Below the pieces are notes generated by a model that was not told the DNA's origin, ran no database searches, and saw nothing but the letters and a program-made list of their open reading frames with translations. Made by a program: the position numbers and the translations under genes. From contig CAVTJJ010000004.1 in assembly GCA_963735035.1 (NCBI GenBank), positions 384,001-448,000 on the forward strand: a stretch of DNA of 64,000 bases, given 5' to 3'. Source of the DNA: an uncultured candidate division Zixibacteria bacterium. Its GTDB lineage: Bacteria > Zixibacteria > MSB-5A5 > GN15 > FEB-12. This document shows, one piece after another, positions 1 to 64,000 of this stretch; the first letter of the stretch is position 1; each line of letters starts with the position of its first letter.

Positions 1-1026
1 GAATCCCAGGATTGCCAGATAAGGGATCGTCTGAAGCAGCAGGTGATGCGCCTCCGACATAGGAAAGGTCAGCGGAATAATCGTTATGATCGCTGCCAGA
101 ACGACAAAGCGGTGATAGAAGCTCGGACGTGATGACCAGACCGGAGCGTACTTGAGAATCGGTAAGCAGAGAAGGCAAGTCACGATCCCGGCCACCGCCA
201 GCTTTACCGGAGGATACCATGAGATACTGAACGCGTAGCTGAAAGTTGACAGCAATGAATACGATTTGAACCCGTATTTGGCATCAGCACCGGCCAGATT
301 CGGTACGACCTGATCAAGAAAGTAGCCGTAGTAATCCAGGCTATGGGGGTTTATCAGATATGGCACAGCCAAATTCAGCGTGACAAGGAAGAGCAGGAAA
401 TACGGCACTACCCGATATTGCCTCGAGACGAATACGTACAAAAGACAGAGCCCCGGAGCTATCTTAATCGAGGTGGCCATAGCCAGAAACAGTGCCGCCA
501 GTACTTGATAGTCCTTCTCAAGTAGGAAGAAGAACGCAGCGATGGCACCCAGTACATACAGGTTGACCTGCCCGTTGAGGAACTCGTCCTGAAGGAACGG
601 ATGCAGCATCAAAACCAGCAGGGCCGCGCCAACGACATTGTTCTTTAGTGCCGACCAGAGCGACGGCAGCCCCAGACTGTGTTTCCAGGTCGCCGCCAGC
701 GTCAGGAAGAAAGATATCATCGATCCCAGCGACCAGAGACCAATTGACATACCCTTCCAGAATGACCCTGTCTGTAGAAGCGTGAACGGGTAGACGATCA
801 AGAGCAGGAATTGAGGGTACAAATAGCGTCGGGTTACTTCCTGATAAGGGTTTTCCCCGTTGAAAAACCAGGCCGAAGCGCGAACGTAGGATGTGAAATC
901 GATCTCGGCGAACTTGAAGAAATTCCTGATCGACTGATAGAAAAAGATTCCCAGTGATACGGCTGCCACAATAGATACCAGCGCCGTGAGCACTTTTGTG
1001 AGCCTGGCGCCCGCGCTCTGAGTCAT
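1..1026 (-). CDS. GT87/DUF2029-like membrane glycosyltransferase (runs off left edge)
   Basis: Not in the ORF track. Manual translation from ATG 1026: MTQSAGARLTKVL...IDFTSYVRASAWFFNGENPY...YLYP...LQDEFLNGQVNL; the same frame is hydrophobic at position 1. DF.Y/NPY/YP and GQ.N motifs are typical of GT87. Confidence 0.75.
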   Translation of the reverse strand, partial: MTQSAGARLTKVLTALVSIVAAVSLGIFFYQSIRNFFKFAEIDFTSYVRASAWFFNGENPYQEVTRRYLYPQFLLLIVYPFTLLQTGSFWKGMSIGLWSLGSMISFFLTLAATWKHSLGLPSLWSALKNNVVGAALLVLMLHPFLQDEFLNGQVNLYVLGAIAAFFFLLEKDYQVLAALFLAMATSIKIAPGLCLLYVFVSRQYRVVPYFLLFLVTLNLAVPYLINPHSLDYYGYFLDQVVPNLAGADAKYGFKSYSLLSTFSYAFSISWYPPVKLAVAGIVTCLLCLPILKYAPVWSSRPSFYHRFVVLAAIITIIPLTFPMSEAHHLLLQTIPYLAILGF

Positions 1027-1031
1027 TTATT

Positions 1032-1060
1032 AAGGTAGAATAGGGCGGATGGAGTGTCAA
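1032..1060 (-). promoter_or_regulatory. sigma70-type promoter, probably leaderless transcript
   Basis: TTGACA-17-TACCTT, then 5 nt, then ATG 1026. Confidence 0.7.
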
Positions 1061-1237
1061 GCCACGGATGGCTCGTCGAACGTCGATCAGGGACTAAAGT
1101 GCTCGCTCATACATCCGATAAGCATACTATAGGGAGTATTTTAGCCTATGACGTGAAGTGGTGGGTTCTCCGGTAAGAACTGCCAGATCGTTTTTCCGGG
1201 CGAACTCCAACTGGTGATTGGGTGAAGGGAAACCCGG

Positions 1238-2113
1238 TTGGAAACAAAAGATTTACACAGGACCAAAGCGCTTGCGCAGTTGGGAGTCAGAAGCACCAGG
1301 GCCAACCCGGTTCGACTACCTTCCAAGAGCATCGTCAAGAAGGAAGATTACATTGCCAGCGTTTTGTGCGTGGACGATGAACCTTCGGCACGGGAGTTTG
1401 AGTCTGAGATACTCCGCTCCAACGGGTATCTGGTCCGGACCGCCGGATCGGTAGACGAAGCTATCGCGGTGATGGAATCCTCCGGTTCCATCGACATTGC
1501 CCTGCTTGATCTCCGCATGCCCGGTCGTGACGGATTCGATCTCCTTGATTTCATCGATAAGAATCTCAGATTCAAGCACATTGCCGCTATCGTGGTATCC
1601 AGTTGTGGGCAGGTTGGATTTGTCAGAAAAGCCGTAGAGCATGGCGCTTGCGGATTCCTGATCAAGCCGATCACGAAAGATCTGCTCCTCCAACGAGTGA
1701 CCGAAGTGCTTGATACCAGAAGATCGGCGGTATTGATCATTTCCTCGGACGAAGTAGCCAGCAGGATTCTGGAGCAGGTTCTGGCTCGTGACAAGTGCAC
1801 GGTATTTCAGGCGCCGACCGCCCGGGACGCCCTGCAAATGCTGGCCAAGAAACGGGTGGATGTCATTATTTGCGATCTGGGATTGGCTGACAGCACCGGC
1901 CCGGAATGTCTGCTCGGCATCAGAGAAATCGACTGTTTTGCCCCCGTGTTCTTCCTGGACGATCCTGAATCGAGAGTCGCCGAACAGGATGTAGTTGCGG
2001 TGGGCGCCCAGGGTCTCATAAGACGCCCCTTCAGCGGGCCGGATATCACCAATCAGGTACGAGGAGCTCTTCAAACGCATCGCTCGAAACGGGCCGATCT
2101 TCCGTCCACATAA
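1238..2113 (+). CDS. Response regulator with two receiver domains and no output domain
   Basis: VLCVDDE...LLDLRMPGRDG...KP and a second ICDLGL...RP receiver; start uncertain. Confidence 0.8.
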   Translation: METKDLHRTKALAQLGVRSTRANPVRLPSKSIVKKEDYIASVLCVDDEPSAREFESEILRSNGYLVRTAGSVDEAIAVMESSGSIDIALLDLRMPGRDGFDLLDFIDKNLRFKHIAAIVVSSCGQVGFVRKAVEHGACGFLIKPITKDLLLQRVTEVLDTRRSAVLIISSDEVASRILEQVLARDKCTVFQAPTARDALQMLAKKRVDVIICDLGLADSTGPECLLGIREIDCFAPVFFLDDPESRVAEQDVVAVGAQGLIRRPFSGPDITNQVRGALQTHRSKRADLPST

Positions 2114-2260
2114 GCGATTCCGGTCTACAGCATCCCCTTGCAGAATAAGTCAGGGCACTTGGGGGAATCGCGGTTTCGGCCGTGGGACCGAGAGGAACTT
2201 CGGCCGGGCAGAGTCAATTTGCGGGGCAACTTATTGTCCGACAATATCCTAAGAAATTTC

Positions 2261-2288
2261 TTGCGCTCCGGATCGATTTTGGTATATT
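2261..2288 (+). promoter_or_regulatory. Putative rpmA promoter
   Basis: TTGCGC-16-TATATT. Confidence 0.5.
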
Positions 2289-2373
2289 AGTCGGCCCTGC
2301 CGGAAAATCTGGCTGGTGCGGCGTACGCGCCGTTTGATTACGAAAGATGTTACAGAAACGATAGAGGCTTATC

Positions 2374-2628
2374 ATGGCTCACAAAAAAGGTGTCGGTTCA
2401 TCGCGCAACGGTCGTGACTCCAACGGTCAACGACGCGGCACCAAACTGTACGGCGGCCAGACCGTCAGCGCCGGATCGATTATCGTCCGCCAGTGTGGCA
2501 CTCCCATTCGTGCGGGACAAAACGTCGGCATGGGCAGCGACTGCACCCTGTTCGCCAAGATCGACGGCGTCATCAAGTTCGAACGCGTCGGCAAGAAGGG
2601 CAAGCAGGTCTCGGTCTATACCGCTTAG
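2374..2628 (+). CDS. rpmA: 50S ribosomal protein L27
   Basis: [16 protein letters not shown]...[10 protein letters not shown]. Confidence 0.98.
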
Positions 2629-2650
2629 CCGCCGAATGCGTCCCAAATCA

Positions 2651-2690
2651 AAAGGCACTGCTGACTCGTTCAGCAGTGCCTTTCTTCATA
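2651..2690. terminator. Intrinsic terminator between convergent genes
   Basis: AAAGGCACTGCTGA-loop-TCAGCAGTGCCTTT hairpin. Confidence 0.8.
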
Positions 2691-2706
2691 TTCCAGGACA
2701 CAAGTC

Positions 2707-3093
2707 TTAATCCGGCGCTTTGGCCTCGGCGAAAGCGAGCACATGACCATCCGGATCAAGGCTGTAGGCGACCACATCTCCCCACGATCTCTTTGACAGA
2801 CTGCTTAGCTCAGTAGCCCCGGCTCTAAGCGCCCGCCGATGATACGCCTCGGCGTCAGGCACCATGAGATATACTTCAGAACGAGGAATGCCTGCCGCCT
2901 TCTCCGGATCAGGCAAGCCGGGCAGAAGTCGTTTGATCCCCTGCACCGGCATCAATCCCAGGAAAGAACCATCTGATAGACCGAACTCAGTCATGCCGGG
3001 GACATGCAGCACCGGTTCTTGGCCGAGCACGGTCGTGTAGAAACGGGTGCTCGCCTCCTGATCATTTACATAGAGAATGAAAAATGCTCTCAT
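2707..3093 (-). CDS. VOC/glyoxalase family protein
   Basis: ILYVNDQEASTRFY...WGDVVAYSLDPDGHVL. Confidence 0.9.
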   Translation of the reverse strand: MRAFFILYVNDQEASTRFYTTVLGQEPVLHVPGMTEFGLSDGSFLGLMPVQGIKRLLPGLPDPEKAAGIPRSEVYLMVPDAEAYHRRALRAGATELSSLSKRSWGDVVAYSLDPDGHVLAFAEAKAPD

Positions 3094-3153
3094 GCAGAAG
3101 CTGCACCTTTCATCATTGAAGGCCGCTATTCGCCGAACGCTGCGTTAGTCGGC

Positions 3154-5091
3154 TCAGGGACGGTAGTGAAGAATGTGATTGTAGTCACCCACGACAAAGA
3201 AGTTGGCCGCGCTGAATCCATAGACTCCGCGCAGATTGATACCGATACTGCTATCCAGCGCTGTAACTACTCCGGTGTGCAGACTATATTGATAGGTCGA
3301 TCCCTTTTCGCCGCAGATGGTCAATGTGCCGGCGTCGTCGGTCCAGATCGACGTCAGTGGCGTCCCGCCAAAATCAGTTGAAACCGTACTCCACACGCCG
3401 CCGCTCAGGCGCAGAAGCCGTCCACCGCCCGTGACTGCCCAAAAATCGCCCGAACTGGTTCCGGTAACGCTGGTTATGTCCTCGGTTGTGCCCCTCGCTG
3501 GACTATGCCAGGTGCCGTCGTACCAATACGCTTCGCCCGCATTGCCGACCACACATGCGAGCGTGTCAGCAGAGGTCTTCAATACATAGACATCGTTCAG
3601 AGTCTCACTCGTCAGGCTGGCTTCGGTACTCCAGGCACTGCCGTCCCACTTGAGCATCGTCCCCGCCGCACCGACCGCCCAGGCGACATTGCGCGACAAG
3701 ACCGACACCGCCTTCAGATCGGCCGACACGCCGGATGATACATCGATCCAATTGGCAAGGTTGGCGTCGTCACGTATAACCATCGCGCCGCCATCGCCGA
3801 CCATAAATAGTGCCGTATCAAGAAAACCGCCGACGCCGCGGAAATTCGTCGTAGTGGTCGCGCCGTTGACCGTCATCGATGCCAGGACATCGCCGCCGTT
3901 CGACCGCATGATCCGACCGCCCGAGCCTACTAGGATTGCTTCTTTGTATGAGGATTCGGTTCCGGCCCAAACATCGACGAAATCAGGTTCGTTTCTTACC
4001 CGTACGGGTGTCCATTCGTTACCGTCGTAGTGAACTACTATGTCGCCGGCGGCGTAAATGTCTGTGGGTGATGTTCCCCAGACACTCAGGAAACCGAAAT
4101 TCGTGAGATGTGGTTCGAGTTTCCAGACGGTACTGTCGTAATGAAGAATCTTTCCACCCCAACCTACCGCGTAGATGTTGTTTTCCGCCGTTCCCCAGAT
4201 GCTATAGAGAGCGTTGGATATCCCGGTTTCCATCCTGGTCATGGCTGAATCAGCAGGTTTGTTGGGATTGTATCGTATGATCGTGCCGTTGGTTCCGACC
4301 ATGTATACGGTGTCATTCGAAAGTCCCCAGATATCCCAAAGATCGTATTGGGTTTGGGATCGGACTACTTTCCACCAGGCCGTGTCAGGACTAACAGGAC
4401 GTCTATAGTGCAAGAACGCTCCGACCGAGCCGCACACGAAGATATTGCTGTCCGAGCTGCCCCAGACTCCGTTCAAATGAGCGGGCGTGTTGCCACCAAT
4501 AAGTAAATGCGTCCAGTCCATACCATCGTAATGAACGACCGTACCGTCAAACCCCACCGCATAGATGTTGCTATCGGCGCTGCCCCAGATGTCGTAGAGA
4601 CCCCAATCGATAGTCCCGATATTGGCATCGACGAAATTGATGCCGTTATACTGTTTGATGAACGGCTTGTCGGGCGCCTGTACCGTCACATTGGAATCGA
4701 CCAGGGAGTCAAAGTAGGTAGTGTCCCGGTCGATTATCTGACCTACGAAATAGAGGTTGTCGCCCCGTTCGCCCCAAACTGAATGAATCACCCGGTCAAA
4801 GGCCGGTCCGGAATTGAGCGAATCCCAGGTGGCCCCGTTCTTTCTGTAAACCAGACCTTCTTCACCCATAAGAAAGATTTCACCGGTCGGTGCGCCCCAG
4901 ACCTTTTCCCATGTGGTGGTCGTAGACAGGGCCCCGAGCTGGTGGAACTCCGAGGCGGCGGTAGGAGTGGAATTGGTCGGGGTGTCACTCCCGCAGGATA
5001 TTATCAGGAAGGACGCCAAAATGGCTACGATTGACAGGCTGACAACGGTGCGAAGGACAAATCTTGGCGACTTCACTTGGCTCTTTTCCAT
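3154..5091 (-). CDS. Lipoprotein with beta-propeller repeats (WD40/YVTN/BNR-like)
   Basis: Lipobox IISC; repeated L..VWG.S..NIYAVG..G.I.HYDG..W units. Confidence 0.8.
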   Translation of the reverse strand: MEKSQVKSPRFVLRTVVSLSIVAILASFLIISCGSDTPTNSTPTAASEFHQLGALSTTTTWEKVWGAPTGEIFLMGEEGLVYRKNGATWDSLNSGPAFDRVIHSVWGERGDNLYFVGQIIDRDTTYFDSLVDSNVTVQAPDKPFIKQYNGINFVDANIGTIDWGLYDIWGSADSNIYAVGFDGTVVHYDGMDWTHLLIGGNTPAHLNGVWGSSDSNIFVCGSVGAFLHYRRPVSPDTAWWKVVRSQTQYDLWDIWGLSNDTVYMVGTNGTIIRYNPNKPADSAMTRMETGISNALYSIWGTAENNIYAVGWGGKILHYDSTVWKLEPHLTNFGFLSVWGTSPTDIYAAGDIVVHYDGNEWTPVRVRNEPDFVDVWAGTESSYKEAILVGSGGRIMRSNGGDVLASMTVNGATTTTNFRGVGGFLDTALFMVGDGGAMVIRDDANLANWIDVSSGVSADLKAVSVLSRNVAWAVGAAGTMLKWDGSAWSTEASLTSETLNDVYVLKTSADTLACVVGNAGEAYWYDGTWHSPARGTTEDITSVTGTSSGDFWAVTGGGRLLRLSGGVWSTVSTDFGGTPLTSIWTDDAGTLTICGEKGSTYQYSLHTGVVTALDSSIGINLRGVYGFSAANFFVVGDYNHILHYRP

Positions 5092-5299
5092 TTGCGGGTG
5101 ACTGGCTCCAACTTCTGTTATACGTCCGGGCTTAACCCCGGTCCCATATTGGGCTGAATTATAGGCCGCCCAACCCGGCGGAACAAGGGAAAATCTGCCC
5201 CGGCCCGGTTCACCCTGGGGCGATACATTCCCTTGTTGACCTCAGTGCTACGAACGACTAGTTTGCCCGTGGTGGCTAACCTCTCACCAGGAGACAAAT

Positions 5300-6598
5300 G
5301 TGAAGGCTGCAGGCGTAATCGCGATCCTCTTGATACTGGGACTCGTTGCTGAATCGTGGGCTCAGACTCCCGATACAACCCCTCCGGCCCCGATCAGCAA
5401 TATCGCTCCGAAAGCAGCCGACACGGCTTCATCGGGCGCGGTTTCTACCGCAGGAAGTACCGAAGAACCGGTTTATCCTCTCTCTCCGGAGCGTTATGAG
5501 CGGTTGGTGTCGTATTCCAAGTTCGTCAATGTCTGGCGGTTCGCTGAATTCTTCATCGGCCTGGCCATTCTCGCGGTGATCCTGTTTACCGGCCTGTCGG
5601 CCCGATTCCGCGACTGGACCGCGAAGATCCCCTCGAAATTCTTCGCCCTCTGGGCCTTCCTCTGCATCTTTCTTCTGGCCGACTATATCATGAACCTGCC
5701 GTTTTCGATCTATCGCAACTTCATTGTCGAAGACCACTACGGTTTCATGAACCAGACCTTCATGCAATGGTGGGGGGATGACCTGAAGGGGCTGCTTGTC
5801 GGCGCGGTGTTGATGATTATTCCGATCTGGCCTTTGTACTGGCTGTTGAACCGGCTCAAGAATTGGTGGCTCTGGTTCTCGCTCGGTGCGATTCCGTTTG
5901 CCGTACTCGCCGTGGTAATCGTGCCGGTGTTGATTTCGCCGCTCTTCAACGAGTTCGGACCGCTGAAAGACAAGAAACTCGAGTCCGAAATCATGACCAT
6001 GGCGCAGAAGGCCGGGATCGAAGGGGCCAACATCTTCGAAGTCAACGGCTCGAAACAGTCTGACAAAGTAAATGCCTACGTGACGGGTCTGTTCGGCACC
6101 AAGCGCATAGTGTTATACGACACGTTGATCAAGAACTTCACTATCCCCGAAATCAAATTCGTGATGGCCCACGAGATGGGGCATTACCTGAAACATCATA
6201 TCTGGTGGGGGTTGAGTGTGGCCATTGCGTTTATCATGGTGGCGCTCTGGCTGGCCAGCCGACTCCTGCCGATTACGATCACCCGTCTGAAAGACAGTCT
6301 TCGGTTCGAGCGCCTGGGTGATTATGCGTCGCTGCCGCTGATTGCCGCGTACCTTTCGATATTCAGCTTTCTGTTCCAGCCGATCACGAACGCTTCAAGC
6401 CGTCTGATGGAACGCCAGGCGGATGAATACGGCATGATTGCGAGCGGGGTGGACAGCGAGACGGCGGCGACCGCGTTTGACAAACTGTCAGCGTTGAATT
6501 TGTCTGATCCCGACCCGAGCGGGATTGTGGAATTTTGGTTCTACACGCATCCTTCGCTGAAGAAGCGGATCGAGTTCGCCCGGAGCTGGAAGCCGTAG
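5300..6598 (+). CDS. M48 family (Ste24/HtpX-like) membrane zinc protease
   Basis: NAYVTG, HEMGH, ERQAD and THP motifs; multiple TM segments. Confidence 0.93.
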   Translation: MKAAGVIAILLILGLVAESWAQTPDTTPPAPISNIAPKAADTASSGAVSTAGSTEEPVYPLSPERYERLVSYSKFVNVWRFAEFFIGLAILAVILFTGLSARFRDWTAKIPSKFFALWAFLCIFLLADYIMNLPFSIYRNFIVEDHYGFMNQTFMQWWGDDLKGLLVGAVLMIIPIWPLYWLLNRLKNWWLWFSLGAIPFAVLAVVIVPVLISPLFNEFGPLKDKKLESEIMTMAQKAGIEGANIFEVNGSKQSDKVNAYVTGLFGTKRIVLYDTLIKNFTIPEIKFVMAHEMGHYLKHHIWWGLSVAIAFIMVALWLASRLLPITITRLKDSLRFERLGDYASLPLIAAYLSIFSFLFQPITNASSRLMERQADEYGMIASGVDSETAATAFDKLSALNLSDPDPSGIVEFWFYTHPSLKKRIEFARSWKP

Positions 6599-6745
6599 GT
6601 CAGGCCGACTCGGGGCCTGACATCTTCTACCAGACGATAATGTAACGCGTCGAGTCCGCGTGACCTACAAAGACGTGATCTTGTCTTGCCCCGCTTCAGG
6701 CGGGGCGCCCATATAATTGATCGGCAGGGTTCCAACCCTGCCGAA
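6595..6745. repeat. REP-like palindrome cluster
   Basis: GTCTTGCCCCGCTTCAGGCGGGGC and ATCGGCAGGGTTCCAACCCTGCCG, both recurring at 10598-10657. Confidence 0.85.
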
Positions 6746-6785
6746 TCGCAGGTTGAAACTAGGCTGCTTCGGAAGCGGATTGTTC

Positions 6786-6814
6786 TTGACCGAACGTCAG
6801 TTTCGGAATAACTT
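6786..6814 (+). promoter_or_regulatory. Putative promoter of the 42-aa ORF
   Basis: TTGACC-17-TAACTT. Confidence 0.5.
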
Positions 6815-6838
6815 AGGGCAATATCAAAGGAGGGCCAT

Positions 6839-6967
6839 ATGGCCAAGACGGGAACACACAAGGTAACGCGCGACTCGAGAACGGGTCGGTTTGTGAAACC
6901 TGGTGAGGCGAAGAAGCGACCAGCTACAACTGTGACTGAGACAATGCCTAATCCTAAGAAGAAGTAG
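6839..6967 (+). CDS. 42-aa basic small protein (RD..TGRF motif)
   Basis: Strong RBS AAAGGAGG; MAKTGTHKVTRDSRTGRFVKPGEAKKRPATTVTETMPNPKKK; below the ORF-track length cutoff. Confidence 0.8.
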   Translation: MAKTGTHKVTRDSRTGRFVKPGEAKKRPATTVTETMPNPKKK

Positions 6968-7079
6968 TGAGATCGCTGTGCTGACGACAGATAGGGACAA
7001 CGGATTTCGCGAGGGGTTGCTCTGTTAATGGCGTGCGGACGACTGTGACCTGCACGGACTAGGCGGTGTTGTGGCCAAG

Positions 7080-7433
7080 ATGAATCGATCTGAAGGCGTT
7101 CCAAGAGTTCTTTGGATTTCTCAGATCATTGTAATCTTGATGCTGTTCTGGGCAATCAGGCCAGACAATTCGTACCAATACTACACCTTGCTTCGATGGG
7201 TATGCTTCGCTGTGCTTGGATATACGGCAATGCTGGCATACAGCCGCGGGATGAATGGCTTAGCATGGATACTTGTTATCACCGCACTTGTGTATAATCC
7301 CTTTGCCCCCGTGCATCTTACACGAATCATTTGGACTATCTTGAACATCGCAACTATTGCTGTGGCCATAGTGAGTACATGCTTGCTTCACCGGCCACGA
7401 AGCACAAAATCAGACGGAGGTATTGAGGCGTGA
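7080..7433 (+). CDS. Small membrane protein, DUF6804-like
   Basis: YYTLLRWV...YNPFAPVHLTR..W; four hydrophobic segments. Confidence 0.75.
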   Translation: MNRSEGVPRVLWISQIIVILMLFWAIRPDNSYQYYTLLRWVCFAVLGYTAMLAYSRGMNGLAWILVITALVYNPFAPVHLTRIIWTILNIATIAVAIVSTCLLHRPRSTKSDGGIEA

Positions 7434-8098
7434 GAGCAATTGGTGCTGTCCTCGAAGCAATTTCCATTCCATTGATGTTTCTGAATTTGCTCGGGGGTGT
7501 TGTATCAGGTGTCTGGCTTGCCATAATTGGAGAATGGGGTACGATTGGGTTGGGTATTGTCTTCTTCATAGGGTCCACTATGTTACTCGGAATTGCTTTG
7601 ATGCCATCGGTACTGCTAATGTTCCCTGCTGCACGATTTGCGGAAAAAGGCCAGATGGCCGGACTTATGTTCTTTGGTGCTCTCAGTAGTATCTATGTAT
7701 TGACACTGATTACGATCTGGTGTTGCGGAGTTCTGTATTTGTTCGTCAATAATGCGGATGCAGGGGATTTGATTCCGAAGCTGATCTGGTCGTATGGTAT
7801 AGCTACAGGCCCATGGGTCTACATGGCGTCTAAAGAGGAATGTTCGTCCGACGACGGTTTTGCCTCGTTCTTGCCTACGTTTCTCGCGGAGCTTGCCTAC
7901 CTTGTGATCATGTTGCTCATCATCTTTTCGTCCATGACCCTGCTCAGAGCCGTTCAGATCTTCGGGGCATTTATGCTCGTGTGTCTCCTGGTTCAGATGA
8001 CGATGTCGGTCATAATGCAGAGAGAGAGTGAGCAGATCAGAAACCCAGAGTACAGTATTGACGATATAGATCCGGAGCCGCCTCAGGAACCGGAGTAG
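7430..8098 (+). CDS. Hypothetical multi-pass membrane protein
   Basis: About six hydrophobic helices; GTGA overlap with the upstream gene. Confidence 0.75.
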   Translation: MRAIGAVLEAISIPLMFLNLLGGVVSGVWLAIIGEWGTIGLGIVFFIGSTMLLGIALMPSVLLMFPAARFAEKGQMAGLMFFGALSSIYVLTLITIWCCGVLYLFVNNADAGDLIPKLIWSYGIATGPWVYMASKEECSSDDGFASFLPTFLAELAYLVIMLLIIFSSMTLLRAVQIFGAFMLVCLLVQMTMSVIMQRESEQIRNPEYSIDDIDPEPPQEPE

Positions 8099-8137
8099 GC
8101 TGTCTGCAGCTCCGGGGAAGTGGCATCAATCCTCTCT

Positions 8138-8578
8138 CTAACGCTGTGGCTTCAAAATGCGCCCACGAAGAAGGTCGCCGATACTGTTGTTTAGCGTGTA
8201 CAAGAATGCCTCTGTAGAGATCGCGTTGTGTATATGCTTGTTGACTGTGACAAATCCAATCTCGCGGCCGCCAATGATCAGCTTCGGAGGGGTTATTGTG
8301 TAGACATTGTTGATGCTGTGTTGGCCGTATTTGCTACCATAGGGCGAATACGGATTGAAAATACTGGTCTGGCTATATCTACTTCCAAACGGGCCATACC
8401 GGTTGAGAATAGAATGGTTATCGTACCGGTTCGTAGTAATCTTCCCAAGATATTGACCGTCTTGTGCAATTAGGTACGATTCATCGGATTTGAGCCTCGC
8501 TGGACCACCCTGTTGCCTATACAGCCTGGCCAGTATCTCTTGCAGCAATATCTTAGTCTGGTCTCCGTGCGGCATCAC
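8138..8578 (-). CDS. Hypothetical protein with SI.N.YG.YGS.YS repeats
   Basis: DGQYLGK...SILNRYGPFGSRYSQTSIFNPYSPYGSKYGQHSINN; GTGA-coupled to the upstream gene. Confidence 0.75.
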   Translation of the reverse strand: MMPHGDQTKILLQEILARLYRQQGGPARLKSDESYLIAQDGQYLGKITTNRYDNHSILNRYGPFGSRYSQTSIFNPYSPYGSKYGQHSINNVYTITPPKLIIGGREIGFVTVNKHIHNAISTEAFLYTLNNSIGDLLRGRILKPQR

Positions 8579-8907
8579 TCATCGCTCCCATATAGGGTGG
8601 AGATCAGTTTCTGTATCTCTTCAGCCGCTTTCTTGCTTGGAAGCCTTTCGATCAGGGCAGGAACTGCGGCAAGAGCGATATTCTTCTGTCTAATCTTGAG
8701 AATTTCCTTTAGAGGCCAAATCAGCAGACCGGTGGTCCCAGCTGGCGGCAAAGTCCAGAAGTAATTCCGTTCTGTCAGGGCCACTATGATGCTGACAATA
8801 CCGCATAGGAACAGAATAATTGCCAATGCGACAAAACACCATTCGGTTCGCTTGTTATTCTTCAGGATCTGGTCGATCCTGTCGTGTACAGAGTCCCATT
8901 CACTCAT
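8575..8907 (-). CDS. Hypothetical 2-TM protein
   Basis: ATG 8907 after AAGGA; two hydrophobic segments followed by an amphipathic tail. Confidence 0.65.
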   Translation of the reverse strand: MSEWDSVHDRIDQILKNNKRTEWCFVALAIILFLCGIVSIIVALTERNYFWTLPPAGTTGLLIWPLKEILKIRQKNIALAAVPALIERLPSKKAAEEIQKLISTLYGSDE

Positions 8908-9102
8908 AAATGCGTTTTCCTTATGCGGCAAGGCCGATAGGCGGCACAAATATTGCCGATCCATATGATAGAGTCAATAGTCAAATTCCCCCCCCACTTG
9001 CCCTCGGGCCCAAATTACCTATATTGCCCTCAATTGAGAAAGCGATGTGAGTCCGGCAGACGAGTTCTTCTGCCCGGCACAAAAGAAAGTGCAGGAGCAT
9101 AT

Positions 9103-10506
9103 ATGAAATACCGCGTTGAATCAGATTCCATGGGCAAAATCGACGTCCCGGTCGACCGCTACTACGGCGCCCAAACCGCCCGCTCAATAATGAACTTCAA
9201 AATCGGCGGCGAAACCATGCCGATACCCCTCATCCGGGCGTTCGGCGTCCTCAAGAAATGCGCCGCTCAGGTCAACCAGGACCTCGGCCTGCTCCCCAAA
9301 GACAAAGCCAAATTGATCATCGCCGCGTCTCAGGAAGTTATCGAGGGCAAGCTCGACGGCCACTTTCCGCTCGTCGTATGGCAGACCGGGTCCGGCACCC
9401 AGACCAACATGAACGCCAACGAAGTCATCTCCAACCGGGCCATCGAAATGGCCGGCGGCGAGATGGGCAGCAAGAAGCCGATTCACCCCAACGACGACGT
9501 CAACAAAGCACAGTCGTCGAACGACACGTTCCCGGCCGCCATGCACATTGCGGCGGTGGTGCAGATTCACGAAGAGTTGATTCCGAAAGTCACGCTCCTG
9601 CGCGACACGCTGAACAAGAAGTCGAAAGAGTTTAACAAGATCATCAAGATCGGCCGCACGCATCTTATGGACGCCACCCCGCTGACTCTCGGCCAGGAGT
9701 TTTCCGGCTACTCCCAGCAATTGACCAACGGCGTGGCGCGGCTCAAGGACTGCTTGAAGCGGCTCTACCCGCTGGCGCTCGGCGGCACGGCGGTCGGAAC
9801 CGGACTGAACACGCATCCGGAATTCGCCAAGCGTGCGGCGGCAGCGATTGCGAAAGAAACCGGCTATCCGTTTATCACCGCGCCGAACAAGTTCGAAGCT
9901 CTGGCCGCGCACGACGCGATTGTCGAAGCGTCCGGCGTGATGAAAACTATCGCCTGTTCCTGCATGAAGATCGCCAACGATGTCCGCCTGCTGGGGTCCG
10001 GCCCGCGCTGTGGTATCGGTGAGCTGCTGCTTCCGGAAAACGAACCGGGTTCGTCGATCATGCCCGGCAAGGTCAACCCGACCCAGTGCGAGGCTATGAC
10101 CATGGTGGCGGCGCAGGTAATGGGTAACGATGTCGCGATCAATATCGGCGGGGCGACCGGCCATTTCGAGCTGAACGTCTTCAAGCCGGTCATGATCTAC
10201 AACCTGCTGCAGTCGATCAAGCTTCTCGCCGACGCCTGTCAGTCGTTTAACGACAACTGCGCGATCGGGATCGAGGCCAACAAGACCAACATCAATAAGA
10301 ATCTGTACGGTTCGCTGATGCTGGTTACGGCGCTCAATCCGCATATCGGTTATGATAATGCGGCGAAAGTGGCCAAGAAGGCGTATCATGATGGGACGAC
10401 CTTGAAAGAGGCGGCGGTGGCGTTGGGCCTTCTGACCGAGAAGGAGTTCGATCAGAAAGTTCGTCCGGAGAAGATGATCGCCCCGAACATGGGCGTGAAG
10501 AAGTAG
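9103..10506 (+). CDS. fumC: Class II fumarate hydratase
   Basis: [11 protein letters not shown] and [23 protein letters not shown] before ATG 9103. Confidence 0.97.
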
Positions 10507-10512
10507 CTGCGA

Positions 10513-10803
10513 GCGTCAGGTCACACCTCAACCGACTTCGTCGGCCTCGGCAGGACCCGACGCAACAACACGGTAGATTGGAGCGGTTTAGAAACTGTCT
10601 TGCCCCGCTTCAGGCGGGGCATCCACATAACTGATCGGCAGGGTTCCAACCCTGCCGGATCACGCACGGCAGGCACAACATGCGTCAGGTCACACCTCAA
10701 CCGACTTCGTCGATCTCGGCAGGACCCGACGCAACGAACAAACTTAATCGGCAGGGTTCCAACCCTGCCGGATCGCACGCGGCAGGCACAGAGTCCTGCC
10801 GAT
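10513..10803. repeat. Composite REP cluster
   Basis: Two GTCAGGTCACACCTC...GCAGGACCCGACGCAAC units, two ATCGGCAGGGTTCCAACCCTGCCG units and one GTCTTGCCCCG hairpin. Confidence 0.9.
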
Positions 10804-10825
10804 TGATGTCATCGGTAATTGTCTT

Positions 10826-11578
10826 ATGAAAACAACACTCTTCGTTCTGCTCATCGTCGCGGCGACTGCGGTCGGCGTTTCCGCCTTCCAGTACGCTCCG
10901 CAGCAGGCCATTCCTGAGACGAAGCCGCTGGAATTCAGCAATCCGGCCGTACTCGATTCGCTCATCATGCCGTATGTCGCCATGGCTCGCCGCACCTATC
11001 CGGACGCCAAGGCCCGATTCCTCAAAGGGCTGTCGTCGAGCGAGAAGTTCCTTATCACTACCCGCGTCTTCGACAAGCAGGGCAACTTCCAGCAGATCTT
11101 TGTCGAAGTGACCAGTTTCAGCAAGAACGAGGTCAATGGCCGCGTCGCATCATCGAACGGGCAGACCCCCGGCCTCGCGGTCGGCGATCCGTTTACCTGT
11201 CCCGAATCCGACGTGCTGGACTGGAGCATTGTCAAGGCGGACGGTTCCCAGGAAGGGAATGTGGTCGGCAAATTTCTCGCAGCCGTACAGGAACGGTTTC
11301 TCGGCCTGATGATGGAAGTAGTCATTGCGCGCGACGGCTCGGTGAAATCGGCGAAGTGTCTTCGGGCGCTGACCCGCTCGCAGCAGGATGTGACTTTCTG
11401 TGTGCCCGATACGGTTATGCGTTCGGCCGAAGTGATGGCTCATGAAATCAAGTACGCGCCGTCCGATTCGGTATTGACCAAGTACACCTATTTGGTTTAT
11501 GACTTTATTGGCCGTCGCCTGTTCGAGCCGAACAAAGACCAGACGAAGAAACCAGACTCAACCGGTACTTCACGGTGA
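10826..11578 (+). CDS. Exported DUF2314-like protein
   Basis: Signal peptide; ARRTY...DVLDW...GSQEGNVVGKFL. Confidence 0.65.
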   Translation: MKTTLFVLLIVAATAVGVSAFQYAPQQAIPETKPLEFSNPAVLDSLIMPYVAMARRTYPDAKARFLKGLSSSEKFLITTRVFDKQGNFQQIFVEVTSFSKNEVNGRVASSNGQTPGLAVGDPFTCPESDVLDWSIVKADGSQEGNVVGKFLAAVQERFLGLMMEVVIARDGSVKSAKCLRALTRSQQDVTFCVPDTVMRSAEVMAHEIKYAPSDSVLTKYTYLVYDFIGRRLFEPNKDQTKKPDSTGTSR

Positions 11579-11609
11579 TGTTTTGAGCGGACAGCCCACA
11601 GCAAATGCG

Positions 11610-11655
11610 ATCGGCAGGGTTCCAGCCCTGCCGCATCCCTGACGCAGGCACAGAG
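11610..11655. repeat. REP-like palindrome
   Basis: ATCGGCAGGGTTCCAGCCCTGCCG...GCAGGCACAGAG. Confidence 0.8.
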
Positions 11656-11680
11656 GCAAGCGTATCACAGGAAAATCAAA

Positions 11681-12139
11681 GTGCGCCTTCCAATCCAGGT
11701 AAGCATCTTCATCATTCGGCCGACCCCAGGAAGCGGTCATGAATACTTGATGCTCCACCGCGTGCTCAAGCGACTTTCGTTCTGGCAGCCGGTGACGGGT
11801 GGAGTAGAGTCGGGCGAAACTATCGAACAGGCCGCCCAACGCGAATTGACCGAAGAGACCGGTTTCGCTTCAGACAATTTGATACCTATCGGTTTCAGCT
11901 ATGCTTTCCCGCCCGACGAGTTCTTCAAAGCGATCTATGCCGAACCACCCGATGAAATCGTTGTGCACGTATTTGTCACCCGCATGGCGGTGGGAGCCGA
12001 ACCGAAGATCGATCCAATCGAGCACGATGCTTACCGCTGGTGTTCGTTGGATGAAGCTCTCGAATTGCTCTACTGGTGGGATGATAAAGAGGCGATCAAG
12101 CGGGTAGAGGCGGAGTTGGTATTGGAAAAACGCGGGTAA
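11681..12139 (+). CDS. NUDIX hydrolase (NudB-like)
   Basis: WQPVTGGVESGETIEQAAQRELTEETG Nudix box; EHDAYRW. Confidence 0.9.
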   Translation: MRLPIQVSIFIIRPTPGSGHEYLMLHRVLKRLSFWQPVTGGVESGETIEQAAQRELTEETGFASDNLIPIGFSYAFPPDEFFKAIYAEPPDEIVVHVFVTRMAVGAEPKIDPIEHDAYRWCSLDEALELLYWWDDKEAIKRVEAELVLEKRG

Positions 12140-12300
12140 AAAAAGGCAGGGCGGGACTTCCTGTCCCGCCCCGGACATCCCTGCTGAGAGGTTTGCACGC
12201 GCTCTTCCGTAAGGACGTCAAATTCTCCAGCAGCGGAACTGCTGCATTGTTGCCAGCTCCATTGTCATCCCTGATTCTGTAGTATCCTGACCGCTGCTGT
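12140..12300 (-). ncRNA. Candidate GGA-repeat small RNA (CsrB/RsmY/RsmZ-like)
   Basis: TG-n-TATCAT element at 12303-12311, eight GGA motifs, and a terminal GGGCGGGAC-AGGAA-GTCCCGCCC hairpin followed by a U7 run. Confidence 0.5.
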
Positions 12301-12361
12301 CTATGATATCAACAACTTTTCTGACAAATTGATCCACGAAGGCAATGTTTTTTTCGGGGGC

Positions 12362-12445
12362 AAAAAAAGAACGGGGCCAGAGTGGTCCCGTTCTCGCGAT
12401 GTGGTTGGGCTGAAATGTTCCAGCAAGCCTTAGTCTCTTCGGCTT
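12362..12445 (-). ncRNA. Candidate ~85-nt small RNA, or structured 3' UTR of the TOBE gene
   Basis: Promoter-like TG-n-TATATT / GGAAC-18-GTT upstream; two short hairpins and a terminator with U7. Confidence 0.4.
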
Positions 12446-12544
12446 TCAAATAATATAACACCCAAATGCCGAAAGGGGTTCCAAAAAGTGAGTAATTTGA
12501 TCGGCATTCTCCGATCCACTTGCGCCGGCATAACTGTCTGTCGT

Positions 12545-12754
12545 TCAGTCTTTTACTGGCAGAACATGGATCGCCTTGACAATCAGCCGAACCTCATCGC
12601 CGGCCTTTAGATGCATCTCGGAGACCGACTCTGAAGTAAGAACCGAAGCCATCTCGACCGGCCCGGTCACGTCGAACTTCACGAGCGACATGATATCGCC
12701 GGTCTTGACCGACTTCACCTTCGCCTTAATCTGGTTTCTTGCGCCGTATTTCAT
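12545..12754 (-). CDS. TOBE-domain molybdate/tungstate-binding protein (Mop-like)
   Basis: GARNQIKAKV...SVLTSESVSEMHLKAGD...VKA. Confidence 0.9.
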   Translation of the reverse strand: MKYGARNQIKAKVKSVKTGDIMSLVKFDVTGPVEMASVLTSESVSEMHLKAGDEVRLIVKAIHVLPVKD

Positions 12755-12844
12755 ATTGAACTCTCCTGTATTGGAACATAGTCCGTTGATCTACTGACTC
12801 AAATAACATACCCCCAAAAATAGTCTTCGCCATAAAAAAAGTTC

Positions 12845-12942
12845 GTAGGGCAGAACCCTCGACGCTTCGGCGAGTGGTTCTGCCAATTGGCCTATCCAGC
12901 AAACATGGCAGAACCGATAAACGGTCGATGGTTCTGCCCTAC
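12845..12942. repeat. Inverted pair of GTAG-type REPs (REPIN-like)
   Basis: GTAGGGCAGAACC...GGTTCTGCCA and TGGCAGAACC...GGTTCTGCCCTAC. Confidence 0.8.
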
Positions 12943-13092
12943 GTTAACTATGGGTGCCCCGGTTAAGTCGGGGTAAAGACAGAGGGAGTGAAGCGGGGCA
13001 AGACAGAAGGTCGCTGTCATGCTGCGCGACGTCGGGACAAGTACCTTCTTACAATATCTTGTCGAGCACCAGTGCACGGTCTATATTCGCAC

Positions 13093-14774
13093 ATGCAGAC
13101 CGCCCTACACATCGCCGCCCTCGTGAATCAGCTCAAACACGAAATCGTGGGTGGGCGTTTGATCGCCACCCAGTTCTACAAGAAATCGCGTACGGCGCTG
13201 TTCATCGTCCAGAAGGGACACGAGCGGCTGGCGTTGGCGCTCATCTATCATCCCGCCGGGTCGGGTTGCTTCTGCGTACCGGCTTCAAAGATCAGGCTCG
13301 ATACGACCGAGAAACCATGGCCGATCTTCAATCTTGAAGAGGCAGACATCGAGGATGTCACCCAGCCGGAACTGGATCGGATCTTCGAAGTGATCCTGAC
13401 ACGTGATTCCGAAAAGATGCGCCTGGTGTTCGAAGTACTCGGACCCAATGGAAATATTTGGTTGATCGGAGAGGACGGCACCCGGAAGGGAACACTTCGC
13501 AATCGCAAGTATGACAAGGGTGACAAATACAACGCGCCCGTGACCGTTGACCGGATCGATCCATTCGCAATTACTTCGGAATTGCTGGTCGCCCGCATGT
13601 CCGAGCAGGCCGGGCGGTCGCCTCTGGCGGCGCTGAAGGCGGTCCTGGTCGGATTCAATGACACCATGACCCGCGAGGTGCTGACCCGCGCCGACTGCGC
13701 CGTGGTTCACCCCGAAACACTGACCGCTGGTCAGGCCGATGCTCTCGTTCGAGCGGTCGCGAGATTGCCGAACGATTCCGCGCGCCTCAGGCCGGCTATC
13801 TGTACGAACTTCGCGGCGCAGTTGAAGTATATCCGTTTCAGTTGAAAGCGGTGGACAAGCAATCGGAAAAATTCCCGTCATTGTCTCTGGCGGTTATGGA
13901 GATGACATCGCGTCAGCAGACAACTATCACCGACACCGATGATGAGCAACGTCTGCTTAAGGCGGTGGCCTCGGCCATTAAGCGGCAGGAACGACTGGTG
14001 GTCAATATCGAAGCCGATGTAGCCAAGGCCGCCGATTTCGAACGATACAAGCGGCTTGGCGAACTTCTGCAGCTCAATCGGGAACGTCTGAAAAAGGGGA
14101 TGAAGTCGATTGAAGTTGAAGACGTCCTGAGTGAGTCACCCTCTACGATCCGTATCGAACTCAATCCGGCCGTTTCACCCAGCGATAATATCGACGAGTA
14201 TTTCCGTCGCCACCGCAAAGGCCGCGAAGGAGTGGAACTGCTTCGTCGTCGGTTCGAGATCGTCACCGGTGAACTGGAATCACTTCGCGGAATGCAAGCT
14301 GAGCTCGAAAGCAACTTTGAGAATGCGAGCCAGAAATATCAAGCAGAGCTGGCGCCGCTTCTGCCACGTGAACAGGGTAGGCGAGATGTTCAACCGCGAC
14401 TCCCTTATCGAGAGGCGCGGCTATCGAGTGGCCTGACCGTCTACATCGGACGCGATGGCGCTGACAACGATCGGACTACATTCGAGTTCGCCCGTCCGTA
14501 TGAGCTCTGGTTTCATGCCCAGCAATGTGCCGGTTCGCACGTAGTTATGAAGTACCCCAACAAGTCGTTTGAACCGTCCAAACGGGAAATTGAAGAGACG
14601 GCCTCAATAGCCGCCTGGCACAGTAAGGCCCGCAACGACAGCCTGGTTCCGGTAGCCTACGCCGAGCGCCGATACGTACGAAAACCTCGTAACGCCAAGC
14701 CGGGGCTCGTAACAGTGGAGCGGGAAAAATCGGTGATGGTGGTTCCAAAAAAGGAGCTAAGTGCTGATAAGTGA
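13093..14774 (+). pseudogene. rqcH: NFACT family RqcH/Rqc2 (FbpA) gene with one frameshift near 13759 (possibly a sequencing error)
   Basis: N-terminal half has DRIFEV...EVLGPNGNIWL; C-terminal half has YIGRDGADND...WFHAQQCAGSHV...YVRKP; restoring one base gives a continuous protein. Confidence 0.8.
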
Positions 14775-14795
14775 CTGTTATATAACAGCTTGACA
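14775..14795 (+). promoter_or_regulatory. Perfect 14-bp palindrome next to TTGACA; candidate operator
   Basis: CTGTTATATAACAG at 14775-14788, TTGACA at 14790-14795, upstream of the TetR gene. Confidence 0.4.
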
Positions 14796-14891
14796 AGAAG
14801 AACCGAGTTGGGTAAACAGGACTCAGTTTATCATAATTATTGACATTTTGACTCCATTCTGTTAGTTATGGCTAACAACATAGAGGTATGT

Positions 14892-15488
14892 ATGAAAGCT
14901 GTAGTTAACCGCAAACAACAGATCCTAGATTTCGCCACTGAATCGTTTAGCCGCGACGGTTACGACCGCGTGACTGTCAAACAACTAGCTGATCGGTGTG
15001 GCATAACCGAACCGGCGGTCTACCGCCATTATCCGTCCAAGGATGCAATCTATATCGCCGTGCTGGAATCTTTGCGCGACCGGATCGACTACCAGGAACT
15101 CTTCGCACGTCTCGAGAACGAGAATGATCTTCAGGTGATGCTCAGCACCATCGCCGGTCACATCATTGCGTTCTATACTGAAAATGCCGATATGTATCGC
15201 CTGCTTCTATACGCCGCTCTGCGGGGTCACGACCGCGCCAAGCGCATATTTGAACTGATCCGCGGTACCTATGTCAAGTTCCTGACCGCCCAGTTCGAGC
15301 GAATGCAGCGTGATGGACTCATCATCGAGAAGCAGCATGAATTGACGGCCCGCTGCTTTGTGGCCATGGTTTTTGACTGCGCCCTCAGCTACACCCTGTG
15401 GAAGGGGTTCGTGGGCAAGTCATACGAACCTCAGACCGTGGTGGCCAACAACGTTCCTATCTACGTGCGTGGGTTGAAAGCTTCCTGA
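14892..15488 (+). CDS. TetR/AcrR family regulator
   Basis: RKQQILDFA...GYDRVTVKQLA..CGITEPAVYRHYPSKDAI; GAGG RBS before ATG 14892. Confidence 0.93.
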   Translation: MKAVVNRKQQILDFATESFSRDGYDRVTVKQLADRCGITEPAVYRHYPSKDAIYIAVLESLRDRIDYQELFARLENENDLQVMLSTIAGHIIAFYTENADMYRLLLYAALRGHDRAKRIFELIRGTYVKFLTAQFERMQRDGLIIEKQHELTARCFVAMVFDCALSYTLWKGFVGKSYEPQTVVANNVPIYVRGLKAS

Positions 15489-15643
15489 TATCGGGTAAGT
15501 TTTAACCAGCCCGCTTTGGGCGGTTTAGACTTTATAGTTTAGTACATCTCCTATAATGCTCGGGGACCACTCACGACGTTATCGGCCGATTCATGCCAAA
15601 TTCCAACGTTGCGCACCGCAAAGGGTGTTCTTAATATTGGCCC

Positions 15644-17383
15644 ATGAACCTGGCGAGGCTACTGGAGAAACTCAAGCTGTCCGGGCCGCATGCTCTGGTC
15701 ATAATTGCGGTAGGGGTGGGACTCGCAACCGCCGGGGGAGCCCTTGGATTCCGTGCCCTCATAGGCTACTTCAACCATTTGTTCTTTGGATTAACTGACC
15801 AACGTCTATCGCAGGCGCTCGGAGGTGGCTTCAAGTACTGGTTGCCTATTATTCCGATGATTGGTGGCCTCCTGGTAGGACCGATCGTTTATCGATTCGC
15901 TAAGGAAGCCCGGGGACACGGGGTTCCCGAAGTTATGAATGCTATCGCTCGCCTTGGTGGGATCATTCGACCGAGGGTCGCGGCCGCCAAAGCCGTTGCC
16001 TCGGCGATATGCATCGGGTCAGGAGGATCGGCTGGCCGTGAGGGACCGATTGTTCAGATAGGCTCCGCACTGGGATCAACCATCGGCCAGTACCTTCGGC
16101 TTTCAGAGGACAGGATAAAGGTGTTGGTCGGTTGCGGAGCGGCCGCCGGAATATCCTCCGTGTTCAACGCCCCCATCGCCGGGGTCATGTTTTCAGTGGA
16201 GATCATTCTCGGTGACTTCACTATTGCTACATTTTCTCCGGTCCTGGTTTCGTCGGTAGTCGCGTCGGTCTTGACGCGAACCGCGCTCGGCAACCACCCA
16301 GCGTTTGAATTACCCGGTTACAGTCTCGTGTCGGCCTGGGAAATTCCGCTATACATGGTAATGGGAGTGATTCTCGGAGTTGTTGCAGTCTTGTTCACAC
16401 GAAGTCTGGATGTTGTCGAGGATTTCTTTGAGCGGCTGAAGATGCCCGATATCCTAAAACCGGCCTTGGGTGGTCTCCTGCTGGGCTCGGTAGCAATTTT
16501 CTTCCCTCAGATTCTAGCCGACGGGTACGACACTATTCGACTGTCCCTTAACGGGCAGATTGTCGTCTGGCTTCTCGTTGTTCTGATCGTCCTGAAGATA
16601 TTGGCCACCTCGTTGACCCTCGGCTCCGGAAACTCAGGTGGCATTTTCGCTCCCTCGCTGTTCATGGGGGCGATGACCGGCGGAGCATTTGGAGCCTTAG
16701 CCAACAAGATCTTCCCAAGCGCGACGGCAAATTCCGGGGCGTACGCGCTGGTTGGGATGGCTGGCCTGGTGGCAGGAACCACCCATGCCCCCATGACTGC
16801 GCTACTGATTATCTTTGAAATGACCAACGACTATCGCATCGTTCTTCCTCTGATGGTCACCGTGGCCGTGGCGTCGATGGTGGCCAGACTGCTCTTCTCC
16901 AATTCAATCTACACGATAAAGTTAGCCAAAAGAGGCATAGACATTCGGTCGGGCAGAGATATTAACGTTCTGAAAGCTCATAGAGCGGCTGAAGTTCTTG
17001 TCGCCGAATATGGTTCGATCGCCATGTCTTCTACAATTCCTGCGATACTGACGAAAATGGAGGAATCGAGAGAGTCGGATCTCATTGTAGCCGACGGAGA
17101 AGGTCATCTTCAGGGCCTGGTATCGTTTCAGGACCTGCGTGGCCTCATCACCAAGCGCGAACTTGATACTCTGGCTGTGGCGTATGATTTCGTCCATCGT
17201 GAGATCGAGGCCGTGACGGCGGAAACTGATCTTGAACTTGTTATGAACGCCTTCAACGTCAGGGGCACCAGATTGCTTCCGGTAGTCGACAACAAGACTT
17301 CCAACAAAGTCATTGGCATTATCCGTAAAGATGATCTAATCGAATTCTACAATCAGAAGCTCGTTGAGCACTTGAAACGCTGA
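15644..17383 (+). CDS. ClC family chloride channel/antiporter with CBS pair
   Basis: GHGVPE, GREGP and GGIFAPSL motifs; C-terminal CBS domains. Confidence 0.95.
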   Translation: MNLARLLEKLKLSGPHALVIIAVGVGLATAGGALGFRALIGYFNHLFFGLTDQRLSQALGGGFKYWLPIIPMIGGLLVGPIVYRFAKEARGHGVPEVMNAIARLGGIIRPRVAAAKAVASAICIGSGGSAGREGPIVQIGSALGSTIGQYLRLSEDRIKVLVGCGAAAGISSVFNAPIAGVMFSVEIILGDFTIATFSPVLVSSVVASVLTRTALGNHPAFELPGYSLVSAWEIPLYMVMGVILGVVAVLFTRSLDVVEDFFERLKMPDILKPALGGLLLGSVAIFFPQILADGYDTIRLSLNGQIVVWLLVVLIVLKILATSLTLGSGNSGGIFAPSLFMGAMTGGAFGALANKIFPSATANSGAYALVGMAGLVAGTTHAPMTALLIIFEMTNDYRIVLPLMVTVAVASMVARLLFSNSIYTIKLAKRGIDIRSGRDINVLKAHRAAEVLVAEYGSIAMSSTIPAILTKMEESRESDLIVADGEGHLQGLVSFQDLRGLITKRELDTLAVAYDFVHREIEAVTAETDLELVMNAFNVRGTRLLPVVDNKTSNKVIGIIRKDDLIEFYNQKLVEHLKR

Positions 17384-17410
17384 ACGCTCGTGTGTTGGAA
17401 TGTGGCGCTG

Positions 17411-17510
17411 GTAGACCCCGTGGATACCGCCCGCGACCGGCGGTTTCGACATCTTCGCTGACGCAACAGATTACCGTGCCGTCAGGCGTCTCGGCCTGAC
17501 GGCGCTTCTG
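17411..17510. repeat. REP-like palindromes
   Basis: GTAG-started hairpin and GTGCCGTCAGGC-GTCTCG-GCCTGACGGCGC. Confidence 0.55.
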
Positions 17511-17645
17511 TGTTTGGCTCCAAAAACCTCTATTGACGCGCCATATCTAACAATCGTAGGTTTAGGCAGCCGAAGGTAGCTGTCGTTCATAACCGGCCAC
17601 TCATACCGGTTCGAAACAAAGTTATCATAGACAGGCGGTGATTCC

Positions 17646-19466
17646 ATGAAAATGTTCAAGCGATTCCCGTCGTACGATCAGATCGTCCGTGGCGCCGTAT
17701 CGACGGCAGCGCGATTTCCGTTTACCCTCATCAGCGCCCTTGTCGGAGTTGTGGCGGCGGCCACACTGGCTGGGTTGGGCCAGGCCGCCGAGCGTCATTC
17801 ATTGGATCAACTATTGGTTACCGCGGCTCTGGGCCTGCCGTTGTTTACCGCCCTGGTGATGCTTGCCGAAAAGCGGGGCTGGTCCAGCGTGGGTCGTCTG
17901 CTCTTTCAGGCGGTCGGCTTGGTGTTGTTGATTGTGTACTATCTCACGTTGCCCGCCAAGCTCGACGAACCGATGAATAATCTCGTGCGCTTTGCACTTC
18001 TGAATATCGGCCTGCACTTCCTGGTGGCCTGGCTCCCGTGGACGGGAAAAGACCAGGTAGTCGGTTTCTGGGAATACAATAAGACACTATTTCTGCGCAT
18101 ACTCTTCTCGGCCTTATACTCAGCAGTTCTCTTCGTGGGATTGGCGCTCGCTCTTCTGGCGGCCGACCAGTTGTTTGGTGTGGAAGTGAAAAACGAGCGG
18201 TACTTCCAGCTCTGGATATGGATCACCGGGCTGTTCAACACCTGGGTTTTCCTGGCCGGTGTGCCGAAAAATCTTGAAGTCCTAAACCGGGGCGGTGAAT
18301 ATCCCAACGGACTCAAAGTGTTCACACAGTTCATCCTATTGCCGCTGGTTGTTCTCTACTTTGTTATCCTGTTTGCTTACGAAGCAAAGATCATCATCAC
18401 CTGGGACTGGCCGAAAGGTTGGGTTTCGGAACTGGTGCTTTGGTACTCGGTGGTGGGAATACTCTCGCTGCTGCTCTTGCACCCGCTTCGGGATCGGCTC
18501 GAAAACCGATGGATTCAGGCGATTTCGAAATGGTTCTACCGCGGCCTGATACCGCTCGTGGCAATGCTCTTCCTGGCCATTATGAGGCGAATATCCGAGT
18601 ATGGCATTACGGAGAATCGTTACTTCGTCTTTGCTATGGCGGTGGGTCTGACGATCGTGATGATTTATATGGTGGTCAGCAAGCGTAAGGACGTGCGCCT
18701 GATTCCGATAGTCGTCTGTCTCATCGCGTTCATCTCAGCCTATGGTCCCTGGAGTGCCTTAGCGATTTCTCGTTCCAGTCAGCAGAGCCGTTTGGACGCT
18801 TTAATGACAAAATGTGGACTTCTCGCTGGCGGTAGCCTGCAGAAACCGACGGTGGAGCCGTCGCTGGAAGATCGGCAGGAAATGAGCAGCGAGGTGGTCT
18901 ATCTCAACAAAATGCACGGAACCGACGCCTTCTCGGGCTGGCTGGCCGATAACGTCCTTCGGGGACTGGACAGCGTGTCTCAAGGCAGTCGGGCTGAACA
19001 GATCACCGGGAAGCTTGGCTTTGTATATGCGAACACGAGCTGGAGACCCAAAACCAGTGAGTATTTTCATCTGGCTGCGGATGATATACGACCGATCGAT
19101 ATCTCCGGGTATGACCTGATCCTGCCGTTCTGGGCCTTGACAGGATCGGATACGACCAGAAAATTCTCGATAGATCAAGATAGCTGCTGGCTGGTATTCG
19201 ACTCGGCCGCATGTAATCTAACGTTCCGAGTTGGGACGGGATCATCCAATATAATGACCACCACGGTCATCCCGCTGAAAGAGCCTCTTATAGCGCTCAT
19301 GGACAGTTCGACGACTGAGAAGCTCACGTCGCAGGATCTGACCTTCCGTGCGGTAGGAGCCGACACAACCACTCGAGTATGGTTGGAGATAGTCAACGGC
19401 CGACGGACAGAAGCCGGTCTGGAGATCAATTGGCTGAATGGGTTACTGATGATACGCAGGCCCTAA
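17646..19466 (+). CDS. DUF4153-domain membrane protein
   Basis: Multi-TM; RRISEYGITENRY and GPWSA..IS..SQ..RL motifs. Confidence 0.8.
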   Translation: MKMFKRFPSYDQIVRGAVSTAARFPFTLISALVGVVAAATLAGLGQAAERHSLDQLLVTAALGLPLFTALVMLAEKRGWSSVGRLLFQAVGLVLLIVYYLTLPAKLDEPMNNLVRFALLNIGLHFLVAWLPWTGKDQVVGFWEYNKTLFLRILFSALYSAVLFVGLALALLAADQLFGVEVKNERYFQLWIWITGLFNTWVFLAGVPKNLEVLNRGGEYPNGLKVFTQFILLPLVVLYFVILFAYEAKIIITWDWPKGWVSELVLWYSVVGILSLLLLHPLRDRLENRWIQAISKWFYRGLIPLVAMLFLAIMRRISEYGITENRYFVFAMAVGLTIVMIYMVVSKRKDVRLIPIVVCLIAFISAYGPWSALAISRSSQQSRLDALMTKCGLLAGGSLQKPTVEPSLEDRQEMSSEVVYLNKMHGTDAFSGWLADNVLRGLDSVSQGSRAEQITGKLGFVYANTSWRPKTSEYFHLAADDIRPIDISGYDLILPFWALTGSDTTRKFSIDQDSCWLVFDSAACNLTFRVGTGSSNIMTTTVIPLKEPLIALMDSSTTEKLTSQDLTFRAVGADTTTRVWLEIVNGRRTEAGLEINWLNGLLMIRRP

Positions 19467-19468
19467 TG

Positions 19469-19493
19469 AAAGAGGCCCCACCTCGGGGCCTTT
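19469..19493. terminator. Hairpin between convergent genes
   Basis: AGGCCCC-ACCTC-GGGGCCT with A and T flanks. Confidence 0.6.
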
Positions 19494-20589
19494 ACGGTAA
19501 CGTTCGCCGGACTTTTTCGCCGGTCATCGCCTCGATCTCGTCGAGCAGCATCGTCTCAAGTTCCGATTCCGGGGCGGTCTTGATGATCTCGCCCTTCTTC
19601 ATCAGGATCGCTTTCCCCTTGCCGCCGGTTATGCCGACATCGGCCGCCGCCGCCTCTCCGGGGCCGTTTACGGGACATCCCATGACTGCAACCTTGAGAG
19701 ACGATTTCATGTGTTTGGTCTTCTGCTCGATCGATTCGGCCAGCGAGATTAGATCGATCTCACACCGTCCGCAAGTAGGGCAGGAGATGATTTCTACCCC
19801 TTCCTTGCGTAGCGCACAAGATTTGAGAATCTGCTTCGCGACCCTGATTTCGTGAATCGGATCGGCTGAGAGCGAGACCCGGATCGTGTCACCTATTCCG
19901 GTCAGTAGGATCGCACCGATCCCGACCGAGGATTTGATCGTCCCGGTCTCCAGCGTACCCGCCTCGGTAATTCCGACGTGTAGCGGATAGTCGCATCTCT
20001 GTGCGAGCAGATGATACGCCCAGAAGGCGGTCGTGGTGTTGGTCGATTTGACTGAGATTATGATATCGTGAAAGTCGAGTTCTTCGAGAATAGCCGCTTC
20101 GCGCAGAGCGGCTTCGACAAACGCCCGATGGTCGTCGTGGCCGTACTGCTCCAGCAGATCCTTCGGGAGCGAACCCGAATTAACGCCGATACGGATCGGA
20201 ATGCCCTTGTCCTTGGCTGCTTTGGTGACTTCGCGCACTTTCCAGGCCTCGCCGATATTTCCCGGATTGATCCTGATTTTGTCGAATCCGGCTTCAATTG
20301 CGGTCAGCGCCAGTTTGTACTGGAAATGAATGTCGGCCACCAAAGGGCGTTTGACTTGCAGTTTGATCGCTGCCAGTCTTTCGCCGGCGTCGGCGTTGAG
20401 CACCGAAAGTCGGACGATGTCCGCTCCGGCGTCGAATAGCTGGTTGGCCTGTTGTACGGTCGCATCGACATTGCGGGTGTCGGTGTTGGTCATCGACTGG
20501 ATGGCGATCGGGAATCCGCCCCCGATTATAACTTCGCCTACTTTGACGGCGCGGCTGCGACGGCGTTCTATCGGATAATTTAGTTCCAT
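19492..20589 (-). CDS. ispG: HMBPP synthase (GcpE)
   Basis: IQSMTNT, ADIHF, RINPGNIG, SCPTCGR and GCPVNGPGE motifs. Confidence 0.97.
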   Translation of the reverse strand: MELNYPIERRRSRAVKVGEVIIGGGFPIAIQSMTNTDTRNVDATVQQANQLFDAGADIVRLSVLNADAGERLAAIKLQVKRPLVADIHFQYKLALTAIEAGFDKIRINPGNIGEAWKVREVTKAAKDKGIPIRIGVNSGSLPKDLLEQYGHDDHRAFVEAALREAAILEELDFHDIIISVKSTNTTTAFWAYHLLAQRCDYPLHVGITEAGTLETGTIKSSVGIGAILLTGIGDTIRVSLSADPIHEIRVAKQILKSCALRKEGVEIISCPTCGRCEIDLISLAESIEQKTKHMKSSLKVAVMGCPVNGPGEAAAADVGITGGKGKAILMKKGEIIKTAPESELETMLLDEIEAMTGEKVRRTLP

Positions 20590-20666
20590 AAGCTTTGTTG
20601 ACCCATTCCAACTGAAGGCATAATTTACCCGTTGTACGGAACAGTGCAAACGAAAGTTGGTTTCCG

Positions 20667-21077
20667 GTGATCTGGCTGAAACGGCTCCTGCCCCTGTTTA
20701 TTATCGCGCTCGGCTACGGCGGGTACTCCATATGGGACAAATGGTATACCGAGAGGGAGATTCGCGACGAAAGCGAAATAGCGCTGGTTACCGCCCAGGT
20801 CTGGATTGCCACCGCTAAGTACCGCAACGACCCGGCCAGGTATATGCAGTTCCGCGATTCACTCCTTAAGGCCACGGGAGTGCCCCGCGACCGGGTGATG
20901 AAATTCCTGGAACGACGGGAGAGTGAACCGGAAGATCTCCTACCGTTTGCTCAGATGGTACAGAAAGAAGTCGACTCGCTCTACAAGATTGAGGATTCGA
21001 TAGCTCTGGCAGCGGTGAAAGCCAAATCGGTCGAAGATTCGGCGAAAGTTGTCGGTGCGAAGCCTCGAATTCCGTAA
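20667..21077 (+). CDS. Hypothetical membrane-anchored protein
   Basis: N-terminal TM followed by a helical domain; GTG start. Confidence 0.65.
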   Translation: MIWLKRLLPLFIIALGYGGYSIWDKWYTEREIRDESEIALVTAQVWIATAKYRNDPARYMQFRDSLLKATGVPRDRVMKFLERRESEPEDLLPFAQMVQKEVDSLYKIEDSIALAAVKAKSVEDSAKVVGAKPRIP

Positions 21078-21146
21078 ACTTGGAAGGGGCACCCGGTCTG
21101 GTCCGACGATGTTATGGGTACCAACAGATTGTCAGGGAGATATGAT

Positions 21147-22163
21147 ATGAAATTATCCCAAACTCTATTCGGCGCTCTTATGCTGCTGGTCATTGTCGCC
21201 TTTAGCGCGCAGGCTGCAGAATTGTCAGCACCGGTCGGTGATCGCTTTGACCGACCCATCGCGACCTTTTCAATTGTCGCTCGTGATTCGGTCACCGGCG
21301 AACTTGGTGTGGCGGTGGCTTCGAGATTCTTTACGGTGGGCAATGTTGTTCCATGGGCGAAGGCCGATGTCGGTGCCGTGGCTACACAGGCCTACTGCAA
21401 CACAACATTTGGCCCAAGAGGTTTGGAGCTTTTGGAGAAGGGCCTGACACCGCAGGAGATTCGCGACGTCTTGTTGCGCACCGACAGCGACCCCGGCCGT
21501 CGCCAGTTTGGTATCGTTGGCGCCGACGGCAAATCAGTCACATACACCGGTGGCGGTTGTTCCGCCTGGGCGGGGGGACGGTCTGGCCCCAACTATGCCG
21601 TGCAGGGAAATATTCTGGCTGGGGAGAAGGTCGTGATTGCGATGGAGAAAGCGTTCCTCGAGACCAAATCGAATCTGGCCGATCGCATGTACGCCGCCCT
21701 TCTGGCCGGTGAGGCCCAAGGTGGGGATTCGCGCGGCAAACAGTCGGCAGCGTTGCTTGTGGTCAAAGATAAGGCCGGGTACGGCGGCTTCAGCGACCGG
21801 GCGATTGATATTCGCGTGGATGACCATCCAGAGCCGTTTCTGGAACTTGGCCGCATTCTCAAGATCGCCCAGATGAATTACGCCTGGAACATCGCCTGGA
21901 CCGCGTTTACTGAGAAGCGGTTCGCCGACGCTCTCCCGTCGATGGAACGATGCGCCCAACTCGCGCCTGACAATGGCGAAGTATTTTACGATCTCGCCGT
22001 TATCCGTCTGTCCAACGGCGACCATGCCGGGTCGCTTGAAGCGCTTCGGAACGCTATAAAGTTCAATCCGAAACTGGTCGAGCAGGCCAGAGTGGATTCG
22101 GACTTGTCGGCCTTGAAAGATGATCCCGCGTTTCAATTGATCGTGGCAGAACCGAAGAAGTAG
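21147..22163 (+). CDS. DUF1028 (Ntn-hydrolase-like) protein with C-terminal TPR
   Basis: TFSIVARD..TGELGVAVAS, GAVATQA and GGDSRGKQSAA motifs; signal peptide. Confidence 0.9.
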   Translation: MKLSQTLFGALMLLVIVAFSAQAAELSAPVGDRFDRPIATFSIVARDSVTGELGVAVASRFFTVGNVVPWAKADVGAVATQAYCNTTFGPRGLELLEKGLTPQEIRDVLLRTDSDPGRRQFGIVGADGKSVTYTGGGCSAWAGGRSGPNYAVQGNILAGEKVVIAMEKAFLETKSNLADRMYAALLAGEAQGGDSRGKQSAALLVVKDKAGYGGFSDRAIDIRVDDHPEPFLELGRILKIAQMNYAWNIAWTAFTEKRFADALPSMERCAQLAPDNGEVFYDLAVIRLSNGDHAGSLEALRNAIKFNPKLVEQARVDSDLSALKDDPAFQLIVAEPKK

Positions 22164-22168
22164 AGAAC

Positions 22169-22549
22169 CTAGGCGGCTTCGAAGGCGTCGGGATAGTGCT
22201 CCAGCTTGCCGTTCTGGAAAGTGACGACATCGAATCTCAAGTCGACACCGGCTAGATTGACGGCGGCCAGGTACTCACGGGCGCACTGGGTGAGATTCTC
22301 GATCTTCTTCTTGTCCACCCGCTCGACAGGATGGCCGAATTTTGTCGAAGATGACGACTTTACTTCGACAAACGCAACCAGATCACCCTTGCGAACGATC
22401 AAATCGATTTCCTTGTGTCCCTTGCGCCAGTTGCGTTCGAGAATTTCGAAGCCCTGCTCGGTGTAGAACCGGGCGGCGAGCTGCTCGAATCTCTTCCCCC
22501 GCTCGATTTTGCGGCGATCTTTGGGCGGTTGGCTCTTAGAAGAGGGCAT
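22169..22549 (-). CDS. yraN: YraN (UPF0102) nuclease-like protein
   Basis: ILERNWR...EIDLI...FVEVK...RFDVV. Confidence 0.92.
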   Translation of the reverse strand: MPSSKSQPPKDRRKIERGKRFEQLAARFYTEQGFEILERNWRKGHKEIDLIVRKGDLVAFVEVKSSSSTKFGHPVERVDKKKIENLTQCAREYLAAVNLAGVDLRFDVVTFQNGKLEHYPDAFEAA

Positions 22550-23198
22550 ACTGGTTGATTATATCGGCCACGGGGCGGAAAGTGCGCCGATGAATATCAG
22601 TGGGGCCGAGGCGTCGAAGTTCTTCCATGTGTTCGGCGGTCGGATATCCTTTGTGGGTGGCAAACGAAAAGCCGGGGTACAATTCCTGATATTTGACCAT
22701 GATGCGGTCGCGGGTGACCTTGGCCACCACACTGGCGGCGGAAATGGCGCGGCACCGACGATCCCCGCCCACGATGGCAAACTGCGGTTGTGTCAGGTTG
22801 GGAACCGACATATTGCCGTCCACCAAAACAACATCCGGGGCTGGGTTCAGTTCGTGAACTGCCTTACGCATGGCGTAGAGCGACGCCCGAAGGATATTGA
22901 CCGTATCGATAGTCTTGTGATCGACAATGCCGACCGCACACGGTAAGCCGAGTTTGACAATTTGCTCGAAAACATCATCGCGCCGGGCCGGGGAGAGCTT
23001 CTTGGAATCGTCCAGCCCCTCGATTTCGACCTCGATCGGCAGGATCACCGCCGCCGCCACGACCGGTCCCGCGAGCGGCCCGCGTCCGGCCTCGTCCACC
23101 CCGCAGATGCTTCTGAAACCGCGCTCGTATAGAGTCGTCTCCAGATTTTCCAGAAACTGTTCGAGCTCTTGCGGGTCTATGGCGGTCTTTGACGGCAA
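22536..23198 (-). CDS. rnhB: Ribonuclease HII
   Basis: GVDEAGRGPLAGPV, DSKKL and HKGYPT motifs; likely TTG start at 23198 after GGAG. Confidence 0.95.
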   Translation of the reverse strand: MPSKTAIDPQELEQFLENLETTLYERGFRSICGVDEAGRGPLAGPVVAAAVILPIEVEIEGLDDSKKLSPARRDDVFEQIVKLGLPCAVGIVDHKTIDTVNILRASLYAMRKAVHELNPAPDVVLVDGNMSVPNLTQPQFAIVGGDRRCRAISAASVVAKVTRDRIMVKYQELYPGFSFATHKGYPTAEHMEELRRLGPTDIHRRTFRPVADIINQYALF

Positions 23199-23255
23199 TC
23201 TATTCTCCGAGCATGTGGCTGCAAATTGTCGCTGCCGAAGCTGTGTCGTCGGTTG

Positions 23256-23607
23256 TGTCAGGTCTTGTCCCCGCCTTTGGCGGGGATGTGACCTGACACT
23301 TGAAAACTGTGTTCCCGGCAACGCCACAACAGTTGACGGTAATTACCACTAATCTCAATGTCGAGCAACCAAAACTCTTTAATTAGGCGGGAGGGGCTGT
23401 TATCTTTGAGTCGAAGTTGTCGAAACCGCAGGGGTTTCGACCTACAAAAAGACGAGAAGCGTAGGTCGGGTTACGCGCATGGATTACTTGAGCGCGCAAC
23501 CCGACAATACGGTCGTATCCCCGCCGTGGCGGAGGATATCCAAGGGTGCGATGCGATGTCGGGTTTCCTTCGTCCCGCTTCTTGCGGGTCTCGAAAACCC
23601 GACCTAC
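23256..23607. repeat. REP cluster between rnhB and the RsmD-family gene
   Basis: TGTCAGGTC...GACCTGACA, GTCGAAACCGCAGGGGTTTCGACCTAC (identical at 33438), and GTAGGTCGGGTT...AACCCGACCTAC pair. Confidence 0.85.
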
Positions 23608-23635
23608 TTTAGGATCAGAGTCTGATTCGATAGCT

Positions 23636-24208
23636 ATGGCCAAAGACAAACAGTTCGATTTCAGAGTCATCGCCGGTGAATTGAAAGGGAAGAAGATCGT
23701 CTCGCCGGACCTGGGGATTACCCGCCCGCCGCTCACGCGCGTGCGGAAGTCCATATTCGACTATCTGACGCCCTATCTCGACGGCGCGTCTTATCTTGAT
23801 CTTTTCAGCGGAACCGGCTCATACCTGTTTGAAGCAGTCTCGCGCGGCGCCAGAGTTGGGACCGGCGTGGAGCTTGAACCGCGTCTGGCCGAGGCCATCA
23901 ACTCGCAAGCGAAACAGTTCGGGGTCGCGGATCGTCTGAGCTGTATTAGGGGTGATGTATTCAAGGTTATTCCCACCCTGAAACGCACCGGGGAGAATTT
24001 CGGCATCATCATGATGGCGCCGCCGCAATACAAAGGCATCATCGACAAGACTCTTACCATGTTGGGCGAACATCAACTGCTGGCGCCGAATGGGCAGATC
24101 ATCTGCCAGCATGATACATCTGAGACCGACAAGACCGAATGGGGTTCGTGGCGAATCGTCCAACAGCGCAAGTACGGAAACACGACGTTTACGATTCTAA
24201 ACATTTGA
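23636..24208 (+). CDS. rsmD: RsmD-family SAM-dependent methyltransferase
   Basis: FRVIAGELKG, TRP...VRKSIF, LDLFSGTGS, EAVSRGA and RKYGNT motifs; the usual DPPY reads APPQY here. Confidence 0.75.
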   Translation: MAKDKQFDFRVIAGELKGKKIVSPDLGITRPPLTRVRKSIFDYLTPYLDGASYLDLFSGTGSYLFEAVSRGARVGTGVELEPRLAEAINSQAKQFGVADRLSCIRGDVFKVIPTLKRTGENFGIIMMAPPQYKGIIDKTLTMLGEHQLLAPNGQIICQHDTSETDKTEWGSWRIVQQRKYGNTTFTILNI

Positions 24209-24266
24209 TCGGCAGGGTTCCATCCCTGCCGGAAGTCAGGCGGCAGGTACGGAGGCCTGCCGATCA
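24208..24266. repeat. REP pair
   Basis: ATCGGCAGGGTTCCATCCCTGCCG...GGCAGGTACGGAGGCCTGCCGATC. Confidence 0.8.
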
Positions 24267-24320
24267 GACTATGATGATTCTCGAATAACAAGTTGCGCGG
24301 AAATGAGGGGACAGGCGCTC

Positions 24321-24833
24321 TTACAGCCAGAGCGTCATGTCTTCGAGATCGACATAACGGCCATCGGGGAGTCGGTATCCGTGCAGGATCAAGCCGTTGG
24401 TGAAGAACCCGAGCGAAGTGTACAGCACACGTGCGCCGGTTTGAGTCATGGCGACATTCAACGTGAGCAACTCAAGACCGTCCCACGCGCGGGCTTCGTC
24501 GATCAATCGCTGCATTATCTGACGACTGATCCCTCTGCCACGCGCTTCCGGACGCACATACACCGCCCAGACCCAGGCACGATGTCGTTCTTTCAGGTTG
24601 TCGTCGCGTCGCAGCCCCGCTGAACCGATCAGGCGATCCCCCTCGAAGGCGCCCAGGATGAAGTTCTGTGGGAAAACCTCGCGAGGCGTCATCCACTCGA
24701 GGAATTTCTCCAGACTCATCTCAGTGGCTTCCTCGGGCGTCTGGCTGAACGCCTCCGGATGGTCGCGGCACATTTCCACGCGAAGTTCGCGGAAGGCGGT
24801 GGCATCGTCGAGTGTCAGTTTGCGGATAAGCAT
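24321..24833 (-). CDS. GNAT family acetyltransferase
   Basis: VYVRPEARGRGI...LYTSLGF. Confidence 0.92.
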   Translation of the reverse strand: MLIRKLTLDDATAFRELRVEMCRDHPEAFSQTPEEATEMSLEKFLEWMTPREVFPQNFILGAFEGDRLIGSAGLRRDDNLKERHRAWVWAVYVRPEARGRGISRQIMQRLIDEARAWDGLELLTLNVAMTQTGARVLYTSLGFFTNGLILHGYRLPDGRYVDLEDMTLWL

Positions 24834-24839
24834 GGAAGA

Positions 24840-24868
24840 ATGGTAAGGAATAACTTGAGTCGATGCAA
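24840..24868 (-). promoter_or_regulatory. Promoter, probably leaderless transcript
   Basis: TTGCAT-17-TACCAT, then 6 nt, then ATG 24833. Confidence 0.65.
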
Positions 24869-24977
24869 GGAACCGACGAGAGTAGTGTAACAGCGGCGTA
24901 GCTGAATCCGGAATCAGATAATATGGCAGACATAGAAGTCTGCAGTTTACGTCACAAGAGAAGTCGGTGCAGAATCG

Positions 24978-25101
24978 TTACCCACCGCAAGCGGTGGGGC
25001 ACCCGGCATATAGAGAAATCGGCAGGCATAGAAGCCTGCCGATCACTCACACTGGCAGCAGGTGCACAATCTTTACCCACCGCAAGCGGTGGGGCACCCG
25101 G
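24978..25101. repeat. Direct-repeated REP-like hairpins
   Basis: TTACCCACCGCAAGCGGTGGGGCACCCGGC twice, flanking ATCGGCAGGCATAGAAGCCTGCCGATC. Confidence 0.85.
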
Positions 25102-25476
25102 CTACTTCTTCTCGGTGCTGCTGTCGCTACCGGAAGAGAGTATTTCCTTAATGCGGGCCGATTTGCCGGTCAGGTCACGCATATAGTACAGCTTGCTGCG
25201 CCGCACCGATCCCTGGCGGATCCGCTCGATCTTGGCGACGTTCGGTGAGTGCAATGGGAAGACACGTTCCACGCCGATACCGTCGGAGATCTTCCGCACG
25301 GTGAACGTTTCACCGGTGCCACCGCCGCGACGGCTGATGACATCACCCTGGAAAACCTGAATACGCTCTTTGTCACCTTCTTTGATCAACACGTGTACCT
25401 TGACCGTGTCGCCCGAGCGGAACTCTGGGGTATGTTCACGCAGGTACTTCTTTTCGATTTGCGCGATTCGTTTCAT
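25102..25476 (-). CDS. rplS: 50S ribosomal protein L19
   Basis: FRSGDTVKV...[12 protein letters not shown]...GVERVFP. Confidence 0.98.
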
Positions 25477-25518
25477 GATTCAGTCCTTTCTATACTAACA
25501 TCTCTCTATATGTCAAAA

Positions 25519-26244
25519 CTAGCTTTCGTCCTTCTCGTTCGCCTTCATGCGGGCCACCAGATCGGGACGAGTGCGGCGGCACTTTTCATAAGCCGCCTCA
25601 AAACGATATTTCTTGATCCGGGCATGATCGCCGGATACCAATACTTCGGGCACTTTCAGTCCGTCATACTCAACCGGTCTGGTGTAGCAGGGCGCGCCGG
25701 TGATATCATCCATGTGCGAATCACCCAGCGCCGATTCGAAGTTGCCGAGCACACCGGGGATCAACCGCGCGACTGCATCAATCATTACCGCTGCCGCCGG
25801 TTCACCGCCGGAAAGTACATAGTCGCCGATCGAGACTTCTTCCAAATCGTACAACTCCAACAGTCGTTCATCGACACCCAGATAATGGCCGCAAATGAGG
25901 GTGAGTCGTTCGCATAGCGAATACTCAACCGCCAGCGTTTGCACCAGAGGGTGTCCGGCCGCCGAGGTCAGAATGAGACGTTCTTTCGACGACTTCTCAT
26001 TCTGGTCCCGGTGGCGCCAGCCGAGCGACTGCAAGCAGCGATCCAGCGGCTCGAGCATCATTACCATGCCGCCGCCGCCGCCGTACGGGGTGTCGTCGAC
26101 CGTGTGATGCTTGTCGACGGCGAAATCCCGAAGCTGGATTATATCGATGTCAAAGAGCTTCTTGTCACAGGCCTTTCCGATCAACGACTGTCGTAACGAC
26201 AGGGTGAAATAATCCGGAAACAGCGTGACAATTTCAAATTTCAT
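25519..26244 (-). CDS. trmD: tRNA (guanine-N1)-methyltransferase
   Basis: VDDTPYGGGGGM, SIGDYVLSGGE and YTRP motifs. Confidence 0.97.
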   Translation of the reverse strand: MKFEIVTLFPDYFTLSLRQSLIGKACDKKLFDIDIIQLRDFAVDKHHTVDDTPYGGGGGMVMMLEPLDRCLQSLGWRHRDQNEKSSKERLILTSAAGHPLVQTLAVEYSLCERLTLICGHYLGVDERLLELYDLEEVSIGDYVLSGGEPAAAVMIDAVARLIPGVLGNFESALGDSHMDDITGAPCYTRPVEYDGLKVPEVLVSGDHARIKKYRFEAAYEKCRRTRPDLVARMKANEKDES

Positions 26245-26783
26245 GGCCCGGTCTTTTCGTCGGCGTCGTCGAACATGCCGCCGTGTAATACCTTCACTAT
26301 TCGTGCTGCGACATCAATCTGTCGCACGAAACTGTTCACCGCCGGGAAAAGCACGTCTTTGCCTGAGGCGGTTCGGACTACATACACGTCGTTGGCCGGG
26401 TACCGGATAACGTCCACGATTTCGCCCAGCCGTCGGTCACTCTCTTCGTCGCGGACTTCGCAGCCAACCAGATCGAACACGTAGTGGGTGTCCGGCGGTA
26501 GTTGAACCAACTGCTCTCTCGTGACTGCCAGTATCCGGTTGGTCAATCGACCGGCATCTTCGCGGCGGTTGATCCCGACAAACTTTATCGCCGGTCGTCC
26601 GCCGATCACCTTCGCGCCCTCAATCATGAGTTCGCGCCAGGTGTCCGATTCGCTTACCATGATCCGATCCAAATTGACGAATCGCTCCGGGAAGTCGGTA
26701 TCGGGCGTAATCCAGAGCCAGCCGAAGATGCCACGGGCGCGTCCCAGCCGACCGACCTGTATGAAATCTCCTTCTTGCGCCAA
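26241..26783 (-). CDS. rimM: 16S rRNA processing protein RimM
   Basis: VGRLGRARGIFG...DLVGCEV...ANDVYVV; operon position; TTG start. Confidence 0.93.
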   Translation of the reverse strand: MAQEGDFIQVGRLGRARGIFGWLWITPDTDFPERFVNLDRIMVSESDTWRELMIEGAKVIGGRPAIKFVGINRREDAGRLTNRILAVTREQLVQLPPDTHYVFDLVGCEVRDEESDRRLGEIVDVIRYPANDVYVVRTASGKDVLFPAVNSFVRQIDVAARIVKVLHGGMFDDADEKTGP

Positions 26784-26906
26784 CTACTCCAGTATCTCCA
26801 GGACCGCACGCTTGCCGTGACAAGCTGCGGTCGTGAGTCTCAGAACGGTACCACACACACCGTCAGCGATTGATACACAACCGCCTCGGTCTATGTCACC
26901 GGTCAT
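26784..26906 (-). pseudogene. khpA: Vestigial or minimal KhpA (40 codons, KH core missing)
   Basis: MTGDIDRGGCVSIADGVCGTVLRLTTAACHGKRAVLEILE*; canonical position between rpsP and rimM; KhpA-type C-terminus. Confidence 0.65.
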
Positions 26907-26960
26907 GCCGGTTCCAGGCTAACTGGGCAGAACGGCCTTTACGACCGTCCGTCCCAGGTA

Positions 26961-27386
26961 TCAGCCTTCAGTTTTTTCGCCGGCGGCCGCTTCGGCAGCC
27001 TTAACCGCCGCTTCAGCTTCAGCAGCCTGCGCTCTGGCCGCAATCGCCTTCTTGGCCTTGCGCGTCTTCTTCTTCCGCTCGGTGATAGTTGCCTTCACCG
27101 CTATTTCGGTCACGTCCACACCGGCCTGGGCCTTGTGGTACTTTTCCGTGAAGCCGATCTGGGTCAGAAGCGTGCCGACCGTATCGCTGGTTTCGGCGCC
27201 GTTGTTCAGCCAGTATGACAAGCGCTCTTCTTTGACGCTGATCACGGCCGGCTTTTCAATCGGGTTGTAGGTGCCGAGAATTTCCAGAAAACGACCATCG
27301 CGGGCGCGACGTGAATCGGCCGCTACGATGCGGTAGAACGGGCGCTTTTTCTTGCCCATCCGACGAAGTCTAATGTGTACTGCCAA
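26961..27386 (-). CDS. rpsP: 30S ribosomal protein S16 with C-terminal extension
   Basis: IRLRRMGKKKRPFYRIVAADSR..RDGRFLE.LGTYNP. Confidence 0.98.
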   Translation of the reverse strand: MAVHIRLRRMGKKKRPFYRIVAADSRRARDGRFLEILGTYNPIEKPAVISVKEERLSYWLNNGAETSDTVGTLLTQIGFTEKYHKAQAGVDVTEIAVKATITERKKKTRKAKKAIAARAQAAEAEAAVKAAEAAAGEKTEG

Positions 27387-27408
27387 CTAGGAATTCCTCC
27401 TTAAGTGT

Positions 27409-28737
27409 TTATCTCTGAAATGGCATTAAGTTCTTGGGTAAGCCTTTGAAGTCTTTCTTGCCGATCGATGCAAACATCTTCTGCATGGCAAAGAACTGCT
27501 TCAGTAGCTGGTTGACGGTCTGGACGCTTGTCCCGGAGCCGGTCGCGATTCGCTTCTTACGGGAACCGTCGATCTTGTGCGGGTGACGGCGTTCGTCCAG
27601 AGTCATCGATTTGATTATGGCCGCCGTTCGCTCCATCTCGCGTTCATCGATTTGAACGCCCTTGAGCGCCTTGCCGAGCCCCGGCACCATGCCGAGCACC
27701 GATTCCAGCGGACCCATCTTCTTGAGCTGGGCCATCTGCTCGAGAAAGTCCTCGAGATCGAATTTCGCTTTGAGAAGTTTCTCCTGGAGTTTCTCGGCCT
27801 GCGCCATGTCGACGGTCGCCTGGGCTTTTTCTACCAGCGTAACAATATCACCCATGCCGAGGATACGTGACGCCAATCTGTCAGGATGGAACGGTTCGAG
27901 ATCGGCCAGCTTTTCGCCGACCGACGCTAGCTTGATCGGGCAGCCGGTGACTTTGCGGATAGAGAGCGCCGCGCCGCCGCGAGCGTCGCCGTCGAGTTTT
28001 GACAGGACGACCCCGGTGATATCCAGACGCTTGTGGAATGCATCGGCGACATTAACCGCATCCTGGCCGGTCATGCTGTCGGCAACCAGAAGTATCTCGT
28101 GCGGTTTGACTGCTTTTTTGATCTCTTCGAGTTCGGTCATTAAGTCATCGTCGACATGCAACCGTCCGGCCGTGTCGAGAATGACCAGATCGACAAAGCT
28201 CTTCTCGGCATACTTGACCGCCTGGCGGCATATCTCTACCGGGTCTTGACCATCGAGCGAGAAATGCTCGACCTGAATCGAATCGGCGAGCACCTGGAGT
28301 TGTTTGACCGCGGCGGGACGATAGATATCGGCGGCGACCACGAGCGGCTTCTGATTCTTCCGCTTGTACATGAGCGCCAGCTTGCCGACCAGAGTCGTCT
28401 TGCCGGAACCCTGCAGGCCGCACACCATGAAGATCGTGGGGGATTTGTCGACAGGAACGAGGGGGACCGCTTTGCCGCCCAGAAGCTCGACCAGCTCGTC
28501 ATGAACGATTTTGACAATATGCTGGCCGGGATCGATAGACTTGAGTACCTCAGTGCCGATAGCTTTTTGCTCAACTGACTTGACGAAATCACGGGCGACC
28601 TTGAAGTTGACGTCAGCTTCAAGCAGCGCCTGCCGGACCTCGCGCATAGAGTCCTTGATATTCGTCTCCGAGATCTTGCCTAGGCCGCGCAGCTTTTTGA
28701 AGGCAAGCTCGAGCTTGTCGGTCAGATTTGAGAACAT
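27409..28737 (-). CDS. ffh: Signal recognition particle protein
   Basis: GLQGSGKTT, DTAGR and DGDARGGAALS motifs; M domain. Confidence 0.98.
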   Translation of the reverse strand: MFSNLTDKLELAFKKLRGLGKISETNIKDSMREVRQALLEADVNFKVARDFVKSVEQKAIGTEVLKSIDPGQHIVKIVHDELVELLGGKAVPLVPVDKSPTIFMVCGLQGSGKTTLVGKLALMYKRKNQKPLVVAADIYRPAAVKQLQVLADSIQVEHFSLDGQDPVEICRQAVKYAEKSFVDLVILDTAGRLHVDDDLMTELEEIKKAVKPHEILLVADSMTGQDAVNVADAFHKRLDITGVVLSKLDGDARGGAALSIRKVTGCPIKLASVGEKLADLEPFHPDRLASRILGMGDIVTLVEKAQATVDMAQAEKLQEKLLKAKFDLEDFLEQMAQLKKMGPLESVLGMVPGLGKALKGVQIDEREMERTAAIIKSMTLDERRHPHKIDGSRKKRIATGSGTSVQTVNQLLKQFFAMQKMFASIGKKDFKGLPKNLMPFQR

Positions 28738-28877
28738 GGCACTGAGTTTGTGGCTTCACCTCAAAAGTAAACGTTCGTCTATCTTGCTTTGGCCCAAGGC
28801 CAAAGAGCCCGGTAATATAGGAATTTGGAAAGAAAGGGCAAGGGGAGAAATGAACGGACTGGTCCGGTTCGGGCCCG

Positions 28878-29846
28878 TCAGCCCTGCAGTCCTGTGATCG
28901 TCATGACCGCTTGTTTGATCCGTTCGGCGACATTTTCATCGCGGCCGATAGAGAAATCCGGCTGGGTGTCTTCCATGCCGTCGCCCTTGAACGCCAACGT
29001 CTTACAGCCGCAGGCCTGAGCCTCTTTGAGCACCAGTCCGAACCCCTCGCCGTAGGAAAGCATTATCAGCAGAACAGCCTTATTGAACCGGTCGACCAAA
29101 TGCTCTCGGGTCACCTGACCTTGAAGTGAAATCCGATCAGTCACCCCTAACTGGCGAATCAGCCCCCGGAGCTTCTCTTTCTCCGGGCCTTCGCCGAATA
29201 TTTCCAGCTTCAGGCCGGGGACTCTGGCAACCTCGCGGATCGCCAGGTCGAACTGCTTGCGCGGAATCAGCGAACCGACTGAGACAACTAACTTGGGATC
29301 GCGTGGCTCCGCACGATCGACAAAGAATGATCCTACCGGCATAGGTCGGACCTTGATCCGAGCTTCATCGAGAAACGGGTATATCTCCAGTAGGATGCGC
29401 TTCAGATCGGATGACACACACTGCCAGCTTCGGACTTTCAGGGCGCGATCGGCGTAGTAGCGGGCTACGAACGGGAATTTCTGAAGTTGATACAGGTCGG
29501 TGCCGTGGCAGATGACATCGACATTGTCGAAATGCTTCGTCGCAAAGGTCCCGTTCGGAAACCACCAGTGGGCGAGAATGTCCGGCCGCTGGCCGTTGTT
29601 CTCGGCGGTAAGGCGGTCGATGTCACGCTTTAGTTGCCGCGACGTATTCCAGAAGTAGCCGATGAACTTGGGCCATTTCCACGGTTTGCGGATCGACCGG
29701 GTCATCGGATATTCGCCAAACGGGTAGTAGAGGACTTCGACCTCGTGGCCGGTGTCGCGCTTCAGGATTTCGTTGTGGTCCTTGATGAACAGTCCGGCGA
29801 CCGGGTTGTCAGGGGTGGGGAAGTTGTGGGTTATGACGGCGATCAT
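28878..29846 (-). CDS. GT4 (GT-B) glycosyltransferase
   Basis: VGSLIPRKQFD, GEGPE and EGFGLVLKEAQACG motifs; upstream in-frame ATGs fall inside REPs. Confidence 0.88.
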   Translation of the reverse strand: MIAVITHNFPTPDNPVAGLFIKDHNEILKRDTGHEVEVLYYPFGEYPMTRSIRKPWKWPKFIGYFWNTSRQLKRDIDRLTAENNGQRPDILAHWWFPNGTFATKHFDNVDVICHGTDLYQLQKFPFVARYYADRALKVRSWQCVSSDLKRILLEIYPFLDEARIKVRPMPVGSFFVDRAEPRDPKLVVSVGSLIPRKQFDLAIREVARVPGLKLEIFGEGPEKEKLRGLIRQLGVTDRISLQGQVTREHLVDRFNKAVLLIMLSYGEGFGLVLKEAQACGCKTLAFKGDGMEDTQPDFSIGRDENVAERIKQAVMTITGLQG

Positions 29847-29856
29847 AGTTCTTTTG

Positions 29857-30003
29857 TCGGCAGATGTGGACATCTGCCGGGCACGGTTAGAGCAGATGTG
29901 GGTCCGCCGCGGCGGACCGGGCACTGTTAGCCTTCCGTCACCCTGAGCCTGTCGAAGGGTGACGACTTGTTGGCAAGTCATGCTTCGACAGGCTCAGCAT
30001 GAC
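29857..30003. repeat. REP cluster
   Basis: GGCAGATGTGGACATCTGCC (related at 38481), GTCACCCTGAGCCTGTCGAAGGG and GTCATGCTTCGACAGGCTCAGCATGAC (related at 53530-53603). Confidence 0.85.
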
Positions 30004-30079
30004 TTATCGGATGCTTTGAATGCCTAAGTCCAAGCTGCCCATAGCGGCGGGCACGGTGCTCACATCTCCGCTCTATATA

Positions 30080-30775
30080 CTACACCCCAAGCTCGCGCAC
30101 AAGGGAGGCGAGGTCCGGGAATGTCATGTCAGGAGCGGCAATCGCGTCCGGCGTGGCGCCACCACCCGGTCGGCCCTGGCGACGGTCAATCCAGACTGTT
30201 TTCAGCCCCAACTTCTTCGCCGGGACATGGTCGTGATACAACGACTGCGCTGCATGCAGCCATTTATCTTTCGGGCATCCCAATACTTTGTGGGCTTGCT
30301 CGAAAACCTGCATCGATGGCTTATATGCTCCCACTTGGGCGGCAGTCACGATGAAGTCAAACTCCACGCCCAGCAGTCGATTTGTTCCTGCGAAGAGATC
30401 GTCATCGGTGTTTGAGATAATTGCCAGCCTGTATTTTGACTTGAGCGCCTTGAGCGAAGCGACTGTGTCGTGAAATGGTGGCCAGCTCGGAAGCGATGCG
30501 ACTATAGCGTCGTATTCGGTACTTTGCAGTGTCACGCCGCATTCTTCACTCAGTTGTTTCATTGCCTCGCGAAGCACCTCGCGGTAGGGCCGATACGGTC
30601 CGGCCTCGATTTCAGCTTCGATTTGTCCGTATGCCTCGAGGATGACATCGTCGGGCAGGCGAACGTCGTACTTCTTCAGGATCGGTTTGACCGCCCCCAG
30701 AATGCCGGTCTCCCAGTCGATCAGAGTGCCGTAACAGTCGAATGAGATAACTTCGATCGTGTCGAATTGACTCAT
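30080..30775 (-). CDS. Haloacid dehalogenase type II (HAD family)
   Basis: FDCYGTLIDWETG, ISNTD, YKP and HAAQSLYHD motifs. Confidence 0.92.
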   Translation of the reverse strand: MSQFDTIEVISFDCYGTLIDWETGILGAVKPILKKYDVRLPDDVILEAYGQIEAEIEAGPYRPYREVLREAMKQLSEECGVTLQSTEYDAIVASLPSWPPFHDTVASLKALKSKYRLAIISNTDDDLFAGTNRLLGVEFDFIVTAAQVGAYKPSMQVFEQAHKVLGCPKDKWLHAAQSLYHDHVPAKKLGLKTVWIDRRQGRPGGGATPDAIAAPDMTFPDLASLVRELGV

Positions 30776-30820
30776 GCTCCGCCTCGTGACTATGTGGAAG
30801 CCGTGCCACGCACGGCCGGG

Positions 30821-31630
30821 CTATTTGATTTCCGAAACCACCAGGTCGATTTCGGTGCCGATGTTCAGCTCACTACCTTCCTGTTCGGACTGTTCGAGAA
30901 CCGTCTGCGGAAGATAGTTCTCGTTGTTCCTACGGGAGACCACCCCCAATTTCAGGCCCTTGGATTCGATCTCTTTCTTGGCCTCATCGAGCGTCTTCCC
31001 GACCAGGTTGGGCATATAGGTAAACGTCGATGCCCGCCCCCGGTTGACCATCAGGTTGACCGTGGATCCCAGAGGAACCTCGAACCCGGCCGACGGATAC
31101 GAGAAGACCACGACACGTTCGGGGAGCGTGTCCGAGAGCGCCCACTGGATTTCACCCATCACGAGGCCGTCGGTCTCAAGATCGAGCATCGCCTGACGGA
31201 CCGATTTGCCGGCGAGGTCCGGAATCGGTATCATCTTCTGGCCGAGCGAAACCACCAGCTTGATATTCCGCCCCGGTTTGACTTTGACCCCGGCGCGGGG
31301 GAACTGCCGCAACACCACGCCCGCCACGACGCCTACCGAGTACTCCTCGGACGCTTTCTCGCCGGTCAGTTCAAGGTCTTCGAGGGCGAGCTGAGCTTCC
31401 TGTAGCGTCTTGCCGGTGTAGTCAGGGAGGGTGAATTCGGACCCCTGACGGGTGACAATCGGCATCACGATTTTATCCAGGATCAGCCCGAGCAGTATGA
31501 CTGTTATCAGCGGGAAGGCCAGCCAGACAATAAGGCGTCGCTGTAGGGAGCCGACCGGGAGCTTGCGGCTCAGCCAGCTGTCGGAATCCGACGCGGATTT
31601 GGTAAGGCGGGTGGCGCGGGGTCTGTCCAT
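30821..31630 (-). CDS. PASTA-domain membrane protein (three PASTA repeats)
   Basis: TM helix, then LPDYTGKT, IPDLAGKS and MPNLVGKT repeats. Confidence 0.92.
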   Translation of the reverse strand: MDRPRATRLTKSASDSDSWLSRKLPVGSLQRRLIVWLAFPLITVILLGLILDKIVMPIVTRQGSEFTLPDYTGKTLQEAQLALEDLELTGEKASEEYSVGVVAGVVLRQFPRAGVKVKPGRNIKLVVSLGQKMIPIPDLAGKSVRQAMLDLETDGLVMGEIQWALSDTLPERVVVFSYPSAGFEVPLGSTVNLMVNRGRASTFTYMPNLVGKTLDEAKKEIESKGLKLGVVSRRNNENYLPQTVLEQSEQEGSELNIGTEIDLVVSEIK

Positions 31631-31758
31631 AGTCTCTGATTATACAATTGACCGGTTAATGTACGCAACTCCGGCGGCAGGCAGGGTCCGGCTTTTTAGG
31701 GGTGAGAGCAATCTTAAAATTGTAGGGGAGTGGCCGCCATTCTCTGTCTTGCCCCGGT

Positions 31759-32757
31759 TTAACCGGGGCTGGATTCACATTTGAAGTGCAACAGTTCGAG
31801 CCAAAAGAACTCTGCTGGAGTGAGGAAGTCCAGGCATTTTCGAGGCGTGTTATTGTAGATTTGAAAGAAGTCTGCGAACCGTCTCGGCGAGAGTTTGGTC
31901 AAGTCGGTTGACCGAGGGAGTCGGCGTCGGAGGCGACCGATTCCATTTTCGACGCCGCCTTTCTGCCAGGGTGAGTAGGTGTTACAGAAGTAGGTCTCGA
32001 TGTCGTGGTCATGGAGTCGGTAGTGCTGGCCGAACTCGGGACCGTTATCGAAGGTGATGGTCTGTCGCCAGGCGGGCGGCAAGGGTGCCAGGAGAGTGCA
32101 CATGGCCTTAGCAACCGAGGCGGCATCTTTGGCGGGTAGCTTAACCCCCATCATCAGGCGTGAGTGTCGCTCATGAAGGACGAGGACGCTCTGATCGGGT
32201 TTTCGGAAGTTCATGAGATCACCTTCCCAGTGTCCTGGTGTTTTCCGGCTCTTGGCGCTCTTCGGCCGCGCGGAGATAGGGCACCGCAGGGCTATAGACG
32301 ACGTCGACCGACCTCTCTTGCACCCTCGCCAGCTACGTCTGGCTCGGCCACGGATCAGTAAGTACCGCCAAGTGTAATCCTTAGTACGGGCGATCTGCGC
32401 GTAGATAAACCGGTAGATCGTTTCGTAGGAAATCACCTTCCGGCCCATCTCCACGGCCAGCCTTCCCGCGACCAACTCCGGAGACAAACCATTAGCTAGT
32501 CCCATCACTACCATGTCGCGCAGTTCTGGACGGCGATCCAATTTGGAGCCGGTCCAACGCCGGGCACGGCTCTGGTCGTTGGCATAGGCGGGCAGGTAAC
32601 CGCTTTGTCGGCTGCGATTTCGCCTTATCTCCCGAGCAATGGTCGATGGCGCGCGATCCAGAGCTGCCGCGATTTGCCGGAGCGACCGCCCGTTGGTGTG
32701 TAAGCGGGCAATCTCACACCGCTCTTCAAGATTGATCTGTGCATATCTTCGTTCCAT
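31759..32757 (-). CDS. IS30 family DDE transposase
   Basis: HTH SLRQIA..L.R.PSTI.RE..RN; GHWEGD, TFDNGPEF, PWQKGGVEN and NNTPRKCL motifs. Confidence 0.96.
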   Translation of the reverse strand: MERRYAQINLEERCEIARLHTNGRSLRQIAAALDRAPSTIAREIRRNRSRQSGYLPAYANDQSRARRWTGSKLDRRPELRDMVVMGLANGLSPELVAGRLAVEMGRKVISYETIYRFIYAQIARTKDYTWRYLLIRGRARRSWRGCKRGRSTSSIALRCPISARPKSAKSRKTPGHWEGDLMNFRKPDQSVLVLHERHSRLMMGVKLPAKDAASVAKAMCTLLAPLPPAWRQTITFDNGPEFGQHYRLHDHDIETYFCNTYSPWQKGGVENGIGRLRRRLPRSTDLTKLSPRRFADFFQIYNNTPRKCLDFLTPAEFFWLELLHFKCESSPG

Positions 32758-32800
32758 GACAACACCTTTAACAGGTGTTGCACTTCGTTTGTGAACTTAG
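31769..32800 (-). mobile_element. IS30 family insertion sequence
   Basis: Imperfect 25-bp inverted repeats CTGGATTCACATTTGAAGTGCAACA (31769-31793) and TGTTGCACTTCGTTTGTGAACTTAG (32776-32800); exact ends uncertain within G runs. Confidence 0.9.
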
Positions 32801-32863
32801 GGGGGCATCCAAGGGGGTTTTGTACTCCACCCAACGGGCGGGAAATGGAACGGGGCGCTTAGC

Positions 32864-33465
32864 CCCGTCATGCCCGACCTGGTCGGGCACCCATGGCTAC
32901 TCGCACTTGCAAGAGTGGAAAAGTTCACTATGGGGTTTGTGGGTCGACGGGTTCCCCTCCTGTCGATGACGTTTCACTTTCCACTCCGGCAGCCCATAGA
33001 CCCCCGACGCCTCGGGGGTGACGGCCTAAAGGCCGCCGCGCTTTCTAAGAACGGGCCGCAAGACCCGTCATGCCCGACTTGGTCGGGCACCCATGGCTAC
33101 TCGCACTTGCAAGAGTGGAAAAGTTCACTATGGGGTTTGTGGGTCGACGGGTTCCCCTCCTGTCGATGACGTTTCACTTTCCACTCCGGCAGCCCATAGA
33201 CCCCCGACGCCTCGGGGGTGACGGCCTGGCGGCCGTCGCGCCTTCTAAGAACGGGCCGTAAGGCCCGTCATGCCCGGCTAGGTCGGGCACCCATGGCCAC
33301 TCGCACTTGCAAGAGTGGAAAAGTTCACTATGGGGTTTGTGGGTCGACGGGTTCCCCTCCTGTCGATGACGTTTCACTTTCCACTCCGGCAGCCCATAGA
33401 CCCCCGACGCCTCGGGGGTGACGGCCTAAAGGCCGATGTCGAAACCGCAGGGGTTTCGACCTACA
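32864..33465. repeat. Tandem array of ~200-bp BIME-like units (about 2.9 copies)
   Basis: Units start at 32864, 33064 and 33264; each has GTCATGCCCGAC.TGGTCGGGCACCCAT, an identical ~100-nt linker and an inverted GTCACCCCCGAGGCGTCGGGGG. Confidence 0.95.
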
Positions 33466-33565
33466 AGGCCTCGTACAGGCATTGACACCACTGAACGCTC
33501 CGATTACATTAGGGGGGAGCATTGGGAACAGCGATTGGTAGAACGTCTGTGATCTGGTAGGGGAT

Positions 33566-34096
33566 ATGGCTATCCAATACAATCAAGCAAATTCAGATGG
33601 GCGAGATGGGGATGATTCAGAATTTCTTCGCGATCTTTCTATCTTCGTTGGCAAGAACGCAGATTACTACGAACGCAAGTGGCGCCCAATAGCCGACATG
33701 TCCAAGGCGACAAGCTGGAACTGGGCGGCCTTTCTATTCCCTTGGTTGTGGCTGACCTACCGGAAGATGTACGTAGTTGCGATCCCCTTTCTTGCTGTCG
33801 CGGTGGTTGTGGGCTGGCTCTTACCATCGTCTTCGTTTCAAATCGGGGTCGTCGGGAGTGTAGTCTGCGGTCTTCTTGGCAATTACATCTACTACCACAC
33901 ATCAATCAGGACAGTAACGAGAATTCGGCTGGCTACCGCAGATCCCGCTACGAGGAAAGCAGAGTTGACCCGTCGCGGTGGCACCAGTTGGCGGGGAGCG
34001 ATTATCATGTTGGTTATCGTACTACTGGTTTTCTGGTTTCTACCTCTGCTTCCTGACACTGCTCCTTCAGTCTCACTCCCAAATGGCGAGGCATGA
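33566..34096 (+). CDS. DUF2628-domain membrane protein
   Basis: FVGKNADYY..KW...WNWAAFLF..LWL.YRKMY...GNYIYY...GGTS; upstream TTGACA-17-TACATT. Confidence 0.88.
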   Translation: MAIQYNQANSDGRDGDDSEFLRDLSIFVGKNADYYERKWRPIADMSKATSWNWAAFLFPWLWLTYRKMYVVAIPFLAVAVVVGWLLPSSSFQIGVVGSVVCGLLGNYIYYHTSIRTVTRIRLATADPATRKAELTRRGGTSWRGAIIMLVIVLLVFWFLPLLPDTAPSVSLPNGEA

Positions 34097-34258
34097 GAAA
34101 CGCGGGCGTCTCTGTTAGCGGCCACCATTTTCTTCAGTCCTGACCCCTCCGCAATCCCTTGGCCGTATCCGTTTTCCTCCGTCGCCCCCCCACTTGCCCT
34201 TCGGGCCGTTATACACTACCTTCCCGCCGGCCACTTGTAACCGTAGCACTTGTACTCT

Positions 34259-36766
34259 ATGAGAAAAAGACTCGAAGAACGCTTCTTTCCGTTTGTCATC
34301 CGCCCCGGTCGGTACGCCGGCGGCGAACCGGGCCAAATCGTCAAAGACCCCACAGGGCGGTTCAAATACCTCCACGCCTACCCGGACAAATACGAGGTCG
34401 GCCAGTCGTATGTCGGCCTGCAAAGCCTCTATCATATTATCAATCAGGACGACCGCTTCCTCTGCGAACGCGTTTTCGCGGTCGATAACGACGCCGAAAC
34501 GCTCATGCGGCGCGAGTCGATCCCCCTCTTTTCGCTCGAAAGCTCCCGCGCTGCCCGCGAGTTCGACGCTATCGGCTTCACCCTGGTCGACGAAATGGTC
34601 AATACCAATTTCCTGACCATGCTCGATCTGGCCGGGATGGCGCTTCGCGCCGCCGACCGCGCCGATACCGATCCGATCATCATGGCCGGCGGGCCGGCGG
34701 TGTACAACCCGGAACCGCTCGCGCCGTTTGTCGATCTGTTTTTCATCGGTGACGCCGAAGAAGGCCTCCCGCAGATGCTCGGCATCCTGCATGATCTTCG
34801 CGGTCACACCAAAGAAGAACGACTACGTGCAATAGTCGAGCAGGTTGAATCGGTCTACGTACCCCGGTTCTATGATTCGGAGTTGCGCCCGACCGTCCCG
34901 TTCGCTCCCGAGAAAATCAAAGCGCGCACCATACCGGAACTGAAGCCGGAATATTATCCGTCGAACCCGCTCGTGCCGATGGTCGAGACGGTGCACGATC
35001 ACCTCGGAGTCGAGATCATGCGCGGCTGTCCGCAGGGGTGCAAGTTCTGTTTCGCCGGACCGATCTATCGCCCGGTTCGCACCCGCTCTATAAATGACAT
35101 CTGCCGCCAGATCGAAACCCAGTTGAGCACGACCGGATACAGCGCGATATCGCTATTAGCGCTTTCGGCCACCGACTATCCCGATCTAGAAAAGTTGGTG
35201 GCTACTCTGACACCTCGTCTTGCCCCGCAGCGGGTGTCGATCTCGCTGCCGTCGCTTCGTCCCGGAAGTGTCACGCCCAACCTGCTCAAGATCGCCAGCA
35301 CGGTACGCAAGTTCGGATTGACCATCGCGCCCGAGGCCGGCACCGAGCGACTGCGGTTGATCATTCGCAAAGATTTCCCCGATCAGGCGATAATAGACAC
35401 GGCGCGCATCGCGTTTTCGTCCGGTTGGACCGGGCTGAAACTGTACTTCATGGTTGGGTTGCCGACCGAGACCGAAGATGACCTTCGCGGGATCGCCGAT
35501 ATCTGCGGTCGGGTGCTGCAGGTCGGCCGCGAGTTCACGAACAAGGCGAGTATTACTGTTACGTTGTCGCCGTTCATTCCGAAACCGCACACACCGTTCC
35601 AGTGGGACGAAGCTCTACCGGAGCAGGAGATTTTCAACCGGATCAATTTCGTCAAGCGCCAGACCCGCTCGGGGCAGATCACGTTCCGGTTTGCGTCGAG
35701 TCACATGGCCATGGTGGCCACGCTGGTGGGGCGCTGCGGACGCGAGATGGCCGATGTTATCGAAACCGTATTCCGCAATGGGGGACGATTCGACAGTTGG
35801 GGCGAGCAATTCGATTTCGCTAAGTGGACCAAGGCGTTTGCCGAGCACAATATCGACACTGCCGCGCGCATGAAGCCGATCCCGTTCTCGCAACGACTGC
35901 CGTGGTCGCACATCGCCAAGGGACAATCTGTCGAGCACTTGATTGAAGAGCGCCAGAAAGCCTCGCTGCAACTACGGCCGTATGTGTCATTCGTGGAAGC
36001 GCCTAAGCCGGAAGAATCGAATGGCAACGAGAAGCAGGCGGCTTTCGGGCGGAACAAGAAGAAGGTTGTCTCCAAAGATCAGACGGCGCCGACCAAGAAC
36101 CGGGTGCGCGTGCGCTGGAGCAAATCGTCCCGATTCAAATACATGTCGCATCTGGAGAATTTGCACCTCATGGAGCATGCGCTCCGCCGGGCGCGTTTTC
36201 CGGTGGCCTACAGTCAGGGACACAATCCGATCATGAAACTTTCGCTCGGGCCGCCGTTGCCGCTGGGGTTTACGTCGGAGGCCGAGTATCTCGACATCAC
36301 GCTCGAAACGAATCTGATGCCGTTTATGATCGACAACCTTCGCAAGCAACTGCCGCAGGGAATCGAGATTCTCGAAGCGCGCACGTCGCTGGAAAAGAAA
36401 GCCTCGCTCAACGCCGCGCTCAACCGGGCCGAGTACACGGTATCGGCAGATTACTGGAGTGATCGGGCGCAATTGTCGGCGCGGTTGATAGAAGTAATGG
36501 CGACCCCGCATCTCGAGTGTCAACGCGGCGCCGAGGACAAGCAGAAGACGGTCGATCTACGACCCGGCATTTATGACCTGCGACTGGTGGATCAGACATT
36601 GCTGTTGGTGCTCGGTCTGGGCGAGGGGTACTATGCCAAACCGACCGAAGTGGCGACATATATCAAAGACGGACTGACGGTGCCGATAGAGGGCCTGCCG
36701 TTTCATCGGAAGGCGCTGTACCGCCTGGATGATTTCGGCACGCGGATCGACCCGATGGATTTGTAG
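34259..36766 (+). CDS. TIGR03960-type radical SAM protein fused to DUF2344 (TIGR03936-type)
   Basis: PGRYAGGE, YPDKYEVG, RGCPQGCKFC and APEAGTERLR motifs; C-terminal YMSHLE...YSQGHNP...PLPLG..SEAEY. Confidence 0.9.
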   Translation: MRKRLEERFFPFVIRPGRYAGGEPGQIVKDPTGRFKYLHAYPDKYEVGQSYVGLQSLYHIINQDDRFLCERVFAVDNDAETLMRRESIPLFSLESSRAAREFDAIGFTLVDEMVNTNFLTMLDLAGMALRAADRADTDPIIMAGGPAVYNPEPLAPFVDLFFIGDAEEGLPQMLGILHDLRGHTKEERLRAIVEQVESVYVPRFYDSELRPTVPFAPEKIKARTIPELKPEYYPSNPLVPMVETVHDHLGVEIMRGCPQGCKFCFAGPIYRPVRTRSINDICRQIETQLSTTGYSAISLLALSATDYPDLEKLVATLTPRLAPQRVSISLPSLRPGSVTPNLLKIASTVRKFGLTIAPEAGTERLRLIIRKDFPDQAIIDTARIAFSSGWTGLKLYFMVGLPTETEDDLRGIADICGRVLQVGREFTNKASITVTLSPFIPKPHTPFQWDEALPEQEIFNRINFVKRQTRSGQITFRFASSHMAMVATLVGRCGREMADVIETVFRNGGRFDSWGEQFDFAKWTKAFAEHNIDTAARMKPIPFSQRLPWSHIAKGQSVEHLIEERQKASLQLRPYVSFVEAPKPEESNGNEKQAAFGRNKKKVVSKDQTAPTKNRVRVRWSKSSRFKYMSHLENLHLMEHALRRARFPVAYSQGHNPIMKLSLGPPLPLGFTSEAEYLDITLETNLMPFMIDNLRKQLPQGIEILEARTSLEKKASLNAALNRAEYTVSADYWSDRAQLSARLIEVMATPHLECQRGAEDKQKTVDLRPGIYDLRLVDQTLLLVLGLGEGYYAKPTEVATYIKDGLTVPIEGLPFHRKALYRLDDFGTRIDPMDL

Positions 36767-36797
36767 AATGATTGCTCAGAGTAACCGACTCAGATGG

Positions 36798-37015
36798 TTG
36801 TGTCAGGTCCTGCCCGCCGAAGGCGGGTGTGACCTGACACGTTCTGGCGCTGAGAGAAGCGTCAGGTCACACCTCGCTCGACTTCGTCGAACTCGGCAGG
36901 ACCTGACGCAACCGTGCGAGCATGCGGGCTCTGATGCAACTGAGCATTTGTGGTTGGCGGACGTCCTCGTCCGCCAACGCTTGGCGAGTTGGCGCACCGG
37001 GAGGTACGCCAACCA
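36798..37015. repeat. REP cluster
   Basis: TGTCAGGTC...GACCTGAC units and GGCGGACGTCCTCGTCCGCC / GGCGCACCGGGAGGTACGCC (related at 50925-51035). Confidence 0.85.
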
Positions 37016-37033
37016 CGAATAGATTGATTTGAT

Positions 37034-38404
37034 ATGGTAGACACCGAGAGAAAAGCATTTGGCGGGCAACCGTACGATCCGGTTCGCGCGGCGGCGGTAG
37101 AAGCGATTGCGCTGGTCGAGAACGAACAATCCGGCGACGCCGCCCTGCACAAAGTGCAGGAGGGGCGATCGTTCAAATCGCTCGACATCCGTTTCATGAC
37201 GCAACTGGTCAACGGCACGGTCAAGATGAAACGGCGGCTGGATCACGAGATCAAGTTCTTCCTCTCGCGACCGTCGGTGCCTCTCAACCCGGTGCTTGCG
37301 AATATCCTTCGCATAGGATTCTATCAGCTTCTGTACATGGATCGAGTACCGGCGGCGGCCGCGGTTTCGGAGTCGGTCAATCTGGCGCGGAAATTCACCG
37401 ATGCCGCCCAGGCGAAACTGGTCAACGCGGTTATGCGTGCCCGCTTGCGCGATCCCGACAAAGTGCATTTCGCTGACAAAGAAGAGGATCCCGAAAAGTA
37501 CCTCGGTGACTACTACAGCTACCCTGATTATTTCGTTAAGTACTGTCTGGAAGAATTCGGCCTGCAGCGCGCCGAGCGCCTGCTGGCCGCGTACAATAAG
37601 CCTCCGACTGTCACCTATCGCGTCAATTATCTCAAAGCAAAACCGGACGCAGTCGCCGCGATCCTCAAAGAGCACGAGATATCGTTCAAAGTCGGAGCCT
37701 ATCTTCCGGAGTTCCTGCAGCTACAATCAGCGGGTTTGCCTTTGGAGAAAGAACTGATTCAGACGGGCATGGTGTTTGTGCAGGATGAATCGTCCGGCCT
37801 TCCGGTTCGGCTACTCAATCCGAAACCGGGTTCCACTGTGGCCGATCTCACTGCGGCGCCGGGCGGCAAGGCGACCTATGCAGCGGTAAGGATGCGCAAC
37901 AAGGGGATGGTGACTGCGATTGACAAATCCCGTCAACGTCTTGAGACGGTTGTCGAGAATGCCAAGCGACTGGGTGTGAAAATCATCTCACCGGTTCTTT
38001 GCGACATGACCGAATTTCATGGCGGTCCGTACGACCGGGTGCTGCTCGACCCGCCCTGCTCGGGCTGGGGGACGGCCCGCAAGCATGCCGATTTGCGTTG
38101 GTCCAAAGGTGTGAATGATATCGCCAGCCTGGCGAAGATTCAGGCGAAGATGATCGATCGGGCGTCACGGCTGGTCAAGCCGGGCGGGCTACTGGTCTAT
38201 TCCACCTGTACCATCATTCGGGCCGAGAATGATCAGATTGTCGAAGATTTTCTGTTACGCAACGACGCGTTTGAAATCGATTCGGCTACCCCGATGTTGC
38301 CTCAGGAACTGGTCAGCGAGCGCGGTTTTGTGAAGACTTATCCCGAATTCGACGATCTTGACGGTTCCTTCTGCGCCCGCCTGAAGCGCAAATTGAACAC
38401 GTGA
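37034..38404 (+). CDS. rsmB: 16S rRNA m5C967 methyltransferase RsmB/Sun
   Basis: NusB-like N-terminus; VQDESS, AAPGGK, DPPCSG and VYSTCT motifs. Confidence 0.95.
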   Translation: MVDTERKAFGGQPYDPVRAAAVEAIALVENEQSGDAALHKVQEGRSFKSLDIRFMTQLVNGTVKMKRRLDHEIKFFLSRPSVPLNPVLANILRIGFYQLLYMDRVPAAAAVSESVNLARKFTDAAQAKLVNAVMRARLRDPDKVHFADKEEDPEKYLGDYYSYPDYFVKYCLEEFGLQRAERLLAAYNKPPTVTYRVNYLKAKPDAVAAILKEHEISFKVGAYLPEFLQLQSAGLPLEKELIQTGMVFVQDESSGLPVRLLNPKPGSTVADLTAAPGGKATYAAVRMRNKGMVTAIDKSRQRLETVVENAKRLGVKIISPVLCDMTEFHGGPYDRVLLDPPCSGWGTARKHADLRWSKGVNDIASLAKIQAKMIDRASRLVKPGGLLVYSTCTIIRAENDQIVEDFLLRNDAFEIDSATPMLPQELVSERGFVKTYPEFDDLDGSFCARLKRKLNT

Positions 38405-38440
38405 TTTGAGATCTAACCCTCGTACTATCGGCGGAAGTTT

Positions 38441-38765
38441 CAAGTGCCCGGTGCGCCGTGGTAAGCCCACACAAGTGCCCGGCAGATGCCCACATCTGCC
38501 GGCTCGTCTTGCTACTGTTGGATGGAGATTGCCACGTCATAAATGTCATGGAGAATCTTCCTTTGCAGATCAATGGTGTCCCCTCCGGGTAGCGGCTCAA
38601 ATTCTGCCAACGCGAGTGGCCATGGGTGCCCGACCAAGTCGGGCATGACGGAGCTGGGCGCCCCATTCAAGAAATCCAATTCGACGTGGGCCCATATACC
38701 AGAATCCCCCCCGAAAAACCTACCCCAAATAAAAACCCAGGTGGGCGGTAAACCTACCTGGGTGG
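38441..38765. repeat. REP cluster
   Basis: GTGCCCGGCAGATGCCCACATCTGCC, ATGGGTGCCCGACCAAGTCGGGCATGAC and ACCCAGGTGGG...CCTACCTGGGT. Confidence 0.85.
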
Positions 38766-38969
38766 ACGATATTAGGTAATCCACAGAAAGAGTAACACTT
38801 TCCGATTGCAATACGAAAATAGCCGGTCTGCTGGATTTTGTCAAGGGAAAAAATGCAAATTTTCGGGGGGCTACCGCCCCGCCGAATGAGCCAAATGCCG
38901 CTACCAGAGCGGTTTTTCGCCCCGGCAGCGGCTACACAGGAAAAGAAGTTCAGCTTAACTTGTTATGTT

Positions 38970-41900
38970 TTAGGAACATCCGGACGTGGCGCCACAGGTG
39001 ACGCATTTCAGGCAGGTCCCGTTCCGAACCATCGTAAACTGCCCGCATTCGCCGCACATATCTCCTTCATACCCGCTCATCCGCGCGGTTTGAATTCTCT
39101 CGCGGATACGGTTGACGGGCGCAGTCCCTCCGGCACTTTCTGCCGTGGCGACAAGCTCAAGCACCGCTTGCGGTTTTGGAGATGTTTTTGCAGCCGAAGC
39201 CTCCATCTGCTTACCATCGGTCAATCCTCCATGATTACCGTTACCCCCTCCGCCGTTCCCGCCGTTGCCGCCGTTGCCGGCCTGCGGGTCGAAGCGAAGA
39301 TGGGAGCTGTATAGGTCATCACTGACACGATTGCCACGCGTCAATTGCCCCGTTATCTGGGCCGTGGCTTCTTCTTCATCCTCAAATTCAATAGACTCAT
39401 CCCGCGGTGACCCCATCGTATCGCTGCGCAAATCCTCTTCGTGGATATGCGCCAGATCGTTACGACCAAGGTAGCTGATCGCCAGCTCGCGGAAGATGTA
39501 GTCAATGATCGAAGTCGACATCTTGATGGATTTGTTGCCGCTGACAATCCCGCTCGGCTCGAAACGGCTGAACAGGAAGGCTTCGACAAACTCTTCGAGC
39601 GGTACGCCGTGCTGCAGGCCCAGCGAAATCGCAATCGCGAAGCAGTTCATCAATGAACGGAACGCGGCACCCTCACGATGCATATCGAGGAAGATTTCGC
39701 CGAGGGTGCCGTCAGAATATTCGCCGGTGCGAAGGTATATCTTGTGTCCGGCCACGACCGCTTTTTGAGTATAGCCGGCACGGCGGTATGGCAGGCGACG
39801 GCGCTTGGCAAGGTAGCGATAGACCAGACGCTCGGTCATCTTCTCAGAGACCTGCTGAACCGATATCGTTTCGCCAGGAGCGGACTCGTCGAAGAAGGTC
39901 GTACTGAGCGGCTGGCTGAGCTTGGAGCCGTCGCGGTACAACGCGACCGCTTTGTTCATGCCTTCCCAGGCCATCAGGTAGGCGTTCTTGACATCCTCGA
40001 TGGTTGCCTCGGATGGCATGTTGATCGTTTTCGAAATGGCCCCAGAAATGAACGGCTGCGCGGCGGCCATCATCTGTATGTGCGCTTGATAACTGATGAA
40101 ACGCTGGCCGCGACGGCCACACCGGTTGGCGCAATCGAATATCGGCAGGTGCGTCTCTTTGAGTCCGGGAGCGCCTTCAAGCGTCATCGTGCCACAACAG
40201 TATTCATTGGCGGCCAGGATCTGATCGCAGGTAAACCCGAGTTCCTTCAGGAGGTTGAAGTCCCAGGCGTCCATGGACTCGTTCGAGAAGCCGAGCGTTT
40301 CGTGGAGGAAATCTTCGCCGAGCACATGCTTGTTGAACGCGAACGTAATGTCGAAACAGCTCTCAAGCCCGCGCTCAACCTTCTGCAGCTCCTCGTCGCC
40401 GAATCCCTTCGCCTTAAGCGACTCATGATTGACAAACGGTGCATCCTTGAGCGTCTTCTGCCCGGTGGCATAAGTGACGATCTTGCGGATATCGTCTTCG
40501 CCGTAGTCGAGATGTCGCAGGGCGGCCGGAATGGACTGGTTGATTATCTTGAAATAGCCGCCGCCGGCCAGCTTCTTGAACTTCACCAGTGCGAAATCGG
40601 GTTCGATTCCGGTCGTGTCGCAATCCATGAGCAGGCCAATCGTGCCGGTCGGGGCAATCACGCTCGTCTGAGCGTTGCGGTAACCGTGCACTTCGCCCAT
40701 CTCGAGCGCCTTATCCCACACTTGACGGGCGACCGCGGTGACGTCTTCAGGCAGATAGTTCGGGTTGATCCCGTGAGGCTTGATGGTCAGGCCTTCGTAT
40801 TCGGAACGGTCGGCGTTGAAGGCGGCGCGACGATGGTTGCGAATCACCCGCAGCATGTGGCCCCGGTTGTGGTAGAAGCCGGGGAATGGGCCCAGTTGGC
40901 GGGCCATCTCGGCAGAGGTCACATACGACTCACCAGTCAGGATCGATGAGAGAGCACCGCACCAGGCGTAACCACGCGCGGAATCATACGGGATACCGAG
41001 CTGCATCAGCACGGTGCCAAGGTTGGCGTAGCCCAATCCCAGAGTGCGGAATTCGTAACTCTTGCGAGCGATCTCGCGCGACGGGAACGAAGCCATCAAG
41101 ACCGAAATTTCGAGCACGATCGTCCAGAGACGAATGGCATGACGATATCCTTCGAGATTGAACTGGCCGTTTTCGTCGAGGAACTTGACGAGGTTAATTG
41201 ACGCCAGGTTGCACGCGGTGTCGTCGAGGAACATGTACTCGGAACAGGGATTCGAGGCGTTGATGCGGCCATCCTCGGGGCAGGTGTGCCATTCGTTGAT
41301 GGTCGTATCGAACTGGACACCGGGATCGGCGCACGACCAGGCGGCGAAACAGACCTTTTCCCACAGTTCTGAGGCCGGGATGGAGTCGATGATCTTGCTG
41401 GAGGTTCGGGACTTGAGCGGCCAGTCTTCACGGGCGCGCAAGCGCTCGAAGAACATATTAGGTATGCGGACCGAGTTGTTCGAGTTCTGTCCGGCGACCG
41501 TCAGATAAGCTTCGCTGTCCCAGTTGGTATCGAGATCCACGAAGTCGATTTCGGACACGCCTTGTTTGGCGAGCTCCAGAACCTTCTTTATATAAGCGGC
41601 CGGGACAGCGTACTGCCGGGCCTGTTTCATCGCGATACGAAGCGCGGCGTTCTTGGTCGGATCGGTTTCGATCTTCGGCTCACCGCTGTCGCCGCCTGTG
41701 ACGGTGGACGAGAAGATGTTCTTTAGCTGCTGCTGGATGATCTTCGATCCGGCCACCAGCGCCGCAACTTTCTGTTCCTCGACTACCTTCCAGTTGACGA
41801 ACGCCAGAATATCGGGATGATCCAGATCGAGACAAACCATCTTGGCGGCGCGACGAGTGGTGCCGCCCGACTTGATAGCGCCGGCGGCGCGGTCACCGAT

Positions 41901-42629
41901 GCGCAGGAAAGACATCAACCCGGATGATTTCCCGCCGCCTGACAGTGGTTCGTTGACGCCGCGCAGGTTCGAGAAGTTGCTGCCGGTGCCGGAACCGTAC
42001 TTGAACAGACGGGCCTCGCGCACCCAGAGATCCATTATGCCGCCCTCGTTGACGAGGTCGTCCTGGACCGACTGAATGAAACAGGCATGCGGCTGCGGAC
42101 GTTCGTAGGCGTTCTTGGTCTCGGAGATGATATGCGTTTCGGGATCGACATAGTAGTGACCCTGCGGCTTTCCGGTGATGCCGTAGGTTTCGTAAAGGCC
42201 CGTGTTGAACCATTGCGGCGAATTGGGAGCGGCCACCTGGTCGGCGAGCATGTAGGCCATCTCGTCGTAGAACGTACGGGCGTCGTCCGGCGTATCGAAA
42301 TAGCCATGACGCTCACCCCATTTGCGCCAGCAGTCAGCGAGACGGTGGAACACCTGGCGCGAATCACTCTCGCCGCCGAGTTGTTGCTTGCCGTCTTCAT
42401 CGTAGACCGGATTGCCGTGCTGATCGACCTGCGGTACCCCGGCCTTACGGAAATACTTCTGCGCTAGAATGTCCACGGCCACCGGCGACCAGGTATCAGG
42501 CACCTGAATGTCGTCCTGTTTGAATACGATTGTGCCGTCCGGATTCTTAATCTCCGAAGAGCGACTCACGAAATTGATCCGTGAATACGGAGACTCGCCT
42601 TCGCGCGTGAAATACCGCTGGACTTTCAA
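38970..42629 (-). CDS. nrdJ: Adenosylcobalamin-dependent class II ribonucleotide reductase with TSCPD-like domain and C-terminal Zn ribbon
   Basis: [24 protein letters not shown] and APTGT motifs; CGEC...[16 protein letters not shown] and TTG start. Confidence 0.96.
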
Positions 42630-42766
42630 GAAGTACCTCCTGTACTATGATATATCCGTTCCGACTTGGACGGCTGAAGCCCTGAAACTTCCGTTCGTCC
42701 TCTGTCCCAACCAAAAGGACCTTGGTGCCAAATTCAGGGCGACCTTCATCTCAACCGACCAAGAGG

Positions 42767-42813
42767 GCACAATATGTTGTGGTTGGAGTTGTCACTACCA
42801 CCAAAAATTGTGT
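42767..42813. promoter_or_regulatory. Tandem NrdR boxes
   Basis: CACAATATGTTGTG (42768) and CACCAAAAATTGTG (42799), 31 bp apart, upstream of nrdJ. Confidence 0.85.
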
Positions 42814-43292
42814 TTTTTCGAAATATTTCTTTATTTCTTTGATTAGCAATACCATATGAAAAAAGGAAGGGTTTGCGGTGACATACACCACGGGGTAGAG
42901 TCTGCGGATTGAATTTCCTCGCATAGATAATCTATTGATACTAAGCGAGTTAGTCACGTCGGTTTCGTCAGCCAATATCTGGCAGAGAGGTGTTCGCAAA
43001 CTACAAATCGATAACCGCATGCAGGATAGCGTGTTATAGCAATGCCTACATTGGAGTCACAACTTGTCAACAGGTTGTGCACTCAAATTGGGGATTGCCG
43101 AGCGACCATTCGATGGATTAGTTTGGTCTGATAAGACTAGTTGGTATAGTTCAAAGCGTGTTTTTTGACATCCATTTGAGGAATCCGGACGTACTAAACG
43201 TGACCGAACTTGATGGTTTGGTCTAACCAATTGTAATAAGTCCACGTTCGTTTCCTCACTTTTTTGGAGAGGTGCAGTCATTGATTGAAATT

Positions 43293-45701
43293 ATGAGAAG
43301 ACACATTCTTGCCTTTGTCTGTTTAATGAGCCTGATCCCGGTTCAACTTGTGGGACAGGTGGAACAACTATCGAGATCGACGAACAAAACACGGGAGATC
43401 GAGGGGACGGTCTTTGATGCTGATACGCAGAAGCCGATCGCGTTTGCTACGGTGCAGTCCGCCTCCGGAGAACGCTCGACCCTTACCAACGAGGAGGGGC
43501 GTTACCGGATACTGCTCCCGTTCGAACCGCAGAAACTCAAGTTCAGCCATATCGCCTACTATTCACAAACGTTTGACTTTGCCGGCGACAGCGTTGGAAC
43601 CGTTCTCGACGTGTTTCTCAAGACCAACATGGTCGATATCGGAACGTTCAAAGTATACAGTCGAGAATATGATCCGGCCCAGCAGATCATTGTTGAAGCC
43701 ATCCGGCGGAAGAAAGACATTCTCACCCGTATTCATGATTACACCTGCGACGCCTACACCAAGCTGGTGGTGGTCGATAAGGCCAAGAAGGACAGCTCCA
43801 AAATCTTCCTTCTGACCGAGAGTCAGGTGACAGCGTTCTGGGAACAACCGAATAAATACAAAGAGATCCTGGTGTCCCGGCGCCAGTCGGCCAACATGGA
43901 GGCGGAAAACAATCTGGTCACAATCGGCGAGATTCTGAATTTCAACCGGAATCGCATCGAATTGGGCGAGTACTCGATCGTTTCGCCGACCGCTGAGGAT
44001 GCCCTGGATCACTACAACTACTATTTGATAGACACGGTCTACATCGATTCCCTCGCCGTTTTCAAGCTTGAGATTGAGCCGAAGAACCCCGACGAGCCGT
44101 TGTTTCAGGGGTTCATTCAAATAGCCGATTCAACTTACGACGTGGTTGAGGTCGATGTGGGGTTCAGCCGCGGTGTTGACATACCGATGTTGAAATCGCC
44201 CCGCTACTCGCAGAAGCTTGCCTGTTTCCAGAACGAATACTGGATGCCCGTGGAGATTAGGTTCGGAGCTGATGTTGAGTTTGATGTCGCTATACCGGGC
44301 ATCCCGAAGAAACTCGACTTTTCGGTGGTGGCATCGCTGCACAGTTATCGTTTCGATCAGGGTCATCCGAAAGGAACGTTCGACGAGTTCGCGCTCGAGG
44401 TAGACCGCAACGCCGACAAGATTGACAGTGTCGCCTGGCACGCCCGCCAGACGATTCCGTTAACGGCCGAAGAGGTAGCGGGATACCGACGGATTGATTC
44501 GATCAAGCATCTGCCCGAATCGCCCGGCAAGATTGTCGCGAAAGGATTCGCGGCTGCGGCCTTCCTTCTATTGGTAGGGCAGCCGGATTTCTATCGGTTT
44601 AACCGGGTTGAAGGGCCTTATCTGGGTTTGGGATTCGAGACTGACAAATTGAGCGAGCGGCTGAAAGTTCGCGCCAAGACCGGCTATGCTTTCGACGCCA
44701 AAAGGTCCGAACATCAAATCGGCGCCACCTGGCGGTTGAATGAGCGCCGCCGGCTTGATTTCGGGTTCGATTACTACAATAAAGTGGTGCGTCGACCTAC
44801 TGTTGTGGCTGCGCCGAACTTCAACCCGACTTTCTTCGCCCTGGCAGACCGCTGGGATCCTCTGGATTATTACCGGGCCAAAGGGTTTGAGACGTTCGTA
44901 TCGACCAAGCTGGTTGGCCGTATAGGTCTGACTCTGACATACGGAGATTTCAAGCAGTACTCCATGCCGAAACGGTCAGACTTTGCATTAAGTAACTCGG
45001 ACGGTGAAGCTCGCACCAACCCGGCAATTGTTGACGGGACGATGCGCTCCGTGGGAGCCGCATTGATTTATGATTCACGGCGCATGTTCAAGAACAAAGG
45101 GCGTGAAGTGCGTATCGACGACGCTCAATTCCTGACCGTGACTACCGGGGTTGAGTATGCGTCACCAGATTTCATCAACAACGATTTCTACTTCAAGCGG
45201 TACTACGTCGATGTGCGCCGGCGTCAGAGAATATCTGGAATGGGTCTTACCTCGCTGATCCTGTTCGCGGGCGCATCCGACGGGAACCTTCCGCCTCAGA
45301 AATACTTCACAGTCGATTTCGGCAACGGGGTGCTGAACACGACCGACGGATTCGTTACGCTCAACGAGCATAATTTCAGCGGCAGTCGGGCGCTGGCTCT
45401 GCACGTCAGTCACAACTTCAAGCGCCGTCTATTTGTGGCGAGCGGACTGCCGTTGATCAAAGACATCCCTCTGTGGTTGAACGTACACGGGGGCGCTTTC
45501 TGGACCGATTTCCGCGATCATCCCGTTCGGTCGGGCGATGACCAAACGCTCACGGCCCTGTCGCCGTATCGAGAGATCGGGTTCGGTGTGGGTAATTTGA
45601 CGCCGTTTCTCATGCCATTCAATCTGGCGCTGTACTTTACCAGGCAGTTGTCCCATTACGACACGAGCGATTGGACGATTGGTGTGGGGATAGAGTTGTA
45701 G
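43293..45701 (+). CDS. Outer-membrane protein, carboxypeptidase-regulatory-like plus DUF5686-like
   Basis: Signal peptide; GTVFDADTQKPIAFATV...TNEEGRY; FNRVEG; beta-barrel-like C-terminus. Confidence 0.8.
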   Translation: MRRHILAFVCLMSLIPVQLVGQVEQLSRSTNKTREIEGTVFDADTQKPIAFATVQSASGERSTLTNEEGRYRILLPFEPQKLKFSHIAYYSQTFDFAGDSVGTVLDVFLKTNMVDIGTFKVYSREYDPAQQIIVEAIRRKKDILTRIHDYTCDAYTKLVVVDKAKKDSSKIFLLTESQVTAFWEQPNKYKEILVSRRQSANMEAENNLVTIGEILNFNRNRIELGEYSIVSPTAEDALDHYNYYLIDTVYIDSLAVFKLEIEPKNPDEPLFQGFIQIADSTYDVVEVDVGFSRGVDIPMLKSPRYSQKLACFQNEYWMPVEIRFGADVEFDVAIPGIPKKLDFSVVASLHSYRFDQGHPKGTFDEFALEVDRNADKIDSVAWHARQTIPLTAEEVAGYRRIDSIKHLPESPGKIVAKGFAAAAFLLLVGQPDFYRFNRVEGPYLGLGFETDKLSERLKVRAKTGYAFDAKRSEHQIGATWRLNERRRLDFGFDYYNKVVRRPTVVAAPNFNPTFFALADRWDPLDYYRAKGFETFVSTKLVGRIGLTLTYGDFKQYSMPKRSDFALSNSDGEARTNPAIVDGTMRSVGAALIYDSRRMFKNKGREVRIDDAQFLTVTTGVEYASPDFINNDFYFKRYYVDVRRRQRISGMGLTSLILFAGASDGNLPPQKYFTVDFGNGVLNTTDGFVTLNEHNFSGSRALALHVSHNFKRRLFVASGLPLIKDIPLWLNVHGGAFWTDFRDHPVRSGDDQTLTALSPYREIGFGVGNLTPFLMPFNLALYFTRQLSHYDTSDWTIGVGIEL

Positions 45702-45706
45702 ATATT

Positions 45707-46480
45707 GTCGGGCGGGTCCCTTGTGGTCCCGACCTACAAGACCGAGCGACTTGTTAAGAAATCGACGGCCGCCAGGCCGTCACCCCCGAGGCGTCGGGGG
45801 CCCATGGGCTGTCGGGGCGGGAAGTGAAACGGCAGAGACAAGAGCGGAACCGATCGACCGACAAACCCCACAGTGAACTCTTCCACTGTTGCAGGCGCGA
45901 GTGGTCATGGGTGCCCGACCAAGTCGGGCATGACGGGCCTTACGGCCCGTGTACTTAGAAATCGACGGCTGCCAGGCCGTCACCCCCGAGGCGTCGGGGG
46001 TCTATGGGCTGTCGGGGCGGGAAGTGAAACGGCGGTGACAAGAGGGGAACCGATCGAGCGACAAACCCCACATTGAACTCTTCCACTTTTTGCAAGCGCG
46101 AATGGTCATGGGTGCCCGACCAAGTCGGGCATGACGGGCCTAACGGCCCGTGTACTTAGAAATCGACGGCTGCCAGGCCGTCACCCCCGAGGCGTCGGGG
46201 GCCCATGGGCTGTCGCACTGGAAAGGGAAGAGACGTGATCAAGAGAACTGATTTCTGCCTGTCCTTGTAAGGCGGGTTCGTCTGCGAGCCCCCCATTCTC
46301 AGCATTCCGATCTGGCCACTGACTCTCAAGTGAACGATTCACATTCTGCGGTCGCGAGTGGCCATGGGTGCCCGACCAAGTCGGGCATGACGGGGCTGGG
46401 TGCCCCGCTTCAATTCCCACCAGTTGGGTGGGGTACCCGACGTCTATAAGAAGGGGGCAGACCGGAAGGTCTGCCCACCA
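45707..46480. repeat. Second BIME-like ~200-bp tandem array, inverted relative to 32864-33465
   Basis: GTCACCCCCGAGGCGTCGGGGG at about 45779, 45979 and 46180, alternating with ATGGGTGCCCGACCAAGTCGGGCATGAC; two homologous linkers and one unrelated linker. Confidence 0.93.
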
Positions 46481-46484
46481 CGTG

Positions 46485-47774
46485 CTAGTTAAGTTTCTTT
46501 GCGCTGTATTTCCGGAATAGCTCCTTGTGGCGGTCATCGAGATCGACCACCCGGCCGTCGATGAACATGTGCGTCACCCGCATCGTCAGGAAATCCATGA
46601 TGTCGCCGTCGGAGACAATAATCGTTGCCTGCTTGCCGATCTGAAGCGAACCGATCTTGTCGGCCACTCCCATTACTTCAGCCGGAGTGAGCGTTATGCT
46701 GCGGAGCGCCATATCTGCCGGAAGACCAAACGCCACGGCCTGGCCCGCGCTCGACGCCAGGTTGCGCACACCCGACGCCCCGCCCGCAGCCAGAACGAAC
46801 GTTACGCCGGCATCGTGAAGCATTTTCGGGACGACATACGCCTGATCGTAGGCTTCATCATCGCGTGCCGGCATGCCCTGTTCGTCGAAGTAGATGACCG
46901 GAATGTTGTTGGTCTTCAACAGGTCGGTGACTTTCCAGGCGTCTTCGCCGCCCACCAGAATCATACGAAGGCCACGCTCACGGCTGAATGCCACTGCTTG
47001 TTCAATTTGGCGGACGTCCGACGCGCTTATATACACGGGAAGCTGTCCCGACAGATACGGCAGCATCGCTTCCCAGCGCGAATCGACTTTGGTCCTGGGA
47101 TCGGCCGCCTTGGCCAATCGATAGGCCTGGGCATCGTCGAAGGCTTGTCGCAATTCTTTCAGGTTCTTCTCCGCTGCGTCTTTGCCTCTATCGGGCCTTT
47201 CCCAGTCACGTCGCGAACCCGATGAGCCCACGCGCGGCCAGACTACATGCAGGCCAGTCTCCAATTTGACCGCGGCATCTTCTTTCGTCCAGGCGTCCAT
47301 GCTCAGAAGACAGGAGCGGCCGCATATCAGCGAACCGTCCGGAACGATCTGCGCGTAGGCGATCCCGTTGGAGCGGTCAGTAGGGATGATCTCCGAATCC
47401 GGATTATACGCCATGTGCGATTGAACGTCGGGGTTGATCCGGCCGACCTCGTTCTGATCGTTAGTCGCGCGGACGGCCCCGATCTCGGTCAGACCGATTG
47501 TGGTCCCCATAGCAATCAGGCCAGGATAGACCCGTTTGCCGGATACGTCGATCACCAACGCGTCGAGCGGAGACGTGATATTCGGGGCGATCTGTGTAAT
47601 GACGCCCTTATCAAACAGTACATCCGTACCGGGTTTGACTCCGTCCGAGATTGTGTAGACATCTCCACCCTTCAGAAGGATCGGCCGGGACTGTCTTGAG
47701 CCGGGGATGTAATCGTGCGCCAGGACCGATCCGACGGTCAGCGCTATCAACAGTGTCACAATGAGCGTTTTCAT
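46485..47774 (-). CDS. Exported amidohydrolase-family protein (second member of pair)
   Basis: Signal peptide; GKRVYPGLI, TTIGLTEI and GSLQIGKQA motifs; metal HxH motif absent. Confidence 0.88.
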   Translation of the reverse strand: MKTLIVTLLIALTVGSVLAHDYIPGSRQSRPILLKGGDVYTISDGVKPGTDVLFDKGVITQIAPNITSPLDALVIDVSGKRVYPGLIAMGTTIGLTEIGAVRATNDQNEVGRINPDVQSHMAYNPDSEIIPTDRSNGIAYAQIVPDGSLICGRSCLLSMDAWTKEDAAVKLETGLHVVWPRVGSSGSRRDWERPDRGKDAAEKNLKELRQAFDDAQAYRLAKAADPRTKVDSRWEAMLPYLSGQLPVYISASDVRQIEQAVAFSRERGLRMILVGGEDAWKVTDLLKTNNIPVIYFDEQGMPARDDEAYDQAYVVPKMLHDAGVTFVLAAGGASGVRNLASSAGQAVAFGLPADMALRSITLTPAEVMGVADKIGSLQIGKQATIIVSDGDIMDFLTMRVTHMFIDGRVVDLDDRHKELFRKYSAKKLN

Positions 47775-50700
47775 AGGCCGGCTCCTTTCCCCGATTCAGG
47801 CATGCCGCCGCTGTCCTCGCCGCCCCGTCCCCATCGTCTTTCCGGCTGAGCCATGACTTTCTGAATCAGCGTATTTCTCTCGGTCGCTAGTTCTGAGCGG
47901 AGACGAAGATCGTCGGTAATGTCGAAATACTTGCGACCGTCGATCCAGGTCTGCTCGGGATGCGAGTAGACCGACAACGGATTACCCGACCAGATGGCGA
48001 AATCGGCGTCTTTGCCGACCTTCAGGCTGCCGATGTATTTGTCAGCCTGAATCTGGATCGCCGGATTGATCGTCACCATCTTGAGTGCTTCTTCCTGGCT
48101 CATTCCCGTATACATGACTGACTTGGCAGCCGCCTGATTGAGTAGCCTTTGCAGTTGGGGACTGTCGGAGTTGATGGATGTCACTACCCCGCGCTGAGTC
48201 ATCAGACCCGGATTCTGCGGGATGGCGTCGTAGACTTCGAACTTGTACGCCCACCAGTCGGGCGCGGAACCGCCGCCGGCGCCGTGCCGCGCCATTTCAT
48301 CGGCGACTTTGTAACCTTCCAGAATGTGATCGAAAGTCTTCACGCGAATACCAAACTGTTCGGCCAATCTCATCATCATAAGAATTTCCGACTGAACATA
48401 AGCGTGGCAGGTGATGAACATCTTTGAGTTCAATACCTGGACCAGCGCTTCGAGCCTGAGGTTACGCCGAGGCGGGACGGTCTTTTCGCGCTGTTTGGCA
48501 CCAAGAGCGTTGTACGTCGCCAGATCGGCTTCGTATTCGCGGGCGGTCTGGAAGGCGTCTCTTATGATTGTCTCCACACCCATGCGGGTCTGTGGATAGC
48601 GAATCGAAAATTGTTCGCCCCAGCCGCTCTGTTTGACATTCTCGCCGAGCGCGAATTTGATCGATGGCACGGCGTTGGCGAACTTTGAGTTCTTCGGCCG
48701 ACGCACCCCAGCGGAGCTTGATGATCTCAGCCTGTCCGCCGATCGGATTGGCTGAGCCATGCACGAGCCGGGTGGCCGTCACACCGCCGGCCAGTGAACG
48801 ATAGATGTTAATGTCATCCGGGTCGATCACGTCACTGATGCGAACTTCGGATGAAATGGCATCAGTGCCTTCGTTGACATCGCCCGCTATGCACATGTGG
48901 GAGTGTTCATCTATGACACCTGGGGCGAGATGCTTGCCGGTGGCGTCGATTACTACACATCCCGCCGGGGCAGCGAGATTACGGCCGATCGCTTCAATGC
49001 GACCGCCCTTGATCACCATGTCGGCATTCTGGAGTATGCCGGCGCTGTCGCAGGTCCAGATCGTGGCATTCTTTATAATGACGGTCGATTGTACTGGGCG
49101 TTGCTTCAACTCCAAACGCCATGTCGGGGTAAGTTACTCGAGCCGTGGCTACATCCGGTTCACTGCCTATCTGCCACCGCGACGGTGGCCGTGGTCGGTC
49201 GCAGTCGTGTCTCCCGAAAGTTCAGGTGTGGCCGTCCAGGATTCAGCATGGCCGTCGGCAAACAGGATCTGTCCCACGAGCTTACCCGCATCTGTAGATA
49301 GAGCGAATCGGGCGACACCTTTGGCGCCGAGAGTGTCGAGCTCCGCCGTGAAGCTGAGTTGGTTACGATTGAATTCGACATGCGCGAGTTCGATTTCGAT
49401 GCTGTCGGCGGTTATGCTACCGCTCACGCGACGGCGTCCTTCGCGGCGACCATCGTCGAGTCGGAGTTGGACCTTGCGGCCCAGCAATTCGGCCGAGAAG
49501 CGGCCATCAAACTTCTTTTCATCAAGCGGGATGAACTCGTTCTTGTGTCCGTGCGTATAGACCGCGCAGACGTTGGTATTTTCCTCAAAGATGTTCCCAT
49601 CACAGACTACAAAATCAGCCAGCTTGCCCGGCTGGATAGTGCCGACCAGATCATCGACGCCGCTTATAGATGCAGGAACGGTAGTAAGAGCAGCCAGTGC
49701 CGTTTGCTCAGTTAGACCTCGCTTGACCGCTTTCCTTACATTCTCGAGAAACTTGTCGGTTCGTTTGAGACGGAAGGTTGTAAACGCGAACGTGACACCC
49801 TTCTGTTCCAGCAGGACAGGATTCGATGGGGCCAGGTCCCACCGCCTGAGATCGGTTATGGAAACATCAAGGTCCTGATTCGGGATCGTCACTTCGGGCG
49901 GTTCGGGAAAGGCCACCGGCACGATCAAAGTCCGACCGGTGGCTTTGACCAGGTCGAGTCGTTCAAATTCGTTTCCTGAAGCAACCACGACCGGGTTGAA
50001 ACCGAACTCACGCGCGAGGCGGTCAACACGAAAGATGGCATGGAGATCAGGCACGTCGAAAATGACGGTCTCGCGAACTACCCCCTGCAACCCTTCGAGT
50101 GCAAGGTTGACTTCCGGTTCCGGCTGATTCGAATCGAGACGAATCGCCTGATGGGCCTTCTGATACCAGTCCGTGTCAAACAGAGTCTGGCGGATCAGCG
50201 CGATGGCTCCCATCTGTGATTCCGGATATTGCTGGACGGAACTGCCCTTATCAAATGACAGGAAATGCCAGGAGCGAGACCGGATCACCAGGTCATTGGG
50301 GAGGCCGTCTCCGAGCGAAGTCACAAAGCCGCGTCCACGGAAAATCCCGTCGAGACGCGCCGATTGAGCGGTGGTAAAGCCCAACTGTCTGAGATCTTTT
50401 GCTTTGTCAGCATCGGGCTGGAATTGATCGACCCAGACTTCCTCGGCATGAATGGACCCGTTCCAGGCGTTGCAGCCGATACGAGTCGCCTCATAGATGG
50501 GCGCTTCGTTCCGCCTTCGTCGGGGCGAAGCCGAGTCGGACGGCAGGCCGTAGTCGCTGTACGGTTCGATGAAACCGGGGTAGATCGTTTTCCCCTCGAG
50601 ATTGATCACGGTGGCGCCGCTCGGAACCGCAACCTTGCGGCCGACCGCGATAATCTTACCCCGATCGATCACGAGCGTGGCGGAATCGACGGTTTCCGTC

Positions 50701-50837
50701 GGCGACGTGTGTATCCGGGCGTTGATAAACGCCTGAAGATCGGGAGTTTTGCTTGTTATGCCCAGAGGAGGGGTGGTCTGGGCCGTCAGGCCGCTGACAA
50801 GCAGCAGCCCGCACAGGGCGCACAGTAGTATCCTCAT
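47771..50837 (-). pseudogene. Large two-domain amidohydrolase with three indels (pseudogene or assembly errors)
   Basis: Segments at 50837-49167, a short shifted VTYPDMAFG stretch, 49115-48686 (DEHSH) and 48686-47771 (KFALGENVK, INSDS) join into one protein. Confidence 0.8.
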
Positions 50838-50924
50838 GAAACCATATATATAGCATTTCATACCGTGACGCAATGATTGACAAGCCGGGTCCTTGAAGGC
50901 CCCAAACGAGAAGATACCCCTTTT

Positions 50925-51035
50925 GTGGCTGGTGGACGTCCCCACATACGCGGGTCTCCTAGTAGTGGCTGGTGGACGTCCCCGTCCACCAGCATGGTAA
51001 GCCAGTTGGCGGACCGGGAGGTCCGCCAACCACGG
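50925..51035. repeat. REP cluster
   Basis: GTGGCTGGTGGACGTCCCC twice and GGCGGACCGGGAGGTCCGCC. Confidence 0.8.
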
Positions 51036-51154
51036 TAATTCCCGCTCATGAGGTCGCCTAAACTTGGCGGACAACCTTCCGATAATCCGAAGACAAGGGG
51101 AATAGTCTGACCGGTCGTTTAAGATCGGCCTAAACATAACGAGGACAAGGCACA

Positions 51155-52384
51155 ATGTATACTCAGCAGACGTCGCGGATGGCTTCCGGCATGATCTACG
51201 CAGGCACCTTTCTGGTCGCAGTGCTATCATTCTTTACGACCTATCAAGGCCTCACAATCTTTCTGGACAAATGGCTGGCTTTGATCGGCTCGCTGGGCCT
51301 CCAGACCGCCATGCTCGGAATCGCGTGGAGTTTGATGCGGGTGCGGAAGAATCGTCTGAGCTATGTATTCGTCTTCTGTGCCGTGGCGGCCTTCTCGATG
51401 TTCTTCTCGTACGCCAATTTCAACAACCGCCTGAAAGGTGAACTACGGGCTCAGGAAGCCCGCGCGTCGTATGCCGATTCGGCTCGTCCGGTCTTGCGCG
51501 ACTACGCCGCCTTGGCCAAGAAAGCGGTCAATCACGGTGAATACCAGGTCCAGCGCCTGAATGCGCTTCTGGCGATGGAAGAAAGCAAGGGATGGGCGAC
51601 AGTCATCGACGAAGGCTCCAACGATCCGCTGCTGCAATCGGTCATTGACGGTGCCCGGCGGACGGTCGAATCATGGAACAAGAATCAGGGAGAGACGTAC
51701 CAGCAGGGTTCCGGTCGCGGAATCATCCTGGATTATCTGCGCAACTGGGAAACCCAGGTCGGTAATCAAGTAAGTGCGATGAAAGAATATACCACCGTGA
51801 TAGACTCGATGTCGCTCCGTCTTGGTTCCGAAGTTCCCGTGGCGACTCAATACGAAATGGTTAACTGGGCGGCGGTGAATTTCCCCCAGAGCGAGTTTCG
51901 CATGATCCTGGCGGTCGAGCCGACTCTGTCCGAGCCGCCGTTTACGTCGGCGTATGTCGAGACCCCGGCCAACGGCCAGCAGGCGCTGAGCCTGGTGATC
52001 GGTGACATGGCGCATCCGGATAAGCTGACGTCATTCTCGATCATATTCGCGGTGGTCATAGATCTGATGGTATTGATCATGGCGTTGTGTGGATCACGCG
52101 CTGCGGGCGGAATCGATGAGATCTTCACGAAGTTTGAGCAGGATGCGAGTCAACGGTTGAAGAAGATGTCTACTGATGATCCCCGCGAGTTCACCGAATC
52201 GATGCGTCAGAACATCGAATGGTTGCGCCAGGCGGGCGAGTACAGCAAGAATCTTGAAGAAGCGCTGAAGGAGTTTCAGCACACGAAGGACCGGATCACG
52301 TTGATTCGCGGCGAAGAGAAACCGGAGACGCGCGCGGTGACCGCTCAGCCCGGCACTTCCGAAAGGAAACGGATCGTAATCTGA
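51155..52384 (+). CDS. Hypothetical membrane protein (three TM, helical domain, TM, helical tail)
   Basis: 409-aa ORF with host-like codon usage; no family recognised. Confidence 0.75.
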   Translation: MYTQQTSRMASGMIYAGTFLVAVLSFFTTYQGLTIFLDKWLALIGSLGLQTAMLGIAWSLMRVRKNRLSYVFVFCAVAAFSMFFSYANFNNRLKGELRAQEARASYADSARPVLRDYAALAKKAVNHGEYQVQRLNALLAMEESKGWATVIDEGSNDPLLQSVIDGARRTVESWNKNQGETYQQGSGRGIILDYLRNWETQVGNQVSAMKEYTTVIDSMSLRLGSEVPVATQYEMVNWAAVNFPQSEFRMILAVEPTLSEPPFTSAYVETPANGQQALSLVIGDMAHPDKLTSFSIIFAVVIDLMVLIMALCGSRAAGGIDEIFTKFEQDASQRLKKMSTDDPREFTESMRQNIEWLRQAGEYSKNLEEALKEFQHTKDRITLIRGEEKPETRAVTAQPGTSERKRIVI

Positions 52385-52530
52385 TTCATGGTACCCCACC
52401 CAGCCGGTGGGGTTTTCATATACAGCAATAAGATCTCGGCACCCCACCCAACAGGGGGGGGCTTCAGTCCTAATTCTTGCAACTCCGGCGCAACGTCGCC
52501 CGTATAGTCCAGATATCAGGAGGAAGCGCT

Positions 52531-53460
52531 ATGATCCGTTCAATGTCAATACTTACCGTTATAGTCGCATTTATGGGTACAGCGTCTGTTGCTGATGACG
52601 CCGCGACCCCGCCGGTTCTTATAGGCGAATATATGGGACAGAAGCCGCCTGGCACGACCCCGGAGTTCTTCGCCGAAGGGTTTGTCAACACGCCCATGGA
52701 TATGCACGGCCAGATCGTGTTCACACCTGATCTTAAGGAGGCCTTTTGGCACCCGGACCGGCCGAAAGGGCTGTACTTCTCAAAAATGGAAGACGAAGTA
52801 TGGACCGCGCCCGCCGAGATCTCCTTCGTGGAAGGATTGATGCATGATGCTCCGTGCTATTCAGTCGACGGCAACAAGCTATTCTTCGCGGCGGCGGTCA
52901 TTGGAGCGTCCGGTATGACCGAAAGCGACAGATTTTATCATGTCGAGAGGGCAGGCGGCGGTTGGTCCAAGGCACGACCTGTCGACTCCGTGTTCGACGC
53001 TTTTTCACTACACTGGCAGTTCTCGGTTGCCGCCGACGGCAGCATTTATTTTGGAGGCAATCCCAAGGGTACCGAGGGACGCTCGGACATCTGGATATCC
53101 CGATATGAGAATGACCATTATGCTGTGCCGGTCAAGCTGCCGAAGACGGTTGCCTCGGAAGAAGGCGAATTCTCGCCCTGCATTGCTCCGGACGGGAGCT
53201 ATCTGGTTTTCAATCGGATTGCCTTCAAGCCAGGAGGGCCGCCCAGCATGTCACTCTACGTCAGCTTCAAGACCTCCGGTGGCTCCTGGACCGAGTCTTA
53301 CTGTCTGGACACTCTTTTGCAGGGGAAAGGGAATGATCTGAACGCGAAGGTATCACCCGATGGTAAGTATCTGTTCTTCATTCGACGGGGAGGCGCCAAG
53401 AGTGGGACATATTGGGTGAGTACTTCGGTGCTTGATGCTCTGCGGCCGGGCGGGAAGTGA
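52531..53460 (+). CDS. Exported PD40/TolB-like beta-propeller protein
   Basis: YMGQKPPGTTPEFFA, EFSPCIAPDGSYLVF and VSPDGKYLFF motifs; AGGAGG RBS. Confidence 0.85.
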   Translation: MIRSMSILTVIVAFMGTASVADDAATPPVLIGEYMGQKPPGTTPEFFAEGFVNTPMDMHGQIVFTPDLKEAFWHPDRPKGLYFSKMEDEVWTAPAEISFVEGLMHDAPCYSVDGNKLFFAAAVIGASGMTESDRFYHVERAGGGWSKARPVDSVFDAFSLHWQFSVAADGSIYFGGNPKGTEGRSDIWISRYENDHYAVPVKLPKTVASEEGEFSPCIAPDGSYLVFNRIAFKPGGPPSMSLYVSFKTSGGSWTESYCLDTLLQGKGNDLNAKVSPDGKYLFFIRRGGAKSGTYWVSTSVLDALRPGGK

Positions 53461-53479
53461 GTCGGGCGTTCTGTCTGGG

Positions 53480-53603
53480 TCGGCAGGGTTGGAACCCTGC
53501 CGATCAAAGAAGCAGGCTGTCTTCGAATCCCTGAGCCTGTCGAAGGGTGTGGCATCCTTAAGTCAGGCTTCGACCCTTCGACTAGCTCAGGGCTCAGCAT
53601 GAC
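53480..53603. repeat. REP cluster
   Basis: CGGCAGGGTTGGAACCCTGCCGAT, CCCTGAGCCTGTCGAAGGG and CCCTTCGACTAGCTCAGGG. Confidence 0.85.
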
Positions 53604-53847
53604 TTGTTGGTGGGTAGTGGAGTGCTTATCACCATTCCGTGGTTGGTGGACGTCCAGCACGTACAGATTAAATGTGTAGACACTCGCCCGATGTGACAAG
53701 ACAATCCCCTGGTGGATGTTCAATGTGTATCGTCACTGCAGAAAGTTCTTGACCAAGAAATCTACTGTTCATATATTATTGCCACTGGACAGTGGTTCAT
53801 CAATTACATACCTACAGGGTCCATCGGGGCCAGAGGCATACTATATA

Positions 53848-55410
53848 ATGAAGAGGCATTTCACTATTAGCACGATAGTGCTATTTGCGCTTGTCGTGGG
53901 AGTATCTGATGCTGGTGCGGGAGACAATGCTCTGCTTACGAAGAATACTCCGAAGGGCAGAGGTGTCAGCGAGTCTATTACCCCAGCGGGTCGCTTTGGC
54001 CTGGATGCCGCGCGACAATCGGGGTATCGAGGGTCATTGGATATGAAGAGTCTCGAGTCCGTACTCGACAGCGCCACAGGTCTGCCGGTTTTTCGCGCTG
54101 CTGCTCCCAACGATGATCCCAATGATGTCTATTGGGACAATAACCTGGCAGGGGGGACGTCACCATGGATGGGTCTCTCTGGCGTTGTCTATGTCCTTAC
54201 TGAGTACGAAGGCAAACTGATAGTAGGGGGGGCTTTCTCAATGGCTGGCGGTGCTGTGGCCAATTGTATTGCGTCCTGGGATGGAAGCACCTGGACGACA
54301 TTGGGTTCAGGGATGGGTGGATCCGTTCCCTATGTCCTTGCGCTGATCGTTTACGATGGGAAGCTGATAGCTGGAGGGCAATTCACAACAGCCGGTGGAG
54401 TGGCAGCGAACAACATGGCGTCGTGGGACGGGAGCAATTGGTCGCCGCTGGGATCTGGGTTGGGAGGGGCAACTTCCGCGGTCATTGACCTGACTGTTTA
54501 CGACGGAAGATTGATAGCTGGTGGCGAGTTCACAATGGCCGGAGACGAGGCGGTGAACAACATTGCCTTCTGGGATGGGAGCGGTTGGATGCCATTAGGG
54601 TCAGGGGTCGGAGGATCTACTTCCTCGATCTACGGCCTGACCGTTTTCAACGGGAGACTCATGGCAGGAGGCAACTTCACAATTGCCGGAGGTGTGGACG
54701 TGAACCACATAGCGTCCTGGGATGGGAACGGTTGGTCACCCATTGGGCTGGGTATGAATGATGAGGTCTATGTTCTGGCCGAGTACGATGGGAAGCTGTT
54801 CGCGGGTGGCGCTTTCACAATGGCCGGTGGAGTGATGGCAAGCAAAATGGCGTATTGGGATGGGAACAATTGGTCTTCGGTGGGCTCAGGGATAGATGGA
54901 TCTACTTCCACTGTCACTGACCTGACCGTTTACGACGGGAGGCTGATAACCGCAGGCATCTTCACAAAGGCTGGTGACGTGCCGGTGAACAACATAGCGT
55001 CATGGGATGGGAGCGGGTGGTATCCGTTGGGATCGGGAATGGATTATCGGGTCTCTGCGCTGACTCTGTACAACGGAAGCCTGACTGCGGGAGGCGCGTT
55101 CGAAATTGCGGGAAGCAAGATGTCGTTCTATCTGGCGCAATGGTCGAAGAGATGTTGTTCAGGTCGGGTAAGTGATGCAAATCAGAGCGGGGATGATGAG
55201 CCAACGATAGGCGATGTCTCGATCATGATTGATGCCAAGTTCATTACTGGTGCCTGCGGCGGCATTATGACATGTTTGTCCGAGGCCGATATCAATCAAT
55301 CGGGGGGTTCGGAACCGACCTGTGATGACATTACGATCGGCGACATCTCAGCCCTGATCGACTACCTGTTCATCACTGGTTCTTCAAAGGGGCTGCCGAA
55401 CTGTCTGTAG
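53848..55410 (+). CDS. Secreted seven-repeat beta-propeller protein with C-terminal dockerin-like domain
   Basis: Repeats of V..L..Y.G.LIAGG.FT.AG....N.IA.WDG..W..LG.G; CCSGRVSDANQSG...TIGD...EADINQSG...TIGD...YLF. Confidence 0.85.
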   Translation: MKRHFTISTIVLFALVVGVSDAGAGDNALLTKNTPKGRGVSESITPAGRFGLDAARQSGYRGSLDMKSLESVLDSATGLPVFRAAAPNDDPNDVYWDNNLAGGTSPWMGLSGVVYVLTEYEGKLIVGGAFSMAGGAVANCIASWDGSTWTTLGSGMGGSVPYVLALIVYDGKLIAGGQFTTAGGVAANNMASWDGSNWSPLGSGLGGATSAVIDLTVYDGRLIAGGEFTMAGDEAVNNIAFWDGSGWMPLGSGVGGSTSSIYGLTVFNGRLMAGGNFTIAGGVDVNHIASWDGNGWSPIGLGMNDEVYVLAEYDGKLFAGGAFTMAGGVMASKMAYWDGNNWSSVGSGIDGSTSTVTDLTVYDGRLITAGIFTKAGDVPVNNIASWDGSGWYPLGSGMDYRVSALTLYNGSLTAGGAFEIAGSKMSFYLAQWSKRCCSGRVSDANQSGDDEPTIGDVSIMIDAKFITGACGGIMTCLSEADINQSGGSEPTCDDITIGDISALIDYLFITGSSKGLPNCL

Positions 55411-55454
55411 ATTTAGGTAGGGCAGGATCGAATACGAACTGTCCGCCAAGTGTT

Positions 55455-55492
55455 GAGATTGCCACGGTCGCCAAGGGCGGCCCCGCAATGAC
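55455..55492. repeat. REP-like element
   Basis: GAGATTGCCACGGTCGCC...CGCAATGAC; related copy at 61411-61445. Confidence 0.65.
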
Positions 55493-55506
55493 AGATGCGA
55501 GGACTC

Positions 55507-57102
55507 TTATTTCACAGGCTTGCGGATAACATCCAACAGCGTCCCGTCACGCCATTCAATCAGGTGCACAACTTCGTCAGTGGTCTCTGATATAGGTGGT
55601 GTGATGCCGAATCCCGCCGCCTTCTCAAGCGACTTCAGATGCAGTTCCTCAATCGTCACCAGATTGACACCGAAATCCTTCGCCCAGTCCAGGATGGCGC
55701 TCTTATAGCTACTTCGGCTCTTCGGGTTGACCGCAACGTATTCTTCCGTGACAACCACATCGATCACTTCACCGGGTGTCGTTCGCGTGTAGACCTTCTC
55801 GACCACTTTGGGGAATCCCTTACCGTCTTTCCCGGTGGCAAGAGGTAGGAATATGATAGTCAGGTCGGCTCCCGCCGCGACATCCTGGCCGCCGCCGATT
55901 CCGCCGATGATTCGCCCGCCCGCGCAGACGGTGTTCAGATTAAATTCAAGATCGACCTCCAACGCCGACAACACCGCCAGATCGAGCATATTGACGGCGG
56001 ATTCTTTGTTGGCGACCGACGCATAGTAGCCGGTAGTAATCTCGTGATGATTCGGATTGGTGCGGAACGACTCAAACAGCTTGTCGCTGGGCTCGAACAA
56101 TTGACCGTGCATGAGATGGTGGATCGTGCCCTCATTGAGCATGTCGACATGCAATCCGGTGATACCGCCGATTGAGAAATTAGCGCGAATGTTCCCCTGT
56201 TTGAGCATCTCGCGGATGTTTTCGAGAACGATTAGCCCGGCGCCCGAGCCGACCTGGAAGGCGAAATTATCTTTCACCACCCCGGCCGCTTTCATGATTC
56301 GAGTCACATTCTCCGCGACTTGAGCGTTGAATTTGTTCGCACGCGCCTTGGCGACATCGAGAGTGCCTTCGCTGATGCCGGAATTCAGGCCGGGGGGATC
56401 CATCGGCACGACAAAATCCACCCACTCCATAGAGATAGGAGTCGGCATGACGAGGGAGTCGCTCACCGTCCCGGCCAGCAGACATACATATTCGGCGGCT
56501 TCAGCGTCGGCGGTGAATAGTCCCAGCGGGCCGCACAGATGTTCCTTCTTGCCGTAGAGGCCGTTGGCGTTGCCGTGGATATCGGCAATCGGCACCGGAC
56601 CGAAGGCGACTTTCACTTTCACTTCGCCGGTCTGAAGCTTGCGCACCCGGTTGCCGTGGGAGAAACCGACACTGACCCAGGGGAGCAGCCCGCCTTTTAC
56701 AATGTAGTCACCCATCTTGCGATATGGGTTGCCGTAAAGCCCGGTGATAATCCCATCATGGGCGGCGTCGATCAGCCAGGGATCGACATGATCGAACAAC
56801 GCGTTGGCGTAGAGCTTGATATTATGCTTATTGTGTTCGCGTAGCTTCCCGACAATTGCTTCGAGACCCTTGTCGCCCAGGCGATAATAGTGGGGATACG
56901 AGATCGTGTCGCCATCGTTGAGGATTTCAATGACCGCGTCGAGTGTAGTAACTTTGCTCCGGCGATATGGAATAGTTTTGGCGACCGGACGGCCGAGCAT
57001 TCGTTCGTTGTAGGAGTGGGGGGAGAAAGCTCCTTCGAACGGGCGATAGACGTGGCCATTAAAGGTCAGGTCGGAAGTGTGAGCGAGTTTAGTGGTCGAC
57101 AT
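55507..57102 (-). CDS. citF: Citrate lyase alpha subunit-like CoA/ACP transferase
   Basis: DGDTISYPHYYRLGD, SHGNR, CGPLG, FQVGSG, LSALEVDLEFNLN, TTPGEVIDVVVTE and EWRDGT motifs. Confidence 0.8.
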   Translation of the reverse strand: MSTTKLAHTSDLTFNGHVYRPFEGAFSPHSYNERMLGRPVAKTIPYRRSKVTTLDAVIEILNDGDTISYPHYYRLGDKGLEAIVGKLREHNKHNIKLYANALFDHVDPWLIDAAHDGIITGLYGNPYRKMGDYIVKGGLLPWVSVGFSHGNRVRKLQTGEVKVKVAFGPVPIADIHGNANGLYGKKEHLCGPLGLFTADAEAAEYVCLLAGTVSDSLVMPTPISMEWVDFVVPMDPPGLNSGISEGTLDVAKARANKFNAQVAENVTRIMKAAGVVKDNFAFQVGSGAGLIVLENIREMLKQGNIRANFSIGGITGLHVDMLNEGTIHHLMHGQLFEPSDKLFESFRTNPNHHEITTGYYASVANKESAVNMLDLAVLSALEVDLEFNLNTVCAGGRIIGGIGGGQDVAAGADLTIIFLPLATGKDGKGFPKVVEKVYTRTTPGEVIDVVVTEEYVAVNPKSRSSYKSAILDWAKDFGVNLVTIEELHLKSLEKAAGFGITPPISETTDEVVHLIEWRDGTLLDVIRKPVK

Positions 57103-57198
57103 ATTTCAGCCTCACGGAGTTCAGATCTTCAAGGCTGAAATCTACGATACCCGACTTGACTTGGCAAGGGACGTGGACGATGGGTCGTCCAACTAATC

Positions 57199-57627
57199 CT
57201 AGCTTATCTCGACCAATTCGATCTCGAATATCAGCGTTTCGCCCGCCAGATGATGGTTGGCGTCGAGCGTGACATTGTCCCCGTCTATTTTCGTCACCCG
57301 AAGTTCGACCGGACGACCGTCTTCATCTTCGGTCTGAAGTTCCTGTCCGATCTCCGGAACGATTTCGGGCGGAAATTGGCTTCGATGTACTACTGTCACC
57401 AGACGCGGTTGATGCGGGCCGTAGGCTTCATCGGGGGGGATTTCGACCGTGCGGGTTTCGCCGAGGGTCATGCCGATGACCCCGTTCTCGAACCCAGGGA
57501 TCAACTGACCGCGGCCGAGCGTGAACGCGAGCGGCTCGCGTTCTATGGAGGAGTCAAACACCTCGCCCGATTTCAGCCGACCGGTATAATGTACTTTGAT
57601 GTTGTCGCCGTTTTTGACTTGTGACAT
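57199..57627 (-). CDS. FKBP-type peptidyl-prolyl isomerase (SlyD/SlpA-like, no His tail)
   Basis: VHYTGRL..GEVFDSS...LIPGFE...DANHHLAGETL.FEI. Confidence 0.93.
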   Translation of the reverse strand: MSQVKNGDNIKVHYTGRLKSGEVFDSSIEREPLAFTLGRGQLIPGFENGVIGMTLGETRTVEIPPDEAYGPHQPRLVTVVHRSQFPPEIVPEIGQELQTEDEDGRPVELRVTKIDGDNVTLDANHHLAGETLIFEIELVEIS

Positions 57628-57689
57628 GAAATTCTCCGGTTTCGTTTCCGCCTATCGAAGTCGGATTCCGTATGGTCTCTCTACTCTTC

Positions 57690-57822
57690 TTACCCCACAT
57701 AACGGGTGGGATGCTTGAGAATGGGCGGTGCTTTCGTTTATGTCAAACCAACCCGTTGGGTGGAGTACTGTTCTGGAGGTCCGTTCTCAATCATGCTTAC
57801 CCACAGCAAGCTGTGGGGTACC
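57690..57822. repeat. CCCAC..GTGGG-type REP cluster
   Basis: Three related hairpins; similar elements near 24978, 32823, 46413 and 52390. Confidence 0.7.
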
Positions 57823-57871
57823 GTGAATCATCACGATTTAGTGCACCGCTACAATTGTCGTTTCAATCGAC

Positions 57872-59131
57872 TTACGTCCCCATATCCCACGAATTGAGAT
57901 ACTTCTTCTGCTCGGGGGTCAGATGGTCAATCGTGATCCCCATCGACTTCAATTTCAGTCGCGCGATTTCGCGATCGATCTCTTCCGGGACGTTGTACAC
58001 CTGGTGTTTCAACTTGTCGTGAAAGCGGACCACATATTCGGCTGAGAGGGCCTGATTCGCGAAAGACATATCCATCACCATCGCGGGATGTCCCTCGGCA
58101 GCGGAAAGATTCACCAGGCGGCCTTCGGCCAGCAGGCAGACCCGTTTCTTGCCGACTTTGTACTCCACAACATTCGGGCGGAGAGGGGTCATGCTGGACG
58201 AAGCCTTCTCTAGCGCCGGGATATCGATCTCGGCGTTGAAATGCCCCGAGTTCGCCAGTACGACACCGTCTTTCATCTTCTTGATATGTTCTATGCGAAT
58301 GACGTTTAGATTGCCTGTCAGGGTAATGAACAAATCGCCCAGCGGGGCCGCTTTGGCCATCGACATGACATTGTACCCGTCCATGGCTGCCTCTATGGCT
58401 TTCACCGGGTCGATCTCGGTGACGATCACATTCGCACCCATGCCTTTGGCGCGGACGGCCAGACCACGGCCGCACCAACCATAACCCGCCACCACCACGG
58501 TAGAGCCGGCGATAAGCATGTTGGTAGCGCGCAGAACGCCGTCGATGGTAGACTGGCCGGTGCCGTAGCGATTATCGAAGAAATGCTTGGTCTTGGAATT
58601 GTTCACCGCAATCACGGGAAACTCCAGCGCGCTGTCGGCGGCCATTGCGTTGAGGCGAATCACCCCGGTTGTGGTTTCTTCAGTGCCGGCCAGGACGTTC
58701 TCGATCAGCTTCCGTCGGCTCTGATGCAAGGTCGATACGAGATCGCAGCCGTCGTCCATGGTCAGGTGAGGCTTCGTATCTAACGCTTGATTAATATGCT
58801 TGTAGTACGTCTTGTTGTTCTCGCCGTGAATGGCATAGACCGGGACACCAAAGTGTTTGACCAGCGCGGCCGCATTGTCATCCTGAGTAGAAAGCGGATT
58901 GGACGCACACAGAGTGACTTTGGCTCCGCCCGCCTGAAGGGTCCGCATCAGGTTTGACGTTTCAGTAGTCACGTGCAAACAGGCCGCGATATTCAACCCC
59001 TGAAGTGGCTTTTCTTTGGCGAACCTTTCACGGATCAAACGAAGCACCGGCATGGACCGCTCGGACCACTCGATCTTCTTCTTACCGGCGTCGGCCAGTT
59101 TGATGTCTTTGATATCGTATCCCAATGCCAT
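57872..59131 (-). CDS. ahcY: Adenosylhomocysteinase
   Basis: [31 protein letters not shown] and [11 protein letters not shown] motifs. Confidence 0.98.
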
Positions 59132-59133
59132 GC

Positions 59134-60303
59134 TTATGCGTCCTTTGCCAGTTTTGCTGCCACGTTGGTATCTTCCCAGGTGAAACTCTTTTCGGTGCGT
59201 CCGAAGTGCCCATAGGCGGCCGTCAGACGGAATTTCGGCTCGCGCAGTTTGAGCGTCTTGATAATCCCACGCGGGGTGAGATCGAAATGTTTGAGGATCA
59301 ATTGTGCGATTCGCTTCTCCGGAACCTGATGGGTGCCGTCGCAGAAAACCATCAGCGATACCGGTTTGGCGACCCCAATTGCATACGCCACCTGTATCGT
59401 GCACTTGGTGGCCAATCCTGATGCGACCACGTTCTTGGCGATGTACCGCGCCATGTACGACGCCGATCGGTCAACCTTGGTGGCGTCTTTCCCTGAGAAA
59501 GCGCCGCCGCCGTGTGATGCAAACCCGCCGTAAGTATCGACAATGATCTTACGTCCGGTCAGGCCGACATCGGAGATCGGGCCGCCGGTAACGAACTTGC
59601 CGGTCGGGTTGACGAAATACTTGGTCTTGCTGTCCAGCATCTTCTTCGGGATGACCGGGAGAACGACCTGTTCGATTATTTCTTCGCGGGCTTTGTTGGT
59701 GATCTTCTTGCCGGTCCGGTCGAGGATATCCTCGGAGTGCTGTGCGGACACGACTACCGCTTCGATCCGACTCGGTTTGCCGTCGACATACTCAATAGTA
59801 ACCTGGGACTTGCCGTCGGGGCCGAGGTAGGGGAGAATCTCCTGCTTGCGCACTTTGGCCAGACGGCGCGTGAGGCCGTGAGCCAACATGATCGGCATGG
59901 GCATTAGCTCTTTGGTTTCACGACAGGCAAAGCCGGTCATCAGACCCTGGTCGCCGGCGCCCCCTTTGTCGACTCCCTGCGCAATATCGCCAGACTGTCG
60001 GCCGATAGCGTTCAGGATAGCGCAGGTGTCGTGCGTGAAACCGTACTCACGACGGTCATAACCCACGTCCTTAATGACCCCACGGACGATATGATCCGTG
60101 TCGACGTAGCCGGTTGTCGTTATCTCGCCGCCTACTATGACCAGACGCCCCGTGACAAATGTCTCGCAGGCCACCCGACAATTGGGGTCCTGGGACAGGA
60201 GTTCGTCGAGGAAGGCGTCCGAAATCTGGTCCGCCAGCTTGTCCGGATGCCCTTCGGTGACCGATTCTGATGTAAAGAGGAAATTCCCTTTAGACATTCC
60301 CAT
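59134..60303 (-). CDS. metK: S-adenosylmethionine synthetase
   Basis: [19 protein letters not shown] and GGGAFSGKD motifs. Confidence 0.98.
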
Positions 60304-60347
60304 GCTCCTTTACCGTAGAAACCCGACCCGACCCGGCGGGCCGCTTT

Positions 60348-61322
60348 TTATACCGATTCAACCTCCGATGAGTCCCCGAGATTGGCAACCAGGCAGCCCC
60401 CGCGAAGTTTGACATTGTCGCCGATCAACGAGTCCTTGAGGATCGCATTTTCGATCGTGCAGTTCTTACCGATTATCGAATTGGCAATATGTGAATTTCG
60501 AATGACAGCCCCGTCCGAAATCGACGCCGCCGGCCCGATTTCGGAATTTATGATCTGGGCGCCCGGGTGAATGAACACCGGGCTTTTGATGATGGAACCG
60601 GGGAAGCTCGAATTCTGCCCGAGTTCTTCCACGAGATAGCGATTGGTGGAAAGCAGCGTTTCTTTCTTGCCGCAGTCAAACCATTCGCGCACTTCGTACG
60701 GGACCATGTCAATCCCCTTGTCCAGCATCAACTGAAGCGCGTCGGTGAACTGAATCTCGCCCCGAGTGAGTCGGCCGGATTCGACATGACCGGAAAGCGC
60801 TTCTTTCAACGGGGCGACATCGCGGAAATAATACAGCCCGATTATGGCCAGATTACTCTGCGGATTCTCCGGCTTCTCGATCAGCCGTACGATCCGGCCG
60901 TCTTTCACCGTCACAATACCGAACCGGCAGGGATCGTTCACCGGGAGAACGCCGATGACATTGTTGCCGGCCTTGGAGAATTTGACCAGATCGCAGCGCA
61001 CGATGGTATCGCCGAGGACTACAAGAACGTCGCCGGAGTCGATATCGCTGACCGCCTGGTACAAGGCGTAGCCCAGACCGAGCAACTTTGCCTGCGGGAT
61101 GAAAGTGGTCTTGACCGAGTAATTCTGCCGGACATACTGCTGGATACGCTCGCCCATGTAGCCGATGACGAAGATGATTTCTTCCGGCTGTAGCTTGACG
61201 ATCGGATCGAGCAGATGGGCAATAATCGGCTTGCCGCCTACCTCCAGCAACGGTTTGGGCTGCGAGAAGGTATGCGGTCGGAGCCGGGTGCCGGCACCTG
61301 CCACCGGTATGACAACTTTCAT
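60348..61322 (-). CDS. Sugar-phosphate nucleotidyltransferase with C-terminal hexapeptide repeats
   Basis: IPVAGAGTRLRPHT...PKPL, EKP and WFDCG motifs. Confidence 0.92.
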   Translation of the reverse strand: MKVVIPVAGAGTRLRPHTFSQPKPLLEVGGKPIIAHLLDPIVKLQPEEIIFVIGYMGERIQQYVRQNYSVKTTFIPQAKLLGLGYALYQAVSDIDSGDVLVVLGDTIVRCDLVKFSKAGNNVIGVLPVNDPCRFGIVTVKDGRIVRLIEKPENPQSNLAIIGLYYFRDVAPLKEALSGHVESGRLTRGEIQFTDALQLMLDKGIDMVPYEVREWFDCGKKETLLSTNRYLVEELGQNSSFPGSIIKSPVFIHPGAQIINSEIGPAASISDGAVIRNSHIANSIIGKNCTIENAILKDSLIGDNVKLRGGCLVANLGDSSEVESV

Positions 61323-61514
61323 ATGCGCTCCCAAGTCATAGACCGCCAAGGTAGGCAATGACTCAACGGCTGACAAGAGGCAATCTCATAGCCGGTACTA
61401 AGAGCAGTTCGAGATCGCTACGGTCCGCCGCGAGCCTCGCGATGATCGGTTTCGGGGCGATTTGTTAGGCTCTACTTCGGGGCGGATAAAAGCCCGAAGG
61501 GATGAAAACGAGGT

Positions 61515-62177
61515 CTACTTACCCAATCCCGTTGTGTCGGCCAATCCCGCGCGTGCCAGCAGGACCCGGTCGGCCTCGGACTGCCCGGCCAGAGATGTCG
61601 GGGTTAGCAGGCCGGTGGCAGCCTTCTGAATCTCAGGGGTGAGATAGGTCCTAAAGAATTGCTGGGAGAGAGTGTCGCCTAACATGAACCGACGGGCGGT
61701 ACCAAGAACAACGTCCAGACTTCGAAAATCACCCGCCAGAGCGGCCGGACTGAAAGTCGAGTCGGCTTTGGCGCTCAGCCAGCTCCCGAAAAGTCCGGAC
61801 ATACGGCGTGACACGGTGTCTTCGGGGCGGGCCAGCGCGTCGAGATGGTAATACTCGGCGGCCAATGTATATGACCCGATGCCCTGCTTTGAAAGACTGT
61901 CAGCCCTGGCTCGAAACAGATTCCCCATGTTGCCGATTGCCTGTTTCCACTCCGGACGGTCGAGCAGGTCGCCGTGGTCGGTTAGCAGGTTGCCGAATGC
62001 CTGGGTGATCGCCTCGGAGCCGTAGAGCGTCCCGTTTTCGATCTGACGGATCAATTCCACCGCTTCGGGCGGGAAATTGGCCGGATTGTTGTCGGTGTCA
62101 TAAACGGCGTGGGTCTTCTCCTGACTGCACGCCATCAGGAGGGGGAAGAGCGCCAGTATGAGCAGCTTAAGCTTCAT
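61515..62177 (-). CDS. Hypothetical lipoprotein
   Basis: MKLKLLILALFPLLMAC lipobox. Confidence 0.75.
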   Translation of the reverse strand: MKLKLLILALFPLLMACSQEKTHAVYDTDNNPANFPPEAVELIRQIENGTLYGSEAITQAFGNLLTDHGDLLDRPEWKQAIGNMGNLFRARADSLSKQGIGSYTLAAEYYHLDALARPEDTVSRRMSGLFGSWLSAKADSTFSPAALAGDFRSLDVVLGTARRFMLGDTLSQQFFRTYLTPEIQKAATGLLTPTSLAGQSEADRVLLARAGLADTTGLGK

Positions 62178-62212
62178 CTAATTTGTCCCATGATACGACT
62201 TATACAAACCTG

Positions 62213-62839
62213 CTACAGAAACGAACCGATCCAGTCGGTTATCAGGAATTGAACCCGTCCGATCAAGAGCGAAACACGTCCCATGACCGTATATCCGAAA
62301 TGTGCGCCGAACGCGATCATAATAAACCAGATGCCGACCTTCGCCGTTACACCCAATGCGCCTTTGTGCTCTTTGGAAAAGTAGAAGTAAATCAGGGTGG
62401 AGAGCACGCCGACCACCACGATGATCGACAGCAGCGTGGCGCCGAACCCGTTGCCGCCGTTGAGTGGCAGCATGGTATCCTGCATCTGCGGCAGGACCCG
62501 GCCATGAAGCTCCGAGATCAGGAATATGCCGGCGGTCGTGCCCATGACAAACGCCAGCGGTGTGCGCGAGATCCAGGAGTATTTACCGGAAAGCCGGGCA
62601 AACATCATAATACCTAGAACGCCGGGAACGAATTTCCACCATTGCCCGCCGAGCATGGGGTCCCATAATTGCTGGATAACGATGGTATCCCAGATCAAGC
62701 CGACTTGATATCCGGCGGTCAGTCCGGCGAAAATATGTTCGGCCACCCGGTAAACCGGGTTGTCCTTATACATGAACGAGAATAAGGCCAGCGTCAGAAA
62801 CGCCCCCAGCCACAACTGGAAGATTTCGAAGCCGCTCAT
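62213..62839 (-). CDS. Uncharacterised multi-pass membrane protein
   Basis: About six TM; YKDNPVYRVAEH motif; ATGA overlap with the upstream gene. Confidence 0.85.
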   Translation of the reverse strand: MSGFEIFQLWLGAFLTLALFSFMYKDNPVYRVAEHIFAGLTAGYQVGLIWDTIVIQQLWDPMLGGQWWKFVPGVLGIMMFARLSGKYSWISRTPLAFVMGTTAGIFLISELHGRVLPQMQDTMLPLNGGNGFGATLLSIIVVVGVLSTLIYFYFSKEHKGALGVTAKVGIWFIMIAFGAHFGYTVMGRVSLLIGRVQFLITDWIGSFL

Positions 62840-63672
62840 AAGAGGCCTCGCTTCCGACGGCTGCGGGCGACAAACATCCCGACATTCCCAAGTACAACCA
62901 GGCCGATAATCAGCAGATGCACCATCGATTGGGACTGCATACCCTTCGTGGCGACAGCCTCTTTGCCGATCAGATGTTCGTATTCAGCCGCACCGCGCAT
63001 TCCGCCCAACAGACCGACAAACTGGCCCGACGACACATAGGCGTAGAACTTGGGCGCCTGAACCGCCGCCCCGCCACAACCAATGGGTGTGCCGTATTGG
63101 GCGTGTACGATTGAGACCCAGTAATCGGCGGTGGCGTTGTCGGCAATCTCGAAGATGAAGGAGATATTGCTGTAATTCTTTACCGAGTCCATGAGCGGAA
63201 GTTTCGAAAGCGGTGTGCCGCTGTTGTCGGTCGGGAAGATCGATTCGATTGACTGGCCCATGCCGGACAGTACCGCCACGTAACCATACTTGAAGCCCAG
63301 ATTCACATAGTCCACACCGTATGTTTTGCCGTACTGTGAGGCCATCATCCGCGTGACCCGCTCGGCCATCGACGGCCCCCCGGTGGGAATGTTGGACAGG
63401 GTAACGACCCTGCAATTCTTGCGGAAGAAGTGATGAAGAGCAGCTACCGCAATCGGCTCGCACTCGGCAATGGTCGACGGATAATAGTCGAATACGAGCA
63501 TGACATTGCTTCCGTTGGGGAGCTTCTCCACCGCGTCGTAAAGCGATTGCGCTTCAGGGGTGATGCTTATCGGCATTGGAGTAGGAAACAGAAACGGCAT
63601 GATCACTGCCACCGCCACGGCCAGATAAATCCAGCGACGGTCGATCTTCTCCATTTTCTGCCAGAACGACAT
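62836..63672 (-). CDS. Uncharacterised protein: TM, extracytoplasmic alpha/beta domain, TM
   Basis: DRRWIY, FDYYP, YGVDYVNLG and GLLGGMRGAAEYE motifs. Confidence 0.85.
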   Translation of the reverse strand: MSFWQKMEKIDRRWIYLAVAVAVIMPFLFPTPMPISITPEAQSLYDAVEKLPNGSNVMLVFDYYPSTIAECEPIAVAALHHFFRKNCRVVTLSNIPTGGPSMAERVTRMMASQYGKTYGVDYVNLGFKYGYVAVLSGMGQSIESIFPTDNSGTPLSKLPLMDSVKNYSNISFIFEIADNATADYWVSIVHAQYGTPIGCGGAAVQAPKFYAYVSSGQFVGLLGGMRGAAEYEHLIGKEAVATKGMQSQSMVHLLIIGLVVLGNVGMFVARSRRKRGLL

Positions 63673-63675
63673 CGC

Positions 63676-64000
63676 TCAACTCTTCCCCAGATACGTTCGT
63701 TCGATGCCGAGAATGATGCGGAGCGACATGGAGGCGGCTCCCAAGGCGGCACCGATGATAATTCCGCGCTGCACGGCCATGTTGACCCCGTTCATGACAT
63801 ATTTATTGAGAAGCTCGGGGAGGTGACCGGGGAATAGATTCAGGAAATATTCACCCAGCGGTACACGCCACAACATGATCAAGACGGCGGTGATGAGCAG
63901 CAGGGTGGCTTCTGCGTTACGGGCACGGAAGGCGCGGTAGGCGGCCGACGCTATATAGAAGGCCAGCGACGCAAACATGGTCGCCATCATCGGGGCCTGC
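63676..64000 (-). CDS. Uncharacterised membrane protein (5' end beyond the window)
   Basis: Frame open to the window edge; FYIASAAYRAFRARN...RGIIIGAALG...LRIILGIER. Confidence 0.85.
   Translation of the reverse strand, partial: QAPMMATMFASLAFYIASAAYRAFRARNAEATLLLITAVLIMLWRVPLGEYFLNLFPGHLPELLNKYVMNGVNMAVQRGIIIGAALGAASMSLRIILGIERTYLGKS

Follow-up and report, generated by a model that had tools for sequence, protein, structure and literature searches.

A conserved, structured candidate small RNA with a pair of invariant GGA sites, located downstream of TOBE in genomes of Zixibacteria-like bacteria

Between a TOBE gene and a convergent NUDIX hydrolase gene, the minus strand of the window (the whole stretch of DNA analysed here, 64,000 nt) carries a unit of ~160 nt, E2 (~12300..12138), that we regard as very probably a real, conserved and structured small RNA. 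Judged by comparison of its sequence with related genomes, the unit belongs to a family that has so far gone undescribed and that occurs downstream of TOBE in Zixibacteria-like genomes, and to our knowledge no small RNA has been described so far in this uncultivated phylum. E2 bears on the question of CsrA control in non-flagellated lineages beyond the Gammaproteobacteria, and even without CsrA as its partner it would represent a structured sRNA family that is new, next to a second candidate, the neighbouring unit E1.

Read along the minus strand, the locus consists of TOBE, a spacer of ~60 nt, E1, another spacer of ~60 nt and E2, after which comes the convergent NUDIX gene (Table 1). E2 holds eight GGA motifs (minus-strand starts at 12287, 12270, 12260, 12228, 12208, 12180, 12166 and 12161), and six of these lie in an A(N)GGA context; all are located where a first-pass annotation of this DNA had placed them. 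The unit ends in a terminator whose stem we count as 11 pairs, nine of them G-C, followed by CC and T7 (12144..12138), with the final Ts overlapping the TAA stop of the NUDIX gene. The same annotation had given E2 its own terminator, with an AGGAA loop and a U7 tract facing the NUDIX gene, and two promoter-like elements, TG-n-TATCAT (12311..12303) and a sigma28-like TCAA-15 element (12332..12306); all of these are present, the latter two upstream of E2.

Table 1. Positions of units E1 and E2, their parts, neighbouring genes and associated motifs (window coordinates unless a related locus is named)
Feature	Position	Strand	Remarks
TOBE gene (Mop-like, 69 aa)	12754..12545	-	Pfam TOBE, E = 5.9e-10
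E1, second sRNA-like unit	~12485..12362	-	between TOBE and E2; terminator stem 12393..12369 + T7
E1 counterpart in L002	6800-6912	-
ECF-like motif, window	12456-12482	-
ECF-like motif, L002	6886-6912	-
ECF-like motif, L001	7436-7461	-
ECF-like motif, L003	5079-5104	-
E2 promoter-like element	12332..12303	-	TCAA-N15-GTTGATAT, overlaps TG-a-TATCAT
E2 5' half, variable	12300..12238	-	GGA at 12287, 12270, 12260; L002 keeps none
E2 hairpin, conserved	12235..12179	-	outer helix CUGCUGGAG / CUCU-CAGCAG + inner helix; RNAalifold consensus
E2 linker site CAGGGAUGU, hairpin to terminator	12183..12175	-	matches CANGGANG; identical in L002
E2 terminator hairpin	12173..12147	-	11-bp stem, loop AGGAA at 12162..12158
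E2 3'-end U7 tract	12144..12138	-	overlaps NUDIX stop codon
NUDIX hydrolase gene, convergent with E2	11681..12139	+	Pfam NUDIX, E = 1.7e-21

Relatives, conservation and secondary structure

Related loci were fetched by one NUDIX-protein search of genome contigs, which yielded 80 loci. Three of these are close relatives by NUDIX protein (73, 65 and 64% identity; contigs JAHLKV010000002, JAGGTI010000111 and WJMS01000137), labelled 'bacterium MAG50' (L001), 'Candidatus Zixiibacteriota' (L002) and 'candidate division GN15' (L003), and the other 77 matches reach at most 44% and come from other phyla. By these best syntenic matches, though not by a phylogeny, the window most likely stems from Zixibacteria or a near relative (FCB group). 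L002 shares the layout of the window (TOBE, E1, E2, convergent NUDIX), and L001 and L003 have TOBE followed by a single shorter unit (~95 nt), another minus-strand gene and a NUDIX gene farther away, such that TOBE is the upstream neighbour of the RNA unit or units in all four genomes.

Alignment of the window with L002 revealed an E2 core that is 81% identical (78/96), as compared with 44% for the E2 5' half (43/97), 44-46% for the spacers, 70% for TOBE coding DNA (147/210) and 66% for NUDIX coding DNA (295/450); measured by nucleotide identity, the final ~100 nt at the 3' end of E2 are shown to be more constrained than the adjoining protein genes. Over 60 nt of E2 the blastn alignment with L002 reaches 88% (E = 7.6e-12). 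Translated comparison of the same two loci by tblastx gave similar scores in all six frames, and the constraint therefore acts on the nucleic acid, which bears out the earlier view that the unit has no credible ORF.

E2 also folds with better energy than shuffles, with minimum free energy z-scores of -3.2 for the whole of E2 and of -3.9 and -3.7 for the cores of the window and L002. The RNAalifold consensus of these two cores comprises a hairpin, a short linker with GGAUGU and the terminator, and all 27 consensus pairs form in both sequences. Within the conserved hairpin 17 of 17 pairs are kept and invariant, all differences from L002 falling in unpaired columns; its outer and inner helices never vary and therefore give no covariation evidence either way. 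Covariation is confined to the terminator, where two pairs show compensatory changes and a third switches between G-U and A-U. Changed columns make up 5 of the 54 paired ones (all pair-preserving) against 12 of the 35 unpaired ones (Fisher p = 0.005), a comparison that tests the pairing on the very two sequences from which the structure came, and the shuffle control (115/500) is weak with two sequences.

A covariance model, R1, built from the E2 cores of the window and L002 with a short calibration that makes its E-values rough, matches the L001 unit at 7431..7341 (21.9 bits, E = 0.0015) and the L003 unit at 5046..4982 (21.7 bits, E = 0.0017), in both cases mainly through linker and terminator. 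Across the window and the 80 loci (0.8 Mb) the remaining R1 matches have E of at least 0.45, barring reverse-strand echoes of the same terminators, and neither blastn nor R1 revealed a paralogous or further E2 copy in these sequences. The family comprises units from four genomes, in two subtypes of two sequences each.

Rfam models gave nothing at gathering score in the whole window, and at permissive E no Csr/Rsm match appeared in 11900-12800 (E <= 10) or at the units of L001-L003 (E <= 5). The first-pass annotation had proposed an undescribed RNA, and these searches agree with it in that E2 fits no known family and draws no Csr/Rsm covariance-model match. Separately, in L003 the rsmX model matches positions 3453-3574 (+), upstream of NUDIX, at 21.5 bits (gathering 56; E = 4.6); we judged this a chance match, as the stretch offers a single GGA plus a terminator.

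Conserved GGA sites and the possible CsrA partner

About 30% of bacterial genomes, spread over most phyla, encode CsrA, which is scarce in Bacteroidota, and the supplement of the same study lists two Zixibacteria CsrA proteins of 87 and 83 aa (PMC13443453). The SELEX consensus of CsrA is given as RUACARGGAUGU, in which ACA and GGA never vary and a hairpin loop is the preferred setting of GGA (PMC4347634), and high-affinity sites are described as CANGGANG in apical hexaloops (PMC4894983).

In four-way alignments of the family the columns that never change belong to GGAU in the linker, to the stem of the terminator and to CA-GGA in its loop. The terminator loop reads AGGAA, AAGGAU, AGGAU and AGGAU across the four units, with a co-varying stem, and the linker reads CGGAUUG at the aligned place in both L001 and L003. 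In all four units the linker GGAU sits 18-20 nt upstream of the terminator-loop GGA, a distance that fits the 10-63 nt over which CsrA is reported to bridge two sites, with an optimum above 18 (PMC7652899), and the two invariant motifs have the geometry for one CsrA dimer. Individual sites also resemble the published motifs: exact CANGGANG matches are found in the linker of the window (CAGGGAUG, 12183..12176) and in the terminator loop of L002 (CAAGGAUG), the former site agrees with RUACARGGAUGU at 9 of its last 10 positions, and the sequence ACAGGAAGU in the window terminator lacks a single base of the SELEX consensus.

The two sites are unlike in predicted accessibility, and for the linker it changes from one RNA to another. 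The terminator-loop GGA is unpaired with a probability of 0.99-1.0 in all four units, and for the linker GGA the values are 0.0-0.09 in the window, 0.60-0.68 in L002, 0.19 in L001 and 0.05 in L003. GGA totals are eight in the window (four to five predicted mostly unpaired), three in ~175 nt of L002 (two accessible), four in L001 and five in L003. Further largely unpaired GGA motifs lie at 12287, 12270 and 12208 in the window, at 7409 in L001 and at 5050, 5045 and 5074 in L003, and within the 5' half of E2 the unpaired probabilities are 0.83 at 12287, 0.89 at 12270 and 0.08 at 12260. The apical loop of the conserved hairpin is ACGGAA in the window and its L002 counterpart has no GGA.

The first-pass annotation had read E2 as a candidate Csr sponge and had called for a test of GGA conservation in relatives. 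Conservation holds for the linker GGAU and the terminator-loop GGA, invariant in four of four units, and it fails for most of the rest, since only three of the eight motifs (12228, 12180 and 12161) are shared by the window and L002. With three GGA in ~175 nt there is therefore no enrichment in L002, and a multi-site sponge of the CsrB/RsmZ kind finds no support as a trait conserved in the family. What stands of the sponge claim is a discrete, conserved, structured non-coding unit with a GGA pair that fits CsrA motifs. The E2 of the window species may have added GGA sites.

A candidate partner is documented for the phylum. Zixibacteria RBG-1, which has a complete genome and is described as non-flagellated (PMC3903129), lists a CsrA homologue (RBG1_1112) and, in its gene table, no FliW or Hfq entry (Supplementary Data 3). 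That table also holds two FliA-like sigma factors, one of which, RBG1_1108, lies four genes upstream of csrA (PMC3903129, Supplementary Data 3), and small unannotated genes are found between and after RBG1_1108 and RBG1_1112 (PMC3903129). Searches around E2 itself returned no CsrA, FliW, FliA or flagellum-like gene in the 64-kb window (Pfam on 50 ORFs; CsrA regex), no match to the CsrA motif regex in six-frame translations of the window and the 80 loci, and no csrA within +/-6 kb of the three related loci; by eye the regex fits both Zixibacteria CsrA sequences of the PMC13443453 supplement. A full-text literature search found no paper linking Zixibacteria with CsrA.

We tentatively propose that the conserved GGA pair of E2 binds a CsrA-family dimer, and hold this as a real possibility that falls somewhat short of even chances. 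Binding is plausible because the sites, their spacing, their presentation in a loop and the presence in the phylum of CsrA without an annotated FliW all fit, and we hold back because few sites are conserved, the linker is inconsistently accessible and the partner gene was sought within 64 kb only. Mechanistically, one CsrA-family dimer would bridge the two invariant GGA motifs, and the E2 RNA would either capture CsrA as a decoy or titrator or be an sRNA that depends on CsrA; in the window species three or four extra accessible motifs (12287, 12270, 12208) could allow each RNA to take up two or three dimers. With two sites per RNA, titration would therefore depend on abundance and not on many sites, as can be compared with the case described in PMC4894983.

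A broader scenario, which we consider speculative and unlikely as a whole, is that flagella-less, FliW-less Zixibacteria-like bacteria kept an ancestral module of sigma-28 and CsrA and rewired it, such that a sigma-28-family factor drives an RNA that captures CsrA through the GGA sites of its terminator loop and linker. In the literature cited here, RNA antagonists of CsrA are known only from Gammaproteobacteria and the FliW antagonist is tied to flagella (PMC7652899, PMC4894983), Csr-family sRNAs are widespread in Gammaproteobacteria with fliW anti-correlated with BarA-UvrY (PMC7652899), and many CsrA-bearing bacteria are without the known antagonist sRNAs (PMC4894983). If the rewiring were true, the RNA would fill the antagonist role that FliW holds in flagellated bacteria, and the family would be the first of CsrA-antagonist RNAs outside the Proteobacteria, with an origin independent of CsrB/RsmZ.

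The strongest competing explanation, though we think it somewhat unlikely, is that E2 is a trans-acting sRNA that works by base pairing or through another protein, with loop and linker serving as a seed or kissing loop for UCC-containing targets and the likeness to CsrA sites incidental. The evidence from conservation, structure and terminator fits this equally well, only two to three GGA motifs are conserved with overall GGA counts within chance, and conservation of the whole 60-nt hairpin goes beyond the needs of a mere GGA scaffold. However, the loop varies around an invariant GGA, which fits recognition by a protein better than an extended seed, no target was identified, and the sole pairing tried, that of E1 with E2, was no better than with shuffled E1 (window -44.4 vs a mean of -49.9; L002 -45.7 vs -47.2).

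Promoter-like elements, unit E1 and the frequency of the motifs

The sigma-28 (FliA/SigD) consensus is of the TAAA-N15-GCCGATAA/T type at -35/-10. Using the pattern T[AC]AA-N14-16-G[CT][CT]GATA[AT], which was partly fitted to the E2 sequence, the element upstream of E2 is the sole match on both strands of the window, where shuffles give 0.16, and a looser form, TCAA-N14-GTTGAAAG, stands at the orthologous place in L002 (6759..6735). The sigma28-like promoter reading of the first-pass annotation thus recurs in L002 and, the pattern having been in part fitted afterwards, counts as a lead and not as a test. By sigma-70 rules the -10 and -35 of E2 are weak. The GacA-box consensus is TGTAAGN6CTTACA, and with up to three mismatches it matched 10 times against 10.8 expected, with none of the matches within 600 nt of E2. 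Transcription of E2 would probably start near 12300 from the sigma-28-like/extended -10 promoter, the alternative being read-through from E1.

Unit E1 is built of GGAAC-N17-TGTTA (12482..12456), two small hairpins, the stretch CACAUCGC, which is conserved and single-stranded, and a terminator of its own; it has no Rfam match, and its core is 77% identical to L002 (43/56) with terminator stems that are wholly different in sequence. An ECF-like motif, G[AG]AAC-N15-18-[CT]GTTA, occurs just downstream of TOBE in four of four genomes and precedes the GGA-type unit in L001 and L003 and E1 in the window and L002; as this pattern was fitted after viewing the sequences, it serves as a lead and not as a test. 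One lineage may have gained or lost a segment running from the body of E1 through the 5' half of E2.

These arrangements bear on whether E2 is an independent gene at all or arises from the TOBE/E1 transcript, by read-through or from its 3' part, like the sRNAs that lie between dual terminators. The unit is downstream of TOBE in all four genomes, L001 and L003 have no terminator between TOBE and the unit, E2 in the window and L002 sits between two tandem terminators, and its sigma-70-type signals are weak; a precedent exists in E. coli rrA/rrB/rrF, which are described as lying between dual terminators and binding CsrA in vitro (PMC8144298). On the other hand, the window and L002 both have the sigma-28-like element upstream of E2, at orthologous positions, and the E1 terminator of the window is strong (7-bp G-C-rich outer stem + T7), so that we regard read-through as improbable, and such an origin would still allow CsrA binding.

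Motif frequencies speak to a further explanation, that of a functionless chance cluster of GGA beside an ordinary terminator. With its eight GGA, E2 ranks among the highest 0.59% of all 160-nt windows (both strands; mean 2.47), and at least eight per 160 nt is reached at 13 separate places of the 64 kb including E2 (overlaps merged), most of them in long ORFs. The window contains 31 copies of the CANGGANG motif where 39.5 would be expected, and for its two copies inside E2 our own arithmetic expects ~0.7 same-strand pairs within 100 nt anyway. Both GGA density and CANGGANG enrichment lie within chance for the window and were dropped as statistical support. Loop GGA is likewise seen in 23 (~8%) of 280 terminator-like hairpins in 1.6 Mb; when a stem of at least 10 bp is required, six loop-GGA terminators are left in the 1.6 Mb, and four of the six are the four family units.

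The 12 other GGA-dense places and the frequency of loop GGA speak for a chance cluster, which nonetheless seems highly improbable to us given the excess of E2 core identity over both spacers and genes, the compensatory changes, and the recovery by R1 of syntenic units in two additional genomes. A recent horizontal transfer of the entire segment as the source of the L002 similarity is argued against by the diverged flanks. We take E2 as real because conservation, not motif density, sets it apart. That E2 encodes a small protein is scarcely credible: minus-strand ORFs exist at 12337..12218 (39 aa) and 12221..12096 (41 aa), as does a 14-codon ATG ORF at 12263, but tblastx scores are even across six frames, start codons and frames differ from L002 and indels are not multiples of three, and coding potential was rejected on these grounds.

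Several other features of the window were recorded along the way. One of the GGA-dense stretches (at least eight per 160 nt), 42548-42714 (-), spans the start of a class II ribonucleotide reductase ORF (38970-42629) plus ~85 nt upstream, and Rfam places no riboswitch there. A G-C-rich 9-bp hairpin with a UGGA loop and no T-run lies at 10749-10770 (-), in the spacer between fumarase and DUF2314 genes. The overlapping ORFs 12988-13845 and 13842-14774 (+) carry consecutive parts of NFACT_N (profile 3-255 and 272-437), the second continuing into NFACT-R, and this RqcH/FbpA-like gene at 12988-14774 looks frameshift-split or affected by an assembly error. An IS30-like transposase ORF (HTH_38 + rve) is at 31759-32757 (-).

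Comparison with known small RNAs

Compared with CsrB/CsrC and RsmX/RsmY/RsmZ, E2 is alike in being non-coding, in its intrinsic terminator, and in carrying GGA in hairpin loops and linkers, and its single sites fit the CsrA SELEX and CANGGANG consensus; like CsrB as described in PMC7652899, E2 has an unstructured GGA-bearing stretch directly upstream of its terminator. It differs in drawing no match from the CsrB, CsrC, RsmY, PrrB_RsmZ and rsmX covariance models, in the absence of a GacA/UvrY-type upstream box near E2, in its phylum, and in a partner that is putative. The number of sites differs as well, as CsrB is reported to hold 22 GGA (PMC7652899) and Csr/Rsm sponges hold ~5 to 22, largely placed in the loops of hairpins or in single-stranded stretches, against the two to three that are conserved in the E2 family. 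Such sponges bind several dimers of CsrA and thereby lift the repression of its targets.

E2 is also comparable with titrators of low valency, among them the C. jejuni flaA 5' leader, where two GGA hexaloops offer two high-affinity-type motifs spaced for one dimer (PMC4894983), as in E2. Those titrators are mRNA leaders or Hfq-dependent, base-pairing dual-function E. coli sRNAs to which CsrA binds as well, whereas E2 would be a stand-alone RNA, and as far as the cited accounts go they belong to flagellated Proteobacteria and Campylobacterota in which FliW is the main antagonist, whereas the reference genome of the E2 phylum is described as non-flagellated.

Xanthomonas RsmU, E. coli FimR2 and rrA/rrB/rrF, described as sRNAs to which CsrA or RsmA binds, resemble E2 in lying on the 3' side of a gene, with the E2 of the window between tandem terminators; they are derived from mRNAs or lie between dual terminators, whereas E2 has a separate, conserved promoter-like element upstream. 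Set beside the generic features of a stand-alone sRNA gene, E2 is non-coding, ends in an intrinsic terminator, is conserved beyond its flanks and keeps its structure.
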